From Acidobacteriota bacterium (GTDB taxonomy: Bacteria; Acidobacteriota; UBA890; WLXD01): a stretch of 64,000 nt of DNA. The stretch is from the NCBI GenBank assembly GCA_965248695.1, contig CBDFKD010000002.1, forward strand, positions 1,920,001 to 1,984,000, read 5' to 3'. Under the pieces are notes generated by a model. It made no database searches. It was given only the letters and a program-made list of their open reading frames with translations, and was not told where the DNA came from. The position numbers and the translations under genes were made by a program. Of the stretch, positions 1-64,000 are shown piece after piece (positions within the stretch are counted from its first letter, which is position 1; every line of letters begins with the position of its first letter).

Positions 1-835
1 CCTCGCACACATCTTGAGCCGAGCGCGCCAGGTCCATATCGCGCTGGGTGAGCTCGCTCTCGGGCTGGCGCGGTGGCGCGCCGAAGAGATCGTGGAACGC
101 CTCCGACGTCATCGTCAGACCCTGACAGTAGTTGAAGTACTTCATGTCGAGCCGGAACGATCCGTCGTCGCGCAGGTCCATGAGCTCGTCGAGAATCAAA
201 TCGACGTACTTCGGCTCGCCGTACGGTGCCAGCCCCATGACCTTGTACTCGCCGGAGTTCACCCGGAATCCGGTGTAGTAGGTGAAGGCGGTGTACAGCA
301 GGCCCAGGCTATGCGGAAATCTGAGCTCGGCGGAGAGCTCGATGCTGTTGTCCACCCCGGCACCCCAGGACGCGGTCGCCCACTCGCCGACCCCGTCCAT
401 GGTCAGTATCGCCGCCGACTCGAACGGTGACGGAAAGAACGCCGAGGCCGCGTGCGACTGATGATGCTCGGGATAAAGCATGTCGCCTTCGAAACCGATT
501 TCCCTGGCGATCAGCTCGCCTATCCAGAGTTTCTGCTTGAGCCACAGCGGCATCGCTTTGAGAAACGAGGAAACGCCCTGCGGCGCGAACGCCAGATAGG
601 TTTCGAGCAGACGCTCGAACTTGCTCCACGGCTTGTCGTAGAAGGCGACCGCGTCGAGGTCCGAAACGTCGATCTTGCCGGCTCGAAGGCAATACGAGAT
701 CGCGTGCTCGGGGAAGCGGAAGTCGTGCTTCTTGCGCGTGAAGCGCTCCTCTTGAGCCGCTGCCACGATGGTGTCGTCGCGCACCAGACACGCCGCCGAA
801 TCGTGGTAGAAGGCGGAGATTCCGAGGATGTTCAT
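1..835 (-). CDS. Carbamoyltransferase, NodU/CmcH family (partial, runs off the left edge)
   Basis: Minus-strand reading from ATG at 835: MNILGISAFYHDSAACLVRDDTIVAAAQEERFTRKKHD, then EHHQSHAASAF, DGVGEW, HSLGLLY, GEYKVMGLAPYG. Absent from the ORF track because its stop lies outside the window. Confidence 0.93.
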   Translation of the reverse strand, partial: MNILGISAFYHDSAACLVRDDTIVAAAQEERFTRKKHDFRFPEHAISYCLRAGKIDVSDLDAVAFYDKPWSKFERLLETYLAFAPQGVSSFLKAMPLWLKQKLWIGELIAREIGFEGDMLYPEHHQSHAASAFFPSPFESAAILTMDGVGEWATASWGAGVDNSIELSAELRFPHSLGLLYTAFTYYTGFRVNSGEYKVMGLAPYGEPKYVDLILDELMDLRDDGSFRLDMKYFNYCQGLTMTSEAFHDLFGAPPRQPESELTQRDMDLARSAQDVCE

Positions 836-923
836 GGTGACGCCGTCCAGCCGAGCATCGTGAGGCGATCAATCGCCGAAGCAACTCGGCGGCAGGTGTG
901 CGCGCTTCGCGCATCGCCGACGC

Positions 924-1511
924 TCAGGCGTCGGCCTCTTCGGAAGAAACCTCGTCGGCCGCGAGCTCGTCGACGGGGACGCCGTCTTCGTCGGAGGCGG
1001 GCTCGGTAGGCTCGGCGACCTCGCTGACCGCTGCGGCTGGAGCCGCCGCTTCGGCAGCCCCGTCTTCTCCGGCCACCGTGACGAGCACAGACGCAGCAAC
1101 ACCGTGCGCCAACGACAGCACGACGTCGTACTCACCGAGATGCTTGATCGGTTGCTCGAGGTGGATCTCGCCCCGCTGGATGGTGAAACCTCGCTCCACC
1201 AGCTCATCGCCGATATCGGCAACACTCACCGACCCGTACAACGTTCCCGCCCCGATGTCTGCCACCTTGCGATGAAAGCTCAACGTCACGGTGGCAAGCG
1301 ACTTGGCGATGACCTCCGCCTGCGCACGTTTCTCAGCGGCCGCGGCGCGAAGCCTCGTCAACTCGTGCTCGATCGAGCGAATGTTGGCATCCGTGGCGCG
1401 AATGGCGAGCTGCTGTGGGAGCAGATAGTTGCGCGCGTATCCCTTCTTGACTTCTACGAGATCACCCGGCTCGCCCAGGTGGGTGACGCTCGCTCTCAGA
1501 ATCAGCTTCAT
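924..1511 (-). CDS. rplI: 50S ribosomal protein L9 with acidic C-terminal tail
   Basis: LGEPGDLVEVKKGYARNYLLP and LYGSV motifs; follows rpsR. Confidence 0.97.
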   Translation of the reverse strand: MKLILRASVTHLGEPGDLVEVKKGYARNYLLPQQLAIRATDANIRSIEHELTRLRAAAAEKRAQAEVIAKSLATVTLSFHRKVADIGAGTLYGSVSVADIGDELVERGFTIQRGEIHLEQPIKHLGEYDVVLSLAHGVAASVLVTVAGEDGAAEAAAPAAAVSEVAEPTEPASDEDGVPVDELAADEVSSEEADA

Positions 1512-1569
1512 GGTCGTGTCCTCGATGACTCCGGCAACCGGCGACTATGCGGCCCGGCTGTCGGTGACC

Positions 1570-1794
1570 TCACTCAGAGACGTAGGGCAACAGCGCCATG
1601 TAGCGCGCGCGCTTCACAGCGTGTGAGAGCATGCGCTGATGGCGAGCAGAGTTGCCGTTCGTCCGGCGCGGAATAATCTTGCCGCGGGGGTCAATGTATT
1701 GCCTCAGTAGCTCGACGTCCTTGTAGTCGACGTGTTGGGCTTTCGACTTGGTGAGCTTGCTGACCTTCTTGCGTCGTGGACGAAAGGAGCGCAT
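1570..1794 (-). CDS. rpsR: 30S ribosomal protein S18 (cysteine-free form)
   Basis: [26 protein letters not shown]...HQR...[13 protein letters not shown]. Confidence 0.97.
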
Positions 1795-1797
1795 CGC

Positions 1798-2598
1798 TCA
1801 GTCCTCCTTCGCCGGGTCGCCTTCGGCGGCGCCATCGGGAGTTTCATCAGCCGGCGCTTCGGCTACCGGCTCGTCGTCAGAAACATCGGATGTCGCATCG
1901 TCGTCGACGGCGACAGGCTCGTCTGCTGCGTCGGACTCATCAGCGGCCTCCGGTTCATCAGCGGCCTCCGGTTCATCAGCGGCCTCCGGTTCGTCAGCGG
2001 CTTCCGGTTCGGCAGCTTCTGGTTCGGCAGCTTCTGGTTCGGCAGCGGCTTCCGGTTCGTCGGCAGCTTCTGGTTCGTCGGCTGCGACAGGCGCATCGGC
2101 CGCGGCGGGCTCGTCAACCGGCTCGGCGTCGTCAGCGCCGGCGGCCGCCTCCTCAGACTCGGCCTGGTCATCGCGGTCGGCCATCGACGTCGCCACCTCG
2201 GCGCGCTTGGCAGCGGCGCGCTCCTCGGCAGCCTCCATCTGCGCCGTCGCCAGCGCCGCGTCTTCGGGACCCTTTTCCGACAGCGCCTTGCGGACCTCTG
2301 CCTCCAGCGTCTCGGACAAACCGACCACCATTTCCCGCAGGATCGATTCGCGAATCTTGGTATAGGCGCGGAACTCGCCGGCCAGCGACGCTTCGCCCTT
2401 GACGTAGATCAGCAGATAGACGCCTTCAGAGTGCTTGCCGATGGGATAGGCGAGCTTGCGACGGCCCCACCTCTCCACACTGACAACGTCACCACCGGAC
2501 GCGGCCAGCTGTTGCCGCAGACCGCCGGTAACCGCGTCGACTCCCTCGTCGGTCTCGTCGGGAGACACGATCACGAGGATCTCGTAGAAGTTGCTCAT
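1798..2598 (-). CDS. rpsF: 30S ribosomal protein S6 with ~170-aa acidic, repetitive C-terminal extension
   Basis: YEILVIV...[12 protein letters not shown]...GVYLLI...ILR core; rpsF-rpsR-rplI order. Confidence 0.95.
1937..2085. repeat. Coding minisatellite in rpsF (18- and 15-bp units encoding [11 protein letters not shown])
   Basis: TCATCAGCGGCCTCCGGT x3, then variants such as TCGGCAGCTTCTGGT x2. Confidence 0.9.
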
Positions 2599-2601
2599 TA
2601 C

Positions 2602-2640
2602 TCTCCTCTCGGACAGTTGGCCCCCGGAAGGGCGAGGAGC
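2602..2640 (-). promoter_or_regulatory. Putative S6:S18 ribosomal-protein leader RNA
   Basis: Minus strand GCTCCTC-GCCC-TTCCGG-GGGC-CAACTGT-CCG-AGAGGAG directly before the rpsF ATG: an anti-SD/SD helix, an inner hairpin and an unpaired CCG, which is the S6:S18 motif architecture. Confidence 0.75.
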
Positions 2641-2676
2641 GCTCGTGCGGAGTGCCCATTCAGCTGGGAACTCCTG

Positions 2677-4728
2677 TCACACCAGAAGTGGCGCGATGAC
2701 GAGCGATACGACAGACATCAACTTTATCAAGATGTTCATCGACGGGCCACTCGTATCCTTGAACGGGTCGCCCACCGTGTCGCCGACGACAGCGGCCTTG
2801 TGCGCGTCGGAGCCCTTGCCACCGTGATGGCCTTCCTCGATGAATTTCTTGGCATTGTCCCAGGCGCCGCCGCCGTTGGACATCATCAGCGCCAGCAACA
2901 CACCGACCACGGTGGCACCGGCCAGCATCCCGCCGAGGGCCTCGGCTCCAAGACCGAAACCGACGACCACCGGCGCGATCACCGCGAGAAGACCCGGCAG
3001 CACCATTTCCTTCAGCGCCGCATCGGCAGCTATCGATACGCAGCGCGCCGGATCGGGTTTGCCCGTGCCTTCCATGATTCCCGGAATCTCGCGGAACTGG
3101 CGGCGAATCTCCTCCACCAGCTTGCCCGCTGCGCGACCGACCGCGGTCATCGTCAGGCCGGCGGCCAGATACGGCACCACGCCGCCGAGCAGCATCCCGA
3201 CCACGACAATGGGGTTCGTCAGCAGGATCACCAGCCCGTTCAGGTCGCCCGCCTGCCGCATCGCCTCCGACACCGACTGTGTGTAGGCGGCGAACAGCGC
3301 CAAGGCGGTGAGGGCGGCGGAGCCGATGGCGAAACCCTTGCCGATCGCGGCGGTGGTGTTGCCGACCGCATCAAGGCTGTCGGTGATCTTGCGCACCTCG
3401 GGCCCGAGGCCCGCCATCTCCGAGATTCCGCCAGCGTTGTCCGCCACCGGCCCGTACGCGTCGACGCTCATCGTGACGCCCACCGTTGCCAGCATGCCCA
3501 CGGCTGCGATGCCGATCCCGTACAGGCCCGCGGCCCCGAACGCGAAATAGATCGCGGCGCAGATAGCCAACACTGGCAGCGCGGTGGATTCAAAGCCGAC
3601 CGCCAGACCGTTGATGATGTTGGTTGCCGAGCCGGTCTCCGACGACGCGGCGATCCGACGCACCGGCGCGGCGGACGTGTAGTACTCGGTAATGAAGGAG
3701 ATCAAGAGGCCGACCAGGGTGCCCCAGAAGATCGCCTGCCAGACGCCGTTGTTGACCGGAATCGCGTCGATGTAGAGATATGCCGCGCCGACGAACAACC
3801 CGGCAGCGAGAATCGTCGCCCAGCGGAGCGCTGCCGCCGCATCGAAACGCTTCAGAATCGCCATCGACGCGATTCCCAGCAGCGAGCAAATCAGGCCCAG
3901 GAACGCGAGCATCAGTGGCAGGCTCATCAGCCAGCTCTTGACCTGCGACGCCTCGATCACGGGATCGGCGGCCATGGCGATCAGATCCTCACCGAACAGC
4001 GTCGCACCGATGGCGACCGTGGCGATAATCGAGCCCACGTAGGATTCGAAGATATCGGCACCCATACCGGCAACGTCGCCGACGTTGTCGCCGACGTTGT
4101 CGGCGATCACACCGGGGTTACGCGGGTCGTCCTCGGGAATGCCTGCCTCGACCTTCCCGACCAGGTCGGCGCCGACATCCGCCGCCTTGGTGTAGATGCC
4201 ACCGCCGACGCGCGCGAACAGCGCGATCGAGGAGGCGCCCATGGCGAACCCGTTGATGACGTGAGCGGTCTCGGGCGTGCCGTACCAGAGGTACCAGATA
4301 CCGACGCCGAGCAGCCCGAGGCTGGCAACGGAAAGCCCCATGACGGAACCACCCAGAAACGCCACCATCAGAGCCGCATCGCGCCCTTCGTTCTTCGCTG
4401 CGGCTGCGGTGCGCACGTTGGCTGAGGTAGCCGCCGTCATGCCGGCGATGCCGGCCGCGATCGAGCATGCAGCCCCGGTGATGAACGCCGCCGAAGTCGA
4501 GGTCGATACGAAGTAGCCGAGAAGGCCAGCGACAATGGCGACGAAGACGGCCAGCAGGCTATATTCGCGGCGCAAGAACACCATCGCCCCGTCGTGGATC
4601 TGGGCCGCGATGTCAGCCATCTGTTCGGTGCCGACATCGCGCCGGCGGATCACCATTAGGATGACGAGGGCGATTACCAGCCCAATCCCGCCCAATACGG
4701 GAACCGCCTCGATGGGGATGTTGCTCAT
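2677..4728 (-). CDS. hppA: Membrane-integral H+/Na+-translocating pyrophosphatase (K+-dependent type)
   Basis: [49 protein letters not shown] motifs. Confidence 0.97.
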
Positions 4729-4741
4729 TCTCTTGCTCCGG

Positions 4742-5344
4742 TTAGTCGGGTGTCTCTTGTGGGTTCGTTGTGTCGGCCCTGGGGCGCTGATTGTATGTGT
4801 TCATTGCGACGCTCAAACCACGTCGCAGGATCGTCCGCACCGCGCCAACCGCACGATCAAGCATCTCGTCAACCGCCGCGAGCTCGGTCTCATCGAAGCA
4901 CTCCAGCACGTATCCAGCCGTGTCACGGCCACGACCCACGCCCTGGATGCCGAGCCGCAGGCGCGGTACTTGTTGCGTGCCGAGCTCATCGAGCACCGAC
5001 TGCACACCCCGATGACCAGCGTCGCCGCCTGACGGCCGCAGGCGCAATGACCCCAGCGGCAGATCGATCTCGTCGTATGCCACGACAACATCGCGCGGCT
5101 CGATCTGCAGCGATCGGCAGGCGTCGGAGACGCCCACGCCGCTGTTGTTCATGAAAAGCAGCGGGCGCATCAGCCACAACGCCGTTGACCCCAGCTTGAG
5201 TCGCTCGAGCTGTACCGATTCCCGACTCCGCGCTTCGACCACCTTGCCGACATCGCGGAGCCGGTCAAGCAGCATCCAGCCGGCATTGTGACGGCTGTAC
5301 AAGTACTCGCTGCCCGGGTTTCCGAGCCCGGCCAGAGCGTGCAT
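4742..5344 (-). CDS. pth: Peptidyl-tRNA hydrolase
   Basis: GLGNPG..Y..SRHNAG, FMNNSG, DEIDLP, GHRG, RLRLGI. Confidence 0.96.
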
Positions 5345-5352
5345 GGGCGCGA

Positions 5353-6024
5353 CTACTCGTCGTCCTCGGACGTCTCCTCGTCCTCGCGGCCAATGAGCTC
5401 CGGTTCCTCCAGCTCTCCGAGGAGATCTTCTTCTTCCTCGGTGACCTCGTCCTCGATCGCCACCGTCGGCGGCGCGATGGTAAGCAGCGTTTGATCCGAA
5501 TCAACCAGCACTTCGACGCCGTCCGGTATCTCCAGATCGGACACCTGCGCCACATCGCCGATGCTGAGCTCGGTGACGTCGACCTTGAGGCTGTCCGGGA
5601 TGTTGGTCGGCAGGCATTTGACATGCACCTCGCGCAGGATCATGTCGAGGATGCCGCGGTCCACCCTGACGCCGACTGGTTCGCCGACGATCTCCACCGG
5701 GATGTTCACCTCGATCTCGACCTTGAGGTCGATACGACGAAAGTCGACGTGCTGGAGCCGGCGGCTGATCGGATCCACCTGGTAGTCGTGAATCAGCGCC
5801 GTCTGTTCCGCCCCGTCGCCAACTCTGAGGCTCAGAATGGTGTTCTGACCGTGCTCGGATCGCAGAATCTCGATCAGCGTTCGCGGGTCGACGGAGATCG
5901 AGCGGGTATCACGGCCGCCACCATATAGCACCGCCGGGACCTTGCCGGCGCGACGCAGTCGACTGGCCTTGTTGCTCGAACCCGGCTCGCGGAGCTCCAC
6001 CTCGAGCGCTTGTGTATCAGTCAT
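5353..6024 (-). CDS. rplY: 50S ribosomal protein L25/Ctc (long form)
   Basis: RLRRAGKVPAVLYG, HVDF, C-terminal Ctc domain; lies between prs and pth. Confidence 0.96.
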   Translation of the reverse strand: MTDTQALEVELREPGSSNKASRLRRAGKVPAVLYGGGRDTRSISVDPRTLIEILRSEHGQNTILSLRVGDGAEQTALIHDYQVDPISRRLQHVDFRRIDLKVEIEVNIPVEIVGEPVGVRVDRGILDMILREVHVKCLPTNIPDSLKVDVTELSIGDVAQVSDLEIPDGVEVLVDSDQTLLTIAPPTVAIEDEVTEEEEDLLGELEEPELIGREDEETSEDDE

Positions 6025-6058
6025 CGTTTGCTACCTCTGGATTGGACAGCCGTCGAGA

Positions 6059-7015
6059 TCAGATAAACAGCCTCGAGATGCTGGTTTCCTCGTAGATGCT
6101 GCGTATCGCCTCACCGAAGATCCCTGCGACCGAGAGCACCTCGATCTTTTCGCAGGCGGAGGCCTCGGGCGGCAGCGGAATCGTGTCGGTCACGAAGACT
6201 CGTTTCAGCGGGCTCGCTTCGATACGTTCGATGGCCGGCGATGAGAGTACCGCGTGAGTGGCAAACGCGTAGACCTCGCGCGCACCTTCGTCGAGCACAG
6301 CCTTGGCGCCGGTGGTCAACGTAGCGGCAGTGTCGACCATGTCATCGTAGAAGCAGCACACCGCATCACGAACGTCACCGACGACGGTCATGCCCTCGAC
6401 CTTGTTGGCCACCCGGCGACGCTTGTCGATCACCGCCAACCCGGCTTCGAGCCGCTTGGCGATGGCTCGGGCGCGCTCCACACCGCCCGCATCGGGCGAC
6501 ACCATGACCAGGTCGCTATCGATAGCGCCGATCCGGCGCACCGCGACGGGGGCCGCAAAAAGATGGTCGAGGGGAATATTGAAGTATCCCTGGATCTGCC
6601 CCGCGTGCAGATCCATCGCCAGCACCCTTGACGTTCCGGCGGTGGTCAGCAAGTCGGCGACGAGCTTCGCCGAGATCGGTACCCGTGGGCTGTCCTTCTT
6701 GTCTTGCCGGGCATAACCGAAGTACGGGATGACGGCGGTAATGTGATGTGCCGACGCCCGCTTGGCGGCGTCGATCATCACCAGCAGCTCCATGAGGCTG
6801 TCGTTCACCGGTCGGCACGTCGACTGGATGAGGAAGACCTCGACACCGCGCACGTTCTCCTCGAACTGGCAGCGCACCTCACCGTCGGCGAACAGGCCGA
6901 CGTCGACGGCGCTCAACGGCAGCCCCATCGATGCGGCGACTGCCTCGGCAAACGCCGGGCAGGCGTTACCGGCGAAGATCTTAATCTTGCGGTCGGTGTT
7001 GGACATCGAAGCCAT
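6059..7015 (-). CDS. prs: Ribose-phosphate pyrophosphokinase (start may be 7006)
   Basis: FADGE, PYFGYARQDKK, DLHAGQIQGYF, SPDAGG, DDMVDT. Confidence 0.97.
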   Translation of the reverse strand: MASMSNTDRKIKIFAGNACPAFAEAVAASMGLPLSAVDVGLFADGEVRCQFEENVRGVEVFLIQSTCRPVNDSLMELLVMIDAAKRASAHHITAVIPYFGYARQDKKDSPRVPISAKLVADLLTTAGTSRVLAMDLHAGQIQGYFNIPLDHLFAAPVAVRRIGAIDSDLVMVSPDAGGVERARAIAKRLEAGLAVIDKRRRVANKVEGMTVVGDVRDAVCCFYDDMVDTAATLTTGAKAVLDEGAREVYAFATHAVLSSPAIERIEASPLKRVFVTDTIPLPPEASACEKIEVLSVAGIFGEAIRSIYEETSISRLFI

Positions 7016-7105
7016 GCGGCCAGCGCCGCGACCGGAGCTGTCGAGGCGGATGCTCGTCTCGACACATTTAACGGGTCATGGACGCAGACCATGACCCAAA
7101 TCGAG

Positions 7106-7179
7106 CTGGGGCGGCAGGATTCGAACCTGCGAATGCCGGATCCAAAGACCGGTGCCTTGCCTGGCTTGGCGACGCCCCA
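7106..7179 (-). tRNA. tRNA-Gln (anticodon TTG); CCA not encoded
   Basis: TGGGGCG/CGCCCCA acceptor stem, CCGGT-CTTTGGA-TCCGG anticodon arm (one T-T pair), GGTTCGAATCC T arm; usual position upstream of prs. Confidence 0.95.
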
Positions 7180-7260
7180 AAACCAACTGCCTTGGACGCA
7201 GCCGTCCCGATCAGCGTTTTCCGGGACGCGTCCCGCGAGGCTGCGCTTCAGACGCGCACC

Positions 7261-7266
7261 ATTATA
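7261..7266 (-). promoter_or_regulatory. Sigma-70 -10 box for the tRNA-Gln-prs operon
   Basis: Perfect TATAAT on the minus strand about 80 nt upstream of the tRNA, in a GC-rich background. Confidence 0.6.
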
Positions 7267-7342
7267 AGCGCCCCACTTTTTTCGCATCAAACACCACCGA
7301 GACGCCATCGCCACCGCTGTGCCGACGCGGCGATCCGACTCG

Positions 7343-8200
7343 CTACTGCTCCTCTGGCGCCTGGCGCCGGAACAGGCCTCCTTCGCGGCCGAGGTCGGAG
7401 ATCGGTAGCTGCAGCACCCCGGCGGGAACCTGAAGGTCGAAGTGGTTGGCCGGGAAATCGAAGTTCGGCGACGGGTCGTCAAGCAGCTGTAGTGCAATTC
7501 CGTAGCCGTCCGGCTCGATGCGCAGCCGCAGGCTCGACGGCAACGGCACCGTCTGGGCACCAACCAGGGTGGACGTCGATTCGAGCACCTCGATCATCAC
7601 GCTGTCGCCGGCGCGCCGATGCTCGACTCGATCGAACCCGAGCGTCGGCGGCAGCAGCCATACACTCGCTTCGGCCCCGTAGTCGACGCGTATCCGACGG
7701 GCATCCTCGTCCCAGGTGGGCTGACCCGGCGGATGGCTGGCAGTATCGATCGCGGAACCGAGCAACGCTGCCACTACGTCGGCGGCAGACAACCCGAATC
7801 CAATGGCCTGCTCGAACGAGGCGCGTGTGGACGGGCCCCGATACAGGAGCTTTTCCTCACGCAGAAACAGGCCGACCTCGAGCTTGTTGGCGCGCAAGTA
7901 GGCCTGCGTACCACCGCTTGGATCGAGTACCAGAATATCGAGATCGGCTGGTCGGCGAACCGATACGAACGTATCGACAGTGCGACGCCCGATGCCGCGC
8001 GACAGCCGCATCGTGTAGGAGCCCACGAGCCCCTCGAGGGGCGCCGTGAGCTGCCGCGCCGGACCCAGAAAGCTGCCGGGATCACGCCGCGCCTGCTCGG
8101 CAAGCTGTGGCCGCTGGCGGATCCAACCTCCGCGAGCGCAGCCGCTCGCAGCCAGCACGAGGGCCACGGCAAGGGCGACGCCGGCGGCGACGCGCCCCAA
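7343..8200 (-). CDS. Lipoprotein, possibly LolB/LolA-like fold
   Basis: Lipobox LAASG-C after a hydrophobic signal; beta-rich sequence; sits in the slot upstream of tRNA-Gln-prs. Confidence 0.6.
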   Translation of the reverse strand: MGRVAAGVALAVALVLAASGCARGGWIRQRPQLAEQARRDPGSFLGPARQLTAPLEGLVGSYTMRLSRGIGRRTVDTFVSVRRPADLDILVLDPSGGTQAYLRANKLEVGLFLREEKLLYRGPSTRASFEQAIGFGLSAADVVAALLGSAIDTASHPPGQPTWDEDARRIRVDYGAEASVWLLPPTLGFDRVEHRRAGDSVMIEVLESTSTLVGAQTVPLPSSLRLRIEPDGYGIALQLLDDPSPNFDFPANHFDLQVPAGVLQLPISDLGREGGLFRRQAPEEQ

Positions 8201-8201
8201 T

Positions 8202-9446
8202 TCAGTTTCTCTTCCAGTCGCCGATCGCCACCCGCGTCATGCGCCAGATCACGCTGCGCTCGCCCGACTCGGTAACGTCGGGATTGACGAACTCCCAGGC
8301 CATGTCTCCGGCGCCGGTCACCTCGAATGCCCTGCCGGCATCGGACTCCGTGATCAACGTGTTGCCGTTCGGCAGCCGCTGCGCACTCCCACGCAACGGA
8401 GTGTGGAAATCCGCCGACTCGTAGCTCCAGCCGACCTCATTGGATCGAGGATCGACTTCCAGCACACGCGAGGTGGCCACTCCGTTGTCGAACACCAGCA
8501 GCTGCCCGGTTGGAAGAAGGGTCGGGTGATGTTGCCCATAGATATTGGATGGACCCCAAATCCACAGGACCTCGTGGGTCGCCGCGTCGAGAATCATGAT
8601 GGCGTTGAGATGGCGCATTGAGAGCAGGATGTTGCCGGCTCCGAACAGCGGTGAAACGGAGGCCAGCGACCCGTCGAAAACGGATATGTGATTCGTGTGC
8701 AGAGTATCCAGCGGGCCGTCTTCAGCAACGAACGTGCGGTGGGCAATGCTGGCGAGCAGGAATCCGTAGGGCGAGGAGCGCACGACATCGAGCAGCGAGA
8801 ACTCCTCGCGCACCTCCCCCGTGCGCAAAGACAGCACTGTAACCGTGTCTTCGAGGATCTCCTGGGTCGGATGCAGCGAAGGAATCGCACGCTCGCGTCT
8901 CGACAACGTCCATAACGCATCGCCGTGAATCGCAACGTCATGGTGAGCCCGAACGTCGGCAACCCACCGCGGTTGCGACGCGGAATCGAGACGCACGACC
9001 TGTTTGTCGAACCGCACCACGATCAGCCCGGCGTCCGGCAGCAGCTCGGCGTGCGCCACCAGCGCCTCGGAATCCGACCAGCGGTGCACCTCGCGCCCGT
9101 CCATGTCGACCAGGAGGAACGGCCCCTCAAAAGCCGAGTAGTAGAAGTTGAGCCCATCCCAGGCGAGCTGCGGGTCGTGTACCTGGACACCGCGTCGATC
9201 GGATTCGGGATCGAAGTTCGCGCCCACATATGCGAGCGCCCGGAGATCGTTCAGCGGCCGTCCCTGGGGGCGGATCCAGCTGTAGGGCTTGGCAGCTCCG
9301 TCGATGAGAAACCACGAGATCACGGAGTAGGGAAAGGTCCCGGTGCGGTGGGTCTGGTAACCCCACAGGAAGCCGGCGCCGATCACCAGGGCCGCCAGGG
9401 GCACTACCACCACCGGGCGGGCGTAGGTGCTTCGCGATGATGTCAT
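8202..9446 (-). CDS. Arylsulfotransferase-like (ASST family) beta-propeller protein
   Basis: N-terminal TM anchor; [37 protein letters not shown] motifs. Confidence 0.8.
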
Positions 9447-9538
9447 CCGACCTTCCCTTCAGGACGATCCCGCGATCCCTGGATCCAGAGGATCGCGTCA
9501 CCCGGCGCCCCCCGCCGCGCGTCCGCCCCGTGGGATCG

Positions 9539-9601
9539 ATTATACGTCCGCTCGGGCAACATGCCCCCTCCGGCATCGGTCGCCGGCCAGACCTCTATAA
9601 T
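9539..9601. promoter_or_regulatory. Back-to-back sigma-70 -10 boxes for the divergent ASST-like gene and glyA
   Basis: TATAAT on the minus strand at 9539-9544 and on the plus strand at 9596-9601. Confidence 0.65.
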
Positions 9602-9650
9602 GGGCGTCCCAGACAGCCCGAACCTGACCCGCGCAACCCGGAGCCCTGGA

Positions 9651-10946
<1,296 letters not shown>

Positions 10947-11002
10947 CCGAGCAGCGCTGCTGCACATCCCGAGTTGACGACCCCGCCACCGTCGAGCGAC
11001 GC

Positions 11003-11027
11003 CACCACTTTTTCGTCGGCCTGCTAG
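11003..11027. repeat. Isolated MITE-like terminus related to the element at 62805-62981
   Basis: CACCACTTTTTCGTCGGCCTGCTAG resembles the right end CACCACACTTTCACCACGGCCTGCTA. Confidence 0.45.
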
Positions 11028-11102
11028 ACTAGCCGCGCTGCGACCGCCGATGCGAGGAAAGGGGGCTTTCGGCGGCGCCATGAATCTCTCGGGAGGCAAC
11101 CG

Positions 11103-11786
11103 ATGAAGATTTTTCTCGACACCGCGAACATCGACGAGATCCGTGCGGCCGCCGCCACGGGGGTGCTGGACGGAGTGACCACGAACCCGTCGCTAGTCGC
11201 CAAAGAAGGGCGTCCCTTCGCCGATGTGATCGCCGAGATCTGCGACATCGTCGACGGTCCGATCAGCGCCGAGGTAGTGTCAACCGACTACGACGGCATG
11301 GTCGAGGAGGCCCGCCGTCTGGCGCCGATCCACGACAACATCATCGTCAAGATCCCGCTGATTCGCGACGGCATCCAAGCGGTGGCCACGCTGTCTCAAG
11401 AGGGCATCCGGACGAACGTGACGCTCTGTTTCTCGCCGCTTCAAGCGATGCTCGCCGCCAAGGCCGGGGCGACCATTATCTCGCCCTTCGCCGGCCGCCT
11501 CGATGACATCGGACACGACGGCATGGAGATGGTGCAGCAGATCGTCGCGATGTACGAGAATTACGGCTATGCCACCGAGGTTCTCGTAGGCTCAGTGCGC
11601 AGTCCGAAGCATGTTCTCGACGCCGGTCTCATGGGGGCAGACATCGTCACGATCCCGACCAAGGTGTTCGATTCGATGTTCAAGCATCCGCTCACCGACA
11701 AGGGCCTCGCAGCCTTCCTCGCCGACTGGGAAGGTGCCCGCGAGCTTGTCGACGACCTCGCGGTCCCAGCCGGCACCGAGGGCTGA
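11103..11786 (+). CDS. Transaldolase / fructose-6-phosphate aldolase (TalC/MipB family)
   Basis: [45 protein letters not shown]. Confidence 0.93.
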
Positions 11787-11800
11787 ACCGGCCGATCGCC

Positions 11801-13351
11801 GTGTCCCACGACGACCCATCCGCCGAGCTCGAACGCCGACGCCAGTCCGCGCGCGCCGGCGGCGGCGAGGCCCGGCTGGAACGCCAACACGGCGCCGGAA
11901 AGTTGAGCGCCAGGGAGAGGCTCGACTATCTGCTGGATCCCGAGTCGTTCCAGGAGCTCGACGCACACGTCCGGCACCGCTGCGTCGACTTTGGCATGGC
12001 CGACCGTCAGATCGAAGGCGACGGCGTCGTGTCGGGCTTCGGACACATCGATGGACGCCTGGTCTACGTGTTCGCTCAGGACTTCACGGTCTTCGGCGGA
12101 TCGGTGTCGGAGAGCAACGCCTGGAAAGTCTGCAAGGTAATGGACCTGGCGATGAAGGTCGGGGCGCCGGTCATCGGCCTCAACGATTCAGGTGGCGCCC
12201 GCATCCAGGAGGGGGTGGCATCGTTGGCCGGCTACTCGGAGATCTTTCTCCGCAACACGCTGGCTTCGGGGGTGATCCCGCAGATCTCCGCGATCATGGG
12301 GCCATGCGCCGGCGGGGCCGTCTACTCCCCGGCGATCACCGATTTCGTCGCCATGGTCGAAGACACCTCGTACATGTTCCTGACCGGCCCAGATGTCCTC
12401 AAGACGGTCATGCACGAAGATGTTTCAGCGCAGGATCTCGGCGGCGCCGAGGTACACAGCAGCCGCAGCGGCGTGGCGCATTTCTCGTCAGCCAACGATC
12501 AGGAGTGTTTGGCTCTGATCCGCGAGTTGTTGTCGTACTTGCCGAGCAACAATCGCGAGGATGCGCCGCGGCTCGACCCGACAGACGATCCTCGCCGGGC
12601 CGACCCGGAGCTCGATAAGATCGTGCCCGCCGATCCCAACCGCCCGTACGACATCGTCGAGGTCATCGACCGCGTAGTCGATGGTGCCGAGTTCCTCCAA
12701 GTTCACGAAAGCTACGCCCGCAACTTGGTCACCGGCTTCGCACGCCTGCACGGCATGCCGGTGGGGATCGTCGCCAACCAGCCGGACCACCTGGCCGGCA
12801 CGCTCGACATCGACGCCTCGCTCAAGGGAGCGCGCTTTGTGCGCTTCTGCGACGCCTTCAATATTCCGTTGGTGGTATTCGAAGATGTGCCCGGGTTCCT
12901 ACCGGGCACCGAGCAGGAGTTCGGCGGCATCATCAAACACGGCGCGAAGCTACTCTACGCCTTCGCCGAGGCGACGGTGCCGAAGCTCACGGTCATCACG
13001 CGGAAGGCCTATGGCGGAGCGTATTGCGTGATGGCATCCAAACACATCCGCACCGATGCGAACTTCGCCTATCCGGCGGCCGAGATCGCTGTGATGGGGC
13101 CCGAAGGCGCTGTCAACGTGCTGTTTCGCCGCGAGCTCGCAGCCGCGGAGGACGGAGAGGTGCTGCGATCGCAGAAGGTCGAGGAGTTCCGGGCCAAGTT
13201 CGCCAACCCCTACGTCGCGGCCGAGCGTGGTTGGGTCGACGAGGTGATCCACCCTCGCGACACACGACCAAAGCTCATCCGTGCCCTGCTGGCGCTCGAT
13301 ACGAAGGCCGACACGAACCCTCCCAAGAAGCACGGCAACATACCGCTCTGA
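11801..13351 (+). CDS. pccB: Acyl-CoA (propionyl-CoA) carboxylase carboxyltransferase beta subunit
   Basis: [45 protein letters not shown]. Confidence 0.92.
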
Positions 13352-13545
13352 ACGCAGCCTCTGCGCCCGCGGGCGCAAGCAAGGCACCGCGCCGGGCCGC
13401 CGACCCGGGACGCGCTCCGATGCGAAATTCTCGACGAAAACCGTGGCTCCGGGCTCCTATCTGTTGAGAACGCGTTGTGCCCGGGCGCGGGAGCGTTCGG
13501 TGGGCCTGCGCTCGGGTGCTACGCGCTCCTGAACGGGAGCCGGAA

Positions 13546-14928
13546 TTGACGTACCGACCGATACCGCGAGCCGCCACCCTGGCGTCGCTCGTAACGCTGC
13601 TCGCAGTGGCAACGCTCCCCGGGGGGGCCTCCCCCGCCGTCGGGGCGACCGGGGTGCCAGTTCCACAGATGGCTCCGGCAGAGGCGGCACGGCTCGAGCT
13701 CGACGTACTGATCGACACGTACGAGGAGCTCTCAGAGGCGCCGCAACGGCGCGCCGATCTCGGCTGCCGCGACCTGCGATCAGAGCGCTGTCAGATCAAC
13801 CTGGGCCGGGTGGGGGCCCTCTATGTGGAGCTGCTCACCCGAATACGGGCGGTGGCGCGGCACGAGCTCAGTCCAGCAGGGCGGATCGACCTTGATGTGC
13901 TGCAGTGGCGCGCGCAGCTGGCAGTAGCACGGTATCTCGACCCCGATTCCAACGGTTTCGACGAGGTCGGGTACGCGACACACATCCTGCGGCACACCGG
14001 ACAGGCGCTCGACCCCGGCGAGCTGCACGAGCTCGGACGTCGTGAGATCGAGCGTATCCGTCAGGCGATGATGGACCTCGTCGCGGCACAGAAGCCAGAT
14101 GCCGACCTGGACGCGTTCATCGAGGCGGCGCGAACCGACGATCGGCTCTACGCCGGCTCGCGTCAGGAGCTCCGGTCCATCGCCCGCGGGATCGCGGCGC
14201 GCATCGATCAGCAACTCGATACCGTGTTCAACCGATTGCCGGACATCCCGTACAGCATCGAGCTGCTATAGCGGGGGCAGCGCGGGTTCATGGCCCAGTA
14301 CCGCCGCGGCAACGAAGGCCTTCGTGGCCGATCCACCGGCTACGTGCTGCTGAATGCTGATCCGCGCCAAGTTCCGCTGTTCGTGCTCGAGGCGCTCCTG
14401 TTACACGAAGCGATGCCAGGCCACCACCTGCAGATGTCGTGGAACACAGGACACGATGACGACTCCGCCTGGCGCCGCCGAACCAGCGTGACCGCCTTCG
14501 TCGAAGGGTGGGGACTCTATGCCGAGAGCCTCGGTGTGGATCTCGGGGTGTACCGCCACCCGATGACCGAGTTTGGCCGTCTGAACCTGGAAATGTGGCG
14601 TGCCATCCGACTGGTGGTGGATACCGGTCTGCATGCCTTCGACTGGGATCGTCGCCAGGGCGAAGAGCTATTTCGCCGGCACACGGCGCTACCGATCGAG
14701 CAGATCCGGGTCGAGGTTCGCCGCTATCAAGACAATCCGGGACAGGCGGTCGCCTACAAGGTGGGCGAGTTGAAGTTTCTCGAGCTCCGGGCGCGCGCCG
14801 AAAAGGCGCTCGGAGCGAGCTTCGACCTCGCTGCGTTCCACGACGCCGTGCTGACGCACGGCCCCATCCCGCTGCAATCGCTCGACGACCAGGTCGATAC
14901 CTGGCTGACCGCCGCCCAGGGAAGCTAG
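13546..14928 (+). pseudogene. DUF885-family secreted metallopeptidase-like gene, interrupted by an in-frame TAG at 14269-14271
   Basis: ORFs 13477-14271 and 14290-14928 share one frame; HEAMPGHHLQ, FVEGWGLYAE, RLVVDTGLH, PGQAVAYKVG, FHDAVL motifs; N-terminal domain looks short; start codon uncertain. Confidence 0.8.
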
Positions 14929-15059
14929 CGCAGAGTCCGCGACGCTCCGCGAGCAGCGCCGTAGCGGGGCCGCCGGCAACGGGCACGGACGCTCGAGCTG
15001 GCACGTGGTGGCCCGCGGTCGCGTTGGCAGACGACGGACGCGGACGATACCTTTCGCGC

Positions 15060-16586
15060 ATGAAGCAGATCCGGCGTATCCTCGTGGCGAACCGAGGCGA
15101 GATCGCAGTGCGCGTCATCCGCGCCTGCCGCGATCTCGGTATTGAAGCGGTAGCGATTTACTCGGACGCCGACCGCGAGGCGTTGCATGTTCGCCTAGCG
15201 AACCGCGCCTATCGGCTGGGGCCCGCGGCGGCGTCCGAGTCTTACTTGCGCATCGATCGGCTCATGGCGATCGCCGAGGAGGCGAACGCAGACGCGGTGC
15301 ATCCCGGGTACGGCTTTCTGGCCGAGAATCCCGCATTCGCTCGCGCCGTCGCCGACGCTGGGCTGACGTTCATCGGACCGCGGCCCGAGGTCATGGCGTC
15401 GGTAGGCGACAAGAACCGTGCTCGGGAGATCGCCCGCGAAGCCGATGCACCGACGGTTCCGGGGAGCCCCGGCCCGGTGGAAAGCGCCGACGACGCGCTG
15501 GCTGTAGCCGAGCAGCTCGGCTATCCGGTCATGCTGAAAGCGATCGCCGGCGGCGGCGGCAAGGGCATGCGCCAGGTGGCCGCCCCAGACGAGATGGGAT
15601 CGGCTTTCCGCGCCGCCACCAGCGAAGCGGAGTCCTCGTTCGGCGACGGGCGCGTCTACGTCGAGAAGGTGATCCTCCAGCCGCGCCACGTCGAGATCCA
15701 GTTGCTGTGCGACGAGCACGGTAACCGCATCCACCTCGGCGAGCGCGAGTGTTCGCTTCAACGGCGACACCAGAAGGTCGTCGAGGAAGCTCCATCGCCG
15801 GCGCTCGATGACAATCTGCGCGATCGAATGGGGCAGGCCGCACTGGCGATCGCCGCCAAGGCCGACTACACCAACGCCGGCACGGTGGAGTTCCTGGTTG
15901 ATCGGCAAGGCGGGTTCTATTTCATCGAGGTCAACGCACGGCTCCAGGTGGAGCATGCGGTCACCGAGATGGTTACCGGAATCGACCTCGTCGCCGCTCA
16001 GATCGCCATAGCGCAGGGCGAGCAGCTCCCCTGGAGTCAAGCCGACGTGCGCGTCCGCGGCCACGCTATCGAGTGTCGCATTTACGCCGAAGATCCGGCC
16101 AACAACTTCGCGCCGGCCCCAGGGTTGATCGAAGTGTTGCGAGTGCCAGGCGGCCCCGGGATACGCGACGATTCGTCGCTGTATGAAGGCTACGAGGTGC
16201 CGATCTTCTACGATCCGCTGATCTCCAAGCTGATCGCCTGGGGCGCGGATCGTCCGGCCGCGTTGAGTCGCATGCGGCGCGCGCTCCAGGAGTACAAGGT
16301 GGTCGGCATCTCGACCACGATTCCGCTCTTTCAACACATCATGCAAGAGCCGGCGTTCATCGACGGACAGTTCGACACCGGCTATCTCGACCGTCTACTG
16401 GCTGATGCAAGCCCGCTCGGGCCGCGTCATCAGCGGCACGCGGAGCTCACAGACATAGCCGCGATCAGCGCCGCGTTGCACGCGTTCCGGCGCGAGGAGG
16501 CCCGTGTCTTCCGGATTCGAGACACCGGGTCGTCGACCTGGAAGGCGGCGGGTCGCAATCGTGGTCTGCGGGGCGCTCCCCGATGA
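15060..16586 (+). CDS. accC: Biotin carboxylase subunit of acyl-CoA carboxylase
   Basis: ILVANRGEIA, HPGYGFLAEN, GGGGKGMR, ERECSLQRRHQK, EVNARLQVEH, RIYAED. Confidence 0.93.
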   Translation: MKQIRRILVANRGEIAVRVIRACRDLGIEAVAIYSDADREALHVRLANRAYRLGPAAASESYLRIDRLMAIAEEANADAVHPGYGFLAENPAFARAVADAGLTFIGPRPEVMASVGDKNRAREIAREADAPTVPGSPGPVESADDALAVAEQLGYPVMLKAIAGGGGKGMRQVAAPDEMGSAFRAATSEAESSFGDGRVYVEKVILQPRHVEIQLLCDEHGNRIHLGERECSLQRRHQKVVEEAPSPALDDNLRDRMGQAALAIAAKADYTNAGTVEFLVDRQGGFYFIEVNARLQVEHAVTEMVTGIDLVAAQIAIAQGEQLPWSQADVRVRGHAIECRIYAEDPANNFAPAPGLIEVLRVPGGPGIRDDSSLYEGYEVPIFYDPLISKLIAWGADRPAALSRMRRALQEYKVVGISTTIPLFQHIMQEPAFIDGQFDTGYLDRLLADASPLGPRHQRHAELTDIAAISAALHAFRREEARVFRIRDTGSSTWKAAGRNRGLRGAPR

Positions 16587-17119
16587 TCATCGAGGTCGCA
16601 ATCGAGGGCGAAGAACACCCGCGCCGCTACCGAGTCCGTCGAGACAACGGCGACATTCGGATGTGGCGGCTTCCTGCTGGCGACGGGGCCGTCGAGGAGC
16701 CGTCGGCCATACAGATCGACTGGCGGGTGCCGGAGCCGGGCAACTACTCCCTTCTCGTCGATGGCCGTTCCTATGATGTGCACGTCGACGAGATCGAGGG
16801 AGTTGCGGACGTACTCGAGTTGCATCTGCTCAGCCACGTGGTCCGCGCACGCGCTTCGGACGCGCGCCGACATCGGGTCGAGGCGGCGGGCGCAGATACC
16901 GGTGGCGCGGTAGTGATCACGGCGCCGATTCCGGGTCGAGTGGTCAAGGTGCTGGCGCCTGCCGGCACAGTGGTGCAGCGAGGCGATGGCATCATCGTTC
17001 TCGAGGCGATGAAAATGGAAAACGAGCTCAAGGCCAAGCGCGGCGGCACCGTCGTCGAGGTGCTCGTCGAGGAGGGCGACGGGGTGGAGGGCGGCACCGC
17101 GCTGGCGACGATCCAATGA
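16583..17119 (+). CDS. Biotin carboxyl carrier protein
   Basis: EAMKMEN biotinylation motif; ATGA overlap with accC. Confidence 0.92.
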   Translation: MIIEVAIEGEEHPRRYRVRRDNGDIRMWRLPAGDGAVEEPSAIQIDWRVPEPGNYSLLVDGRSYDVHVDEIEGVADVLELHLLSHVVRARASDARRHRVEAAGADTGGAVVITAPIPGRVVKVLAPAGTVVQRGDGIIVLEAMKMENELKAKRGGTVVEVLVEEGDGVEGGTALATIQ

Positions 17120-18972
17120 GCGAAGCGAAACGTGACGTCCGGTTCGAGCTGGGCGACTGGTCGGTCGATCCGCCGTCCGGCACCGTCAGCCGAGGCGAGG
17201 CGTCGGTGCGGCTAGAGCCCAAGGTCATGAAGGTGCTCCTGGAGCTTGTCGAGCACCCCGGCCAGGTGGTCTCCAAGGAACGGCTCATCGACGCGGTCTG
17301 GGCCGACAGCTTCGTCGGCGAAGCGGCGCTCAGCCGCTGCGTCTCGGAGCTGCGCCGGGCGCTGGGCGACGATGCCAGAAACCCACGATACGTCGAGACG
17401 CTGCCCAAGCGTGGCTACCGGATCGTCGCCGAGGTTCGATCCGTGGCGACCGACGCTCAGCCCGAAACATCCGCTCCGCGGCGCCCTCCGACCAGGCCGC
17501 CATGGCAACCGCTGCTGGCCGGCGCAGTCGCCTTCGCCCTGCTCGGCGGCTGGTGGGCGACACGGGCACCGACCGACGAGGCAACCGATATCGAATCGAT
17601 CGCGGTGCTGTCGTTGCGGGCGCTTTCGGACGACCCCGAGCAGAGATTCTTCGCCGAGGGGCTCACGAACCAGCTGATCGCCCAGCTTGCCACCGTGCGG
17701 ACCTTCCGCGTGGTGTCGGGCATGGCAGCCCGCCAGGCGCGCGACGCTCGAGCGCCGCTACGATCGATCGCAGGGTCGCTGAGGGTGGATGCCCTCATCG
17801 ACGGCACGGTGCAGCAGTCGGCGGGTCGCATCCTGGTAAGTCTGGAGCTCGTCGACGGGACTACCGAGGAGCTCGTCTGGGCCGGCGCTTACCAGGAGAC
17901 GCGCGGTGATCTTCTGCAGATCGAGCAAGAGATCGCCATGCAAGCGACACGCGAGATCACCGTCGCGCTGACGCTGCGCCAGGGAGCAGCCGAGCGACCC
18001 GCCGTGGAGATCACCGAGGCACGCCAGGCGCTCGACCGCGCTCGCCGACTGGCGGCGCGCGGCACGCCGGTAGATTCCGTGCGCAGCCTCGAGGAGTTCC
18101 GCCAGGCGCTTGCGATCGACCCCGGCTACGCCGAGGCGTGGGCCGCACTCGCCGACGTGCACGCCACCCTGGGCTGGAACAACTGGTCGGATCCGACCTC
18201 GGCGTACGCTGAAGCCCGAGCAGCAGCGTATGCCGCGCTCGACCAGAATCCGCTCAGCGCCCCGGCGCACGCGGTCTTGGCAGCGGTGGCGGCGGAGCTG
18301 AATCAGGACTGGCCGGAGGCACAGCGAAGGTTCCTTACCGCGCTGCAGCTGGATCCGCGCTCGCCCATCGTTCTGGAACGCTACGGTCGCTATCTTCGCC
18401 GGCTAGGGCGGCTAGAGGAAGCCGTCGTCCATTCCAGGCGCGCGGTCGACAACAGCGACGAGGCAGCCCCGGTGCTGCTGAGCCACGCGCGCAACCTGAT
18501 GTTGTCGGGCCAGTACGACGCTGCCCTTGATCTGGCTCGACGAGCGCTGGAGCTGGACAATGACGGCGGCCAGCCCTACGCGGTGCTCTGCGCCATCGAC
18601 AACCTGGAGGAACGCTTCGAACAAGCGCTCGGCGCATGCACCAGGGCGGCTGCGACCCCCGGTCATGATCTCGACCTCGGAGCGGTGGGGTACGCCTACG
18701 CACATGCTGGCCAGCAGCAGCGTGCCCGGCGCGTGCTGGAGGATCTGCAGCGCGCCGGCGACGAGACCGTCACCGCCCTTGCGGCCGCGACCGTACGGCT
18801 GGGTTTGGGCGAGACCGACGAAGCGCTGTCGCTGATCGAGATGGCCGCCCAACGCCGATCCCTGCGGCTCGCCGCCATCCTCGAGGATCCATACCTGCGC
18901 CAGCTGCGTAACGAGCCTCGATTCGCGGCCGTGCTCGATGATCTGGCCCTGCCGTTGGGCGATGCTCGTTAG
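17116..18972 (+). CDS. Winged-helix (CadC/ToxR-like) membrane-anchored regulator with TolB-like and TPR domains
   Basis: LEPKVMKVL...VSELRRALGDDARNPRYVETLPKRGYR, a TM segment, SIAVL..FFAEGLT, then TPR repeats. Confidence 0.88.
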   Translation: MSEAKRDVRFELGDWSVDPPSGTVSRGEASVRLEPKVMKVLLELVEHPGQVVSKERLIDAVWADSFVGEAALSRCVSELRRALGDDARNPRYVETLPKRGYRIVAEVRSVATDAQPETSAPRRPPTRPPWQPLLAGAVAFALLGGWWATRAPTDEATDIESIAVLSLRALSDDPEQRFFAEGLTNQLIAQLATVRTFRVVSGMAARQARDARAPLRSIAGSLRVDALIDGTVQQSAGRILVSLELVDGTTEELVWAGAYQETRGDLLQIEQEIAMQATREITVALTLRQGAAERPAVEITEARQALDRARRLAARGTPVDSVRSLEEFRQALAIDPGYAEAWAALADVHATLGWNNWSDPTSAYAEARAAAYAALDQNPLSAPAHAVLAAVAAELNQDWPEAQRRFLTALQLDPRSPIVLERYGRYLRRLGRLEEAVVHSRRAVDNSDEAAPVLLSHARNLMLSGQYDAALDLARRALELDNDGGQPYAVLCAIDNLEERFEQALGACTRAAATPGHDLDLGAVGYAYAHAGQQQRARRVLEDLQRAGDETVTALAAATVRLGLGETDEALSLIEMAAQRRSLRLAAILEDPYLRQLRNEPRFAAVLDDLALPLGDAR

Positions 18973-19056
18973 ACGCGCACTGTCTGGGGACGGGCGCCGA
19001 GTACTATCCTGGCTCTCCGCCGTCCACCATCGCGCCACCACCGTCCGGATATCACT

Positions 19057-20148
19057 GTGACCGCACGTTCCGGCGCCAAAGCGCCACAATCGCTGACCAC
19101 CCCGCCGCCAAGCACCGATGGTCACGGCTTCGACGCCCTTGTCGGCCAGGAGTCGGTTATCAGCGCCCTTCGCCGAGCGATCGACGGCGCGCGACTGCCG
19201 CACGCGCTGCTGTTCGCCGGCCCTCCCGGGGTCGGCAAGGCGACGTGCGCCGGCATCCTAGCGCAGGCGCTCAACTGCGCCGAGCAGGGGCCCGGCGACG
19301 CCTGCGGGAACTGTGTGTCCTGTCGGAAGATCGAGCGCGGCCTGCACCCGGATGTGGTGTGGCTGGCACCGGAGCCTCGCACGGTAGGGATCAAGGCCGT
19401 GCGGCATGCCGTCGCCGCCACGGCCTATCGCCCACACGAGGGGGCCCGCCGTGTCGTCGTCCTGGACGAGGCCCATACGCTTACCGGCGAGGCGCAGAAC
19501 GCCTTCCTCAAGACGCTCGAAGAGCCTCCGTCATCGACGGTGATCGTGCTTGTCACGTCGGCGGCGGGGAGCCTGCTGTCGACCGTGCGTTCGCGCTGTC
19601 AATCACTGCGGTTCTCGCCGGTCCCCCTGCCCCTCGTGCGCACCTACCTGATCGAGAAGCGCGGCCTCGAGCCGGACGAGGTGCGGCTGCGCGCTGCACT
19701 CGCCCCGGGAAGCATCGGGCGGGCGCTGGCCATCGATCTCGACGGCTACGATGCCCTGCTCGAGGCGGTGGTCGAAGCGCTACGGCTGGCACAGGCCGGT
19801 GGTGCCGGTGTGGTTACCGCCGCCGAGAGCCTCGCTTCGATCGGCAATGGTGAGACCGCCACGCAACGCGCTGCGAGTACCCTGGAAGTCGGCCGCGACA
19901 TCCTCCGAGACCTGCTCGTGGTGGCGGCCGGAGGCGACCGATCCAGTCTCGTCAACGTCGACCAATCCGAGGCGTGGACGGTCTGGTCGGAGGACATCGC
20001 ACCCGAGTCGGCCGCACGGGCGCTCGAGGCGCTGAACGAGGGCATCGAGCGTCTGACCACGGGGATTCAACCCAACGTGAAGCTGTCGTTGGAGCACACG
20101 TTGATCGCGGTCGGCGAGCGGCTCGGCGCCCACCGGCCAGCCTCATGA
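19057..20148 (+). CDS. holB: DNA polymerase III delta' subunit
   Basis: HALLFAGPPGVGK, CGNCVSC, HPD, QNAFLKTLEEP, TVRSRC. Confidence 0.92.
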   Translation: MTARSGAKAPQSLTTPPPSTDGHGFDALVGQESVISALRRAIDGARLPHALLFAGPPGVGKATCAGILAQALNCAEQGPGDACGNCVSCRKIERGLHPDVVWLAPEPRTVGIKAVRHAVAATAYRPHEGARRVVVLDEAHTLTGEAQNAFLKTLEEPPSSTVIVLVTSAAGSLLSTVRSRCQSLRFSPVPLPLVRTYLIEKRGLEPDEVRLRAALAPGSIGRALAIDLDGYDALLEAVVEALRLAQAGGAGVVTAAESLASIGNGETATQRAASTLEVGRDILRDLLVVAAGGDRSSLVNVDQSEAWTVWSEDIAPESAARALEALNEGIERLTTGIQPNVKLSLEHTLIAVGERLGAHRPAS

Positions 20149-21173
20149 GACCCCTGCTCGGCTGCAGCATGGGCGATCCGGCAGGGATCGGCCCCCAGGT
20201 GCTACTGCGTGCTGCTGCCGAGCTCGAAAGAGCCGATTGTCTCTTCTTGGGCGACGCTTCGGTGTTCAGCCTGCACGCCGAGCGCAGCGGCATCGGCGGC
20301 GCTTGTTTCCATACGTCCGACGGGATCGACGCGGTGCGGCACGCGCGGCAAGCCGGCGATCGCGGCCCATGGCTACTCGGTTGTACGACAGCGGCCGACG
20401 GCTTCCGACTCGGGCACCCACAACGGACGCAGGGCGGGCCGGCTCTCGACAGCATCCACTACGGCGAGCGCCTGGCACGCGGGGGGGAGGTGGACGCGCT
20501 GGTCACAGGGCCGGTCAACAAGGACCTCATCGCCAGCGTCGAGCCCCGCTTTCGCGGTCACACCGAGTATCTGGCCGAGCGCGCCGGAGTCGACAACCCG
20601 ATCATGCTGTTCGCCGGTCCGCGCCCCCACATCGCCTTGCTGACCACGCACCTGCCAACGGCCACTGCCATCGCCCTCATCCGCGCCGACACCGTCGAAG
20701 CGATGCTGCGGACGTTGCACGATCGCTGGGCGGCGTGCTTTGGCAAATCGCCGACAATCGGCGTTGCGGCACTCAACCCGCACGCCGGCGAAGCAGGACG
20801 GCTGGGAACAGAGGAAGCACGCATCCTGTACCCAGCCATCGCCGCCACCGGCGCCGACGGGATACAGGCTCGCGGCCCGTACCCCGCCGATTCCATCTTC
20901 TTGCGGCCCGAGCTCGACGTGGTCCTGGCCCTCTATCACGACCAGGGCACGATCCTCGCGAAGCGGGCCCCCTGGCCAACGGTAAACCTCACCTTGGGGC
21001 TCCCCTACATCCGCACGTCTCCGGATCACGGCACCGCGTACGAGCTGGCGGAGTCTGGCGATGCTGACCATCGGCCGATGCTGGCGGCGATGGAGCTGGC
21101 GGCCGACTTGGTGGGGGGAGGTGGGCGGGAGACACACGCATCCCCTTCGGGCGACGTCGACTCGGATAGTTGA
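20145..21173 (+). CDS. pdxA: 4-hydroxythreonine-4-phosphate dehydrogenase; C-terminus runs into a hairpin repeat
   Basis: MGDPAGIGP, GHTE, NPHAGE, YHDQG, RTSPDHGTA. Confidence 0.9.
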   Translation: MRPLLGCSMGDPAGIGPQVLLRAAAELERADCLFLGDASVFSLHAERSGIGGACFHTSDGIDAVRHARQAGDRGPWLLGCTTAADGFRLGHPQRTQGGPALDSIHYGERLARGGEVDALVTGPVNKDLIASVEPRFRGHTEYLAERAGVDNPIMLFAGPRPHIALLTTHLPTATAIALIRADTVEAMLRTLHDRWAACFGKSPTIGVAALNPHAGEAGRLGTEEARILYPAIAATGADGIQARGPYPADSIFLRPELDVVLALYHDQGTILAKRAPWPTVNLTLGLPYIRTSPDHGTAYELAESGDADHRPMLAAMELAADLVGGGGRETHASPSGDVDSDS

Positions 21174-21263
21174 TCGGCGTTCTTGCTCGCGCGTCTTGGG
21201 CGTCGATAGCTGAGCGCTTGGTGTGGCGATGCCGCCTACAGGGGATGCGTGTGTCTCCCGCCC
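21123..21263 (+). repeat. Hairpin repeat element, copy A
   Basis: Perfect 24-bp inverted repeat GGGCGGGAGACACACGCATCCCCT (21123-21146 / 21240-21263) around the core TTGCTCGCGCGTCTTGGGCGT...TGAGCG...TGGCGATG. Confidence 0.85.
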
Positions 21264-21377
21264 GGCGCCGCCTCTGCTGTCGGCGCCGCTGCAATCACGC
21301 AGTGTCGGCGCGTGGTCGAGGAAAGGGGACACCTCATCCTCGGCGCCCATAGCACGTCGTCCAGAACCCTCGACCCA

Positions 21378-21688
21378 CCGCGCCACCGATCGCCTACAGA
21401 CAATGCCCCGCAGGGGCGAGGACTCAGCCTCTCTCTCGGTGCCCGCACGCCAGCGCATTTGACACCGAGCCCTGTTCAGCCGGAGTCCCCCGCAAGTCCT
21501 GAGTGGGATGCTGCGCTCGGGAGTTGAAGCAGGCTCCACCGTCGGTGCTAGCGCGATGGCTGCGGGGTGCGTGAGAACAGCATCGCCAAACCAACCGCTC
21601 ACCGACCTACGCCCGAGACGCGCGAGCAACGCGACGGATCAACCACCAAGCGGTGACGCTGTCCTCACGCACCCCGCAACCATCGCGC
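21378..21688 (-). repeat. Hairpin repeat element, copy B, with 3' tail module
   Basis: 37-bp inverted repeat (21551-21587 / 21652-21688, 4 mismatches) around the same core; the tail at 21378-21491 matches 56694-56812. Confidence 0.85.
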
Positions 21689-22150
21689 CTACCTCCGCCT
21701 CCGCATAGCCTGCTCCACCTCCCGCTCCGCCGCCTCCCGCTTCAGGATGTCTCTCTTGTCGTAGGCCCTTTTGCCACGCGCCACCGCGATCTCCACCTTG
21801 GCGCGACCGTTACGGAAGTAGATACGCAGGGGCACCAAAGTGAAGCCCTTTTCGATCTGGCGGCCGAACAGGCGGTCGATCTCGCGACGCTTGAGCAGGA
21901 GCTTGCGTGCGCGCTCGGGGTCGTGCTGGTTGTGCTTGCCGGCCGGCGCGTACGGACCGATGTGGAGGTTGTTCAGCCACACCTCGCCGTCGCGGATCGA
22001 GGCGTAGGAGTCCTTCAGGGTGGCGTTGCCGTGCCGCAACGACTTCACCTCGGAGCCGAGCAGGGCGATACCGGCCTCGTAGGAGTCGAGGATCTCGTAG
22101 TTCTTGCGCGCCCGCCTGTTGCTGGCGACGACCTTCAGGTCCTCGGCCAT
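21689..22150 (-). CDS. smpB: SsrA-binding protein
   Basis: NRRARKNYEILDSYEAGIALLGSEVKSLR, RKLLLKRREI, GKRAYDKR. Confidence 0.97.
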   Translation of the reverse strand: MAEDLKVVASNRRARKNYEILDSYEAGIALLGSEVKSLRHGNATLKDSYASIRDGEVWLNNLHIGPYAPAGKHNQHDPERARKLLLKRREIDRLFGRQIEKGFTLVPLRIYFRNGRAKVEIAVARGKRAYDKRDILKREAAEREVEQAMRRRR

Positions 22151-22154
22151 CGAC

Positions 22155-23459
22155 CTAGAGACGCACGAGGTGCGGCGGCGCCTCTCCGTTGGAGACGTTG
22201 CGTGTATCCACCACCAGCGTCGACGCGGCAATGACCCCGGCCCAGTCGATATCGCTGTGGTCGGTGGCGACGACCACACAGTCGACCTCGGCGCAGGCGT
22301 CGAGCAGCGCATCGACAGAGCGGAGGGGGTCGAGGCCTTCGACATTCTCGAGCGCCGGCACGAACGGGTCGTGGTACGACACCTCTGCTCCCTTGGCAGC
22401 AAGCAGCTGCATGATGTCGATGGCCGGCGATTCACGGGTGTCGTCGACGTCACGCTTGTAGGCCACTCCGATCATCAGGATCTTTGACCCGTTGAGGCTC
22501 TTGCGGTGATCGTTGAGCGCTGCCACCACCATCTGCACGATGTGCTGCGGCATCCCCGAGTTGATCTCGGAGGCAACCTCGATGAGTCGCGCCTGATAGT
22601 CGAGGGTTCGTACCTTCCAGGTCAGGTAGTGCGGGTCGATCGGGATGCAGTGGCCACCGAGGCCCGGGCCAGGATAAAACGGCATGAATCCGAACGGCTT
22701 GGTCGCGGCAGCCTGGATCACCTCCCATGTATCGATGCCGAGCCGGTCACACATCAGCGCCATCTCGTTGGCCAGACCGATGTTGACGGCGCGGAAGATG
22801 TTCTCCAGTAGCTTCACGAGCTCGGCAGCCCGAGGCGATGACACCGCGTGCACCGTACCGACGATGGTGCCGTAGAGGGCCGCGGCGACGTGCGTGCACT
22901 CAGGCGTCATACCGCCGATCACCTTGGGCGTGTTCTCGAGCGTGAAGGTCTCGTTGCCCGGGTCGATGCGCTCCGGCGAGAAGGCCAGAAAGTAATCGCG
23001 CCCGACCTCGCCGCCGTTGGTCTCGAGCCGCGGCAACAGCACTTCCTCGGTGGTCCCCGGAGAGGTGGTGCTCTCGAGCACGACGAGCACGTCGTCGTGC
23101 ATCGACTCGGCAACACGATCGGCCGCCGCTACGACGTATGAGATATCGGGGTCGCGGGTCTTGCTCAGCGGCGTCGGGACACAGATATGGACGCTGTCGG
23201 CGGTGCTGAGCACCGTCGCGTCGGTGGTCGCGTCGATGCGGCCGGCGTCAACCTGGGCACGCAGGCGCTCGGTCGCGATGTCAGGAACGTAGGATTCCCC
23301 GTTCCGGATCGCATCGACCTTGGCTTGGTCGAGATCCAGACCCGTTACCCGGAAGCCGGCCTCGGCGAAGCTCACCGCCAGCGGCAGGCCCACGTAGCCG
23401 AGGCCGATGACGCAGACGTGTGCACTGCGATCTTCGATACGGGTAAGGAGCTCGGACAT
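22155..23459 (-). CDS. UDP-N-acetylhexosamine/UDP-glucose 6-dehydrogenase (WbpA/WecC family)
   Basis: GLGYVGLP, CVPTP, ESTT, SPERIDPG, KLLEN, GLGGHCIPIDP, DDTRESP. Confidence 0.92.
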   Translation of the reverse strand: MSELLTRIEDRSAHVCVIGLGYVGLPLAVSFAEAGFRVTGLDLDQAKVDAIRNGESYVPDIATERLRAQVDAGRIDATTDATVLSTADSVHICVPTPLSKTRDPDISYVVAAADRVAESMHDDVLVVLESTTSPGTTEEVLLPRLETNGGEVGRDYFLAFSPERIDPGNETFTLENTPKVIGGMTPECTHVAAALYGTIVGTVHAVSSPRAAELVKLLENIFRAVNIGLANEMALMCDRLGIDTWEVIQAAATKPFGFMPFYPGPGLGGHCIPIDPHYLTWKVRTLDYQARLIEVASEINSGMPQHIVQMVVAALNDHRKSLNGSKILMIGVAYKRDVDDTRESPAIDIMQLLAAKGAEVSYHDPFVPALENVEGLDPLRSVDALLDACAEVDCVVVATDHSDIDWAGVIAASTLVVDTRNVSNGEAPPHLVRL

Positions 23460-23635
23460 GGAAACCGGTCGGGATTCGACAGCGCGGGCAGACAAGGGAG
23501 AGCCGGCTGGCAGTATAGGTAGCAGGCTTCGGAGTGGGCAAGCACAACATGAGACGATGCCGCAGCGCCCGGCGACAGACGATGGCGATCGTATCTGGTT
23601 TACACGCCCCACACCGGAGGTCCTGCACGGAGACG

Positions 23636-24130
23636 ATGAGGGCCTTTCTGGGACTCGGATCGAACGTCGGAAACCGCGCCGCGTGGCTGCGCCGCGGCAT
23701 CGATGGATTGCGCCACACCGGCCTCCGAATCGACCGTGTGTCCTCGTTCTATCTGACCGAGCCGGTCGGCGACCGAGAGCTCCCGTGGTTCGTCAACTGC
23801 GCCGCGGAGGTCCAGCAGCCACCGGAGCCCGGAGACCTGCTCGATGCCGCCTTGCAGGTGGAGCAGGCCTGCGGTCGACAGCGCTCTGAGTCCGTCGTTG
23901 AGGCTCGCACACTGGACGTCGACGTTCTGCTCTATGATCTTCGCGTCGTGGACGACCCCGGACTGCAGATTCCACATCCCAGAATGCACGCGCGGCGCTT
24001 CGTTCTGCGCCCGCTGGCTGAGCTAGCGCCAGATCTCGTGGACCCTGCGAGCGGCCTGCCAATCAGCGACCTGCTCTCTCGACTGGACGCCACCGAGCGG
24101 GTCTGGTTGCTGTCTCCGCCACCGGGCTAA
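23636..24130 (+). CDS. folK: 2-amino-4-hydroxy-6-hydroxymethyldihydropteridine diphosphokinase
   Basis: LGLGSNVG, RTLDVDVL, IPHPRMHARRFVLRPL. Confidence 0.95.
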   Translation: MRAFLGLGSNVGNRAAWLRRGIDGLRHTGLRIDRVSSFYLTEPVGDRELPWFVNCAAEVQQPPEPGDLLDAALQVEQACGRQRSESVVEARTLDVDVLLYDLRVVDDPGLQIPHPRMHARRFVLRPLAELAPDLVDPASGLPISDLLSRLDATERVWLLSPPPG

Positions 24131-24765
24131 TGCGCAAGAACTACCTGGCCCTGGACGGCCCTATCGGCGTAGGCAAAACCAGCCTGGTGAACTTGATGGT
24201 AGAGCACCTCGGGGCCACGAAGATCCTCGAGGATCCCGAAAATCCGTTCCTGGAGTCGTTCTACCAAGAGAAAACCGGGGCGGCGTTCCAGGCCCAGCTG
24301 TACTACCTGCTGTCTAGATTCCAGCTGCTGACCGAGGCGCGCCAGAGTGATCTGTTCTCGCGCTTCACGGTGGCCGATTTCACCCTGCAAAAGGACCAGG
24401 TCTTCGCGCATCTGACGCTGACTGACAGCGAGCTGCTGCTGTACGACAAGCTCTACGGTGTGCTCTCGCCGCAGGTGCCAAAGCCCGACCTGATCGTCTA
24501 TCTGCAAGGCTCTACCGAGGTGCTCTTGCAGCGCGTCAAGATGCGAAATCGTCCCGAGGAGCGCAGTCTGTCGCGCGACTACCTGGAGGAGGTGAACCAG
24601 GCCTACGCGCACTACTACCTGCAATACGACGAATCGCCCTTGCTGGTGATCAACACCACCGAGATCGACTTCGTCGAGGATGCCGACGACTTCGACGACC
24701 TCATGGCACAAATCGACGCCATGGAAGCCGGCCGGCAGGTGTATGTACCGCGCCGCATCCGCTAG
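24130..24765 (+). CDS. Deoxynucleoside kinase
   Basis: GPIGVGKTS P-loop, NPFLESFY, PDLIVYL; standard folK neighbour. Confidence 0.92.
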   Translation: MRKNYLALDGPIGVGKTSLVNLMVEHLGATKILEDPENPFLESFYQEKTGAAFQAQLYYLLSRFQLLTEARQSDLFSRFTVADFTLQKDQVFAHLTLTDSELLLYDKLYGVLSPQVPKPDLIVYLQGSTEVLLQRVKMRNRPEERSLSRDYLEEVNQAYAHYYLQYDESPLLVINTTEIDFVEDADDFDDLMAQIDAMEAGRQVYVPRRIR

Positions 24766-24793
24766 CGGCATCGACCGCGGGCCTTAGCCAGAT

Positions 24794-24813
24794 TGTAAGG
24801 ATGTGTAAGGATG
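24794..24813 (+). promoter_or_regulatory. Tandem direct repeat, candidate OmpR/PhoB-family regulator box
   Basis: TGTAAGGATG x2 (GTAAG-N5-GTAAG) upstream of the DUF5916 gene. Confidence 0.4.
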
Positions 24814-24889
24814 GATCATCCGCCGGCGCGCCCCATGGTAGGCTCCGCCGCGCCGCAGATCCCTGAGCAAGAAGGTCCCGCTCAGAGCA

Positions 24890-27097
24890 ATGGCCTCCCT
24901 CCCCTGCCTGACGATGACGATCGCCATTGGCGCGCCGCGCGCGCTCCTGACGCCGGGCTCCTCCTCGATCCACCTCGCCGTGGTCGGCCTAGTGTTGACG
25001 CTCGTCGCCGCGCCAGCCGGCGCGCAGTCGTCCTCCCGTACGCTGGAGGCTCTGGTCATCGACGAACCGGTAGCGCTCGATGGGCACCTCGACGAGCCGT
25101 TCTGGCAACTCGCGGAGACGGCCACCGGTTTCGAGCAGCGCAATCCCGACACCGGGCAGCCTGCAAACGAGCGCACCGAAGTGCGAATCGCACGCGATAG
25201 CAACCGTCTCTATGTCGCCGTGATGGCCTTCCACGACGACCCCGGAACGATCGTCGCCAAGGAGCTACAGCGCGACGGCTCGGGCTCGTTCGGCGGCTTC
25301 CGGGGCGCCCAGGGCGCCTACGGCAACGACGACTCGATCGTCATCGTCCTCGACACTTTCCTCGACCGGCGCAATGCCTTCTATTTCGAGACCAACCCCA
25401 ACGGCGCCCGCGCCGATGCGCTGATCGAGAACGAGGACAACCCCAACTTCGAGTGGGACGGCGTCTGGGACGCCGCTGCCACACGCACGCCCGAGGGGTG
25501 GAGCGCCGAGCTCTCGATTCCGTTCTCCACCCTGCGGTTCGATCCCGGCACCGACACCTGGGGCTTGAACCTCCGCCGGCTCGTCCGGGCCACCAATGAA
25601 GAGGTTCTGTGGGCCCCGGTAGGACGCGACGCCAACCTGCCGCGCATGTCCTTGGCCGGCGACCTCACCGGCATGGGGGGCCTCGAGCCAGGCGTTAACG
25701 TGCGCGCCAAGCCTTTCGGCGTCGCCACCAGCGGACGCGATTTCGAGACCCCGGCCGACAGTCAAGGCGAGCAGTTCGACGGCGGCCTCGACCTGCTGCG
25801 CTGGGGCGTCAGCAACAGCATGACGCTCGACCTCACCGCCAACACCGACTTCGCCCAGGCGGAAGCCGATGACGAGCGCATAAACCTCACCCGGTTCTCA
25901 CTCTTCTTCCCCGAAAAGCGCGAGTTCTTCCTGGAGAACGCCGGGATCTTCGGTTTCGGTCCCAATCAGGGCCGGGGTGGCGGCATGCGCGGACCATCGC
26001 TGCAGATGTTCTTCTCGCGGCGCATCGGCCTCGATCAAGGCGGCATCATCCCGTTGCAGGCGGGAGCCCGCTTTACCGGTCGGGCCGGAGGCTGGAACTT
26101 CGGGATGCTCGACGTACAGACCAGCGCGGTCAGCGGTCTCGGCGACGACGGCGACATCGACGTGGCGGCGACCAACTGGGGCGTCGGGCGCATCAAACGC
26201 AACGTTGGCGAACGCTCCAGCATCGGCGCGATCTTCACCAACAAGCAGGTCAGCGGCGACGAATGGAACCGCGTCGTCGGCTTCGACGCCGACATCAACC
26301 CCTCGCGTCAGGTAAACCTCACCGGGTTCTTCGCCGCTAGCCGCGACAAAGCAACAGGGGTCGATACAGTCACCGATTGGGCCGGCGGCGCCGGCTTCAA
26401 CTACCGCGGTCGAATATGGCGGGCGCGCGCCAGCGTCAGCGAGATCGGCGAGAACTTCCGACCGGAGATGGGATTATTGCAGCGCGGCGGAGTCCGCCGC
26501 TACGACTACAATGTCGACTTCGAGCCGCGACCAGCGAACAACCTCGGCTGGCGCAACCTGACGTTCAATCAGCGGACATCGATGGTCACACGGTCGGATG
26601 GCACGGTCGAGTCCGTTGACGCGACCGTGCGATTCTTCGGCTTCGAGACCCGTGCCGGCGACCGCATCTCGTTATTCGCCAGCCACAACTTCGAGCGGCT
26701 CTTCGAGGAGTTCGAGATCCAGGATGGAATCATCATCCCGGCCGGCGACTACAGTTTTAACGATGTCGGCGTGTTCCTGCGCATCGACGGTAGCCGGTCG
26801 GTCTCGTTTTTCGGCTTCTACACCAAAGGTGCATTCTTCGGCGGCACGCGCCTCATGGGCAACAGTACGCTGACCCTGCGCCTGAGCAAGTTGCTGTCGG
26901 CCGAGAGCGTCTGGAGCTACAACTACGTCGACCTTCCCGCCGGCTCCTTCAAGGCCAGCGTCCAAACAGTGTACAACAGCGACCAGACAACGGGGAAGCT
27001 CAAGACCACCGCCACCCCGACCGAAATCAACCGGATTGGTCGAGATGAGCTCATCAGGTACCCGCATCCTGGTGGATCAGCGCTGTCCGTTGCCTAG
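24890..27097 (+). pseudogene. DUF5916-type outer-membrane protein (CBM9-like N-domain plus beta-barrel), truncated by an inversion; the last ~44 aa are out of context
   Basis: Signal peptide, LDGHLDEPFW, WSAELSIPFSTLRF, NTDFAQAEAD, RFSLFFPEKREFFLE, FFSRRIG; barrel-like sequence stops at ...SFKASV (26962). Confidence 0.85.
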
Positions 27098-27460
27098 TGT
27101 CGTGCGAGCTCTCGTAGCTCGGGGCACACACCCAGGGCTAGGTCACTGGGGCCGGCGACGTAGATAGCGTACTGCGTCGCGCACACATTCGGACCTACCC
27201 ACGTGGCGGTGTGTCTCAGCGACGGCGCGGAACCTAGAGCATCAGCAGGTAGGTGAACTTCAGGATGATCGCGCGGTTCTTCGGTCGGCTCGGCGTGCCG
27301 GTGCCCCAGTCCTGGTTGTAGACCAGGAACAGGTCGGCGCCGGGTCGGTAGATCCAGTTGAGGCGCGAGTTCAAAGTCAGCAGATCGACCGAGCTGTTGT
27401 ACTGCACCAGCGTGTTCCAGAACAGGTCGGGTGAGAACGCCAGCTTGATGCGCTCGCGCA
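26964..27460. other. Inverted 497-bp segment carrying the 3' end of the DUF5916 gene and the 5' end of the next gene
   Basis: Reverse-complementing this interval restores both reading frames (see findings). Confidence 0.9.
27234..27460 (-). pseudogene. Displaced C-terminus of the DUF5916 protein
   Basis: (L)RERIKLAFSPDLFWNTLVQYNSSVDLLTLNSRLNWIYRPGADLFLVYNQDWGTGTPSRPKNRAIILKFTYLLML*, alternating beta-strands typical of a barrel C-terminus. Confidence 0.9.
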
Positions 27461-28863
27461 GCTCTGCTGGCGAGCGTCTCTCGTTGGAGCACGAATTCGG
27501 ACTCGCTCGCGGCGCGGCGATCGGCGCCGATACTTGGTCCTATGAACTTCTCGATCCGACGCCGAAGACTCTTCGGGCTTTGGTGAGGCACCCATCTGTC
27601 GAGGACACACACGGGTTCGACCGAGCCTCTCCGAGCCCGCTGGCGCACGGACCGAACGTCCCGGGTCGATCGCTCGTAGTCACGCTGTTGCTTTGGAGCT
27701 CCGCATTCGTGGGTTTCCACATGATTCGACTCGCTACCGTTCGGTACCCGCCGGAACGCAAGACAAATGGAAACGTGGCTCGCAGCTTCGTCGACATTGC
27801 TGCCGTAGGCTGGCGTGCCGCGCAAAGGCGGCGGGCCTTCATACTGAACGTCGCTGTATGGATCGTTTCAGTCGCGATTGTCGGGTCCATCGGTTGGTCG
27901 TCGCGGTCGCCGTTGCCGAGCGCATGGCCCGGGCGACGGTTCGGGTATCGCGTGACGACGGTGCAGACAATGAGGTTCACGACGATCCTGCCCGCGGATC
28001 AAAGGATCTTCGTTCCCGACAACGACATGCATCAGGTCGCCGTCTCCCCGGACGGAACCCATCTGGTGTATGGGGCCAATCGTCAACCGCGCGTTCGAGC
28101 TCTCTACGACGACACAGCCGTGCCGCTCACGGCGATCGAAGGGGGTCGAGGGTTCCTTTTCTCCCCGGACGGGAAGTGGATCGCTCTCTGGCGGGGGGGA
28201 GAGCTGACGAGAGTCGCCGTTGCCGGCGGTCCTGCGACCGTGTTGTGCTCTGCCGAGACCATGCTCGGGGCGACGTAGAGCGACGACGACACGATTCTCT
28301 TCGCGCAGTCCGCAGGTATCATGCGCGTCTCGAGCAACGGGGGCGCGCCCGAGTTGCTCGTGCCGGTCGTTGATGGGGAGCAAATGCGCCAACCGCAAAT
28401 GCTCCCCGAAGGTCAAACGCTCCTCTTCACTCTTCTTCCGGCCGGATCAACTTGGAGCAACGCACAAACCGTGGTGCAATCGCTCGATACCGGTGAGCGA
28501 CTCATTCTGTTCGAGGGGTTGGACACCCGCTACGTTGCGTCCGGGCACCTAGCGTACGTGCACGACGGGTCCCTGTTTGCCGTTCCGTTCGATGCCGACC
28601 GATTGGTTCTCACCGGAAGCCCGACGGTCCTCGTCGACCGGATAGTATGGAGTACTGAAACTGGGGCGGCCATGTTTGCGGTGTCGGACGCCGGCATCCT
28701 TGCGTATGCGCGCGGCGAGTCAGGCTCGACTCACCATTCTCTGGGCGGAGTCCAAGGTGGTGGCAATGAGGAGGCACTCGACTCGTCGCCAGGCGAGCTT
28801 GAACCGCCCGATGCGATTCATTTCGTGTTGAACTGGACTTCGGTTCTCCAGAATCGGGAGTAG
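27461..28863 (+). pseudogene. Membrane protein with PD40/TolB-like propeller; 5' end displaced by the inversion, in-frame TAG at 28276-28278
   Basis: VAVSPDGTHLVY, FSPDGKWIA, GAT*SDDDTILFA (Trp position), C-terminal IHFVLNW; ORFs 27358-28278 and 28321-28863 share one frame. Confidence 0.75.
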
Positions 28864-28911
28864 AGCCCCGTCTGACTCTGCCTCGGCTCCGGAGTGTCCG
28901 GACACTAGTGG

Positions 28912-29733
28912 ATGCAAGATGCGATGCCGCAAGTAAGACAATTGCTTCTCGTTCCCATTGCCCTCTTTGCGGCCCTGTCCGCCCTTCTTGTTCTGCACGC
29001 TCCCTCGAGAGCCTACGTCTACAGAGAGCTCAGCTATCAGCTCATTGCCGACAGATTCGGCTCGGCAGAGGACGTGCGGCAATTCGTTTACGAAAACGCC
29101 TCGTACGAAAAGGCCAGTCAAGCGTGGCCGATGGACAGCGAGGTCGTTGTGTACTCCGACTCCTGGTACTACTTCGAGCGCGGCATGGCGTGGTGTGACC
29201 AGGTATCTGTGGCGATGGGAACGTTGCTGGCGAAGAAAGGTGCCGAGTCCGTCGTCACCTACTACATCGACAAGGAAACAGGGGTTTCCCCTCATACGAT
29301 CTTGTTCCAGTTGGCGAGTAATGAAGAAGACCAAGCGGTTTCCGGTTGGTATGACCCGTTGGTGGAGAAGGGGCTACTTCTTCCGTTGGAAGGCTATGAC
29401 CTCAGACCTGTCATGAATATCGACTCCACATGGATCGACGACGCAACCGGTCTCATTCCTCACAGCTTCATCTACCTGTACCAGGACTTCTATCTCTGGA
29501 TGCTTGGGCCGCAGGCTCCTAGCCTGACCGACTCGACGAGACACCACGGCCCGCCGAAGATGGAGTCCGACCCGGAGCTCGTGTTGTATTACAAAGCTAG
29601 GAACTACCAGCTATACGGCAGAATGAGGAAGGCTCAGCAGTACTACGAGCTACTCGCTCCTGGCGAGCTGGCCCGTCGGATACATGCCATGATGCCTACC
29701 GCTGACAGTCCTCCAGACGAAAGTAGTATGTGA
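28912..29733 (+). CDS. Hypothetical exported protein, possible transglutaminase-like Cys-His-Asp fold
   Basis: Signal/TM N-terminus; AWCDQ...PHT...WYDP spacing; visibly lower GC than its neighbours. Confidence 0.55.
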   Translation: MQDAMPQVRQLLLVPIALFAALSALLVLHAPSRAYVYRELSYQLIADRFGSAEDVRQFVYENASYEKASQAWPMDSEVVVYSDSWYYFERGMAWCDQVSVAMGTLLAKKGAESVVTYYIDKETGVSPHTILFQLASNEEDQAVSGWYDPLVEKGLLLPLEGYDLRPVMNIDSTWIDDATGLIPHSFIYLYQDFYLWMLGPQAPSLTDSTRHHGPPKMESDPELVLYYKARNYQLYGRMRKAQQYYELLAPGELARRIHAMMPTADSPPDESSM

Positions 29734-29769
29734 ATTCATCGTTCGACGGACTGTCTCGTGCCACCAGCG

Positions 29770-30549
29770 CTATGCGAGACGGGGCGGCAGGTGGATGATG
29801 AACTCGATGCGCGGCTGGATGAGCACGTTGTAGGGGTCACCCTGCTCCGCCAGCGGCACGACGCCGAGACGATCCAGCAGGTCGAAGTGCGCTGATCGAC
29901 ATGTAGCCGTGGTCACCTGCATGCGTTCGTGCCACACGCTGTAGGCTCCCAGGTGACCGTCGCGGCGGTAGTAGTAGCCGCGCAGTGGGTGGGTCAGCAC
30001 CGTGAGCGCGGTGTCGCGGTCGGCGAAACCGGGAAAGTCTGATGCCACCGCGCCGTGATGATCGAGCTCGAGCTCGGCCGGCGCCCAGCCGCCGACGGTG
30101 GTCATGCGATACTGAGCGTAGGTGTCGTCGGTGTCGAGCTGGCAATCGAATTCGATGCGTCCCCAGTGCCAGGGCAAGCGCCACAGATAGCGCGGCACAT
30201 AGACGGTGAGCGAGTGCAGCGTCGTACCGAGAAACCAGGCGGAGCGCTCGCCGGTGTCGCGGTCGCGGACGTAGACACGATAGTTGGTCTGCGCGAAGCG
30301 GAAGCGCGGGGTCGGGAAGGCGGCGGCGCGGAAGTCGACGTCCTCGAACGGGACCACGGATACCAGTGCTCGCTCCTCGCCACCGAGGTGTACGCAATCG
30401 AGCTCGAAGCGCTCGTGCACCAGCGGGCGGAGTCGTGCCGGGTCGACGGCGTAGGTCACCACGGCAAAGTGCTGCAGTGTGGTGACGGCGTCGATGCCGC
30501 TGACTGCCGGGCGCGTGCTCCCCGCGGCAGGTTCCGAGTCACGCCTCAT
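29770..30549 (-). CDS. DUF2071 (YqjF-like) protein
   Basis: HFAVVTYAVDP..LRP, ALVSVVPF, QTNYRVYV, WFLG, LWRLPW; start overlaps the TerC stop. Confidence 0.75.
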   Translation of the reverse strand: MRRDSEPAAGSTRPAVSGIDAVTTLQHFAVVTYAVDPARLRPLVHERFELDCVHLGGEERALVSVVPFEDVDFRAAAFPTPRFRFAQTNYRVYVRDRDTGERSAWFLGTTLHSLTVYVPRYLWRLPWHWGRIEFDCQLDTDDTYAQYRMTTVGGWAPAELELDHHGAVASDFPGFADRDTALTVLTHPLRGYYYRRDGHLGAYSVWHERMQVTTATCRSAHFDLLDRLGVVPLAEQGDPYNVLIQPRIEFIIHLPPRLA

Positions 30550-31322
30550 GTCAGGTGAGTGCGCTCCGCCAGCAGCTTCTTCTGATAGCGACTCTGTACG
30601 ACATCGGTCAACACCAGCACCCCGATGACGAAGTAGAACGTCGTCTTGCTCATCGGCGTGACCTCGTTGCCGAGCAGCCGGAGGTGCGCCAGATGGCCGC
30701 CCTCCGACAACAGCATGATGCCGACCACGAAGAGAATGAACAGCCCCAGCACCTCGTACATGCGGTTGCGCTGCAGGAAGGTCGCGACGCTGTCGGCGAG
30801 CACGATCATCATCAGCCCGCCGATGACGATCGCCGTAGCCATGACCCAGAAGACGTCGGTGAGCGCCATGGCGCCCAGGATCGAGTCGAAGGAGAACACC
30901 AGGTTCATCGCCACGATCCACAGCACGACGGTGGCCAGCGGCCGCTCACCGCGCTCTTGGTGCTCCAGATCGTCGACTGCGACCATATGCAGAATCTCTT
31001 TGGTGGCGGTGTAGATGATGAAGGCGCCGCCGAGCAGCACGATGATGCTGTGGAAGTTGAGCTCGGCCTCGACCCATCCGCTGCGCTGCAGGCTGAGGAT
31101 GGGCGCCTGGAAAACACGGATCATGCTGGTCAGCGCGAACAGCAGAACGATGCGCAGCAGGATGGCGATGCCGATACCCCAGCGTCGAACCGACGCCCGA
31201 CGGCCGGCAGGCGCCCGCTTCGACTCGAGAGCGATGTACAGCATGTTGTCGAAACCCAGCACGCCCTGAAGCAGGGTCAACAGCCCCAGGGTCACGAGGT
31301 TCTCGAGGCTGAAGATCTCCAT
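30546..31322 (-). CDS. TerC-family integral membrane protein
   Basis: VLGFDN, NLVFSFDSIL motifs; about 7 TM segments. Confidence 0.9.
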   Translation of the reverse strand: MEIFSLENLVTLGLLTLLQGVLGFDNMLYIALESKRAPAGRRASVRRWGIGIAILLRIVLLFALTSMIRVFQAPILSLQRSGWVEAELNFHSIIVLLGGAFIIYTATKEILHMVAVDDLEHQERGERPLATVVLWIVAMNLVFSFDSILGAMALTDVFWVMATAIVIGGLMMIVLADSVATFLQRNRMYEVLGLFILFVVGIMLLSEGGHLAHLRLLGNEVTPMSKTTFYFVIGVLVLTDVVQSRYQKKLLAERTHLT

Positions 31323-31351
31323 CCGTCACTCCATGATTGTTCGAGAGGGCA

Positions 31352-31969
31352 TCAGGACGATGACCCGGGATTGGTGGGATTCACCGGCCGACGGGCGCGC
31401 ACCAGCATCACATCGGATTCGAAGTCGCCCTCCGGACAACCGATCGTCCGGCGGCTGACCTCACTGCGCTCGAGCACCAGAGAGCTGAGCGACGCCTCGA
31501 CCCCTTCCGGCGCGGCGAGAAGCTCCGCCGGCAGCCCCGCTTCGGCCGGGTTCAGCGGCGGCGGGATGCCGATGAGCAGCAGCACGCCCCCCGGTGCCAG
31601 CGCCGCGGCCGCGCTTGTCAGCGTGCGCCCGCGAAGGTCGGCGGGCAAGTACAGATAGCAGACGAGCACCAGATCGAAGACAGCCTCGGTGCGATAATCG
31701 ACAATGTCCGCCACCTCGCCGGACACCGTCAGGGACTCGGCGGCGGCGAGCTTTGCGAGAGTATCGATCGCCGCGGGCGACTGGTCGACCGCGGTCACCC
31801 GCCAACCCCGGCGCGCCAGCCAGAGGCTGTTGGCACCCTCTCCGGCGCCGAGATCCAGCGCCCGCCCGGCGGTCAGCCCTGCCGCCTCTTCCACCAGATC
31901 GCTGTCGGGTCGCGTCCACGGGTGCTCGTTGGCGGCGTAGTACGCATCCCACTGGCGCCCGTCTATCAT
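31352..31969 (-). CDS. Class I SAM-dependent methyltransferase (TehB-like)
   Basis: ALDLGAGEGANSLWLARRGWRVTAVD, FDLV, LAPGG. Confidence 0.88.
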   Translation of the reverse strand: MIDGRQWDAYYAANEHPWTRPDSDLVEEAAGLTAGRALDLGAGEGANSLWLARRGWRVTAVDQSPAAIDTLAKLAAAESLTVSGEVADIVDYRTEAVFDLVLVCYLYLPADLRGRTLTSAAAALAPGGVLLLIGIPPPLNPAEAGLPAELLAAPEGVEASLSSLVLERSEVSRRTIGCPEGDFESDVMLVRARRPVNPTNPGSSS

Positions 31970-32048
31970 TGCGGCGCCGACTCGAGATTCCTGCCCTGAC
32001 GTGCGTCGTTCGCGGCGAATCCCCCAGAGCGCACGGGGCGGCGACGCC

Positions 32049-33545
32049 TCAGTTTGATCGCACCAGCGGAAACAGCTCCGATTCCGTGCGCGCCGTCCTC
32101 AGGATCTCCTCGATACGCCCCACGACGCCGGGCTCGGCGGCCGCTACATCGCGCGCTTCGCCGATGTCGACGCCCAGATCGTACAGCTCGATGGGCCCGT
32201 CGAAACGGTGCCGGAGCGCCTTCCAGTTACCCATTCTGAGCGACTGGCGTCCGCCGAATTCCCAGTACAGATACTCGTGCTGCTCTTGCTGCTCCGGACG
32301 ATCCAGCAGGGTCGGCAGCAGCGAAACGCCATCGCTCGCGGCCGGGCCGTCAACCCCGGCCACCTCGGCGAGCGTCGGCATGAAATCCCAGAAAGCCGAG
32401 ATCTGATCGCTGACGCGGCCGGCGCCGATGCAGCCTGGCCAGCGGGCGATCATCGGCACGCGTACACCTCCTTCGTACAACTGCGCCTTGCGGCCACGCA
32501 GCGGCCCGGCGCTGGCGAAGAACTCGCGGTCGACCCCGCCGACCCAGCTGGGGCCGTTATCGCTGGTGAAGATGGTCAGCGTGTCCGCATCGAGTCCGAG
32601 CTCGGCAACGCGGGCGGCGATACGGCCGATCTCGCGGTCCATACGGGTGATCATCGCCGCATAGGCGGCGCGCGGCGTCGGGTGTGGCAGGTAGCCCTGG
32701 TCGCCGAGGTACGGGGTCTCCTCGAATGTCCCGACGTACTTATTCAGCGAGTCTTCCGGCACTTGCAGGGCAAGGTGGGGCGCCATGAACGGCAGAAACA
32801 GGAAGAAGGACCGGTCCTGGTGCTGCTCTACGAAGCTCAGCGCCTCCTCGACGATGCGATCCATCGAGTACTGCTGCCCGGAGTAGGGCTCGTAGGAAGC
32901 CGGATCCGATGGGTCGGCGTCGAGCGGCAAGGGCTGGTGCGGGTGAAAGTACTCGTTGCCGTCGAGCATCTCCCGGACTCCGTCGCTCCACAGGTGCTGC
33001 GGGTAGTAGTTGTGGGCCAGACGCTGCCCCAGGTACCCGTACCAGCGATCGAAGCCCTGCTGATTCGGAGAGCCGGTACTACCCGGCCCGCCCAGACCCC
33101 ATTTCCCCATCGCGCCGGTCACGTACCCCGCACGCTGCAGCAGGCCGGGTATGGTGACGGTGTCGGGAAGCAGCGGACGCTGGCCCTCGAGGCTGAGGTC
33201 GAACCAGATGTCGCCACGATCGGCCATCTCGTCGTTGTCTCGGATGTACGCGTGGCCGGTATGAAGCCCGGTCAGCAGGGTGCCGCGCGAGGGGGCACAA
33301 ACCGGGCTGCCCGAGTAGTGCTGCGTGAACCGGATGCCCTCGGCTGCCATGCGGTCGAGGCTCGGTGTACGGATGTGGCGCTGCCCGTAGGAACCGAGCT
33401 CGCCGTAGCCCAGGTCGTCGGCAAGGATCAGGATGATGTTCGGGGGCCGGGCCGCGACTTCCTGCCGGGTGCAGGCAGCCAGCGCCAGCGTCATCAGTCC
33501 GAGCGCGAGCACGCCGACCATCCGCACGAGATCGATCCTTCGCAT
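32049..33545 (-). CDS. Arylsulfatase (Cys-type formylglycine sulfatase), lipoprotein
   Basis: PNIILILADDLGYG, CAPSR, GKWGLG, SDNG, GRKAQLYEGG; lipobox LAAC. Confidence 0.93.
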   Translation of the reverse strand: MRRIDLVRMVGVLALGLMTLALAACTRQEVAARPPNIILILADDLGYGELGSYGQRHIRTPSLDRMAAEGIRFTQHYSGSPVCAPSRGTLLTGLHTGHAYIRDNDEMADRGDIWFDLSLEGQRPLLPDTVTIPGLLQRAGYVTGAMGKWGLGGPGSTGSPNQQGFDRWYGYLGQRLAHNYYPQHLWSDGVREMLDGNEYFHPHQPLPLDADPSDPASYEPYSGQQYSMDRIVEEALSFVEQHQDRSFFLFLPFMAPHLALQVPEDSLNKYVGTFEETPYLGDQGYLPHPTPRAAYAAMITRMDREIGRIAARVAELGLDADTLTIFTSDNGPSWVGGVDREFFASAGPLRGRKAQLYEGGVRVPMIARWPGCIGAGRVSDQISAFWDFMPTLAEVAGVDGPAASDGVSLLPTLLDRPEQQEQHEYLYWEFGGRQSLRMGNWKALRHRFDGPIELYDLGVDIGEARDVAAAEPGVVGRIEEILRTARTESELFPLVRSN

Positions 33546-33697
33546 GGTGGCAGTCTCGCATGTGTTTCAATCCCCGCCATGCTGCAAGACTCGTCCTCCG
33601 TCGCCGCCTGGCTCGACAGGTTCTTGGCGGAAGGATGGGCGTGCTGGGTGGACCTGCCACTCGGCGAGGATGTAGCCGTGGATTCAGGAGCCAGCCT

Positions 33698-34699
33698 GTG
33701 AACGATCGGCAGCTACGGTGGGGCGTGGTCAGCACGTCGAACATCGGCCGCGCGGCGGTGAACCCGGCGATCCAGGCCTCCGGCAACGGCGAGCTCGTGG
33801 CGGTTGCCAGCCGCACCGCCGCCGGGGCACGGAAGTTCGCCCGGGAATCAGGAATCTCGCGCTCCTACGGCAGCTACGAGGCCCTGCTAGCGCAGGACGA
33901 CATCGACGCCGTCTACATCCCGTTGCCCAACAGCATGCACAAGAAATGGACCATTCGTGCCACCGAGCATGGCAAGCACGTGCTCTGCGAGAAACCGCTG
34001 GCGCTCACCGTCGACGAGTGCGTCGAGATGCAGGCGGCGGCCGATTCCAACGGCGTGAAGCTGATGGAAGCTTTCATGTACCGCTTCCATCCACGCACCG
34101 AGAAGGTCGCGCAGCTGGTCCGGGAGGGGGCCGTTGGCGAGCTGCGCCTGATCCGCAGCGCGTTCACATTTCGGCTCACGAAGCCCGAGAACATCCGCCT
34201 GCAGCCCGAGCTCGGCGGCGGCGCGCTGATGGATGTGGGCTGCTACTGCGTCAACATCAGCCGCACCATCACTGGAGCCGAGCCCACCGAGGTGCACGCG
34301 CTGGCAGAGTGGGGCCCGAGCGGCGTCGACACGCAGATGGTAGGCACGATGCGCTTCCCTGACGGAGTGCTGGCGCAGTTCGACTGCGCCCTTACGCTGG
34401 AGCGGCGAGAGTCCTACGAGATCGCCGGTACCGACGGCCATCTGCATGTGCCTTCCGCTTTTCTACCTGGAAGCGACGACGTGCAGATCCACCAGCACCG
34501 CAGCCGCGCCGACCCAGAGAGCCATATCGTCGCCGGCGTCGATGAGTATCAGCTGATGGTGGAGCACTTCGCCGCGTGTGTCCTCGATGGCCAGCCGCTG
34601 CGCTACGGTGCCGCCGAAGCGGCGCGCAACATGCGTGTCATCGAGGCCCTCTACCGATCGGCGAGGAGCGGCGGAGCCGTGGAACCGCTGGCGGACTGA
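33698..34699 (+). CDS. Gfo/Idh/MocA oxidoreductase
   Basis: GKHVLCEKP, EAFMYRFHP, GGGALMDVGCY; GTG start after AGGAG. Confidence 0.92.
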   Translation: MNDRQLRWGVVSTSNIGRAAVNPAIQASGNGELVAVASRTAAGARKFARESGISRSYGSYEALLAQDDIDAVYIPLPNSMHKKWTIRATEHGKHVLCEKPLALTVDECVEMQAAADSNGVKLMEAFMYRFHPRTEKVAQLVREGAVGELRLIRSAFTFRLTKPENIRLQPELGGGALMDVGCYCVNISRTITGAEPTEVHALAEWGPSGVDTQMVGTMRFPDGVLAQFDCALTLERRESYEIAGTDGHLHVPSAFLPGSDDVQIHQHRSRADPESHIVAGVDEYQLMVEHFAACVLDGQPLRYGAAEAARNMRVIEALYRSARSGGAVEPLAD

Positions 34700-34818
34700 C
34701 CGCGACCGGCGCGAGGCTTTCAGTCGACGCGAAACTGGCGGCGAGACTCTCTTCAGCCGACACGCGACCGGCGGTGAGCCTTCCATAGGCCGGCGGGCAA
34801 CCGCTGAGTTCAGATCTC

Positions 34819-36138
34819 TCAGCTGGCGCGTGCCTGACGCCAGATTTCCTTCAGCTTCGGACGGCTTCCGAGCGCCAGCAGGCCGATCCGGAAGAGCCGC
34901 GCGCCGAGCTTGAGCGCCAGCCAAGTCGAAACTACCAGGACTCCGAGCGAGAGCGCCAGCTCCCAGACCTGCACGCCCTCCGGATCGAGCGCGACGCGGC
35001 CGAGCACGGTTAGCGGGGCGCTGAACGGAATGAAGGTCATGACTCGAGCGATCGTGCCGTGCGGCGTGTTGAGGATGGCAGGGAACAGCATCATCGGCAG
35101 CACTGCCAACATGGTCCACACCGCCGCCAGCTTCTGCCCCTCCTGCTGGCTATTGCCGAAGGAGGCGAAGGCCAGCATGATCGCGCCGTAGAAGAAATAC
35201 GCCGCCACGAAGAAAAGCGTGCCGGTAATGAGCGCCTTCCAGGGAACCGTTACGCCGGCGGCGACGGCAATACCGGCCGCGATCGTGGCACCGAAGATCA
35301 CCATCGAGAACCAGACGAGCACCTGAAGTAGTCCCGCCGCGCCGAGTCCGAACAACTTGCCTGCGAGAATCTCGTCCGGCGAAGTGGACGACAACAGAAC
35401 CTCCACGACGCGATTCTCCTTCTCCGTGGAGACCCCCTGCACCAGGTAGCCGGTGGTGGTGAGCAGCGCGATCAAGAAGGTCAGGGTGAACGCGCCGGGC
35501 ACCAGGACACGCAAGATCGCTGTCAATCGATCGTAGGGGTGTGTCGCCCCGGCGTCGTCGATGACCCAGTCCCGATGGGTCGCAATCGGATCGGACAGTC
35601 GCGCCCGGATGGTCTCCGGAACCTGTTGCTGAAACCTCTCGAGCAACAGCCCGGCGAGGTTCTCGCGCGCCGTCCCGCGCGGCGCGCGCACGTCGTCACT
35701 GGAGTAGACGTCGATCTCGCCGGACTGCACGAAATCCTCGGGTATGACGATGTAACCGCTGATCTGGCCGGCAAGAAACGCTCGCGTAGCGTCTGCCGAA
35801 TCGTCAAAACCACGAAACACCGTGTCGGTGAAGTGCGCGATCGGGCCGAGGCTGTCAGCGCCGCTTTGTTCCAGCGCCATACGTGCCGGTTCGGGTAGGT
35901 CGAGCAACGAACCAGCGAGATCCTCGCGCAGATCCAGCAGTCCGGCAGAGTCGATCACGCCGAACACCTGCGGATCGCCGTCGATGGAACGCTCGATGAA
36001 GGTGCCGAACCAATTGGCGAAAACCGCATACAGCAGCAGCAACGCCGGCATGCCCAGGGTTGCCAGCAGGTAACCCTTGGTACGCACGATCGAGAGGAAC
36101 TCGAACTCGGCCACCGATGCCACCTGCCGCCGCCGCAT
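34819..36138 (-). CDS. ABC-2 type exporter permease (NatB/YhaP-like)
   Basis: EKENRVVEVLLSS, GKLFG, FIPFSAP; multiple TM segments. Confidence 0.88.
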   Translation of the reverse strand: MRRRQVASVAEFEFLSIVRTKGYLLATLGMPALLLLYAVFANWFGTFIERSIDGDPQVFGVIDSAGLLDLREDLAGSLLDLPEPARMALEQSGADSLGPIAHFTDTVFRGFDDSADATRAFLAGQISGYIVIPEDFVQSGEIDVYSSDDVRAPRGTARENLAGLLLERFQQQVPETIRARLSDPIATHRDWVIDDAGATHPYDRLTAILRVLVPGAFTLTFLIALLTTTGYLVQGVSTEKENRVVEVLLSSTSPDEILAGKLFGLGAAGLLQVLVWFSMVIFGATIAAGIAVAAGVTVPWKALITGTLFFVAAYFFYGAIMLAFASFGNSQQEGQKLAAVWTMLAVLPMMLFPAILNTPHGTIARVMTFIPFSAPLTVLGRVALDPEGVQVWELALSLGVLVVSTWLALKLGARLFRIGLLALGSRPKLKEIWRQARAS

Positions 36139-37046
36139 CAGTGCTCGCGCTCCCGCTGCACGACGTTCACGAACACGTCCTCCATCGAGGCCAGCGCCGG
36201 CTCGACGCGGTGGACGGCAGCGCCGGCCTCGACGAGGGCGCGCACCAGCCCGTCGACTCCCAGCCCCTGCCGTGGCCGCAGCAACCAGTTGCCGTCGCCA
36301 CCATCGGTAGCCTGGAGAATCTCCGCCAGCTCCGGCGGCGCCGCCGAAAGCGATACCCGAATGTCGCCGGCCGAATGCTCGCGGCGCACCGCTTCGGTCT
36401 CGCCGAACACCATGAGGCTGCCGTGATCGATCAGCGCCACTCGATCGCAGAGCTCCTCGACGGCGTTCATCCGGTGTGTCGACAGGATGGTGGTCATGCC
36501 GGCGTCACGCCGCTCCTCGATGAGCTCCTGCACCAAACGCACGTTGACCGGATCGAGTCCGGTGAACGGCTCGTCGAGCACGCAGAGATCGGGCTCGAAC
36601 AGCAACGTGCCGGCCACCTGCACCTTCTGGCTCATCCCCTTGCTGAGCCGATCAACCTTCCAGCTGGCGACATCGGGCAAGCCGACCCGCCCGAGCCAGA
36701 ACAGCGCACGTTGGCGAGCATCGGCGCGGGTCATTCCGTGCAACCGACCGAAGTACGCCAGCACGTCGACGATCTTCTGCTTCTTGTACAACCCGCGTTC
36801 TTCGGGAAGATAGCCGACTCGATCAAGCAATGCGTGGGTCAGCGGCTCGCCGAACAGGTGCACCCCGCCCTCGTCGGCACGGATGATGTCGAGCAGGATG
36901 CGGATCAGGCTGGTCTTGCCGGCACCGTTCGGCCCCAGCAACCCGAACACCTCGCCGCGACGCACCTCGAACGACACGCCGCGCAACGCCACGGTCTCGC
37001 CATAGCTCTTGTGGATGTCGTCGAACCGTACAGCGGTATCGGACAC
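36138..37046 (-). CDS. ABC transporter ATP-binding protein
   Basis: GPNGAGKTS, YLPEERGLY, LSKGM, LDEPFTGLD. Confidence 0.93.
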   Translation of the reverse strand: MSDTAVRFDDIHKSYGETVALRGVSFEVRRGEVFGLLGPNGAGKTSLIRILLDIIRADEGGVHLFGEPLTHALLDRVGYLPEERGLYKKQKIVDVLAYFGRLHGMTRADARQRALFWLGRVGLPDVASWKVDRLSKGMSQKVQVAGTLLFEPDLCVLDEPFTGLDPVNVRLVQELIEERRDAGMTTILSTHRMNAVEELCDRVALIDHGSLMVFGETEAVRREHSAGDIRVSLSAAPPELAEILQATDGGDGNWLLRPRQGLGVDGLVRALVEAGAAVHRVEPALASMEDVFVNVVQREREH

Positions 37047-37120
37047 GGTGGCCTTGCTCCCCGTTCGATCGCGCGCTGGACTCCACGCGCTGGACCTACT
37101 TCCAGGCTTGCGCGCAGCCG

Positions 37121-39433
37121 TCAGCTGCCTTCCGCCGCGTCCGTCGCCCCTGGCGTGCCCTCGAGCGTCTTCAGCACGTCACGCCAGACAAACTTCTCAC
37201 CCATGCCGCGCACGTAGTAGTCCATCCACGCCATCTCGCTGACCGCCTTCACAAGCCGGTTGCGCGGGTCAGGAATACCGTGGCTGCGGCCCGGGTACAT
37301 GAACAGCTCGGTGGGCACCCCGAGCTTCTTCAGGGCCATGTGCAGCTCGACCGACTGCGGGCTGGGAACGCGCGGATCGCCCTCGACCACATGGATCATC
37401 GTTGGCGTCTTGGCGTTCTTGATGTACTTCATCGGCGACTGCTGCCAGTAGGCATCGTAGTTGTCGTACGGGAGGTCATTGCCGAGATAGAACTGGCGAT
37501 TGCGCTGCACGTCGCTCTGGGCGTACATCGAGATCCAGTTGGATGTTCCAGCACCCGAGCTGATCGCCCTGAAGCGGTCGGTGTGGGTGAGGATCCAGTT
37601 GGACCAGTGGCCGCCGGCGCTCCAGCCGAGCGCTCCCATGCGGTCGGGATCGACGATGCCCTCGGCGATCAGGTGATCCACCCCGGTCATGATGTCGTCG
37701 TAGCCCTGTGGGAAGTAGTTGCCGACGATCTCGGTGCGATGCTCCTCGCCGTAGTTCGAAGACCCGCGGTAGTTGGGCTTGAGCACGGCGTAGCCGGCGC
37801 CGGCGTACACCTGCGATCCATAGCCGCCGTTGAAGCGCAGTGTGTCGGCGCCGGCGGGACCGCCGTGGATGGCGACGATGAGCGGGTAGCGTTTTCCTTC
37901 CTCGTAGGCGACGGGCTTCACCAGCACGCCGCCGACTTGCTTGCCGTCGGTCGAGGTCCAGGTAACCTCGGTCTCCTCACCAAGCGCAATGCCCTCGACC
38001 TGACGGTTGACGTCGACGAGCTGCTTCCAGCTCGAGCGCGTGCCGACGTCCGCGACGCTGGCAACGGTGAACAGCGTCGGCGGAGTGCTCGGATCGGAGT
38101 AGTTGATCAACAGCACTCCGGAGTCCTCGTCGCGGCTCACCCTGAGCGCCGCCGCCTCGCGCGTCAGCTGCTGCACCTCATCGTCGGTGACGTCGAGGCC
38201 GTGCAGCTGCCTGGTGACACGCACACCGCCATTGAAGTAGATCGTGCCCCCGTCGTCGGACCAGAAGCCCGGCGATGCATGGCCGTCGAAGCCGGTGCCG
38301 ATCTTGCGAAACGCACCGCCACGATCGGCAACCTCGCGCACGTAGATGCGCCGGTTCTTCATGCTGTAGGCAGACATGTCGTCGGGGGCGGAGAAGGCCA
38401 GCAGGCGACCGTCCGGGGAGAAGCTCATGCCGCCCTCGCCGACCTCATGGTTGTCGGTCAGGCGCTCCACCTCACCGGTCTCGGTCTCCAGCAGGTAAAG
38501 ATCGGCGTTGATCCGTTCCTCGGTGATGTTGCGCTCGTAGCGCTCGGCCGAAGAGCCCGTGAATCCCACCCAGCGGCCATCGTCCGACACCGTGAAGCTC
38601 GCCACGCTCATGCTCGGGTCATCGGTGAGCCGGGTCGCCGTCAGTGAGTCGACCTCGAGCGCCCACAGGCTCGACAGTGGCGTCACCTGATTGCGGATAT
38701 CGACGGTGAACTTCTTTTTCGCCCGCAGCCGCTCATCGGCGTCGGCGCTGTCGGGACGGGTGAAGTAGATGCGGCCGCTGTCGGGGGCCCAGTCCCAGTC
38801 ATCGACCCCGGCAACGTCGTCGGTGAGCTGCTCCGCGGTAGCCGCGTCGATGCCCTGCACCGACAGCCTGAACAGTTGCTGTTGACCGGATTCGCCGCTG
38901 CGGTAGACCAACCACCGGCCGTCGGGGCTGAAGCCGAAGTCCGACACCCCGTCGTCAGCATCCGTTACTCGCCGCGCCTCGCCACCGTCCGGACGCATGA
39001 GGTACAGCTGGTCCCCGCCAGTCGAGTCACCGTCATCGGGGCCACGGTCCCGAGCACGATCACGGTCCGATGCGAATACGAAAAAACGCCCGTCGCGTGA
39101 CCAGGCGGGGTATCTCTCGCTGCGGTCGTCCGTGTAGGTCATGCGGCGGCCTGACGCCACACCCTGCAACAGCGACACCAGATGGATGTCAGTCTGCTGC
39201 GATGCCTCTTCCCAGTCGGGGGTGGATACCGTGTAGAGCATCCAGGTACCGTCCGGGCTGGGGGCGAACGAGCCGGCGCGCGCCATCTCCTGCATGTCGA
39301 GGAAGGTCATGGCGCGCGGTCCCTCGCCCGGCGCCTGGCCAGCGGCCGGCGTGGCAAGCGCGGGGGCGATCAGGAAAACGGCGACTACGAGTGCGCCGGG
39401 CGCCATTGAGAGGCGTGAGCGATAGCCGAGCAT
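37121..39433 (-). CDS. S9 family peptidase (acylaminoacyl/dipeptidyl peptidase)
   Basis: Signal peptide, PD40 propeller, IHGGP, NYRGS, GWSAGG, DPRVP, SHG. Confidence 0.93.
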   Translation of the reverse strand: MLGYRSRLSMAPGALVVAVFLIAPALATPAAGQAPGEGPRAMTFLDMQEMARAGSFAPSPDGTWMLYTVSTPDWEEASQQTDIHLVSLLQGVASGRRMTYTDDRSERYPAWSRDGRFFVFASDRDRARDRGPDDGDSTGGDQLYLMRPDGGEARRVTDADDGVSDFGFSPDGRWLVYRSGESGQQQLFRLSVQGIDAATAEQLTDDVAGVDDWDWAPDSGRIYFTRPDSADADERLRAKKKFTVDIRNQVTPLSSLWALEVDSLTATRLTDDPSMSVASFTVSDDGRWVGFTGSSAERYERNITEERINADLYLLETETGEVERLTDNHEVGEGGMSFSPDGRLLAFSAPDDMSAYSMKNRRIYVREVADRGGAFRKIGTGFDGHASPGFWSDDGGTIYFNGGVRVTRQLHGLDVTDDEVQQLTREAAALRVSRDEDSGVLLINYSDPSTPPTLFTVASVADVGTRSSWKQLVDVNRQVEGIALGEETEVTWTSTDGKQVGGVLVKPVAYEEGKRYPLIVAIHGGPAGADTLRFNGGYGSQVYAGAGYAVLKPNYRGSSNYGEEHRTEIVGNYFPQGYDDIMTGVDHLIAEGIVDPDRMGALGWSAGGHWSNWILTHTDRFRAISSGAGTSNWISMYAQSDVQRNRQFYLGNDLPYDNYDAYWQQSPMKYIKNAKTPTMIHVVEGDPRVPSPQSVELHMALKKLGVPTELFMYPGRSHGIPDPRNRLVKAVSEMAWMDYYVRGMGEKFVWRDVLKTLEGTPGATDAAEGS

Positions 39434-39459
39434 GACTGACTCCGTGGGAACGTGATGGT

Positions 39460-41292
39460 CTACGGGATGTCGAGCGCGGTCTGCGGGCTGACGTACACGA
39501 CACGACCATCAAAGAGCGTCAGCTCGCAAACCATGTCCTTGATATCGGCGGTGGGCACGGTATACGGGTCGCGGTCCCAGACCGCGAGATCGGCGTACTT
39601 CCCCACCTCGATCGAGCCGATCTCATCCTCCAGGAACATCTGCCGGGCACTCCAGATGGTGTAGGAGCGCAGCGCAGTGCGAATATCTACCGACTCGTCC
39701 ATCCCCCACGGGTTGGGGCCATAGACCCCGAGCAGCGTCTCGCGGGCCACGGATGCCCACAGCCCGTAGCGGGCCTCGAAGGGCGTGACGCTGAAGTCGG
39801 AGGCGCTCGCCCAGGTGATCCCCTTGTCGACGAAGGTCGCGAACGGGTTGAGCCGCAGCGCGCGCGTCGCGCCGAAGTTCCCGGCATACGTATCACCAAT
39901 CCACCACATGAAGGGCGGCGAGGGCTCCGGATAGGCGGCGTCGAACTCGCGCTCCAGCCGCGCCATCGTGTCGATCGCGTGATCCGTGGGGACGTTGGCG
40001 TGGATGATGCCGTGACGCATTCCGGAACGGGGATTGTCCGTCAGCGCCATGGCGTAGCTGTCGACCACCCAGTCGATGCCGCGATCGCCGATCGAGTGGG
40101 TGCTGACGTGCAGGCCGGCGTCGTGGAACAGCCGGATCTTGTCGCGCACCAGCTGCGCCTCCTCGACCGGGTAGCCGCGGTTGCCGGTGTCTACCTGATC
40201 GAAGTCGCGGTTCCAGTCGTCGTGCATCCACGCCGTCCGCGCTCCGCCGCTGCCGTCGATCATTAGCTTGATACCGCCGGAGATCAAACGATCATCGCCG
40301 GTCGACTCGTACGGCCTGGTGAACGCCGCGACGCGCTCCACCAGCGCCTCGGCCTCGCTCAGGTCGCCGCGGCTGCGCCAGAGCACGAAGACCCTGACCG
40401 ACAGATCGCCGTCGGCGAGCACATCGGTATAGGCGTCCCAGGTCTCCTGCCCGATGCCCGGGTCCTTCAGGCCGGTCATGCCCTCGGCGTTGAACGCCTG
40501 CGCCAGATCACGCATGCCATCGCGCACCTGCTCGGGGCTCAGCGGCGGAATCAAGCCATTGACCAGCCCCTGGGCGCGCTCCTTGAGGACGCCGGTAGCG
40601 TTGCCGTCGGCGTCTCGATCGATCGTGCCGCCAGGCGGGTCGGGGGTATCGGCGGTGATGTCAGCGAGCTCGAGCGCCAAGCTGTTGGCGGCCCCGTAGT
40701 GGCCCATCGTATGCGTAAGCCAGACAGGGTTGTCCGGCGATACGGCGTCGAGGTCGGCGGCCGTGACATAGCGCAGCTCCTCGAACTTGCCCTCGTCCCA
40801 GCCGCGGCCGCGCACCCATTCCCCCGGCGCGGCCGGCGCAACGCGCTCTGCGACTTTGGCGACCACGTCGGCGACCGAGGTAACCTCCGGATAGCTGAGG
40901 TCCAACACGTACAATCGCGTAGCACCGCCATTGCCGAAGTGAGCGTGGGCGTCGAGCAGCCCCGGCGTTGCGGCCCGGCCGCCGAGGTCGATCCGCTGCG
41001 TCGATGAACCGATCAACGGCTCGATCTCGGCGCTCGTGCCAACGGCAACAATGCGACCGTCCTTCACCGCCACGGCTTCGGCGACGGTGTCCATCGCATC
41101 GACAGTAATGATCTTGCCGTTGACCAGCGCGATGTCGGCAACGTCGGCCGCCGGGGAACCCGGGCCACCGCTGCACGCGACCATGCCGATACACGCCGCG
41201 ACGCAGGCGCCGCGGAGTAGCGGTTCGGCCCCACGCGGGTACTGCGACGGACGCTGAAGGACTTGGTGCTGTGCTACCGATTCGAGGCTCAT
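39460..41292 (-). CDS. Amidohydrolase 3 family (YtcJ-like) lipoprotein; start uncertain
   Basis: PGLLDAHAH, GRGWDE, KLMIDGS, HSIGDRG, GSIEVGKYADL. Confidence 0.88.
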   Translation of the reverse strand: MSLESVAQHQVLQRPSQYPRGAEPLLRGACVAACIGMVACSGGPGSPAADVADIALVNGKIITVDAMDTVAEAVAVKDGRIVAVGTSAEIEPLIGSSTQRIDLGGRAATPGLLDAHAHFGNGGATRLYVLDLSYPEVTSVADVVAKVAERVAPAAPGEWVRGRGWDEGKFEELRYVTAADLDAVSPDNPVWLTHTMGHYGAANSLALELADITADTPDPPGGTIDRDADGNATGVLKERAQGLVNGLIPPLSPEQVRDGMRDLAQAFNAEGMTGLKDPGIGQETWDAYTDVLADGDLSVRVFVLWRSRGDLSEAEALVERVAAFTRPYESTGDDRLISGGIKLMIDGSGGARTAWMHDDWNRDFDQVDTGNRGYPVEEAQLVRDKIRLFHDAGLHVSTHSIGDRGIDWVVDSYAMALTDNPRSGMRHGIIHANVPTDHAIDTMARLEREFDAAYPEPSPPFMWWIGDTYAGNFGATRALRLNPFATFVDKGITWASASDFSVTPFEARYGLWASVARETLLGVYGPNPWGMDESVDIRTALRSYTIWSARQMFLEDEIGSIEVGKYADLAVWDRDPYTVPTADIKDMVCELTLFDGRVVYVSPQTALDIP

Positions 41293-41567
41293 ACGGCCGC
41301 TCCAATGGTCATGGAACCAGGCAACGGGGCCCTGCTTGCTAGGGAGCCCGCGGCTCCAGAGAGTACCGCGATGATGAGCGATGTTCCGAGGTCCGCGACC
41401 ATCCCGACGAGACGCTGGCAGCAATCCATGCCGCCACGCGCTGAGCAATCTCGCGCTACGCGCCCGCAGGAACCACTTCAAAGCCGAGCTTCAGCTCGCT
41501 AGGACTCTGCCCACCCCCGGTCTTCGTGGACGGGCAAGGGCAACTTGGCTCGAGCGATCCGGCGCCA

Positions 41568-42425
41568 CTACTCATGCGCGTACGGCTCGATCTCGAGGGG
41601 CGCACCCCTGTAGTTGCCGTCCGGTATGACGCTGGGCAATCGGTACTCGAGGCGGCTGAGGATCTCGAACATTGCCGGGTCGCCCTGCCTCAGCTTGTCG
41701 CGCGTGTTCAGTGGCCATTCGTGCCCGATCTGATCGAGCCGCCCGGGCAGATCCTGCGCCCCGATGAACGACGTGAACGTCCAGTAGATGTACTCGCTCG
41801 CCTGGCAGTCGTAGTCGCAGGTCTCGTCGTCGTACGTGTACCAGGCGCCTTCTGGATACTCGTCGGGAGGCCTTTCGAAGCGACCTCCCCGAGCCAGGTC
41901 CATGGCGTTGGCGACCTCGGTCCCGGGGACACGATTGAAGACCTCCGGGTAGGCGACGCTCAGCCCGTTGTCGGTCACCATGTGCCAGATCTCCTCGAGC
42001 GCCGTGTCGAACTCGCCGCGCTCCCGAGCACCCGGCCGGGTCTCCTCGTCGTACAGGCCCTGGCCGCGCGGACGCTGACGGCGGGGGATGCGCCGGCCCT
42101 CACCCGCGGTCCTGGTCATCGTGATGGCGCCGTTCGTGTCGATGATCGCCTGATAGATCTACGGGTTGTCGGGCGCCCCGTCCTCGTCGTTGTCGAGAAA
42201 CTGCGCCAGAACGCCGGCCGCGTGCAGGAGCTTGTCGTCGCCCGTCGTGTTGGTAGCGTAGATCGGCACGCCCAGCACTATCACCTTCTTGGTGAACGCG
42301 ACGTCCGCGACCGGCGACTGTTGCTCCTCGGACGCGATCGGCGCGTCAGCAGTGAGGGCAGCGCCGCAACCCGTGGCAGCGAGCGCGCACACCGAACCGT
42401 ACGCCAACAGGACCGGTGCTTTCAT
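41568..42425 (-). pseudogene. Hypothetical lipoprotein interrupted by an in-frame TAG at 42159-42161
   Basis: ORFs 42159-42440 and 41568-42119 are in frame: ...FLDNDEDGAPDNP*IYQAIIDTNGAITM...; lipobox ATGC; EEIWH metallopeptidase-like motif. Confidence 0.7.
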
Positions 42426-42542
42426 GACCTTCTCCGGCACCCGCGGCGCAATATCGCGGCCACATCCCCAGCCCGGTGCGCCCTCGGCAGCTCAGTGACG
42501 TTCACGCCTGTACCAGGCATCCAACGCCCCCTCGGGTTGGGC

Positions 42543-42956
42543 TCAGTACAGCCGGCGCTCTTCCGTAGTTACCGCTGCCAGGAGAAAGGCGCCTGCCGCA
42601 GCCACGAACACCGACGCGTCGAGCGGCGACTTGATCCCCTCGGAAATCGTCATCGCGAGAGCGAACAGCAACAGGAGCAAACCGCTGGCGTTTGCGACCC
42701 AAGTCAGCCGCCAGCCAACCAGCAGTGCGATGGCGAAGCCCAACTCGCCCAGGGTCGCCACCCAGCCGACGATCGGAACGAGGCCGGCGGGAAGGAACCA
42801 GTTGAGCGCGGCGACGTAGTCGAGAAACTCGGTCCAGTTCCCCCAGGCAACCCCGGGCGCGCCCGGGGCTCCCCAAAGACCGAATCGATCCGCCACCGCC
42901 GACAAGAAACCCGCCGCCAGAGCGATGCGTAGGAACCATCGTGCGGCATCCGACAT
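42543..42956 (-). CDS. DoxX-family membrane protein
   Basis: FLRIALAAGFLSAVADRFGLWG...WGNW..F; 4 TM segments. Confidence 0.8.
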   Translation of the reverse strand: MSDAARWFLRIALAAGFLSAVADRFGLWGAPGAPGVAWGNWTEFLDYVAALNWFLPAGLVPIVGWVATLGELGFAIALLVGWRLTWVANASGLLLLLFALAMTISEGIKSPLDASVFVAAAGAFLLAAVTTEERRLY

Positions 42957-42960
42957 TCGC

Positions 42961-43524
42961 TTACTCCACCCGTTTGGCTAGAACGATACTCGGTTTTCCC
43001 CGCCCCTCCGCATCCGGCATCAGACCTACGACGGTGAAACCGACGCTGGCCCAGAACTCCCAGGCGTGCGGTTTGATGCTCTCGATGCTGGAAATCGCCG
43101 CCGCTGGATCAGCGTAGAGATCAGCGCCCGCCAGATTGGTCGACCCCATCTCGTCGCTGGTGCCGGCCCACAAGGTCAACACACCCTGCTGGCGCGCCTG
43201 TCGCTCGACATCCTCGATGAGGACTCGCCCATACCCTTTGCCCTGGTGCGCCGTGGCCACGGCGATCGGGTGAATCTCCCATACGCGACCGCCGCTGTGG
43301 GGGACAATGCCGATCCAGCCGACGGGCTCGCGTGACGCGTCGATCAGCACCCGACTGAGACGGCCGGGAGTCAGCGATTCGAGGATCTCGAGCGTCGCGT
43401 CGTTGACCGTGGGTAGCCAGTTCGGCGAATGCTGTTTGAGTGCCTCGAACACCAGCGGACCCAGTCGACCGATCATGTCGCGATCGTGTCCGACCAGATC
43501 GACGATTTGCTGGCTGCTCGCCAT
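42961..43524 (-). CDS. GNAT acetyltransferase, AAC(6')-Ia/Ii-like (start may be 43560)
   Basis: WEIHPIAV, QGKGYGR, LWAGTSDE, EFW..GF..VGLMPDA.G.GKP motifs. Confidence 0.8.
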   Translation of the reverse strand: MASSQQIVDLVGHDRDMIGRLGPLVFEALKQHSPNWLPTVNDATLEILESLTPGRLSRVLIDASREPVGWIGIVPHSGGRVWEIHPIAVATAHQGKGYGRVLIEDVERQARQQGVLTLWAGTSDEMGSTNLAGADLYADPAAAISSIESIKPHAWEFWASVGFTVVGLMPDAEGRGKPSIVLAKRVE

Positions 43525-44289
43525 GGGCACTCCGGTGCTTCGAGAGCTTGGTTGGCTCATCCGTGATGGGTTGCGGATCGTGAACCGCAGCGTCTAGATT
43601 GCTACGCCCGCTGCCGAAGGTCCAATCGCATCAAGCCGTAACCGGGGGGGGAATCGTGTTCTTCGCCGCCCGATCACCTCAGCGCGCGAAGACAGGTGGC
43701 GTCCGCTCAGACCATGGCCGGGCCTCTTCGAGCTCGTACGCGAGCTCCAGGAGCGTTCGCTCGGCACCACGCCAGGCAGAGAACTGCACCCCGACGGGCA
43801 GCTCGTCCGTGGTCCGGTGCAGCGGGACCGACATTCCCGGCATGCCGGTAGCGTTCTGCAACGGCGTGTAGGCCACCGCGTCGAGCACGCGCTCGAGGGG
43901 CCCAGAACCCGATGAACGCGTCGATGAATTCCTCACCGGGCAGCGGAAGGGCGACCTCTTCGACTTCATGCCCCAGCTGCTCGCATAGTGTCGCCGCGTC
44001 CCTGACGCCCTGCTCCACCTCCGGATGCGGCGCAACGCCGTGGAAGGACTCGGTCATCAGCGCAACCCGGAGGCGATGGGAACGATGCCCGCCGCTACCG
44101 CAGCGGCCCGAGCCGCCACTGGAGCCACCGGGCGAGTATTCGAGATTCCACGGGTTATGCGTTGGTCCGTGCAGGATCGGCTCGGTGGTGTCGATGAGCC
44201 CGAACTCCGGTGAGTTTGTGACGCCTGTAACGATCATTCCAGAAGCCTCCATCGCTGCGATCAGCCGCGAGGTTTCCTCTGGCGGCAGG

Positions 44290-45549
44290 TGACCTGACCC
44301 CCGAAAACGGATCCGGATGTAATCTCACGATCTGGGTCAAGAACGGGAGGTCAGAATGCCGAGTAAGAGGCACAGCGCCGAGCAGATCGTACGCAAGCTC
44401 CGGGAGGCTGAGGTGGAGCTGGCTCGAGGGGCGACGGTCAAGGATGCCTGCCGCAAGCTAGCAATCACCGAGCACACCTACTACCGGTGGCGGCGAGAGT
44501 ACGGCGGACTGAAGCTCAACCAGGCCAGAAAGCTCAAGCAACTGGAGAAGGAGAATGCCCGGCTCAAGAGGCTGGTGGCGGAAAAGGAACTCGACCTGTC
44601 GATCCTGAAGGAAGTGGCGGAGGGAAACTTCTGAGCCCAGCTCGGCGGCGAGAGGCGGTGGCACATGTACGGGGGCGGCTGGGCGTCTCGGAGAGGCGGG
44701 CGTGTCGGGTACTGAAACAACCACGCACGACACACCGGTACGTGCCAAGAGAGCCGCAACAGGAGCAGATTTTGACGGAGCGGATCGTGGATTTAGCCCG
44801 ACAGTACGGGCGCTACGGATATCGGAGGGTGACAGCGTTGCTGCGCATGGAGGGCTGGTCCGTGAACCACAAACGAGTGCAGCGTATCTGGCGGCGCGAA
44901 GGGCTGAAAGTACCGAGAAAACAGCCCAAACGAGCACGGCTGTGGCTGAGCGATGGCTCCTGCATCCGGCTGCGCCCACAGCACCGGGATCATGTCTGGG
45001 CGTATGACTTCCTGCACCACCGGACGCACGACGGTCGGGCTATGAGGCTGCTGACGATCGTCGATGAGTACACACGAGAAAGCCTGGCGATCCATGTAGC
45101 ACGGAAGCTCAACTCTGAGGACGTGCTGGAGCAGCTCGGGAGGTTGTTCGTACACCGGGGCATACCTGAGCACATCCGGTCGGATAACGGACCAGAGTTC
45201 ACCGCCGAGGCGGTTCGCGACTGGCTGGGCCGGTTGGGCGTGGGGACGCTGTTCATCGAGCCGGGCTCGCCGTGGGAGAACGGTTACGTGGAGAGCTTCA
45301 ACGGCAAGCTACGCGACGAGCTGCTGGATGGAGAGATCTTCTACACGCTCAAGGAGGCAAAGGTTCTGATCGAGAGATGGCGTCAGCACTACAACCGCAT
45401 GCGACCGCACAGCTCGCTGAGCTATCGGCCGCCCGCACCCGAAGCGACGTTGTTGAAGCCGGCTGCGCTCCGCTTCGCCGGCCTCAACAACCTCTTGTCA
45501 GCACCGAGTTACTGAGATAAGACATGGTACTAACCGCGGGGTCAGGTCA
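44290..45549 (+). mobile_element. IS3-family insertion sequence (IS407-group-like), 1260 bp
   Basis: Ends TGACCTGACCCC...GGGGTCAGGTCA; 4-bp target duplication CAGG (44286-44289 / 45550-45553). Confidence 0.95.
44356..45515 (+). CDS. IS3 transposase OrfA/OrfB joined by a -1 programmed frameshift
   Basis: OrfA HTH at 44356-44634; slippery G GGA AAC at 44622-44628 followed by a GCCCAGC/GCTGGGC stem; OrfB with WAYDF, SDNGPEF, ESFNGKLRDE (DDE). Confidence 0.93.
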
Positions 45550-46063
45550 CAGGGTGCCGCGCTCGATCGCGCGGGCGTATAGCCGCGACCCCGAATCGAT
45601 GGATGCGCCTTCATAGTCGGTGAGGTTCTTGAGCATCACCGGCACGCCGGCCAGCCGCCCCTGGCCCGAAGGTTGCTCGGCGCGGGCGAGCGCCGACTGC
45701 ACGTCAAATACGCCCGGCACCACGGCACCGAGACTGGCGTTGAGCTGCTCGGTGCGCCGGATCGCCGATTCGACCAGCTCGAGCGGCGTTATCTGGCCGT
45801 CGCGCGCGAGCTTCGACATCCCCATGCCATCGAGACGAGCGAGATCCGATGCCGTCGACCGATCGACCGCTGTGTCGGAGTCACCCGGCCGGCAGGCGAA
45901 GATCGACAGGCCGCCGGCGGACGATACCGAAAGGGCCACGGCGCGCTTGAGAAAGTCGCGTCGGGTGCCACCGGCCACTGCATGTGGCTCAGTGATTGGC
46001 GAGTCGCGCGCCATCCAATGCGATCGGCAGCCACGCCCGCAGCGGTCCAACGCCCGCAACGGC

Positions 46064-47167
46064 TCAGGTTCCCCGGTTCAGCAAGATCGTTATCGAGGCC
46101 TCGGCATCGTTGGCAGTCGCCAGGTCCGGCAGGCCGTCGCCGTTGAAGTCTGCCGCAACGACCTGGTGGGGCTGCTCGCCGACGGGTACGGAGAACGCCA
46201 CCTCGAGCTCGCCGCTGCCGTCGTTGGCGAGCATCGAGATCCGGTGCCCGGAATAGTCAGCAATCGCCACGTCGAGATCGCCGTCACCGTCATAGTCGAG
46301 CGCCACGGCGGCCCACGGAGTCTCGGGTACGATCACCGAAACGTCATGCTCCAGCGAGCCGGCACGGTTCACCAGCACCATTGCCTCGCCGGTACCCGAG
46401 CTGGTGACGATCATGTCGACGTCGCCATCGTTGTCGAGGTCGCCGCCTGCCGCAATGTGGTGATTGGCTCCGAGGGTCAGCGCCGCGCCGGCCGAGAAGC
46501 CGCCGGCACCGTCGTTGAGCAATACATTCACCATGGCGGCGCTGAAGCTGGAGACTACGAGGTCCAGATCACCGTCGGAATCCAGGTCGGCGACCACGGC
46601 CCGCTCCGCGCCCGGGCTTGCCGCGACCGTGCTGGCAAGTGCGAAGCCGCCGGTACCATCGTTGACCAGCAACGAGACGGTTGCCGAACCGAAGTCCGAG
46701 ACCACCCAGTCGATGTCGCCGTCGCCGTCGATATCCGCGGCGACGATGGCGTGCGGACTGGTCCCAACGGTGACTGCCACCCCGGCACGGAAGCGAGCGT
46801 CGCCGGCGTTCATCAGGAGCACGACCTCGTCGGCGCCGGCGTTGACGATTGCCAGATCAAGATCGCCGTCGGCATCCACATCGGCCGCGGCGAGCGCTTC
46901 GGGGCGCTGAAACCCGTCCATCGGCACGCCGGCTACGAAGTTGCCGCGGCCATCGTTCAGCAGTAGCGAGACAGTGTTCGCCTGCTGGTCGGCGGTCGCC
47001 AAGTCGAGATCGCCATCGCCGTCGAAGTCGCCCGCCTGAAGGTTGTAGGCCGGGGTCGCCACGCGCACATCGCGGCGCTCGAAGCCCGCCGTCGATTCCT
47101 GCGAGTACGCCCCCCCCGCCGCTGCCGCCAGCAACAGCCACGCGCAGACGAGCGACGTCCTGTCCAT
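46064..47167 (-). CDS. Secreted FG-GAP/VCBS repeat beta-propeller protein
   Basis: Signal peptide, then seven DxDGDGDxD...LLN repeats. Confidence 0.9.
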   Translation of the reverse strand: MDRTSLVCAWLLLAAAAGGAYSQESTAGFERRDVRVATPAYNLQAGDFDGDGDLDLATADQQANTVSLLLNDGRGNFVAGVPMDGFQRPEALAAADVDADGDLDLAIVNAGADEVVLLMNAGDARFRAGVAVTVGTSPHAIVAADIDGDGDIDWVVSDFGSATVSLLVNDGTGGFALASTVAASPGAERAVVADLDSDGDLDLVVSSFSAAMVNVLLNDGAGGFSAGAALTLGANHHIAAGGDLDNDGDVDMIVTSSGTGEAMVLVNRAGSLEHDVSVIVPETPWAAVALDYDGDGDLDVAIADYSGHRISMLANDGSGELEVAFSVPVGEQPHQVVAADFNGDGLPDLATANDAEASITILLNRGT

Positions 47168-47171
47168 GCTG

Positions 47172-48569
47172 CTAGCCACGCTCCCTGACAACTTCGCGAA
47201 TTCCGTAGCGCTTGATCATCTCGTTCAACGTCGTAGGTTTGACGTCGAGCAGGGACGCGGCGTCCTTCTGCACCCAGTCGGTCTGCTCCAGCGCGCGTAG
47301 AATCAGCCGCTTTTGGAACTCGCCCACCATCTCCTTGAGCGGCGCAGCGCCCAGCGTCGGGTTTGGCAGCGCGGCCGCGTCTAGCGGGCGCGGATCGATG
47401 TAGTCGCGCACCAACTCGACGCGAATCACACCGTCGGGCGGCGCCAATACGACGGCGCGCTCGATGGCGTTCTCCAGCTCGCGGACGTTGCCGGGCCAAT
47501 CGAACAACCGCAGCTCGTCGATGGCCTCCTCATCAATGCGCATGCCATCGCGACCATTCTCCTCCGAGTACTTGTCGAGGAAGTACTGGGTCAGCAGCGG
47601 AATGTCATCAGCACGATCTCGCAGCGGCGGGATCTTGATCGAGATGACGTTGAGTCGGTAGTAGAGGTCTTCGCGGAACTCGCCGAGCGCCACCTTGTCG
47701 CGCAGGTTGACGTTGGTGGCGCAGATGATGCGCACGTCGGTCTTGATGTTGTCAAGGCCGCCGACCCGCATGAACTCTTTCTCTTGCACTACGCGTAGCA
47801 GCTTCGCCTGTACGTCGGGAGCAATATTGCCGATCTCGTCGAAGAACAGCGTGCCGCCGTCGGCGACTTCGAACAGACCCTTCTTGCTGGCGACCGCACC
47901 GGTAAACGCCCCCTTGACGTGGCCGAAGAGGTTGCTCTCCAGCAGCTCGCTGGGCATCGCCCCCGAGTTGACGGTGACAAAAGCCTTCTCCGCCCGTGCA
48001 CTGTTGGCGTGGATGGCTTTGGCCACCAGTTCCTTACCGGTACCGCTGTCGCCGTGGATCAGAATCGTCGATCGCGAGGGCGCCGCCTGTGAGATGAGAG
48101 CGTAGACGTCCTGCATCTTGCGGTTCTTGCCGATGATGTTCTCGAAGCGGTACTTCTCACGCAGGGCGCGCCGGAGGCTCTGCACTTCGAGCTCCAGCTC
48201 CCGTTGCCTGATGGCGCTCTGCACCACCAGCAACACCTCGTCGTTCTTGAACGGCTTGGTGATGTACTCGTGGGCACCGCGCTTCATCGCCTCGACCGCC
48301 GACTCGACGGAGGCGTAGGCGGTGATCATGATCACCGGGAGCGTGCGATCGATCTGCTTGAGCGCCTCGGTAGTCTGGATACCGTCGATGCCGGGCATCA
48401 TGAGGTCGACGACAGCACAGTCGTAGGGGCGCGCCTGAGCCAGCTCGATGCCCTCCTCGCCCGACTGGGCAATATCAACCTCATAGCCCTCGTCGGACAG
48501 GAACTCCGACAAGATCTCCTGCATGATCGGCTCGTCGTCGACCACCAGAATGGTCTGCTTGTTCGACAA
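47172..48569 (-). CDS. Sigma-54-dependent response regulator (NtrC family)
   Basis: Receiver domain (VDD, DLMMP, KPF), GDSGTGKE, GAFTGA, FREDLYYRL, WPGNVREL, C-terminal HTH; TTG start after AGGAG. Confidence 0.95.
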   Translation of the reverse strand: MSNKQTILVVDDEPIMQEILSEFLSDEGYEVDIAQSGEEGIELAQARPYDCAVVDLMMPGIDGIQTTEALKQIDRTLPVIMITAYASVESAVEAMKRGAHEYITKPFKNDEVLLVVQSAIRQRELELEVQSLRRALREKYRFENIIGKNRKMQDVYALISQAAPSRSTILIHGDSGTGKELVAKAIHANSARAEKAFVTVNSGAMPSELLESNLFGHVKGAFTGAVASKKGLFEVADGGTLFFDEIGNIAPDVQAKLLRVVQEKEFMRVGGLDNIKTDVRIICATNVNLRDKVALGEFREDLYYRLNVISIKIPPLRDRADDIPLLTQYFLDKYSEENGRDGMRIDEEAIDELRLFDWPGNVRELENAIERAVVLAPPDGVIRVELVRDYIDPRPLDAAALPNPTLGAAPLKEMVGEFQKRLILRALEQTDWVQKDAASLLDVKPTTLNEMIKRYGIREVVRERG

Positions 48570-48621
48570 AGGTTCTCCTGCCCGGCCGGCTGGCGATCAG
48601 CCGGCACGCGGTGGAATTGCG

Positions 48622-51492
48622 CTAGCTGGCGGCGGCTTGCTCGTCAGCGGCCGTCGACGGGAGCGTGATGAGAAACGTCGTGCCGGCGTCCGGATCGCTC
48701 TCCACGGCAATCGTCCCGCGATGCTCTTGAATGATGCCGTAGCTCACGGACAAGCCCAGGCCGGTGCCCTTGCCGACGCCCTTGGTGGTGAAGAACGGGT
48801 CGTAGACCTTCTCGAGATCGCTCTCCTTGATACCTGTCCCGTTGTCGCTTACCCGAAGCACAGAGGCACCGTTGTTCTGGCTGGTCTCGATGTATAGCTC
48901 CCCACCGGCGGGCATGGCGTCGCGCGCGTTGAGCAACAGGTTCATTAGGACCTGCTGGAGCTTGATCGGATCACCTGTGACCGGCGCCACATCACCACCT
49001 AGCTCCGTGGTGATCTTGATGCTGCGCTTGTGGAGCTGAATCTCCGCCAACGCAAGCGTTTCATGCACCACGTCGTTGAGTTGCACATGTCTGAACTCGC
49101 CCGTTTCCTGGCGCGAGAAATTCAGCAGGTTGTTGACGATCTGAGATGCCCGGAACGATTGCTTCTCGATCTTCTCGAGTATGGCGAGACGCGGATCGGT
49201 GTCAGGCAGCTTGCGCTGCAACATCTGCACATAGCTCGAGATGCCGGTAAGCGGCGTGTTTACCTCGTGGGCAACACCGGCGGCAAGCAGCCCGACTGAG
49301 GTGAGCTTCTCGGCCTGCTGCAGCTGTGCCTCGAGCTCGGCGCGCTCGGTTACGTCGTCGACAATGATGACCGTGCCCTCGCCGCCCTCTTCACCGACCA
49401 GGGGCGCCATCGAGAGCGTGACGACCCGATCCTCGCCAGCCCGCGTTCGGAGCGGGATGCGGTACGCAGAAGTTATCGGCTCGAGGCCGCGATGGAGCTT
49501 GCCGCGCGCCTCACTGAGCACGCGGGTGAAGGTGGCCGGGAACAGATCGTCGGCCGTCAGCCCCATGGCCTGTTCCGGCTCGACGCCGTGCAGACGCGCG
49601 AGCGACCGGTTCCATGACTGAACCCTTCCGTTCTCGTCGAGGACCATGACGCCGGCCTTGATGCTCTCGACAACGTTCTCGCTGTATTCCTTCAGACGCT
49701 CCAGATCGCCGGCACGTCGCTGTACCTCCCGGTACAGCAGCGCGTTGTCGATCGCCAGCGCAAGGTGGGCCGCCAGCGGTTGCAGCACCTTGAGGTCTTC
49801 GGTCGACAGGTAGTCGCCCGACAGCTTTCTGCCCAGCGCCAATACCCCGATGATGTCGTCCTTTACGTCCAGCGGCAGGAAGTACGACAGATCCTCGGCC
49901 TCGAGGATCTCGCGATCGTCGGGGTACTCGTCGAGCAGGCTCCCGAGGTCGTCGACGTACAGAAACTCACGCTTGGCCAGAGCGCCCGCGACGAACTGCG
50001 AGAACGTCGACGACAGCTCCCGACCCTCGGACAGAGCGCCGTCGGCGGGCACGATGCGCAACGGGTCGCGCTCCTGGGCGCGCAACAGCACGGCGACGCG
50101 CCCCACATGCAAGGTCTCTCGTACCCGCTGGGCGAGCCGGTCAACAACGCGGGAAAGGTCGGTCTCGCTGTTGAGCTCGCGCCCGAAGTCCATCAGCGTG
50201 CGTCGGGCACGATAGCTCTCGCGGTAGTAGACCCGATCGGCAAGATCGCCGAGCTTGTCGCGCAACGGGGCAAAGCCGATCGCCACCAGCAACGTCGCCA
50301 GCAGCGACGCCGTCTGCACCAATTGGTCTTCTGGGCCGAGGAGCAGGGCCAGCGACCATTGCGAGACGAAGAACACTCCGAGTACAAGCAAGATCGCCAC
50401 TGCATAGGTGATGCTCTGCTTGAGAATGACCTCAACGTCCCATAGGCGGAAGCCCACCGCGGCGTATGCGAACGACAGAGGTACCAACATCAGCGGGACC
50501 ATCGACAGGTTGGTCAACGGCACGTACTCGAGACCGAGCACCTCCATCGGCAGGTAGATCGCCACGAACGGCAGAAAACCGACCGTGAGACCGCCGACGA
50601 GCCACTTCAGGCGCATGCGTTCCGCCGGACTGGTGGAGTTCCGGAACGTATGCGCGAAGATCGCCAGCGCGAGAACGATCGCGAGAGCGAAGTACAAGAG
50701 CTCGCCGAGAGCTCCGATCTGAAAAAGCCGATCAGCCCCTACCGCCGACAGTCCCAGCCACCGGCCGGCGTACCGAGACGCCAGATGGATCGAGAACAGC
50801 AAGGCGCCCGGGGCGATGATTGCCAGAGTCAGCGCTGAGCGGGCTTCCTCGAACTCACGTTTGGGACGCGGAAAGGTGAGCGCGAAGTACACGAACAGGC
50901 CGGGGACAACGGCCCGGGCAATCTGATCGAGCCACAAGATGACGTTGTTCCACGGATCTGCGGCGCGCGTCGTGGCCGAGAGCGTCAGCAATACGTAGAA
51001 CGCCACCGCCAACGCGAAGAAACGATGCCTGGACGAATCGGAGCCGCGCAGCAGGGCGAAGATGCCGACCAGCAGAAATGCGAGACCGACGAAGGCGAGG
51101 TAGTAGTAATAGCCGGCGTCCACTCGCCGGCCGCCGACGATCACCGGAGCGAGAATATCGGGGCCCGCCCGCTGCACCATGTACTCGACCCGTTCGCCGA
51201 CGTCGCGGCTGAAGAGCATGATCTCCACCACTATCGGGTCGATCGGTGGCTGGCCATCGATGCTCAACAAGGTGTCGCCGATATGCAGGCCGGCGTCGGC
51301 ACCGGCACCGGCCGTCTCGACCGCTGCGGCCATCACCTGGTCGCCACGAAGCTCCCAGCGCACGCCGTCCGTGGGTTCTCGCCAGCTCAGCTGATTGGTG
51401 AAGGAGATCACCCCGAGAAACACCAGGGCGCCAGCGAGCACAATCAGCCCGACGATCTGCAGCGCGTCGATGCGTTGGCGTTGGTTTGTCAT
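48622..51492 (-). CDS. Sensor histidine kinase: PDZ, multi-TM, GAF, PAS, HisKA, HATPase
   Basis: AGLHIGDTLLSIDG (PDZ), AHEVNTPL, NLLLNARDA, DNGTG, PFFTTK, GTGLGL. Confidence 0.93.
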   Translation of the reverse strand: MTNQRQRIDALQIVGLIVLAGALVFLGVISFTNQLSWREPTDGVRWELRGDQVMAAAVETAGAGADAGLHIGDTLLSIDGQPPIDPIVVEIMLFSRDVGERVEYMVQRAGPDILAPVIVGGRRVDAGYYYYLAFVGLAFLLVGIFALLRGSDSSRHRFFALAVAFYVLLTLSATTRAADPWNNVILWLDQIARAVVPGLFVYFALTFPRPKREFEEARSALTLAIIAPGALLFSIHLASRYAGRWLGLSAVGADRLFQIGALGELLYFALAIVLALAIFAHTFRNSTSPAERMRLKWLVGGLTVGFLPFVAIYLPMEVLGLEYVPLTNLSMVPLMLVPLSFAYAAVGFRLWDVEVILKQSITYAVAILLVLGVFFVSQWSLALLLGPEDQLVQTASLLATLLVAIGFAPLRDKLGDLADRVYYRESYRARRTLMDFGRELNSETDLSRVVDRLAQRVRETLHVGRVAVLLRAQERDPLRIVPADGALSEGRELSSTFSQFVAGALAKREFLYVDDLGSLLDEYPDDREILEAEDLSYFLPLDVKDDIIGVLALGRKLSGDYLSTEDLKVLQPLAAHLALAIDNALLYREVQRRAGDLERLKEYSENVVESIKAGVMVLDENGRVQSWNRSLARLHGVEPEQAMGLTADDLFPATFTRVLSEARGKLHRGLEPITSAYRIPLRTRAGEDRVVTLSMAPLVGEEGGEGTVIIVDDVTERAELEAQLQQAEKLTSVGLLAAGVAHEVNTPLTGISSYVQMLQRKLPDTDPRLAILEKIEKQSFRASQIVNNLLNFSRQETGEFRHVQLNDVVHETLALAEIQLHKRSIKITTELGGDVAPVTGDPIKLQQVLMNLLLNARDAMPAGGELYIETSQNNGASVLRVSDNGTGIKESDLEKVYDPFFTTKGVGKGTGLGLSVSYGIIQEHRGTIAVESDPDAGTTFLITLPSTAADEQAAAS

Positions 51493-51562
51493 CAGGAGTA
51501 CTGGATTCGAACGGACGGGCAGCAGGGACTCATCGCACTGCGGGCTCCAGCTCCAGACTTAC

Positions 51563-51577
51563 GCAAGAGGCATACCA
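51563..51577 (-). promoter_or_regulatory. Sigma-54 -24/-12 promoter upstream of the kinase operon
   Basis: TGGTATGCCTCTTGC (GG-N10-GC) about 70 nt before the ATG; AT-rich IHF-like tract at 51660-51696. Confidence 0.75.
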
Positions 51578-51835
51578 CTCGGCGCGGCACCCAACGCGGC
51601 CCGAAGCAGCCGGCTAATAGGGGCCCGGGCAAACCCGTTTGACGATTCATGTCACCCAAGTATCCAATTTATTGGTTATCACATTCAAATACTTGAACCA
51701 GACACCGTCGGAGCCAGACGAAAAAAGGCGAGGGGATCGCCTCCCTCGCCGCACTTCAACTCACTCTTCGTACCGGATCCAGCGCCGCGCGCCAACCGCC
51801 CCAGAGGAGCGAGCCGCTGGTTCTGCTTTCTGTTT

Positions 51836-53572
51836 CTAAAAGCGAACCGCCAACCCGCCGGCGATACCGCGAGTCAGCCCTACGAGCTCGGCCAGCGACA
51901 CGTTGTAGAGGCGATCGTAGGCGGGTCCCAGAAGGTTCCGAACCTGCACCATCGCCGACCATTCGGCCCTCGCGGACTGGAACGGCAGCGGCTGTCGGAG
52001 TCGGAGGTCCAGCCGCCCGTAGTCGTATCGCACCTCACCCTCTTGCACGACGGGCATGCCCGACCGCCAGTTGTAGCTGGCCTCGAAGTATGTGCGTGAC
52101 GGCGCCAGCTCAGCGGCGACCGAAGCCTGAACTTCGTGCGTCCGCTGGACCGGATTCGTGTCGATCTCGGGCAAGCTGGCGACCAGCTGACCAGGTGTCC
52201 GGAACGAGTACGGTGTGTCGCGCTCATGGACCGCGTAGCTCACCTCGCCCGAGACGTTCCCCGTCAGCGTGTCGAGGAGCTCGCCGGCTACGGCGAACTC
52301 GAAACCGGCCGCTTTCGAATCGCCGACGTTGAAGAGCAGGTAGTTTCCGACGCCGTCCGGGCCGGAGACGAAGACACCAAGCAGCTCGTCGGTCACATGG
52401 TCGAAGTAGGCGCGCGCGCTTACCGCTGCCGGGCCGACGCGCTGCTCCACCTCGAGGTGATATCGACGAGCCTGCTCTGGTTGGACCCGACTCGTATTGC
52501 CAATGCGAAGCTCGGCCTGGCGCAGGAGCGACAGCACCTCGAACCCCTGATCATCGGCCAGCCCGAACCCGGTGGAACTGTGGGTCGCGCCGGTGGATAT
52601 GCGTGTGGTCTCACCGGGACGATAGGCAACCTCGATGCGGGGCGACACCAGCGCCGACTTCGCCAGGTAGCTCTGATGCTCGTAGCGGGCGCCCACGGAG
52701 ACACTCAGGGGACGTGAGATGCGCCACGTGTCGCTCACATCCAGGCGACCGATCCAGGCATCCCCCGAGACGTACTCGCGATGCGTCGGGGCGAGCAGAT
52801 CGAACGTCCCGCCGACATAGCCGAACCCGACCTGTAGCTCATGGTCACCCAAGTCGCGAGTGACCTTGCTGGCGGCCCACAGCGCCCCCGAGCCATCGAT
52901 GTGGGCGCGAAGCGCCCAGCTGGCAGGAGTGCCGAGAGAAAGCGATGTGACGCCGACGGTCTCGGAGCTGCTTACGTTGGTAACACTCCAGAGACGTAGC
53001 TCACCGGAAACAGCCGGCATCCCACGAACGACCCGATGGGTCAGAGCGTCGGTATGCGCCGAGGTGGTTGCGCCGGTGCCGGCATCAACGACGATCGTGC
53101 CGTCGGTCTGCCGCAGCACATCGCGTTTCTTCGACCGCAGCGCCCAGCTCATGTCCAGGGGCGCGCTGAAGGCAGAGAGGCTACGCGACGGATCCGCTTC
53201 GAGTTGCAGGGTCAACGGCGCGGTACCCGGTACGTTGATTCCCTGCATCATCGTACCGGCGAACCCCAGGCTTCCTACCAGGAGCGCATAGACACCGGAC
53301 GGTAGGTCCTTGACCTCGAATCCGCCCGTGACATCGGTTACTACAATCGCCGCAGGTTGGTCGTCGCCGAGCGCGATAGCCGCCACGAATGCACGCAGCA
53401 GGGGCAGTCCACGGGAATCCTGCACGACGCCAACGATGTGTTGCGTCGTAGAGGCGACCTGAGATTGCGCCGCAGCGGTCGCAGGAATGCTCGCCGTCAG
53501 CACGACGGCCAGCGTCAACGCGATCGCCCGGATCGATTGGGGACGTATCCGAGCCAATGGGTACCTTGGCAT
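51836..53572 (-). CDS. Outer-membrane beta-barrel protein with N-terminal carboxypeptidase-regulatory-like domain (TonB-receptor-like)
   Basis: Signal peptide, GVVQDSRGLPL...LPSGVY, beta-strand periodicity, terminal Phe (GGLAVRF). Confidence 0.75.
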   Translation of the reverse strand: MPRYPLARIRPQSIRAIALTLAVVLTASIPATAAAQSQVASTTQHIVGVVQDSRGLPLLRAFVAAIALGDDQPAAIVVTDVTGGFEVKDLPSGVYALLVGSLGFAGTMMQGINVPGTAPLTLQLEADPSRSLSAFSAPLDMSWALRSKKRDVLRQTDGTIVVDAGTGATTSAHTDALTHRVVRGMPAVSGELRLWSVTNVSSSETVGVTSLSLGTPASWALRAHIDGSGALWAASKVTRDLGDHELQVGFGYVGGTFDLLAPTHREYVSGDAWIGRLDVSDTWRISRPLSVSVGARYEHQSYLAKSALVSPRIEVAYRPGETTRISTGATHSSTGFGLADDQGFEVLSLLRQAELRIGNTSRVQPEQARRYHLEVEQRVGPAAVSARAYFDHVTDELLGVFVSGPDGVGNYLLFNVGDSKAAGFEFAVAGELLDTLTGNVSGEVSYAVHERDTPYSFRTPGQLVASLPEIDTNPVQRTHEVQASVAAELAPSRTYFEASYNWRSGMPVVQEGEVRYDYGRLDLRLRQPLPFQSARAEWSAMVQVRNLLGPAYDRLYNVSLAELVGLTRGIAGGLAVRF

Positions 53573-53781
53573 GTCGTATGCGCAGGGGTAGGACGAGGCG
53601 AATCTAACACCGACATTCCGACAGGGTCAACAGAGCGCCATACGTGACCCTGTTGCACCTGTTAGATGGGCAGCACTGCCGATTCAGCCTTGAGTTTATT
53701 GTAGCCTGGCCCGTCTGTTGGCGCCTCTCCGCGTGCCGCAGTAGCATCCGCACACCCTAGAAACTCGCACTGGGCCCGCGC

Positions 53782-56457
53782 ATGCCTGCCAAGACGCTCT
53801 GTTTGATCGACGCCCTGAACCAGATCCACCGCGCGTACCACGCGTTGCCCGAGCTCACCAACTCGAGCGGAGTTCCCACCAACGCGACCCTCGGCTTCGT
53901 CACCATGTTGCGCAAGGTGATCGCCGACGAGAAGCCTGACTATTGCGCCATCGTGTTCGACCCGCCGGGGCCCACGATCCGGCATCAGGAGTACGCCGCC
54001 TACAAGTCGAGTCGACCCGCAACACCGGAAGACTTGCTCCAGCAGATCCCCTGGATCCGCCGCATCATAGAGGCGATGCGCATCCCCATCCTCGAGATGC
54101 CGACATACGAAGCCGACGACGTCATCGGCACGCTCGCGGCCCGCGCCGAGGAATCCGGGCTACGAACCATCATCATGTCGGAGGACAAGGATCTATTGCA
54201 GCTTGTCAGCGACAAGGTCCAGCTGCTGACCGAGCGCAACCAGCGCTACCTGTACGGGCCCGATGAGGTGCAGAACAAGTACGGCGTCCCGCCCCGGCTG
54301 ATGACCGACCTGCTCGGCCTCATGGGCGACACTGTCGACGACATTCCGGGCGTGCCGGGAATCGGTCCGAAGCGCGCCCGGGAGCTCCTCGAGGCGTACG
54401 GGTCGCTGGAGAACGCCGTCGATCACGCCGGCGACCTGGTCAAGTACAAGTACGGTCGCAATCTGGCGGAGTACGCCGAGCAGGCTCATCTGTCAAAGCG
54501 CCTCGCCACGATCCATACCGACCTGCCGATCGAGCTGCCCCTCGACGCGATGCAGATCAGCACGCCCGACGTTGCTACCTGCCGAGAGATATTCACCGAG
54601 CTCGAGTTCCGCCGGCTGCTCGACGACTCCGCCCAGGAGATCGAGCCCGCAGAGGGCGACTACCGCACCATCGCCGATTCAGCAGAGCTGAACACGGCAA
54701 TCGTGGCGATTCGCGAGGCCGGACGAATCGCCATCGAGCTGGGAGTCGACGACGGGCAGCCGATGCGGGCCCGGATCGTGGGCGTGGGGTTGAGCTGGGA
54801 AGCTGGTAGTGGCGTGTATGTGCCGCTGGCGCATCAGGGTCTCGGCGCTACGAACGCGATGCGTACGGAGGAATGCCTGCAGCAACTGTCACCGCTGCTG
54901 GTCGATGACAACGTCTACATCGTCGGCCACGACCTCAAACGCGACCTCATCACATTGGCGCGCCACGGTGTCGAGGGCTTAGAGCCGCAACTCGACACCA
55001 TGCTGGCGTCGTATGTCTTGCATCCCACACGCCAGAGCCACCGCCTCGGGGCGCTGGCGAGCGACCTTCTGCACGCCCGTGCGATCGAGCTCAAGGAGAT
55101 TCTCCCGGACCGAAAGGCCACCTTCGATACGGTCCCGATCGTCGAGGCGACCCGCTACGCGGCCGAGCGCGCCGATCTGGCGCTACGGCTGGCCGTCAAC
55201 TTCGACTCCGAGCTGCAGGCGCAGCCAGGACTCGCCGCGCTGCTCGCAGACCTCGAAATGCCGCTCATGCGGGTACTGGCCGCGATGGAGCAGCGCGGCG
55301 TCCGCATCGACGCAGGCTACCTGGCCGAGATGTCGGCTCAGTTCGCCGAGCGGATCGATGCGCTGCAGGCGGAGATCTACGAGATCGCCGGGGGTCCCTT
55401 CAACCTCAATTCGCCCAAACAACTGGCCGAGGTCCTCTTTGACCGGCTCGAGCTGCCGGCCGGGGGCAAGACCGCCAAGGGCAGTCGGTCGACCAAGGCC
55501 GAGGTGCTCGAGGCCCTGGCCCCCGACTACCCGATCGTCAGCCAGATTCTGGAGTATCGCGAGATCTCCAAGCTGCAAAGCACCTACGTCGAAGCGCTCC
55601 CCGGTTGCGTGCTGGCCGATACGGGGCGCGTGCACGGGTCCTTCGATCAGGCAGTGGCGGCGACGGGACGGCTCTCGAGCAGCAACCCGAACCTCCAGAA
55701 CATCCCCATTCGCAAGTCGACCGGGCGGCAGATCCGGCGCGCCTTCGTGCCGGCCGACGGCTGTCTGCTCATGACGGCCGACTACTCGCAGATCGAGCTC
55801 CGAATCATGGCGCATCTGTCGGCAGACCCGTCCCTGCAACAGGCGTTTCACGAGGGGATCGATATCCACCGAGCTACCGCGGCCGAGATCTTCCATGTCG
55901 AGCCCGTTGACGTCACCTACGAGCAGCGCGATCGGGCCAAGGTGATCAATTTCGGCGTTCTCTACGGCATGGGCCCGCAGCGCCTGGCACGCGAGTTCAA
56001 CGTTTCACTGGCAGAGGCCAAGGATTTTATCCAGCGTTACCTGAGCGCCTACCCGCGCGTACGCGACTACCTCGAGGCGACCGTCGCCCGGGCGCGCGAG
56101 GAAGGCTACGTGACCACCCTGCTTGGGCGCGTGCGCCATCTCCCGGAGCTGCAGAGCGGCCGCCCGATGGTGCGCTCCTTCGGAGAGCGCATCGCGGTGA
56201 ATACACCGCTCCAGGGAACCGCCGCCGATCTCATCAAGCTGGCGATGGTCAACCTGGACGCGCGCCTCACCGAGCTCGAGCTGGGTGCCGGAATGCTCAT
56301 TCAGGTGCACGACGAGCTCGTGCTGGAAGTGCCTGAGCCCGAGGTCGACCAGGTGACAGCGCTCGTGAAAGAAGAGATGGAGGGCGCCATCGAGCTCGAT
56401 GTACCGCTGCTGGTCGAGATCAGCGTTGGCGCTAACTGGATGGACGCCAAAGGGTGA
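53782..56457 (+). CDS. polA: DNA polymerase I
   Basis: 5'-3' exonuclease (YEADD, DKD, IPGVPGIG), TGRLSSSNPNLQNIP, DYSQIELR, KVINFGVLYG, QVHDEL. Confidence 0.98.
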   Translation: MPAKTLCLIDALNQIHRAYHALPELTNSSGVPTNATLGFVTMLRKVIADEKPDYCAIVFDPPGPTIRHQEYAAYKSSRPATPEDLLQQIPWIRRIIEAMRIPILEMPTYEADDVIGTLAARAEESGLRTIIMSEDKDLLQLVSDKVQLLTERNQRYLYGPDEVQNKYGVPPRLMTDLLGLMGDTVDDIPGVPGIGPKRARELLEAYGSLENAVDHAGDLVKYKYGRNLAEYAEQAHLSKRLATIHTDLPIELPLDAMQISTPDVATCREIFTELEFRRLLDDSAQEIEPAEGDYRTIADSAELNTAIVAIREAGRIAIELGVDDGQPMRARIVGVGLSWEAGSGVYVPLAHQGLGATNAMRTEECLQQLSPLLVDDNVYIVGHDLKRDLITLARHGVEGLEPQLDTMLASYVLHPTRQSHRLGALASDLLHARAIELKEILPDRKATFDTVPIVEATRYAAERADLALRLAVNFDSELQAQPGLAALLADLEMPLMRVLAAMEQRGVRIDAGYLAEMSAQFAERIDALQAEIYEIAGGPFNLNSPKQLAEVLFDRLELPAGGKTAKGSRSTKAEVLEALAPDYPIVSQILEYREISKLQSTYVEALPGCVLADTGRVHGSFDQAVAATGRLSSSNPNLQNIPIRKSTGRQIRRAFVPADGCLLMTADYSQIELRIMAHLSADPSLQQAFHEGIDIHRATAAEIFHVEPVDVTYEQRDRAKVINFGVLYGMGPQRLAREFNVSLAEAKDFIQRYLSAYPRVRDYLEATVARAREEGYVTTLLGRVRHLPELQSGRPMVRSFGERIAVNTPLQGTAADLIKLAMVNLDARLTELELGAGMLIQVHDELVLEVPEPEVDQVTALVKEEMEGAIELDVPLLVEISVGANWMDAKG

Positions 56458-56495
56458 AGTGGCCGTGGGCGGTCGGCGGGCTGGGTTTGGAGGGA

Positions 56496-56887
56496 GGCGC
56501 AAGGGTCAAGGGCATCAGACTGCAGCGTCAACGATTGGTGCTCGGTGGGGCTGGGTTGCTCACGCGTCTCGGGCGTAGGTGGATGAGCGTCGGGTTTGGC
56601 CGATGCTGCTGTCCGATGCCCTTGACCCTTGCGCCACACCATGGAGGTGACCAGCCCGTCGATCGGGGAGGGCCACATCACCGCACGGCTTTCGGGGGGA
56701 CTCCTGCTGAACGGGGTTGGGTGTCGAGTGCGCTGACGGCTCGGCACCGTGAGCGGGGGCGCGGTCCTCGGACCCTTTGGGTCCTTGTTTGTGGGTGGAC
56801 GCTAGCTCTGCGAATCAACGCTCGGGCCGGCAGCGCCGTCCTCGGACCCTGTGGGTGCTTTGTTTGTTGGCGAGCGCTGGCTCTGCG
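56496..56887 (+). repeat. Hairpin repeat element, copy C, with 3' tail and partial tail duplication
   Basis: 25-bp inverted repeat GGCGCAAGGGTCAAGGGCATCRGAC (56496-56520 / 56611-56635) around the shared core; tail 56694-56812; segment 56764-56812 repeated at 56838-56887. Confidence 0.85.
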
Positions 56888-57002
56888 GTGCTATCTCGTG
56901 AACGTCGCTGCGGCGTCCAGCTATCGCACCTGTTCTCCGCCACTCTCCGTAGGTTGATATATTGGCGCCTCGCGCTCCCCGTTTTCTTTGCTGTGACCAC
57001 CG

Positions 57003-57326
57003 ATGCCTATTTATGAATACGAGTGTCGCAAGTGCGGCCATCGCTTCGAGCGCATTCAGAAGTTCTCCGATCGCGTCGTGCGCACGTGCCCGGAATGTAA
57101 GGGCCGTGTCGATCGACTCGTTCACGCACCGGCGATCCAGTTCAAAGGAACCGGCTGGTACGTCACCGACTACGCCGACAAAGGCAAGAAGACAGAATCG
57201 GACACCAACGGATCCGGCGACGGTAAGAAGGACGATGCGAAGAACGGGGCAACGGACAAGCCCGACGCTGGCGCCAAGTCGAAGAGCGACACGAGCACGA
57301 AGAAAACGAGCAAGAAGAGCGACTAA
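57003..57326 (+). CDS. FmdB-family zinc-ribbon protein
   Basis: MPIYEYECRKCG...CPEC...FKGTGWYVTDY. Confidence 0.92.
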   Translation: MPIYEYECRKCGHRFERIQKFSDRVVRTCPECKGRVDRLVHAPAIQFKGTGWYVTDYADKGKKTESDTNGSGDGKKDDAKNGATDKPDAGAKSKSDTSTKKTSKKSD

Positions 57327-57341
57327 CGGGACTCGGCGGGT

Positions 57342-58202
57342 TCAGTTGAGCTCGCGGAGGTAGCGCCGGAACCGATCCCCGACGTCGGGATGCCGTCGCG
57401 CCACTTCGACCGTCGCCTTCAAGAGCCCGACGCGGCTACCGCAATCGTAGCGAAGGCCCTCGAACTCGACCGCGTGACAGGGCTCCTCGCTGAGCGCGGA
57501 TCTCAGGGCGTCGGTCAGCTGCACCTCGCCGCCGACGCCGGCGCCGGTTTGCGCCAGGATGCTGAATATCTTCGCCGGCAGAACATAGCGACCGACGATT
57601 GCCAGATTGCTCGGCGCGTCCTCGACGGGCGGTTTCTCCACCATGTCGGTGACTCGGTAGACGTTGTCTGCGACGCGCTCGGCGCTGATCACGCCGTAGC
57701 GATCAACGTGCTCTTGAGGCACGCGCTCGACGGCAACCACGACGCCCCCGTGCTGCGCGTGGACGCGTCGCAGCTGCTCCAGAACGGGAACGTCGGCGAG
57801 CAGAAAGTCGTCCGGGAACATGACGCCGAAGGGCTCGTTGCCGACGGCTTCGCGGGCTTGGAGGATCGCGTGTCCCACGCCGCGTGGCTGCCGCTGTTCC
57901 ACCGCTTCCACTCGAGCGAGGTTGGCCACCGCCCGGACAGTTTCGAGCATCGTGGTGTTGCCGCGCTCGTGCAGCATGGCCTCGAGGTCCGCATCGGCTG
58001 CGAAATGCTTGAGCACCGACGTCTTGCCCGGCGCGGTGATCAGCACGACACGCTTGCTGCCGGCGGCGACCGATTCTTCCACCGCATACTGCAGCAGCGG
58101 TCGATCGAAAACAGGCAGCATTTCCTTGGGCGTCGCCTTGGTGGCCGGCAAGAAACGCGTGCCCAAGCCTGCAACGGGAATGACCGTTGTCCGGAAGCTC
58201 AT
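57342..58202 (-). CDS. galU: UTP--glucose-1-phosphate uridylyltransferase
   Basis: [39 protein letters not shown]. Confidence 0.95.
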
Positions 58203-58313
58203 GTGATCCTGTCCTGTCGCTGGAGGCTCGACGCTACCACGCGTGCTCGTGCACCATCCGCAGCCCAGGTATGCTCTGAGCGGCGGCTCCGCCCCTCATC
58301 CGGAACATCCCGA

Positions 58314-59606
58314 ATGCTCGATTTCAGCATCATTCGCCAGTCCCCGGAACGAACCCGCGAGTCGTTGGCGCAGCGGCACTCTGAGGTCGACATCGACGCG
58401 TTGCTGGCGCGCGACACGGAGCGTCGGACACTGATCGGCGAGGTCGAGTCGCTGCAGGCGGAGCGCAATGAAACCAGCAAGCGGATCGGTGAGCTCAAGC
58501 GCAGTGGCGCCGACGCCGACGAGATCATGGCCCGCATGCGCAGCGTCGGAGATCGGATCAAGAAGCTCGAGGGAGAGCTGAAGGCCGTCGACGCGGCGAT
58601 TCGCCACGACACGCTGCGCCTGCCGAACCTGCCGCACGACACGGTCCCGGTCGGCGATGACGAGGCCGCCAATCGCATCGAGCGCACCTGGGGAGAGCCC
58701 ACCGCGTTGGGTTTCGAGCCGCGCGACCATGTCGAGCTTGGCGAAGCCCTCGGGATTCTCGATTTCGCGCGCGCCGCCAAGGTCTCCGGGGCTCGGTTCT
58801 CGACCCAGTTCGGGGTAGGCGCGAGGCTCGAGCGTGCGTTGGCAGCCTACATGCTGGATGTACACACTGGCGGTGGATATCTCGAGGTGCTCACGCCGCT
58901 GCTGGTCACCCCGGAAGCGATGCAGGGAAGCGGTCAGCTGCCCAAGTTCGCCGACGACGCCTTCTTCGTGAATAGTGATGAGCTGTACCTGATTCCGACC
59001 TCCGAGGTACCGCTGGTGAACCTGCACAGCGGCGAGATCCTGCCTGCAACGGATCTGCCGGTGCGGTACTGCGCCCACACATCGTGTTTTCGGCGCGAGG
59101 CGGGCTCCTACGGTCGCGACACCCGGGGGCTCATACGCATGCACCAGTTCAACAAGGTGGAGCTCGTGTGGATCACCGACGAGGAGTCCTCGTTCGAGGC
59201 GCTGGAGGCGCTCACCGCGGATGCCGAGCGCATCCTGCAAGGACTGGAACTGCCCTACCGCGTCATCACGTTGTCGACCGGCGACATGGGCTTCGCCGCC
59301 GCCAAGACCTACGACCTGGAGGTATGGATACCCTCCCAGGACCAGTATCGCGAGATCTCATCGTGCAGCAATTGCACGGATTTCCAATCACGTCGCGCTG
59401 ACATCCGTTATCGCGCCTCCGGCGCTGTCAAGACACGGCTGGCGCACACGTTGAACGGCTCGGGAGTCGCCGTCGGTCGGGCGCTGGTGGGCCTACTCGA
59501 GAACCACCAGCAGGAGGATGGCACGGTAGCGATACCGGAGGTACTGCGGCCGTATCTCGACGGCCTCGAACGCATCGAGCCGATCGAGCGCCCCGGCGCT
59601 GGATAA
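58314..59606 (+). CDS. serS: Serine--tRNA ligase
   Basis: MLD start, [43 protein letters not shown]. Confidence 0.97.
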
Positions 59607-59652
59607 TCGTGGCTACCTGAGCGGCCCGGTCTTGGTAACCTACCGCTCATCC

Positions 59653-59745
59653 GGAGGCATGGCAGAGTCCGGCTGAATGCGGCGGTCTTGAAAACCGTTG
59701 ACCGCTTTCAAAGGCGGTCCGAAGGTTCGAATCCTTCTGCCTCCG
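59653..59745 (+). tRNA. tRNA-Ser (anticodon TGA)
   Basis: GGAGGCA/TGCCTCC acceptor, GCGGT-CTTGAAA-ACCGT anticodon arm, long variable arm, GGTTCGAATCC. Confidence 0.95.
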
Positions 59746-59781
59746 CCTGAGTCGCCGGCCAAGCTGAGAACAAGTCCCATC

Positions 59782-59870
59782 GGAGGGGTGCTAGAGCGGA
59801 CGAATAGGGCGGCCTGCTAAGCCGTTGCACGGTTCATTCCGTGCCGTGGGTTCGAATCCCACCCCCTCCG
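59782..59870 (+). tRNA. tRNA-Ser (anticodon GCT)
   Basis: GGAGGGG/CCCCTCC acceptor, GCGGC-CTGCTAA-GCCGT anticodon arm, long variable arm, GGTTCGAATCC. Confidence 0.95.
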
Positions 59871-59911
59871 CCTTTTCCCCAACAGCCACAAGGTCACGTA
59901 CAATCCGAGCC

Positions 59912-60247
59912 GTGAGCACGAGCGAGCTTGACCCACATGCCCGGCCTGGATTGGTCGATATCGCCGACCCGGTGGCCGCGGCGACCCGCATCGCGGGGGT
60001 GGCGGACGATGCATGTCAGTCGTGCGATGCCCCGGGTTCATGGACCCTGAGCACACGGCATCGATTCAGCCCGTTCGGCGGCGTCACGCTCTTGACCCTG
60101 GCCTTCTGGGCTCTCCTGATCGGCGCGCTGGTCGGGCTCTCGCTGATACCGGCTGCGGTTCTGTCGTTGCTTGGCCTGATCTTGATCGTCAGCCGGCGAA
60201 CGGCGCTCGAATGTCAGGTTTGCGGCTTCGTCCGCGCACGCAACTGA
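59912..60247 (+). CDS. Small membrane zinc-ribbon protein (CxxC - hydrophobic hairpin - CxxC, LITAF-like)
   Basis: CQSC and CQVC flank two hydrophobic helices; GTG lies 7 nt after TACAAT. Confidence 0.6.
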   Translation: MSTSELDPHARPGLVDIADPVAAATRIAGVADDACQSCDAPGSWTLSTRHRFSPFGGVTLLTLAFWALLIGALVGLSLIPAAVLSLLGLILIVSRRTALECQVCGFVRARN

Positions 60248-60436
60248 CGACTCGATAGACCGCGACTGGCGAGACCGCTTCCGAACGGCTACCATCCCGC
60301 AGTCGAGGCCGGCAGGGGCCGTTCATCAATCAGGAGTCGATTCGCCCCGCCGAGCCACCCGCGAGGTTGCTCTTCCTACCGCGAGACGCCCTTCTTGTAT
60401 CTCCGACCTTCGTTTCTGCCCGCTGAGAGGTAACCC

Positions 60437-61948
60437 ATGTCCGACAAGTCCGAGGTTCGCGTTCGCTTCGCGCCCAGCCCTACCGGCGAGCTGCACGTCG
60501 GCGGGGCGCGCACCGCGCTCTACAACTGGCTGTTCGCACGCCACCACGACGGCAAGTTCATCCTGCGGCTCGAGGATACCGACGAGCAGCGGTCGCAGGA
60601 GGAGTACCTGGACTCGATCCTTCGTTCGCTCACCTGGCTCGGGCTCGACTGGGACGAGGGCCCGGTAAGCCAGAGCGACAGGCTGGACCTGTACCGCGAC
60701 TACGTTTCGCTGCTGATGAACTCCGGTCATGCCTACTACTGCTTCGCCACTCAGGAGGAGCTTGACGAGCAACGCCAGGAAGCCCTGGAAACGCGCGAGG
60801 GTCAGGAAGAAGAGGTGGACAATTGGGTCTACCGTGGCGCCGACCGCGACCTGGCGACCGAAGAGGTGCGCAAGCGCATCGAAGCCGAGGAGCCGCACAC
60901 GGTGCGCTTCAAGGTCCCAGACGAAGGATCGATCACGATCACCGACTCAGTGCAGGGAGAGGTCATCTTCGAGTGCTCAGTGATCGAAGACTTCGTGCTC
61001 CTGCGCTCCGACGAGAAGCCGACCTATCACCTGTCCAACGTGGTCGATGACATCGAGATGGGGATCACGCACGTGATCCGCGGCGCTGACCACCTTTCGA
61101 ACACGCCAAAGCAGGTGCTCGTCTATCAGGCGCTGGACGCGAAGCTGCCTGAGTTTGGCCATCTGCCGCTCATCCTCGGCCAGGACGGCAAGCGTCTCTC
61201 GAAGCGCCACGGGGCGACCTCGGTCACCTACTTCCACGACAAGGGCTACCTGCCAGGTGCCGTGGTGAACTACCTGTCCCTGCTCGGCTGGAACGCCGGC
61301 GATGATCGCGAGGTATTCACCGTCGCCGAGCTTACCAAGGAGTTCAACCTCGAAGGCGTCAACAAGTCGAACCCGAAGTTCGATCTCGAGAAGCTCTCCT
61401 GGCTCAACGGGGAGTACATCTCCAAGGTGCCCGCCGGCGAGCTGCGGGAGGCGGTGCGGGAGGCGCTACGCGTTCGCGGCTGCTGGGAGGAAGAGCTCGA
61501 CATGGAGCGGCGCGACTACTTCTTCGCGCTGATCGAGCTGTGGCAGTCCCGCGCCAGGACGACGAACGAGCTGGCCGATAACATCGCACCTTTCCTCACC
61601 GAGGCTTTCGCGTACCACCCCGACGGCATCAAGGAGCACGTCCAGGGCAAGGATCTGCTCGGTCTGGTCGAGGCCTTCCGGGAAACCCTGCTGCAGGTCG
61701 ACCCCTGGGAGCAGGCAGAGCTCGAGAGAACGCTGCGAGAGGTCGCCGAGGGCATGGACCGCGAGGCCAGCGACCTGATCCACGTCGTCCGTATCGCGCT
61801 TACCGGCAAGAGAGCCTCTCCCGGCATTTTCGAGGTGCTCGAGATGATGTCGAGAGACAAGGCGCGGGCACGGCTCGATCGCATGATCCGCTATCTGCGC
61901 AAGCTCGACACCGCCCGACGGAAGCGCGAGGAACAGGCCGCAGGGTAA
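60437..61948 (+). CDS. gltX: Glutamate--tRNA ligase
   Basis: RFAPSPTGELHVGG, RLEDTD, IRGADH, RLSKRHG. Confidence 0.97.
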   Translation: MSDKSEVRVRFAPSPTGELHVGGARTALYNWLFARHHDGKFILRLEDTDEQRSQEEYLDSILRSLTWLGLDWDEGPVSQSDRLDLYRDYVSLLMNSGHAYYCFATQEELDEQRQEALETREGQEEEVDNWVYRGADRDLATEEVRKRIEAEEPHTVRFKVPDEGSITITDSVQGEVIFECSVIEDFVLLRSDEKPTYHLSNVVDDIEMGITHVIRGADHLSNTPKQVLVYQALDAKLPEFGHLPLILGQDGKRLSKRHGATSVTYFHDKGYLPGAVVNYLSLLGWNAGDDREVFTVAELTKEFNLEGVNKSNPKFDLEKLSWLNGEYISKVPAGELREAVREALRVRGCWEEELDMERRDYFFALIELWQSRARTTNELADNIAPFLTEAFAYHPDGIKEHVQGKDLLGLVEAFRETLLQVDPWEQAELERTLREVAEGMDREASDLIHVVRIALTGKRASPGIFEVLEMMSRDKARARLDRMIRYLRKLDTARRKREEQAAG

Positions 61949-61964
61949 GACCGGGAACGGGCTG

Positions 61965-62807
61965 GTGACTGCTGCGGCAGAGCCGAATCGCCGCTCGCTG
62001 AGCCTTCGGGGGCCGGATCGTCCGGTGATCGGCATGGTTCACCTGCGTGCTCTTCCAGGTGCCCCGGAGTACCGCGGCAGCCTCGACGAGGTGCGCTCAG
62101 CAGCTTTTCGGGACGCTGAGGCACTGCAGACCGGCGGTGCCAACGCGTTGCTGGTGGAGAACTTCTTCGACGCGCCGTTCTACCCCGACCGTGTGCCGGT
62201 TCACACGGTCGCCCATATGACCGCCATCGCCAGCGCCCTTCGGCAGCGCTTCGATCTGCCGCTCGGAGTCAACGTGCTGCGCAACGACGGGCGCGCGTCG
62301 CTGGCCGTCGCGCATGCCGCTGGCGGAGGCTTCGTCCGGGTAAACGTGCTGACCGGGGCCCGGCTGACCGATCAGGGCATTGTGCAGGGGTGCGCCCACC
62401 TACTGGCGCGCGACCGCCAGCTACTGAACGCCCGCGACGTGAACATCCTCGCCGACGTCAACGTCAAGCATTCGGCGCCGTTGGCCGCGTACGACCCGGA
62501 CCAGGAGGTAGCAGACGCGATCGCACGCGGCGGCGCCGACGCCGTCATCGTCTCTGGCAGCGGGACCGGTGAGCCCGTCACCCCGCCGGAGCTGCGGCGG
62601 GTCTGCACCGCGGCAGCAGGTACGCCGGTGCTGGTCGGGTCCGGGGTGACCGCAGTCGGTGTCGCGGACCTCGCCGCTGCCAGCGGCTTCATCATCGGCA
62701 CATCGGTCAAGCGCGGCGGTGAAATTCCCAATGCGGTGGAGCCGGACCGCGTACGTCAGCTGGTCGACGCGGTGGCGCGACTGCCTCGCGGCCACGCGCC
62801 GGGCTAG
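61965..62807 (+). CDS. BtpA/SgcQ-family TIM-barrel protein
   Basis: IGMVHLRALPG, ENFFDAP, GVNVLRND, ADVNVKH, IVSGSGTG. Confidence 0.9.
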   Translation: MTAAAEPNRRSLSLRGPDRPVIGMVHLRALPGAPEYRGSLDEVRSAAFRDAEALQTGGANALLVENFFDAPFYPDRVPVHTVAHMTAIASALRQRFDLPLGVNVLRNDGRASLAVAHAAGGGFVRVNVLTGARLTDQGIVQGCAHLLARDRQLLNARDVNILADVNVKHSAPLAAYDPDQEVADAIARGGADAVIVSGSGTGEPVTPPELRRVCTAAAGTPVLVGSGVTAVGVADLAAASGFIIGTSVKRGGEIPNAVEPDRVRQLVDAVARLPRGHAPG

Positions 62808-62981
62808 CAGGCCGTGGTGAAAGTGTGGTGGGTCGGGCGACAGGGTCTTGCGAGGCGCAGGCCAGGAGAGAGGAGGAGGCGATGGTTACCCCATCGTTGA
62901 CGACAAACGACGCAGCATCCGCGCGCAACCCCCAGTCGCCCGAAGGGTTACGGCCCACCACACTTTCACCACGGCCTGCTA
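62805..62981. mobile_element. MITE-like element with 31-bp terminal inverted repeats
   Basis: TAGCAGGCCGTGGTGAAAGTGTGGTGGGYCG at both ends (30/31 match), nested internal inverted repeats, flanking TA, no ORF of transposase size. Confidence 0.8.
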
Positions 62982-64000
62982 ACGCAGGATGCCAGTTGTC
63001 CGGGCCGCGTCGCCGTCGTGGGCGGGCACATCAATGCCGAGTGCGGCGGCAAGCAAACCGTAGACATCGACAGCCTCGATCGCAGGCACGGTGACGCCGC
63101 GCGCAAAGGCTGGCCCGGCCGCCACGAAGACTGCCTGCATATCCGGATGCGTCGGATCCTGACCGTGATCACCGGCGATCATCTGGTCGCCCCAGCGGTC
63201 CCGTAACGAGCGCGTGATGACCTCCCATCCAACATCCGGCACTGCCAGTATCGGCGGCAACCGCGGCTGGTCGTACAGGTGCAGGCGCTCCGGCAGCTCG
63301 TCGCGACGATAGACGTGCAGGTTAGGGTGAGCGCCGGCAAGCGCGTCGTAGATCAGCGTTTCGCGACCGTGGCGGGGAAACAACTGCAACAGCGCCCCCT
63401 GTTCGAAGAGCTCACCCTCCTCCAGTTCAACGAGATCGTCGATCAGAATCACGCGGTCGGGAGACATCTGCGCCATGCCATGGTCGGAAACCAGGACCAG
63501 GTTCGTCGATTGGCGCAGGTCACGCTCGTCGAGCCCCGTGAGCAACCGGCCGACCATCGCATCGACGCGCCGCACGGCCGCCAGCGTCTCGTCGGCAAGC
63601 GGCCCATGTCGATGGCCACTGTCGTTGGGTTCTTCGAAGTACAAGGCGATGAGCGATGGGCGGTCGCCGACCGGAAGATCGATCCATGCGAGCGCCTGAT
63701 CCACGCGGGCCTCGAACGAAATCCCGGCATCGAACCTGTTCCAGTGCGTCGGACGCACTCCTTGAATCGCTGCCTCGGAGCCCGGCCAGAAATAGACCGC
63801 CGACTTCAGTCCCTGTCGCTGTGCCACTACCCAGATCGGCTCGCCGCCCCACCATCGACCATTTTCTACCTCGCGCCTCTGGCTCAGGCCGAACGGCTCC
63901 GGCCAGCGCGGATCGCGAATATTGTTGGAGATGATGCCGTGGTGACCGGGGTACAGACCGGTCACCAAGGTGTAGTGCGCCGGAAAGGTCTTGCTAGGGA
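62979..64000 (-). CDS. Nucleotide pyrophosphatase/phosphodiesterase, alkaline-phosphatase superfamily (partial, starts beyond the right edge)
   Basis: PSKTFPAHYTLVTGLYPGHHG, WWGGEPIW, FWPGSE, SDHGM, GDHG. Confidence 0.92.
   Translation of the reverse strand, partial: PSKTFPAHYTLVTGLYPGHHGIISNNIRDPRWPEPFGLSQRREVENGRWWGGEPIWVVAQRQGLKSAVYFWPGSEAAIQGVRPTHWNRFDAGISFEARVDQALAWIDLPVGDRPSLIALYFEEPNDSGHRHGPLADETLAAVRRVDAMVGRLLTGLDERDLRQSTNLVLVSDHGMAQMSPDRVILIDDLVELEEGELFEQGALLQLFPRHGRETLIYDALAGAHPNLHVYRRDELPERLHLYDQPRLPPILAVPDVGWEVITRSLRDRWGDQMIAGDHGQDPTHPDMQAVFVAAGPAFARGVTVPAIEAVDVYGLLAAALGIDVPAHDGDAARTTGILR

Follow-up and report, generated by a model that had tools for sequence, protein, structure and literature searches.

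The window, i.e. the whole stretch of 64,000 nucleotides that was analysed, contains an open reading frame (ORF) at 24890-27097 on the forward strand that encodes a 735-aa protein of the DUF5916 family (PF19313; 52.3 bits in the Pfam scan, where the cut-off is 22.6). The 5' part of this gene encodes a signal-like N-terminus, a CBM9-like domain, and the greater part of an outer-membrane β-barrel. The remaining features of the locus are an inverted segment that carries pieces of two genes, the body of a downstream gene interrupted by an in-frame stop codon, and an orphan ORF in low-GC DNA (Table 1). Among 8000 candidates scored, 7652 homologues of the DUF5916 ORF were found with E ≤ 0.001; the homologues are about 710-800 aa in length. 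A full-text literature search on DUF5916 returned no paper and hence no recorded function.

Table 1. Features of the DUF5916 locus, with positions counted from the first letter of the window.
Feature	Position	Strand	Evidence
DUF5916 gene, 5' part (691 codons + 1 base)	24890..26963	+	PF19313 match, E 5e-14; colinear with 7 homologues
Inverted 497-bp segment (1-bp ambiguity at the ends)	26964..27460	.	Scripted flip gives 766-aa ORF; DNA of relatives
Unrelated 44-codon tail fused to truncated DUF5916 ORF	26964..27097	+	ORF list
Detached 5' end of downstream gene (ATG + 30 codons, hydrophobic helix)	26964..27054	-	ORF list, scripted flip
Spacer between DUF5916 stop and ATG of the neighbour if un-inverted	27055..27233	-	ORF positions, scripted flip
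Displaced DUF5916 C-terminus (75 codons + stop)	27234..27460	-	Translation; alignment A1
Downstream orphan gene body	27461..28275	+	PD40 match, E 1e-4; N-domain likeness
In-frame TAG, W in homologues	28276..28278	+	Read-through alignment (X at stop)
Propeller remainder after TAG	28279..28863	+	Query 192-443 aligns to 403-660 of 940-aa frame
Orphan 273-aa ORF, low-GC part of island	28912..29733	+	No Pfam family

In an alignment with seven homologues (A1), the family likeness of the DUF5916 ORF ends after ...GSFKASV (26962/26963), the point already marked in the initial annotation, which had been made from the sequence alone. The true C-terminus is encoded on the minus strand at 27460-27234, where the translation (LRERIKLAFSP...KFTYLLML) corresponds residue for residue to the C-termini of 7 out of 7 aligned homologues, and these homologues read ...GSFKASV and then (L/V)R(E/Q)R... 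uninterrupted over the position of the joint. Reverse-complementing 26964-27460 by script yields the open 766-aa DUF5916 frame that had been claimed for it, and the 5' part and the inverted tail jointly span the full length of the seven homologues. The flipped protein resembles the DUF5916/CBM9-barrel outer-membrane proteins in aligning end to end with members of the family that are 711-799 aa long, whereas the gene as present in the genome differs from them in lacking its final 75 residues. The new 44-residue tail was considered as possible kin of the true C-terminus and rejected, its 21% identity in A1 (YNS and a few more residues) being taken as chance. The 1-bp ambiguity of the boundaries is due to C at 26963 and G at 27461. 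Each junction 30-mer is unique in the genome, 26964-27233 occurs there only once, and the spacer has no second match in the genome and none in the loci of the relatives. Among the JGI metagenome contigs, a 24-mer from within the segment had 0 matches and a 21-mer from the left flank had two, both to unrelated sequence, so that a second copy of either orientation was not found there.

Comparison with related genomes places the ancestral orientation of the gene tail. A match at E ≤ 1e-100 was detected in 26 of the 31 related genomes searched (G000 is included in both counts), and each of the four further genomes from this genus has an uninterrupted DUF5916 orthologue, with 79-91% protein identity. 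The DNA of these four genomes follows the order of the window as far as 26961/26962 (79-89% identity); right after 26962, its match in the window (88-94% identity) lies on the opposite strand, at 27232-27460. The check by orthologous loci that had been suggested earlier therefore finds only the intact gene in all four congeners, with its tail on the opposite strand relative to the window. Beyond the DUF5916 stop codon, similarity to the window resumes at ~29780 in G003 and at ~30530 in G001 and G002, and the G004 DNA downstream of the gene has no match to the window. The congeners' DUF5916 gene directly precedes a DUF2071 remnant or TerC. Since the relatives pass straight from the stop codon to ~29780 or ~30530, the regions 26964-27233 and 27461 to ~29780 represent an island that is absent from the congeners. 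The 273-aa ORF within this island has no match in any of 30 relatives, and the DNA in which it lies has a GC content of 0.55-0.57 vs. 0.62-0.68 in the surroundings.

The second gene affected by the inversion belongs to this island. Its detached 5' end presently continues into a 43-aa ORF (26923-27054), and the scripted flip places the ATG at 27054 and the hydrophobic stretch in frame with the sequence from 27461 onward, in agreement with the start codon and hydrophobic leader proposed in the initial annotation. The gene body encodes a small N-domain (..HPSVEDTHGFD), membrane helices, and the start of a PD40/TolB-like propeller. The N-domain shares 44-49% identity with two distant homologues (G007 and G015) and with a paralogue from the same genome, and in the MAFFT alignment the M..RP..R motif and the helix are matched to the N-termini of these three proteins. 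The same three proteins carry ~14 extra residues beside the downstream joint, so a small in-frame loss is possible there. Thus, the earlier statement that both joints are in frame with no bases lost stands for the DUF5916 joint, which is exact, and is weakened for the other one. A plain inversion at the downstream joint is supported by the N-terminal alignment, although by weak similarity that falls short of proof to the base; base-exactness is demonstrated for the DUF5916 joint only. That the ancestral downstream joint (26964-27054 to 27461 onward) is drawn from likeness to such distant homologues is one of the points that speak against the reading we prefer below.

Opposite the in-frame TAG, a W is found in 4 of the 4 homologue alignments listed, and the similarity continues past the stop; the propeller then ends ~280 residues before the end of the ~900-aa homologues. 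A search for a close homologue of the downstream gene among 5.8 billion proteins, those 168-536 aa in length, found none, the matches being its own protein and one partial match of 44% identity. Judged by these comparisons, the downstream gene looks like a strain-specific orphan and a mosaic relic. Flipping the segment leaves it unrepaired, since the TAG stays and the propeller is short. Of the two genes that the flip had been expected to restore, the DUF5916 gene is indeed restored, whereas its neighbour gains a start codon and a membrane helix and keeps its TAG.

Compared with G003, the closest relative, the inverted tail has 62 codons unchanged, 12 with a synonymous change, and 2 with a non-synonymous change; the numbers for the remainder of the DUF5916 gene are 498, 130, and 62, respectively. 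Of 187 alignment columns with at least 90% conservation among 42 reference homologues, the flipped protein deviates at 5, and five close relatives deviate at 3-7. Since the inverted tail is without sign of decay, the inversion appears to be recent. The structural consequences were considered on the AlphaFold model of the intact orthologue P0002, which is 82% identical to the DUF5916 protein of the window, and not on a model of the broken gene itself. In this model (pLDDT 81.9, pTM 0.80), a CBM9-like domain is followed by a closed β-barrel, the chain consisting of strands throughout from residue ~380 to 752. Foldseek matched the N-domain to CBM9 structures (TMt 0.68-0.74) and the rest of the protein to large outer-membrane barrels, including LptD, TonB-dependent receptors, and MtrB, with a probability of 1.00 at TM values of only 0.28-0.35. 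The joint corresponds to P0002 residues 682/683, inside the strand 676-692, and four further strands follow. From general knowledge of barrel assembly, a barrel that has lost half a strand, four strands, and the C-terminal end should not close. The inversion would thus be a loss-of-function lesion of the DUF5916 gene.

The inverted form was evaluated in four sequencing runs that contain the stretch (X1-X4). All of them derive from a single sample within one study, and the assembly may itself have been made from them, so they give no independent check on it. Contigs were built from the k-mers of each run separately, and such contigs drop rare variants. In X1, X2, and X3, the region 26000-28500 falls into one contig each (11,326, 6,882, and 5,531 bases, respectively) with 0 differences, at depths over both joints of 11.2, 3.8, and 3.03 that equal those of the flanks; the TAG at 28276-28278 is likewise present with 0 differences. 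Both junctions and the TAG are thus the DNA of the sample at consensus level. A small inversion with an overlap of ~1 bp resembles amplification chimeras, and the data on this question all come from a single sample, which together lend some weight to a library or assembly artefact formed by chimeric molecules. However, random chimeras do not reach consensus, the joints are bridged in three runs at flank depth, and an artefact would require two matched joints. The contigs of X1-X3 rule out assembler error or rare chimeras, and we regard the amplification or assembly chimera considered in the initial annotation as extremely unlikely; a minority of molecules in the other orientation may be present. 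Run X4 behaves differently. It yields short contigs with 30-base overlaps, the ends of which are therefore branch points of the graph. Seven out of eight X4 contig ends listed lie on GATC or GANTC, which we take to be the enzyme sites of the library, and the loose ends start or finish with GATC, a pattern such as a proximity-ligation library would produce. The remaining end (26963/26934) is the left junction to the base; it has no GATC or GANTC site, and its 30-mer occurs nowhere else in the genome. This fits a second continuation past 26963 in some X4 molecules, which counts against the preferred reading below, although the alternative branch is absent among the contigs listed. In addition, the X4 contig left of the junction differs from the window by 26476 A>C, which changes L to F, and by 26784 T>C, which changes I to T; F at the former position is found in 7/7 homologues of A1 and 46/46 of a second alignment (A2), and T at the latter in 7/7 of A1. 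Since this contig has homologue-like alleles and ends at 26963, a sister strain that retains an intact gene could exist beside the inverted strain in the sample, which would refine our best explanation. The family-typical residues at both positions favor such a polymorphism, as does the stop at exactly 26963, where no ligation site lies. On the other hand, the X4 contig 26934-27295 has the inverted joint with 0 differences and is unbroken at 26964-26993, though a second form sharing the inner sequence should split it; moreover, no intact-form branch is among the X4 contigs listed, and contig depths are too coarse for apportioning strains. We consider the coexistence of two strains possible but doubtful. 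The X4 depth was rejected as a gauge of the two forms, its bins being inflated by overlapping and ligation-chimeric contigs.

The two remaining questions are whether the segment is a switch and how it was inverted. According to Chanin et al. ('Intragenic DNA inversions expand bacterial coding capacity', PMC10028968), an inverton is marked by two inverted repeats on which a site-specific recombinase acts, flipping the DNA between them, usually with both orientations present in a population; intragenic and partial-intergenic kinds are described. The segment studied here resembles these invertons in being short, in lying within or overlapping genes, and in introducing a premature stop into the gene of a surface protein. 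A balanced inversion that is exact at the DUF5916 joint is as expected of site-specific recombination, the inverted tail shows no damage, the X4 branch at the left junction could be the other orientation, and the genome encodes two serine-recombinase and 13 tyrosine-recombinase domain matches outside the window. In contrast to invertons, the repeats are at chance level: no pair across the two junctions matches better than an offset 6-mer, GCCAGC, and of 1000 random position pairs with a spacing of 497 bp, 75% score at least as high; the internal 10-mer pair GTACAACAGC is real, but 22% of 1000 random pairs at the same spacing score at least as high. Both pairs and the lack of long inverted repeats had been pointed out before. 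As a crossover site, the GCCAGC pair was rejected, since it would shift the frame and not give the ...KASV(L/V)RER... of the homologues. The genome search for PF00239 and PF00589 found 2 and 13 matches, respectively, none of them in the window and the nearest more than 200 kb away, and the Pfam-scanned ORFs of the window include no recombinase family, their matches being housekeeping genes and one IS3-family transposase. These searches agree with the initial annotation that no site-specific recombinase is encoded in the window, with the amendment that an IS3-family DDE transposase is encoded at 44487-45512, ~17 kb from the inversion. All four congeners have the intact orientation only, without the partner gene and the spacer, and the right-hand site lies within a strain-specific gene that is itself dead by its nonsense codon, so there is no conserved switch architecture. 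The contigs of the deep runs (3/3) are in the inverted orientation only, and the X4 chain branches at 26963, contigs of this kind dropping rare variants. A reversible ON/OFF switch on the surface protein, independent of canonical inverted repeats and driven by a recombinase encoded elsewhere, is therefore decidedly unlikely. The more specific proposal, in which the segment flips both ways independently of repeats, the X4 branch is the other orientation, and the outer-membrane CBM9-barrel protein is heritably turned ON and OFF, strikes us as very unlikely. The evidence favors the one-off inversion that had also been proposed earlier: probably, a real, recent, balanced inversion of 497 bp by illegitimate (repeat-independent) recombination inactivated the DUF5916 gene and decapitated an already dead neighbour. 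The ancestral order would have been the DUF5916 gene, a 179-bp spacer, and the strain-specific orphan membrane/PD40 gene. One break would have fallen 227 bp ahead of the DUF5916 stop codon, the other 30 codons into the neighbour gene, and the segment between them would have been rejoined back to front with an overlap of at most 1 bp per joint, leaving a truncated DUF5916 barrel and a neighbour without its start codon and first helix. The inversion is presumably not reversible. A more complex single event, by which foreign DNA in two pieces (26964-27233 and 27461-~29780) came to surround an excised and flipped gene tail, would account for the absence of both flanking pieces from all four congeners, for the low GC of part of the island, and for the ~14 residues of distant homologues that are missing at the downstream joint. 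Nevertheless, it calls for three or more breaks and an entry of foreign DNA instead of two breaks, and it leaves to coincidence that a plain flip joins the pieces in frame, with the start codon, M..RP..R motif, and membrane helix all where the homologues have them; we consider it unlikely.

The joining chemistry of the preferred inversion could be Ku/LigD-like end joining, a replication template switch, or a topoisomerase-mediated exchange, between which the sequence cannot distinguish. End joining is possible, since the genome encodes Ku (C2:374041-374580, 155 bits) and a LigD-like ligase (ATP-dependent ligase domain at C2:372776-373309 in an 870-aa open frame, ~0.7 kb off). The presence of Ku and ligase together with the 1-bp overlap at the joints agrees with NHEJ, and shows capacity only. 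Inversions by illegitimate recombination usually gain or lose a few bases. The present one is like them in its 0-1 bp overlap, the absence of a mobile element at the joints, and the loss of function, but differs in the exactness of its DUF5916 joint. A two-break inversion that is lossless at this joint is unusually tidy for end joining, which also counts against the preferred reading.

The event is of an ordinary kind, unusually cleanly resolved. It illustrates, at base resolution, how a small balanced inversion looks when neither repeats nor a mobile element lie at the ends, here in an environmental, soil-type bacterium amid a burst of IS elements. Such lesions are easily missed, as annotation pipelines report a shortened gene and stray ORFs, and scans for invertons that are keyed to inverted repeats would also overlook them. 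The locus would have far greater importance only if both orientations coexist and interconvert.

The genome shows other signs of instability, which speak for the preferred reading and resemble IS-driven genome decay, in which IS expansion goes along with an accumulation of pseudogenes. A 1,260-bp IS3-family element is present in the genome in 42 full copies of at least 99% identity and in 22 pieces. The locus shares with genome decay of this type an amidase gene in the window that is split by one copy of the element, a DUF885 gene in the window that is split at ~14271-14290, and the nonsense codon in the neighbour gene; it differs from it in that neither junction carries an IS copy or an IS end, the nearest copy being ~17 kb away.

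The orphan gene downstream of the inversion combines the N-domain of one membrane-protein family with a partial propeller of a different one. Its small N-domain recurs elsewhere in the same genome, in a 912-aa open frame in which many hydrophobic stretches follow the domain, and the two share the pattern ..TW.YEL.DPT...LVRHPSVDDTH.FD. In the PD40/TolB-like part of the orphan gene, a TAG codon is found at 28276-28278, at a position occupied by tryptophan in all four homologues.

Within the genus, the interval between the DUF5916 and TerC genes is a hot spot where sequence is gained and lost. The DUF2071 gene is absent from the relatives G001 and G002, and only remnants of it are present in a third, G003 (locus L016), which matches the window at 29780-29912 and from 30401 on; approximately 490 bp are missing between these overlapping matches.

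Contigs of sequencing run X4 over 26000-28500 differ from the window by two non-synonymous substitutions (26476 and 26784), both giving the residues of the homologues. The ends and loose ends of these contigs lie on GATC/GANTC sites, a placement resembling that of a proximity-ligation library.

The IS3-family element, bounded by terminal inverted repeats, lies within a gene for an amidase, of which pieces are found on the minus strand at 43679-44252. A recent IS burst is seen in the genome, with 42 full copies at ≥99% identity and 22 partial pieces. The DUF885 ORFs match profile positions 218-318 and 331-532 (of 532), respectively, and likely represent another pseudogene.

Features of the window and the N-domain paralogue (G000, genome holding the window; C2, its contig)
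Feature	Coordinates	Strand	Details
DUF885 gene, apparently two ORFs	13477-14271; 14290-14925	+	profile match
DUF2071 gene	29770-30921	-	compared with G003 (L016)
IS3-family insertion sequence	44290-45549		transposase ORF 44487-45512 (+); HTH_21, rve, rve_3
912-aa open frame	G000:C2:958906-961641		small N-domain of orphan gene
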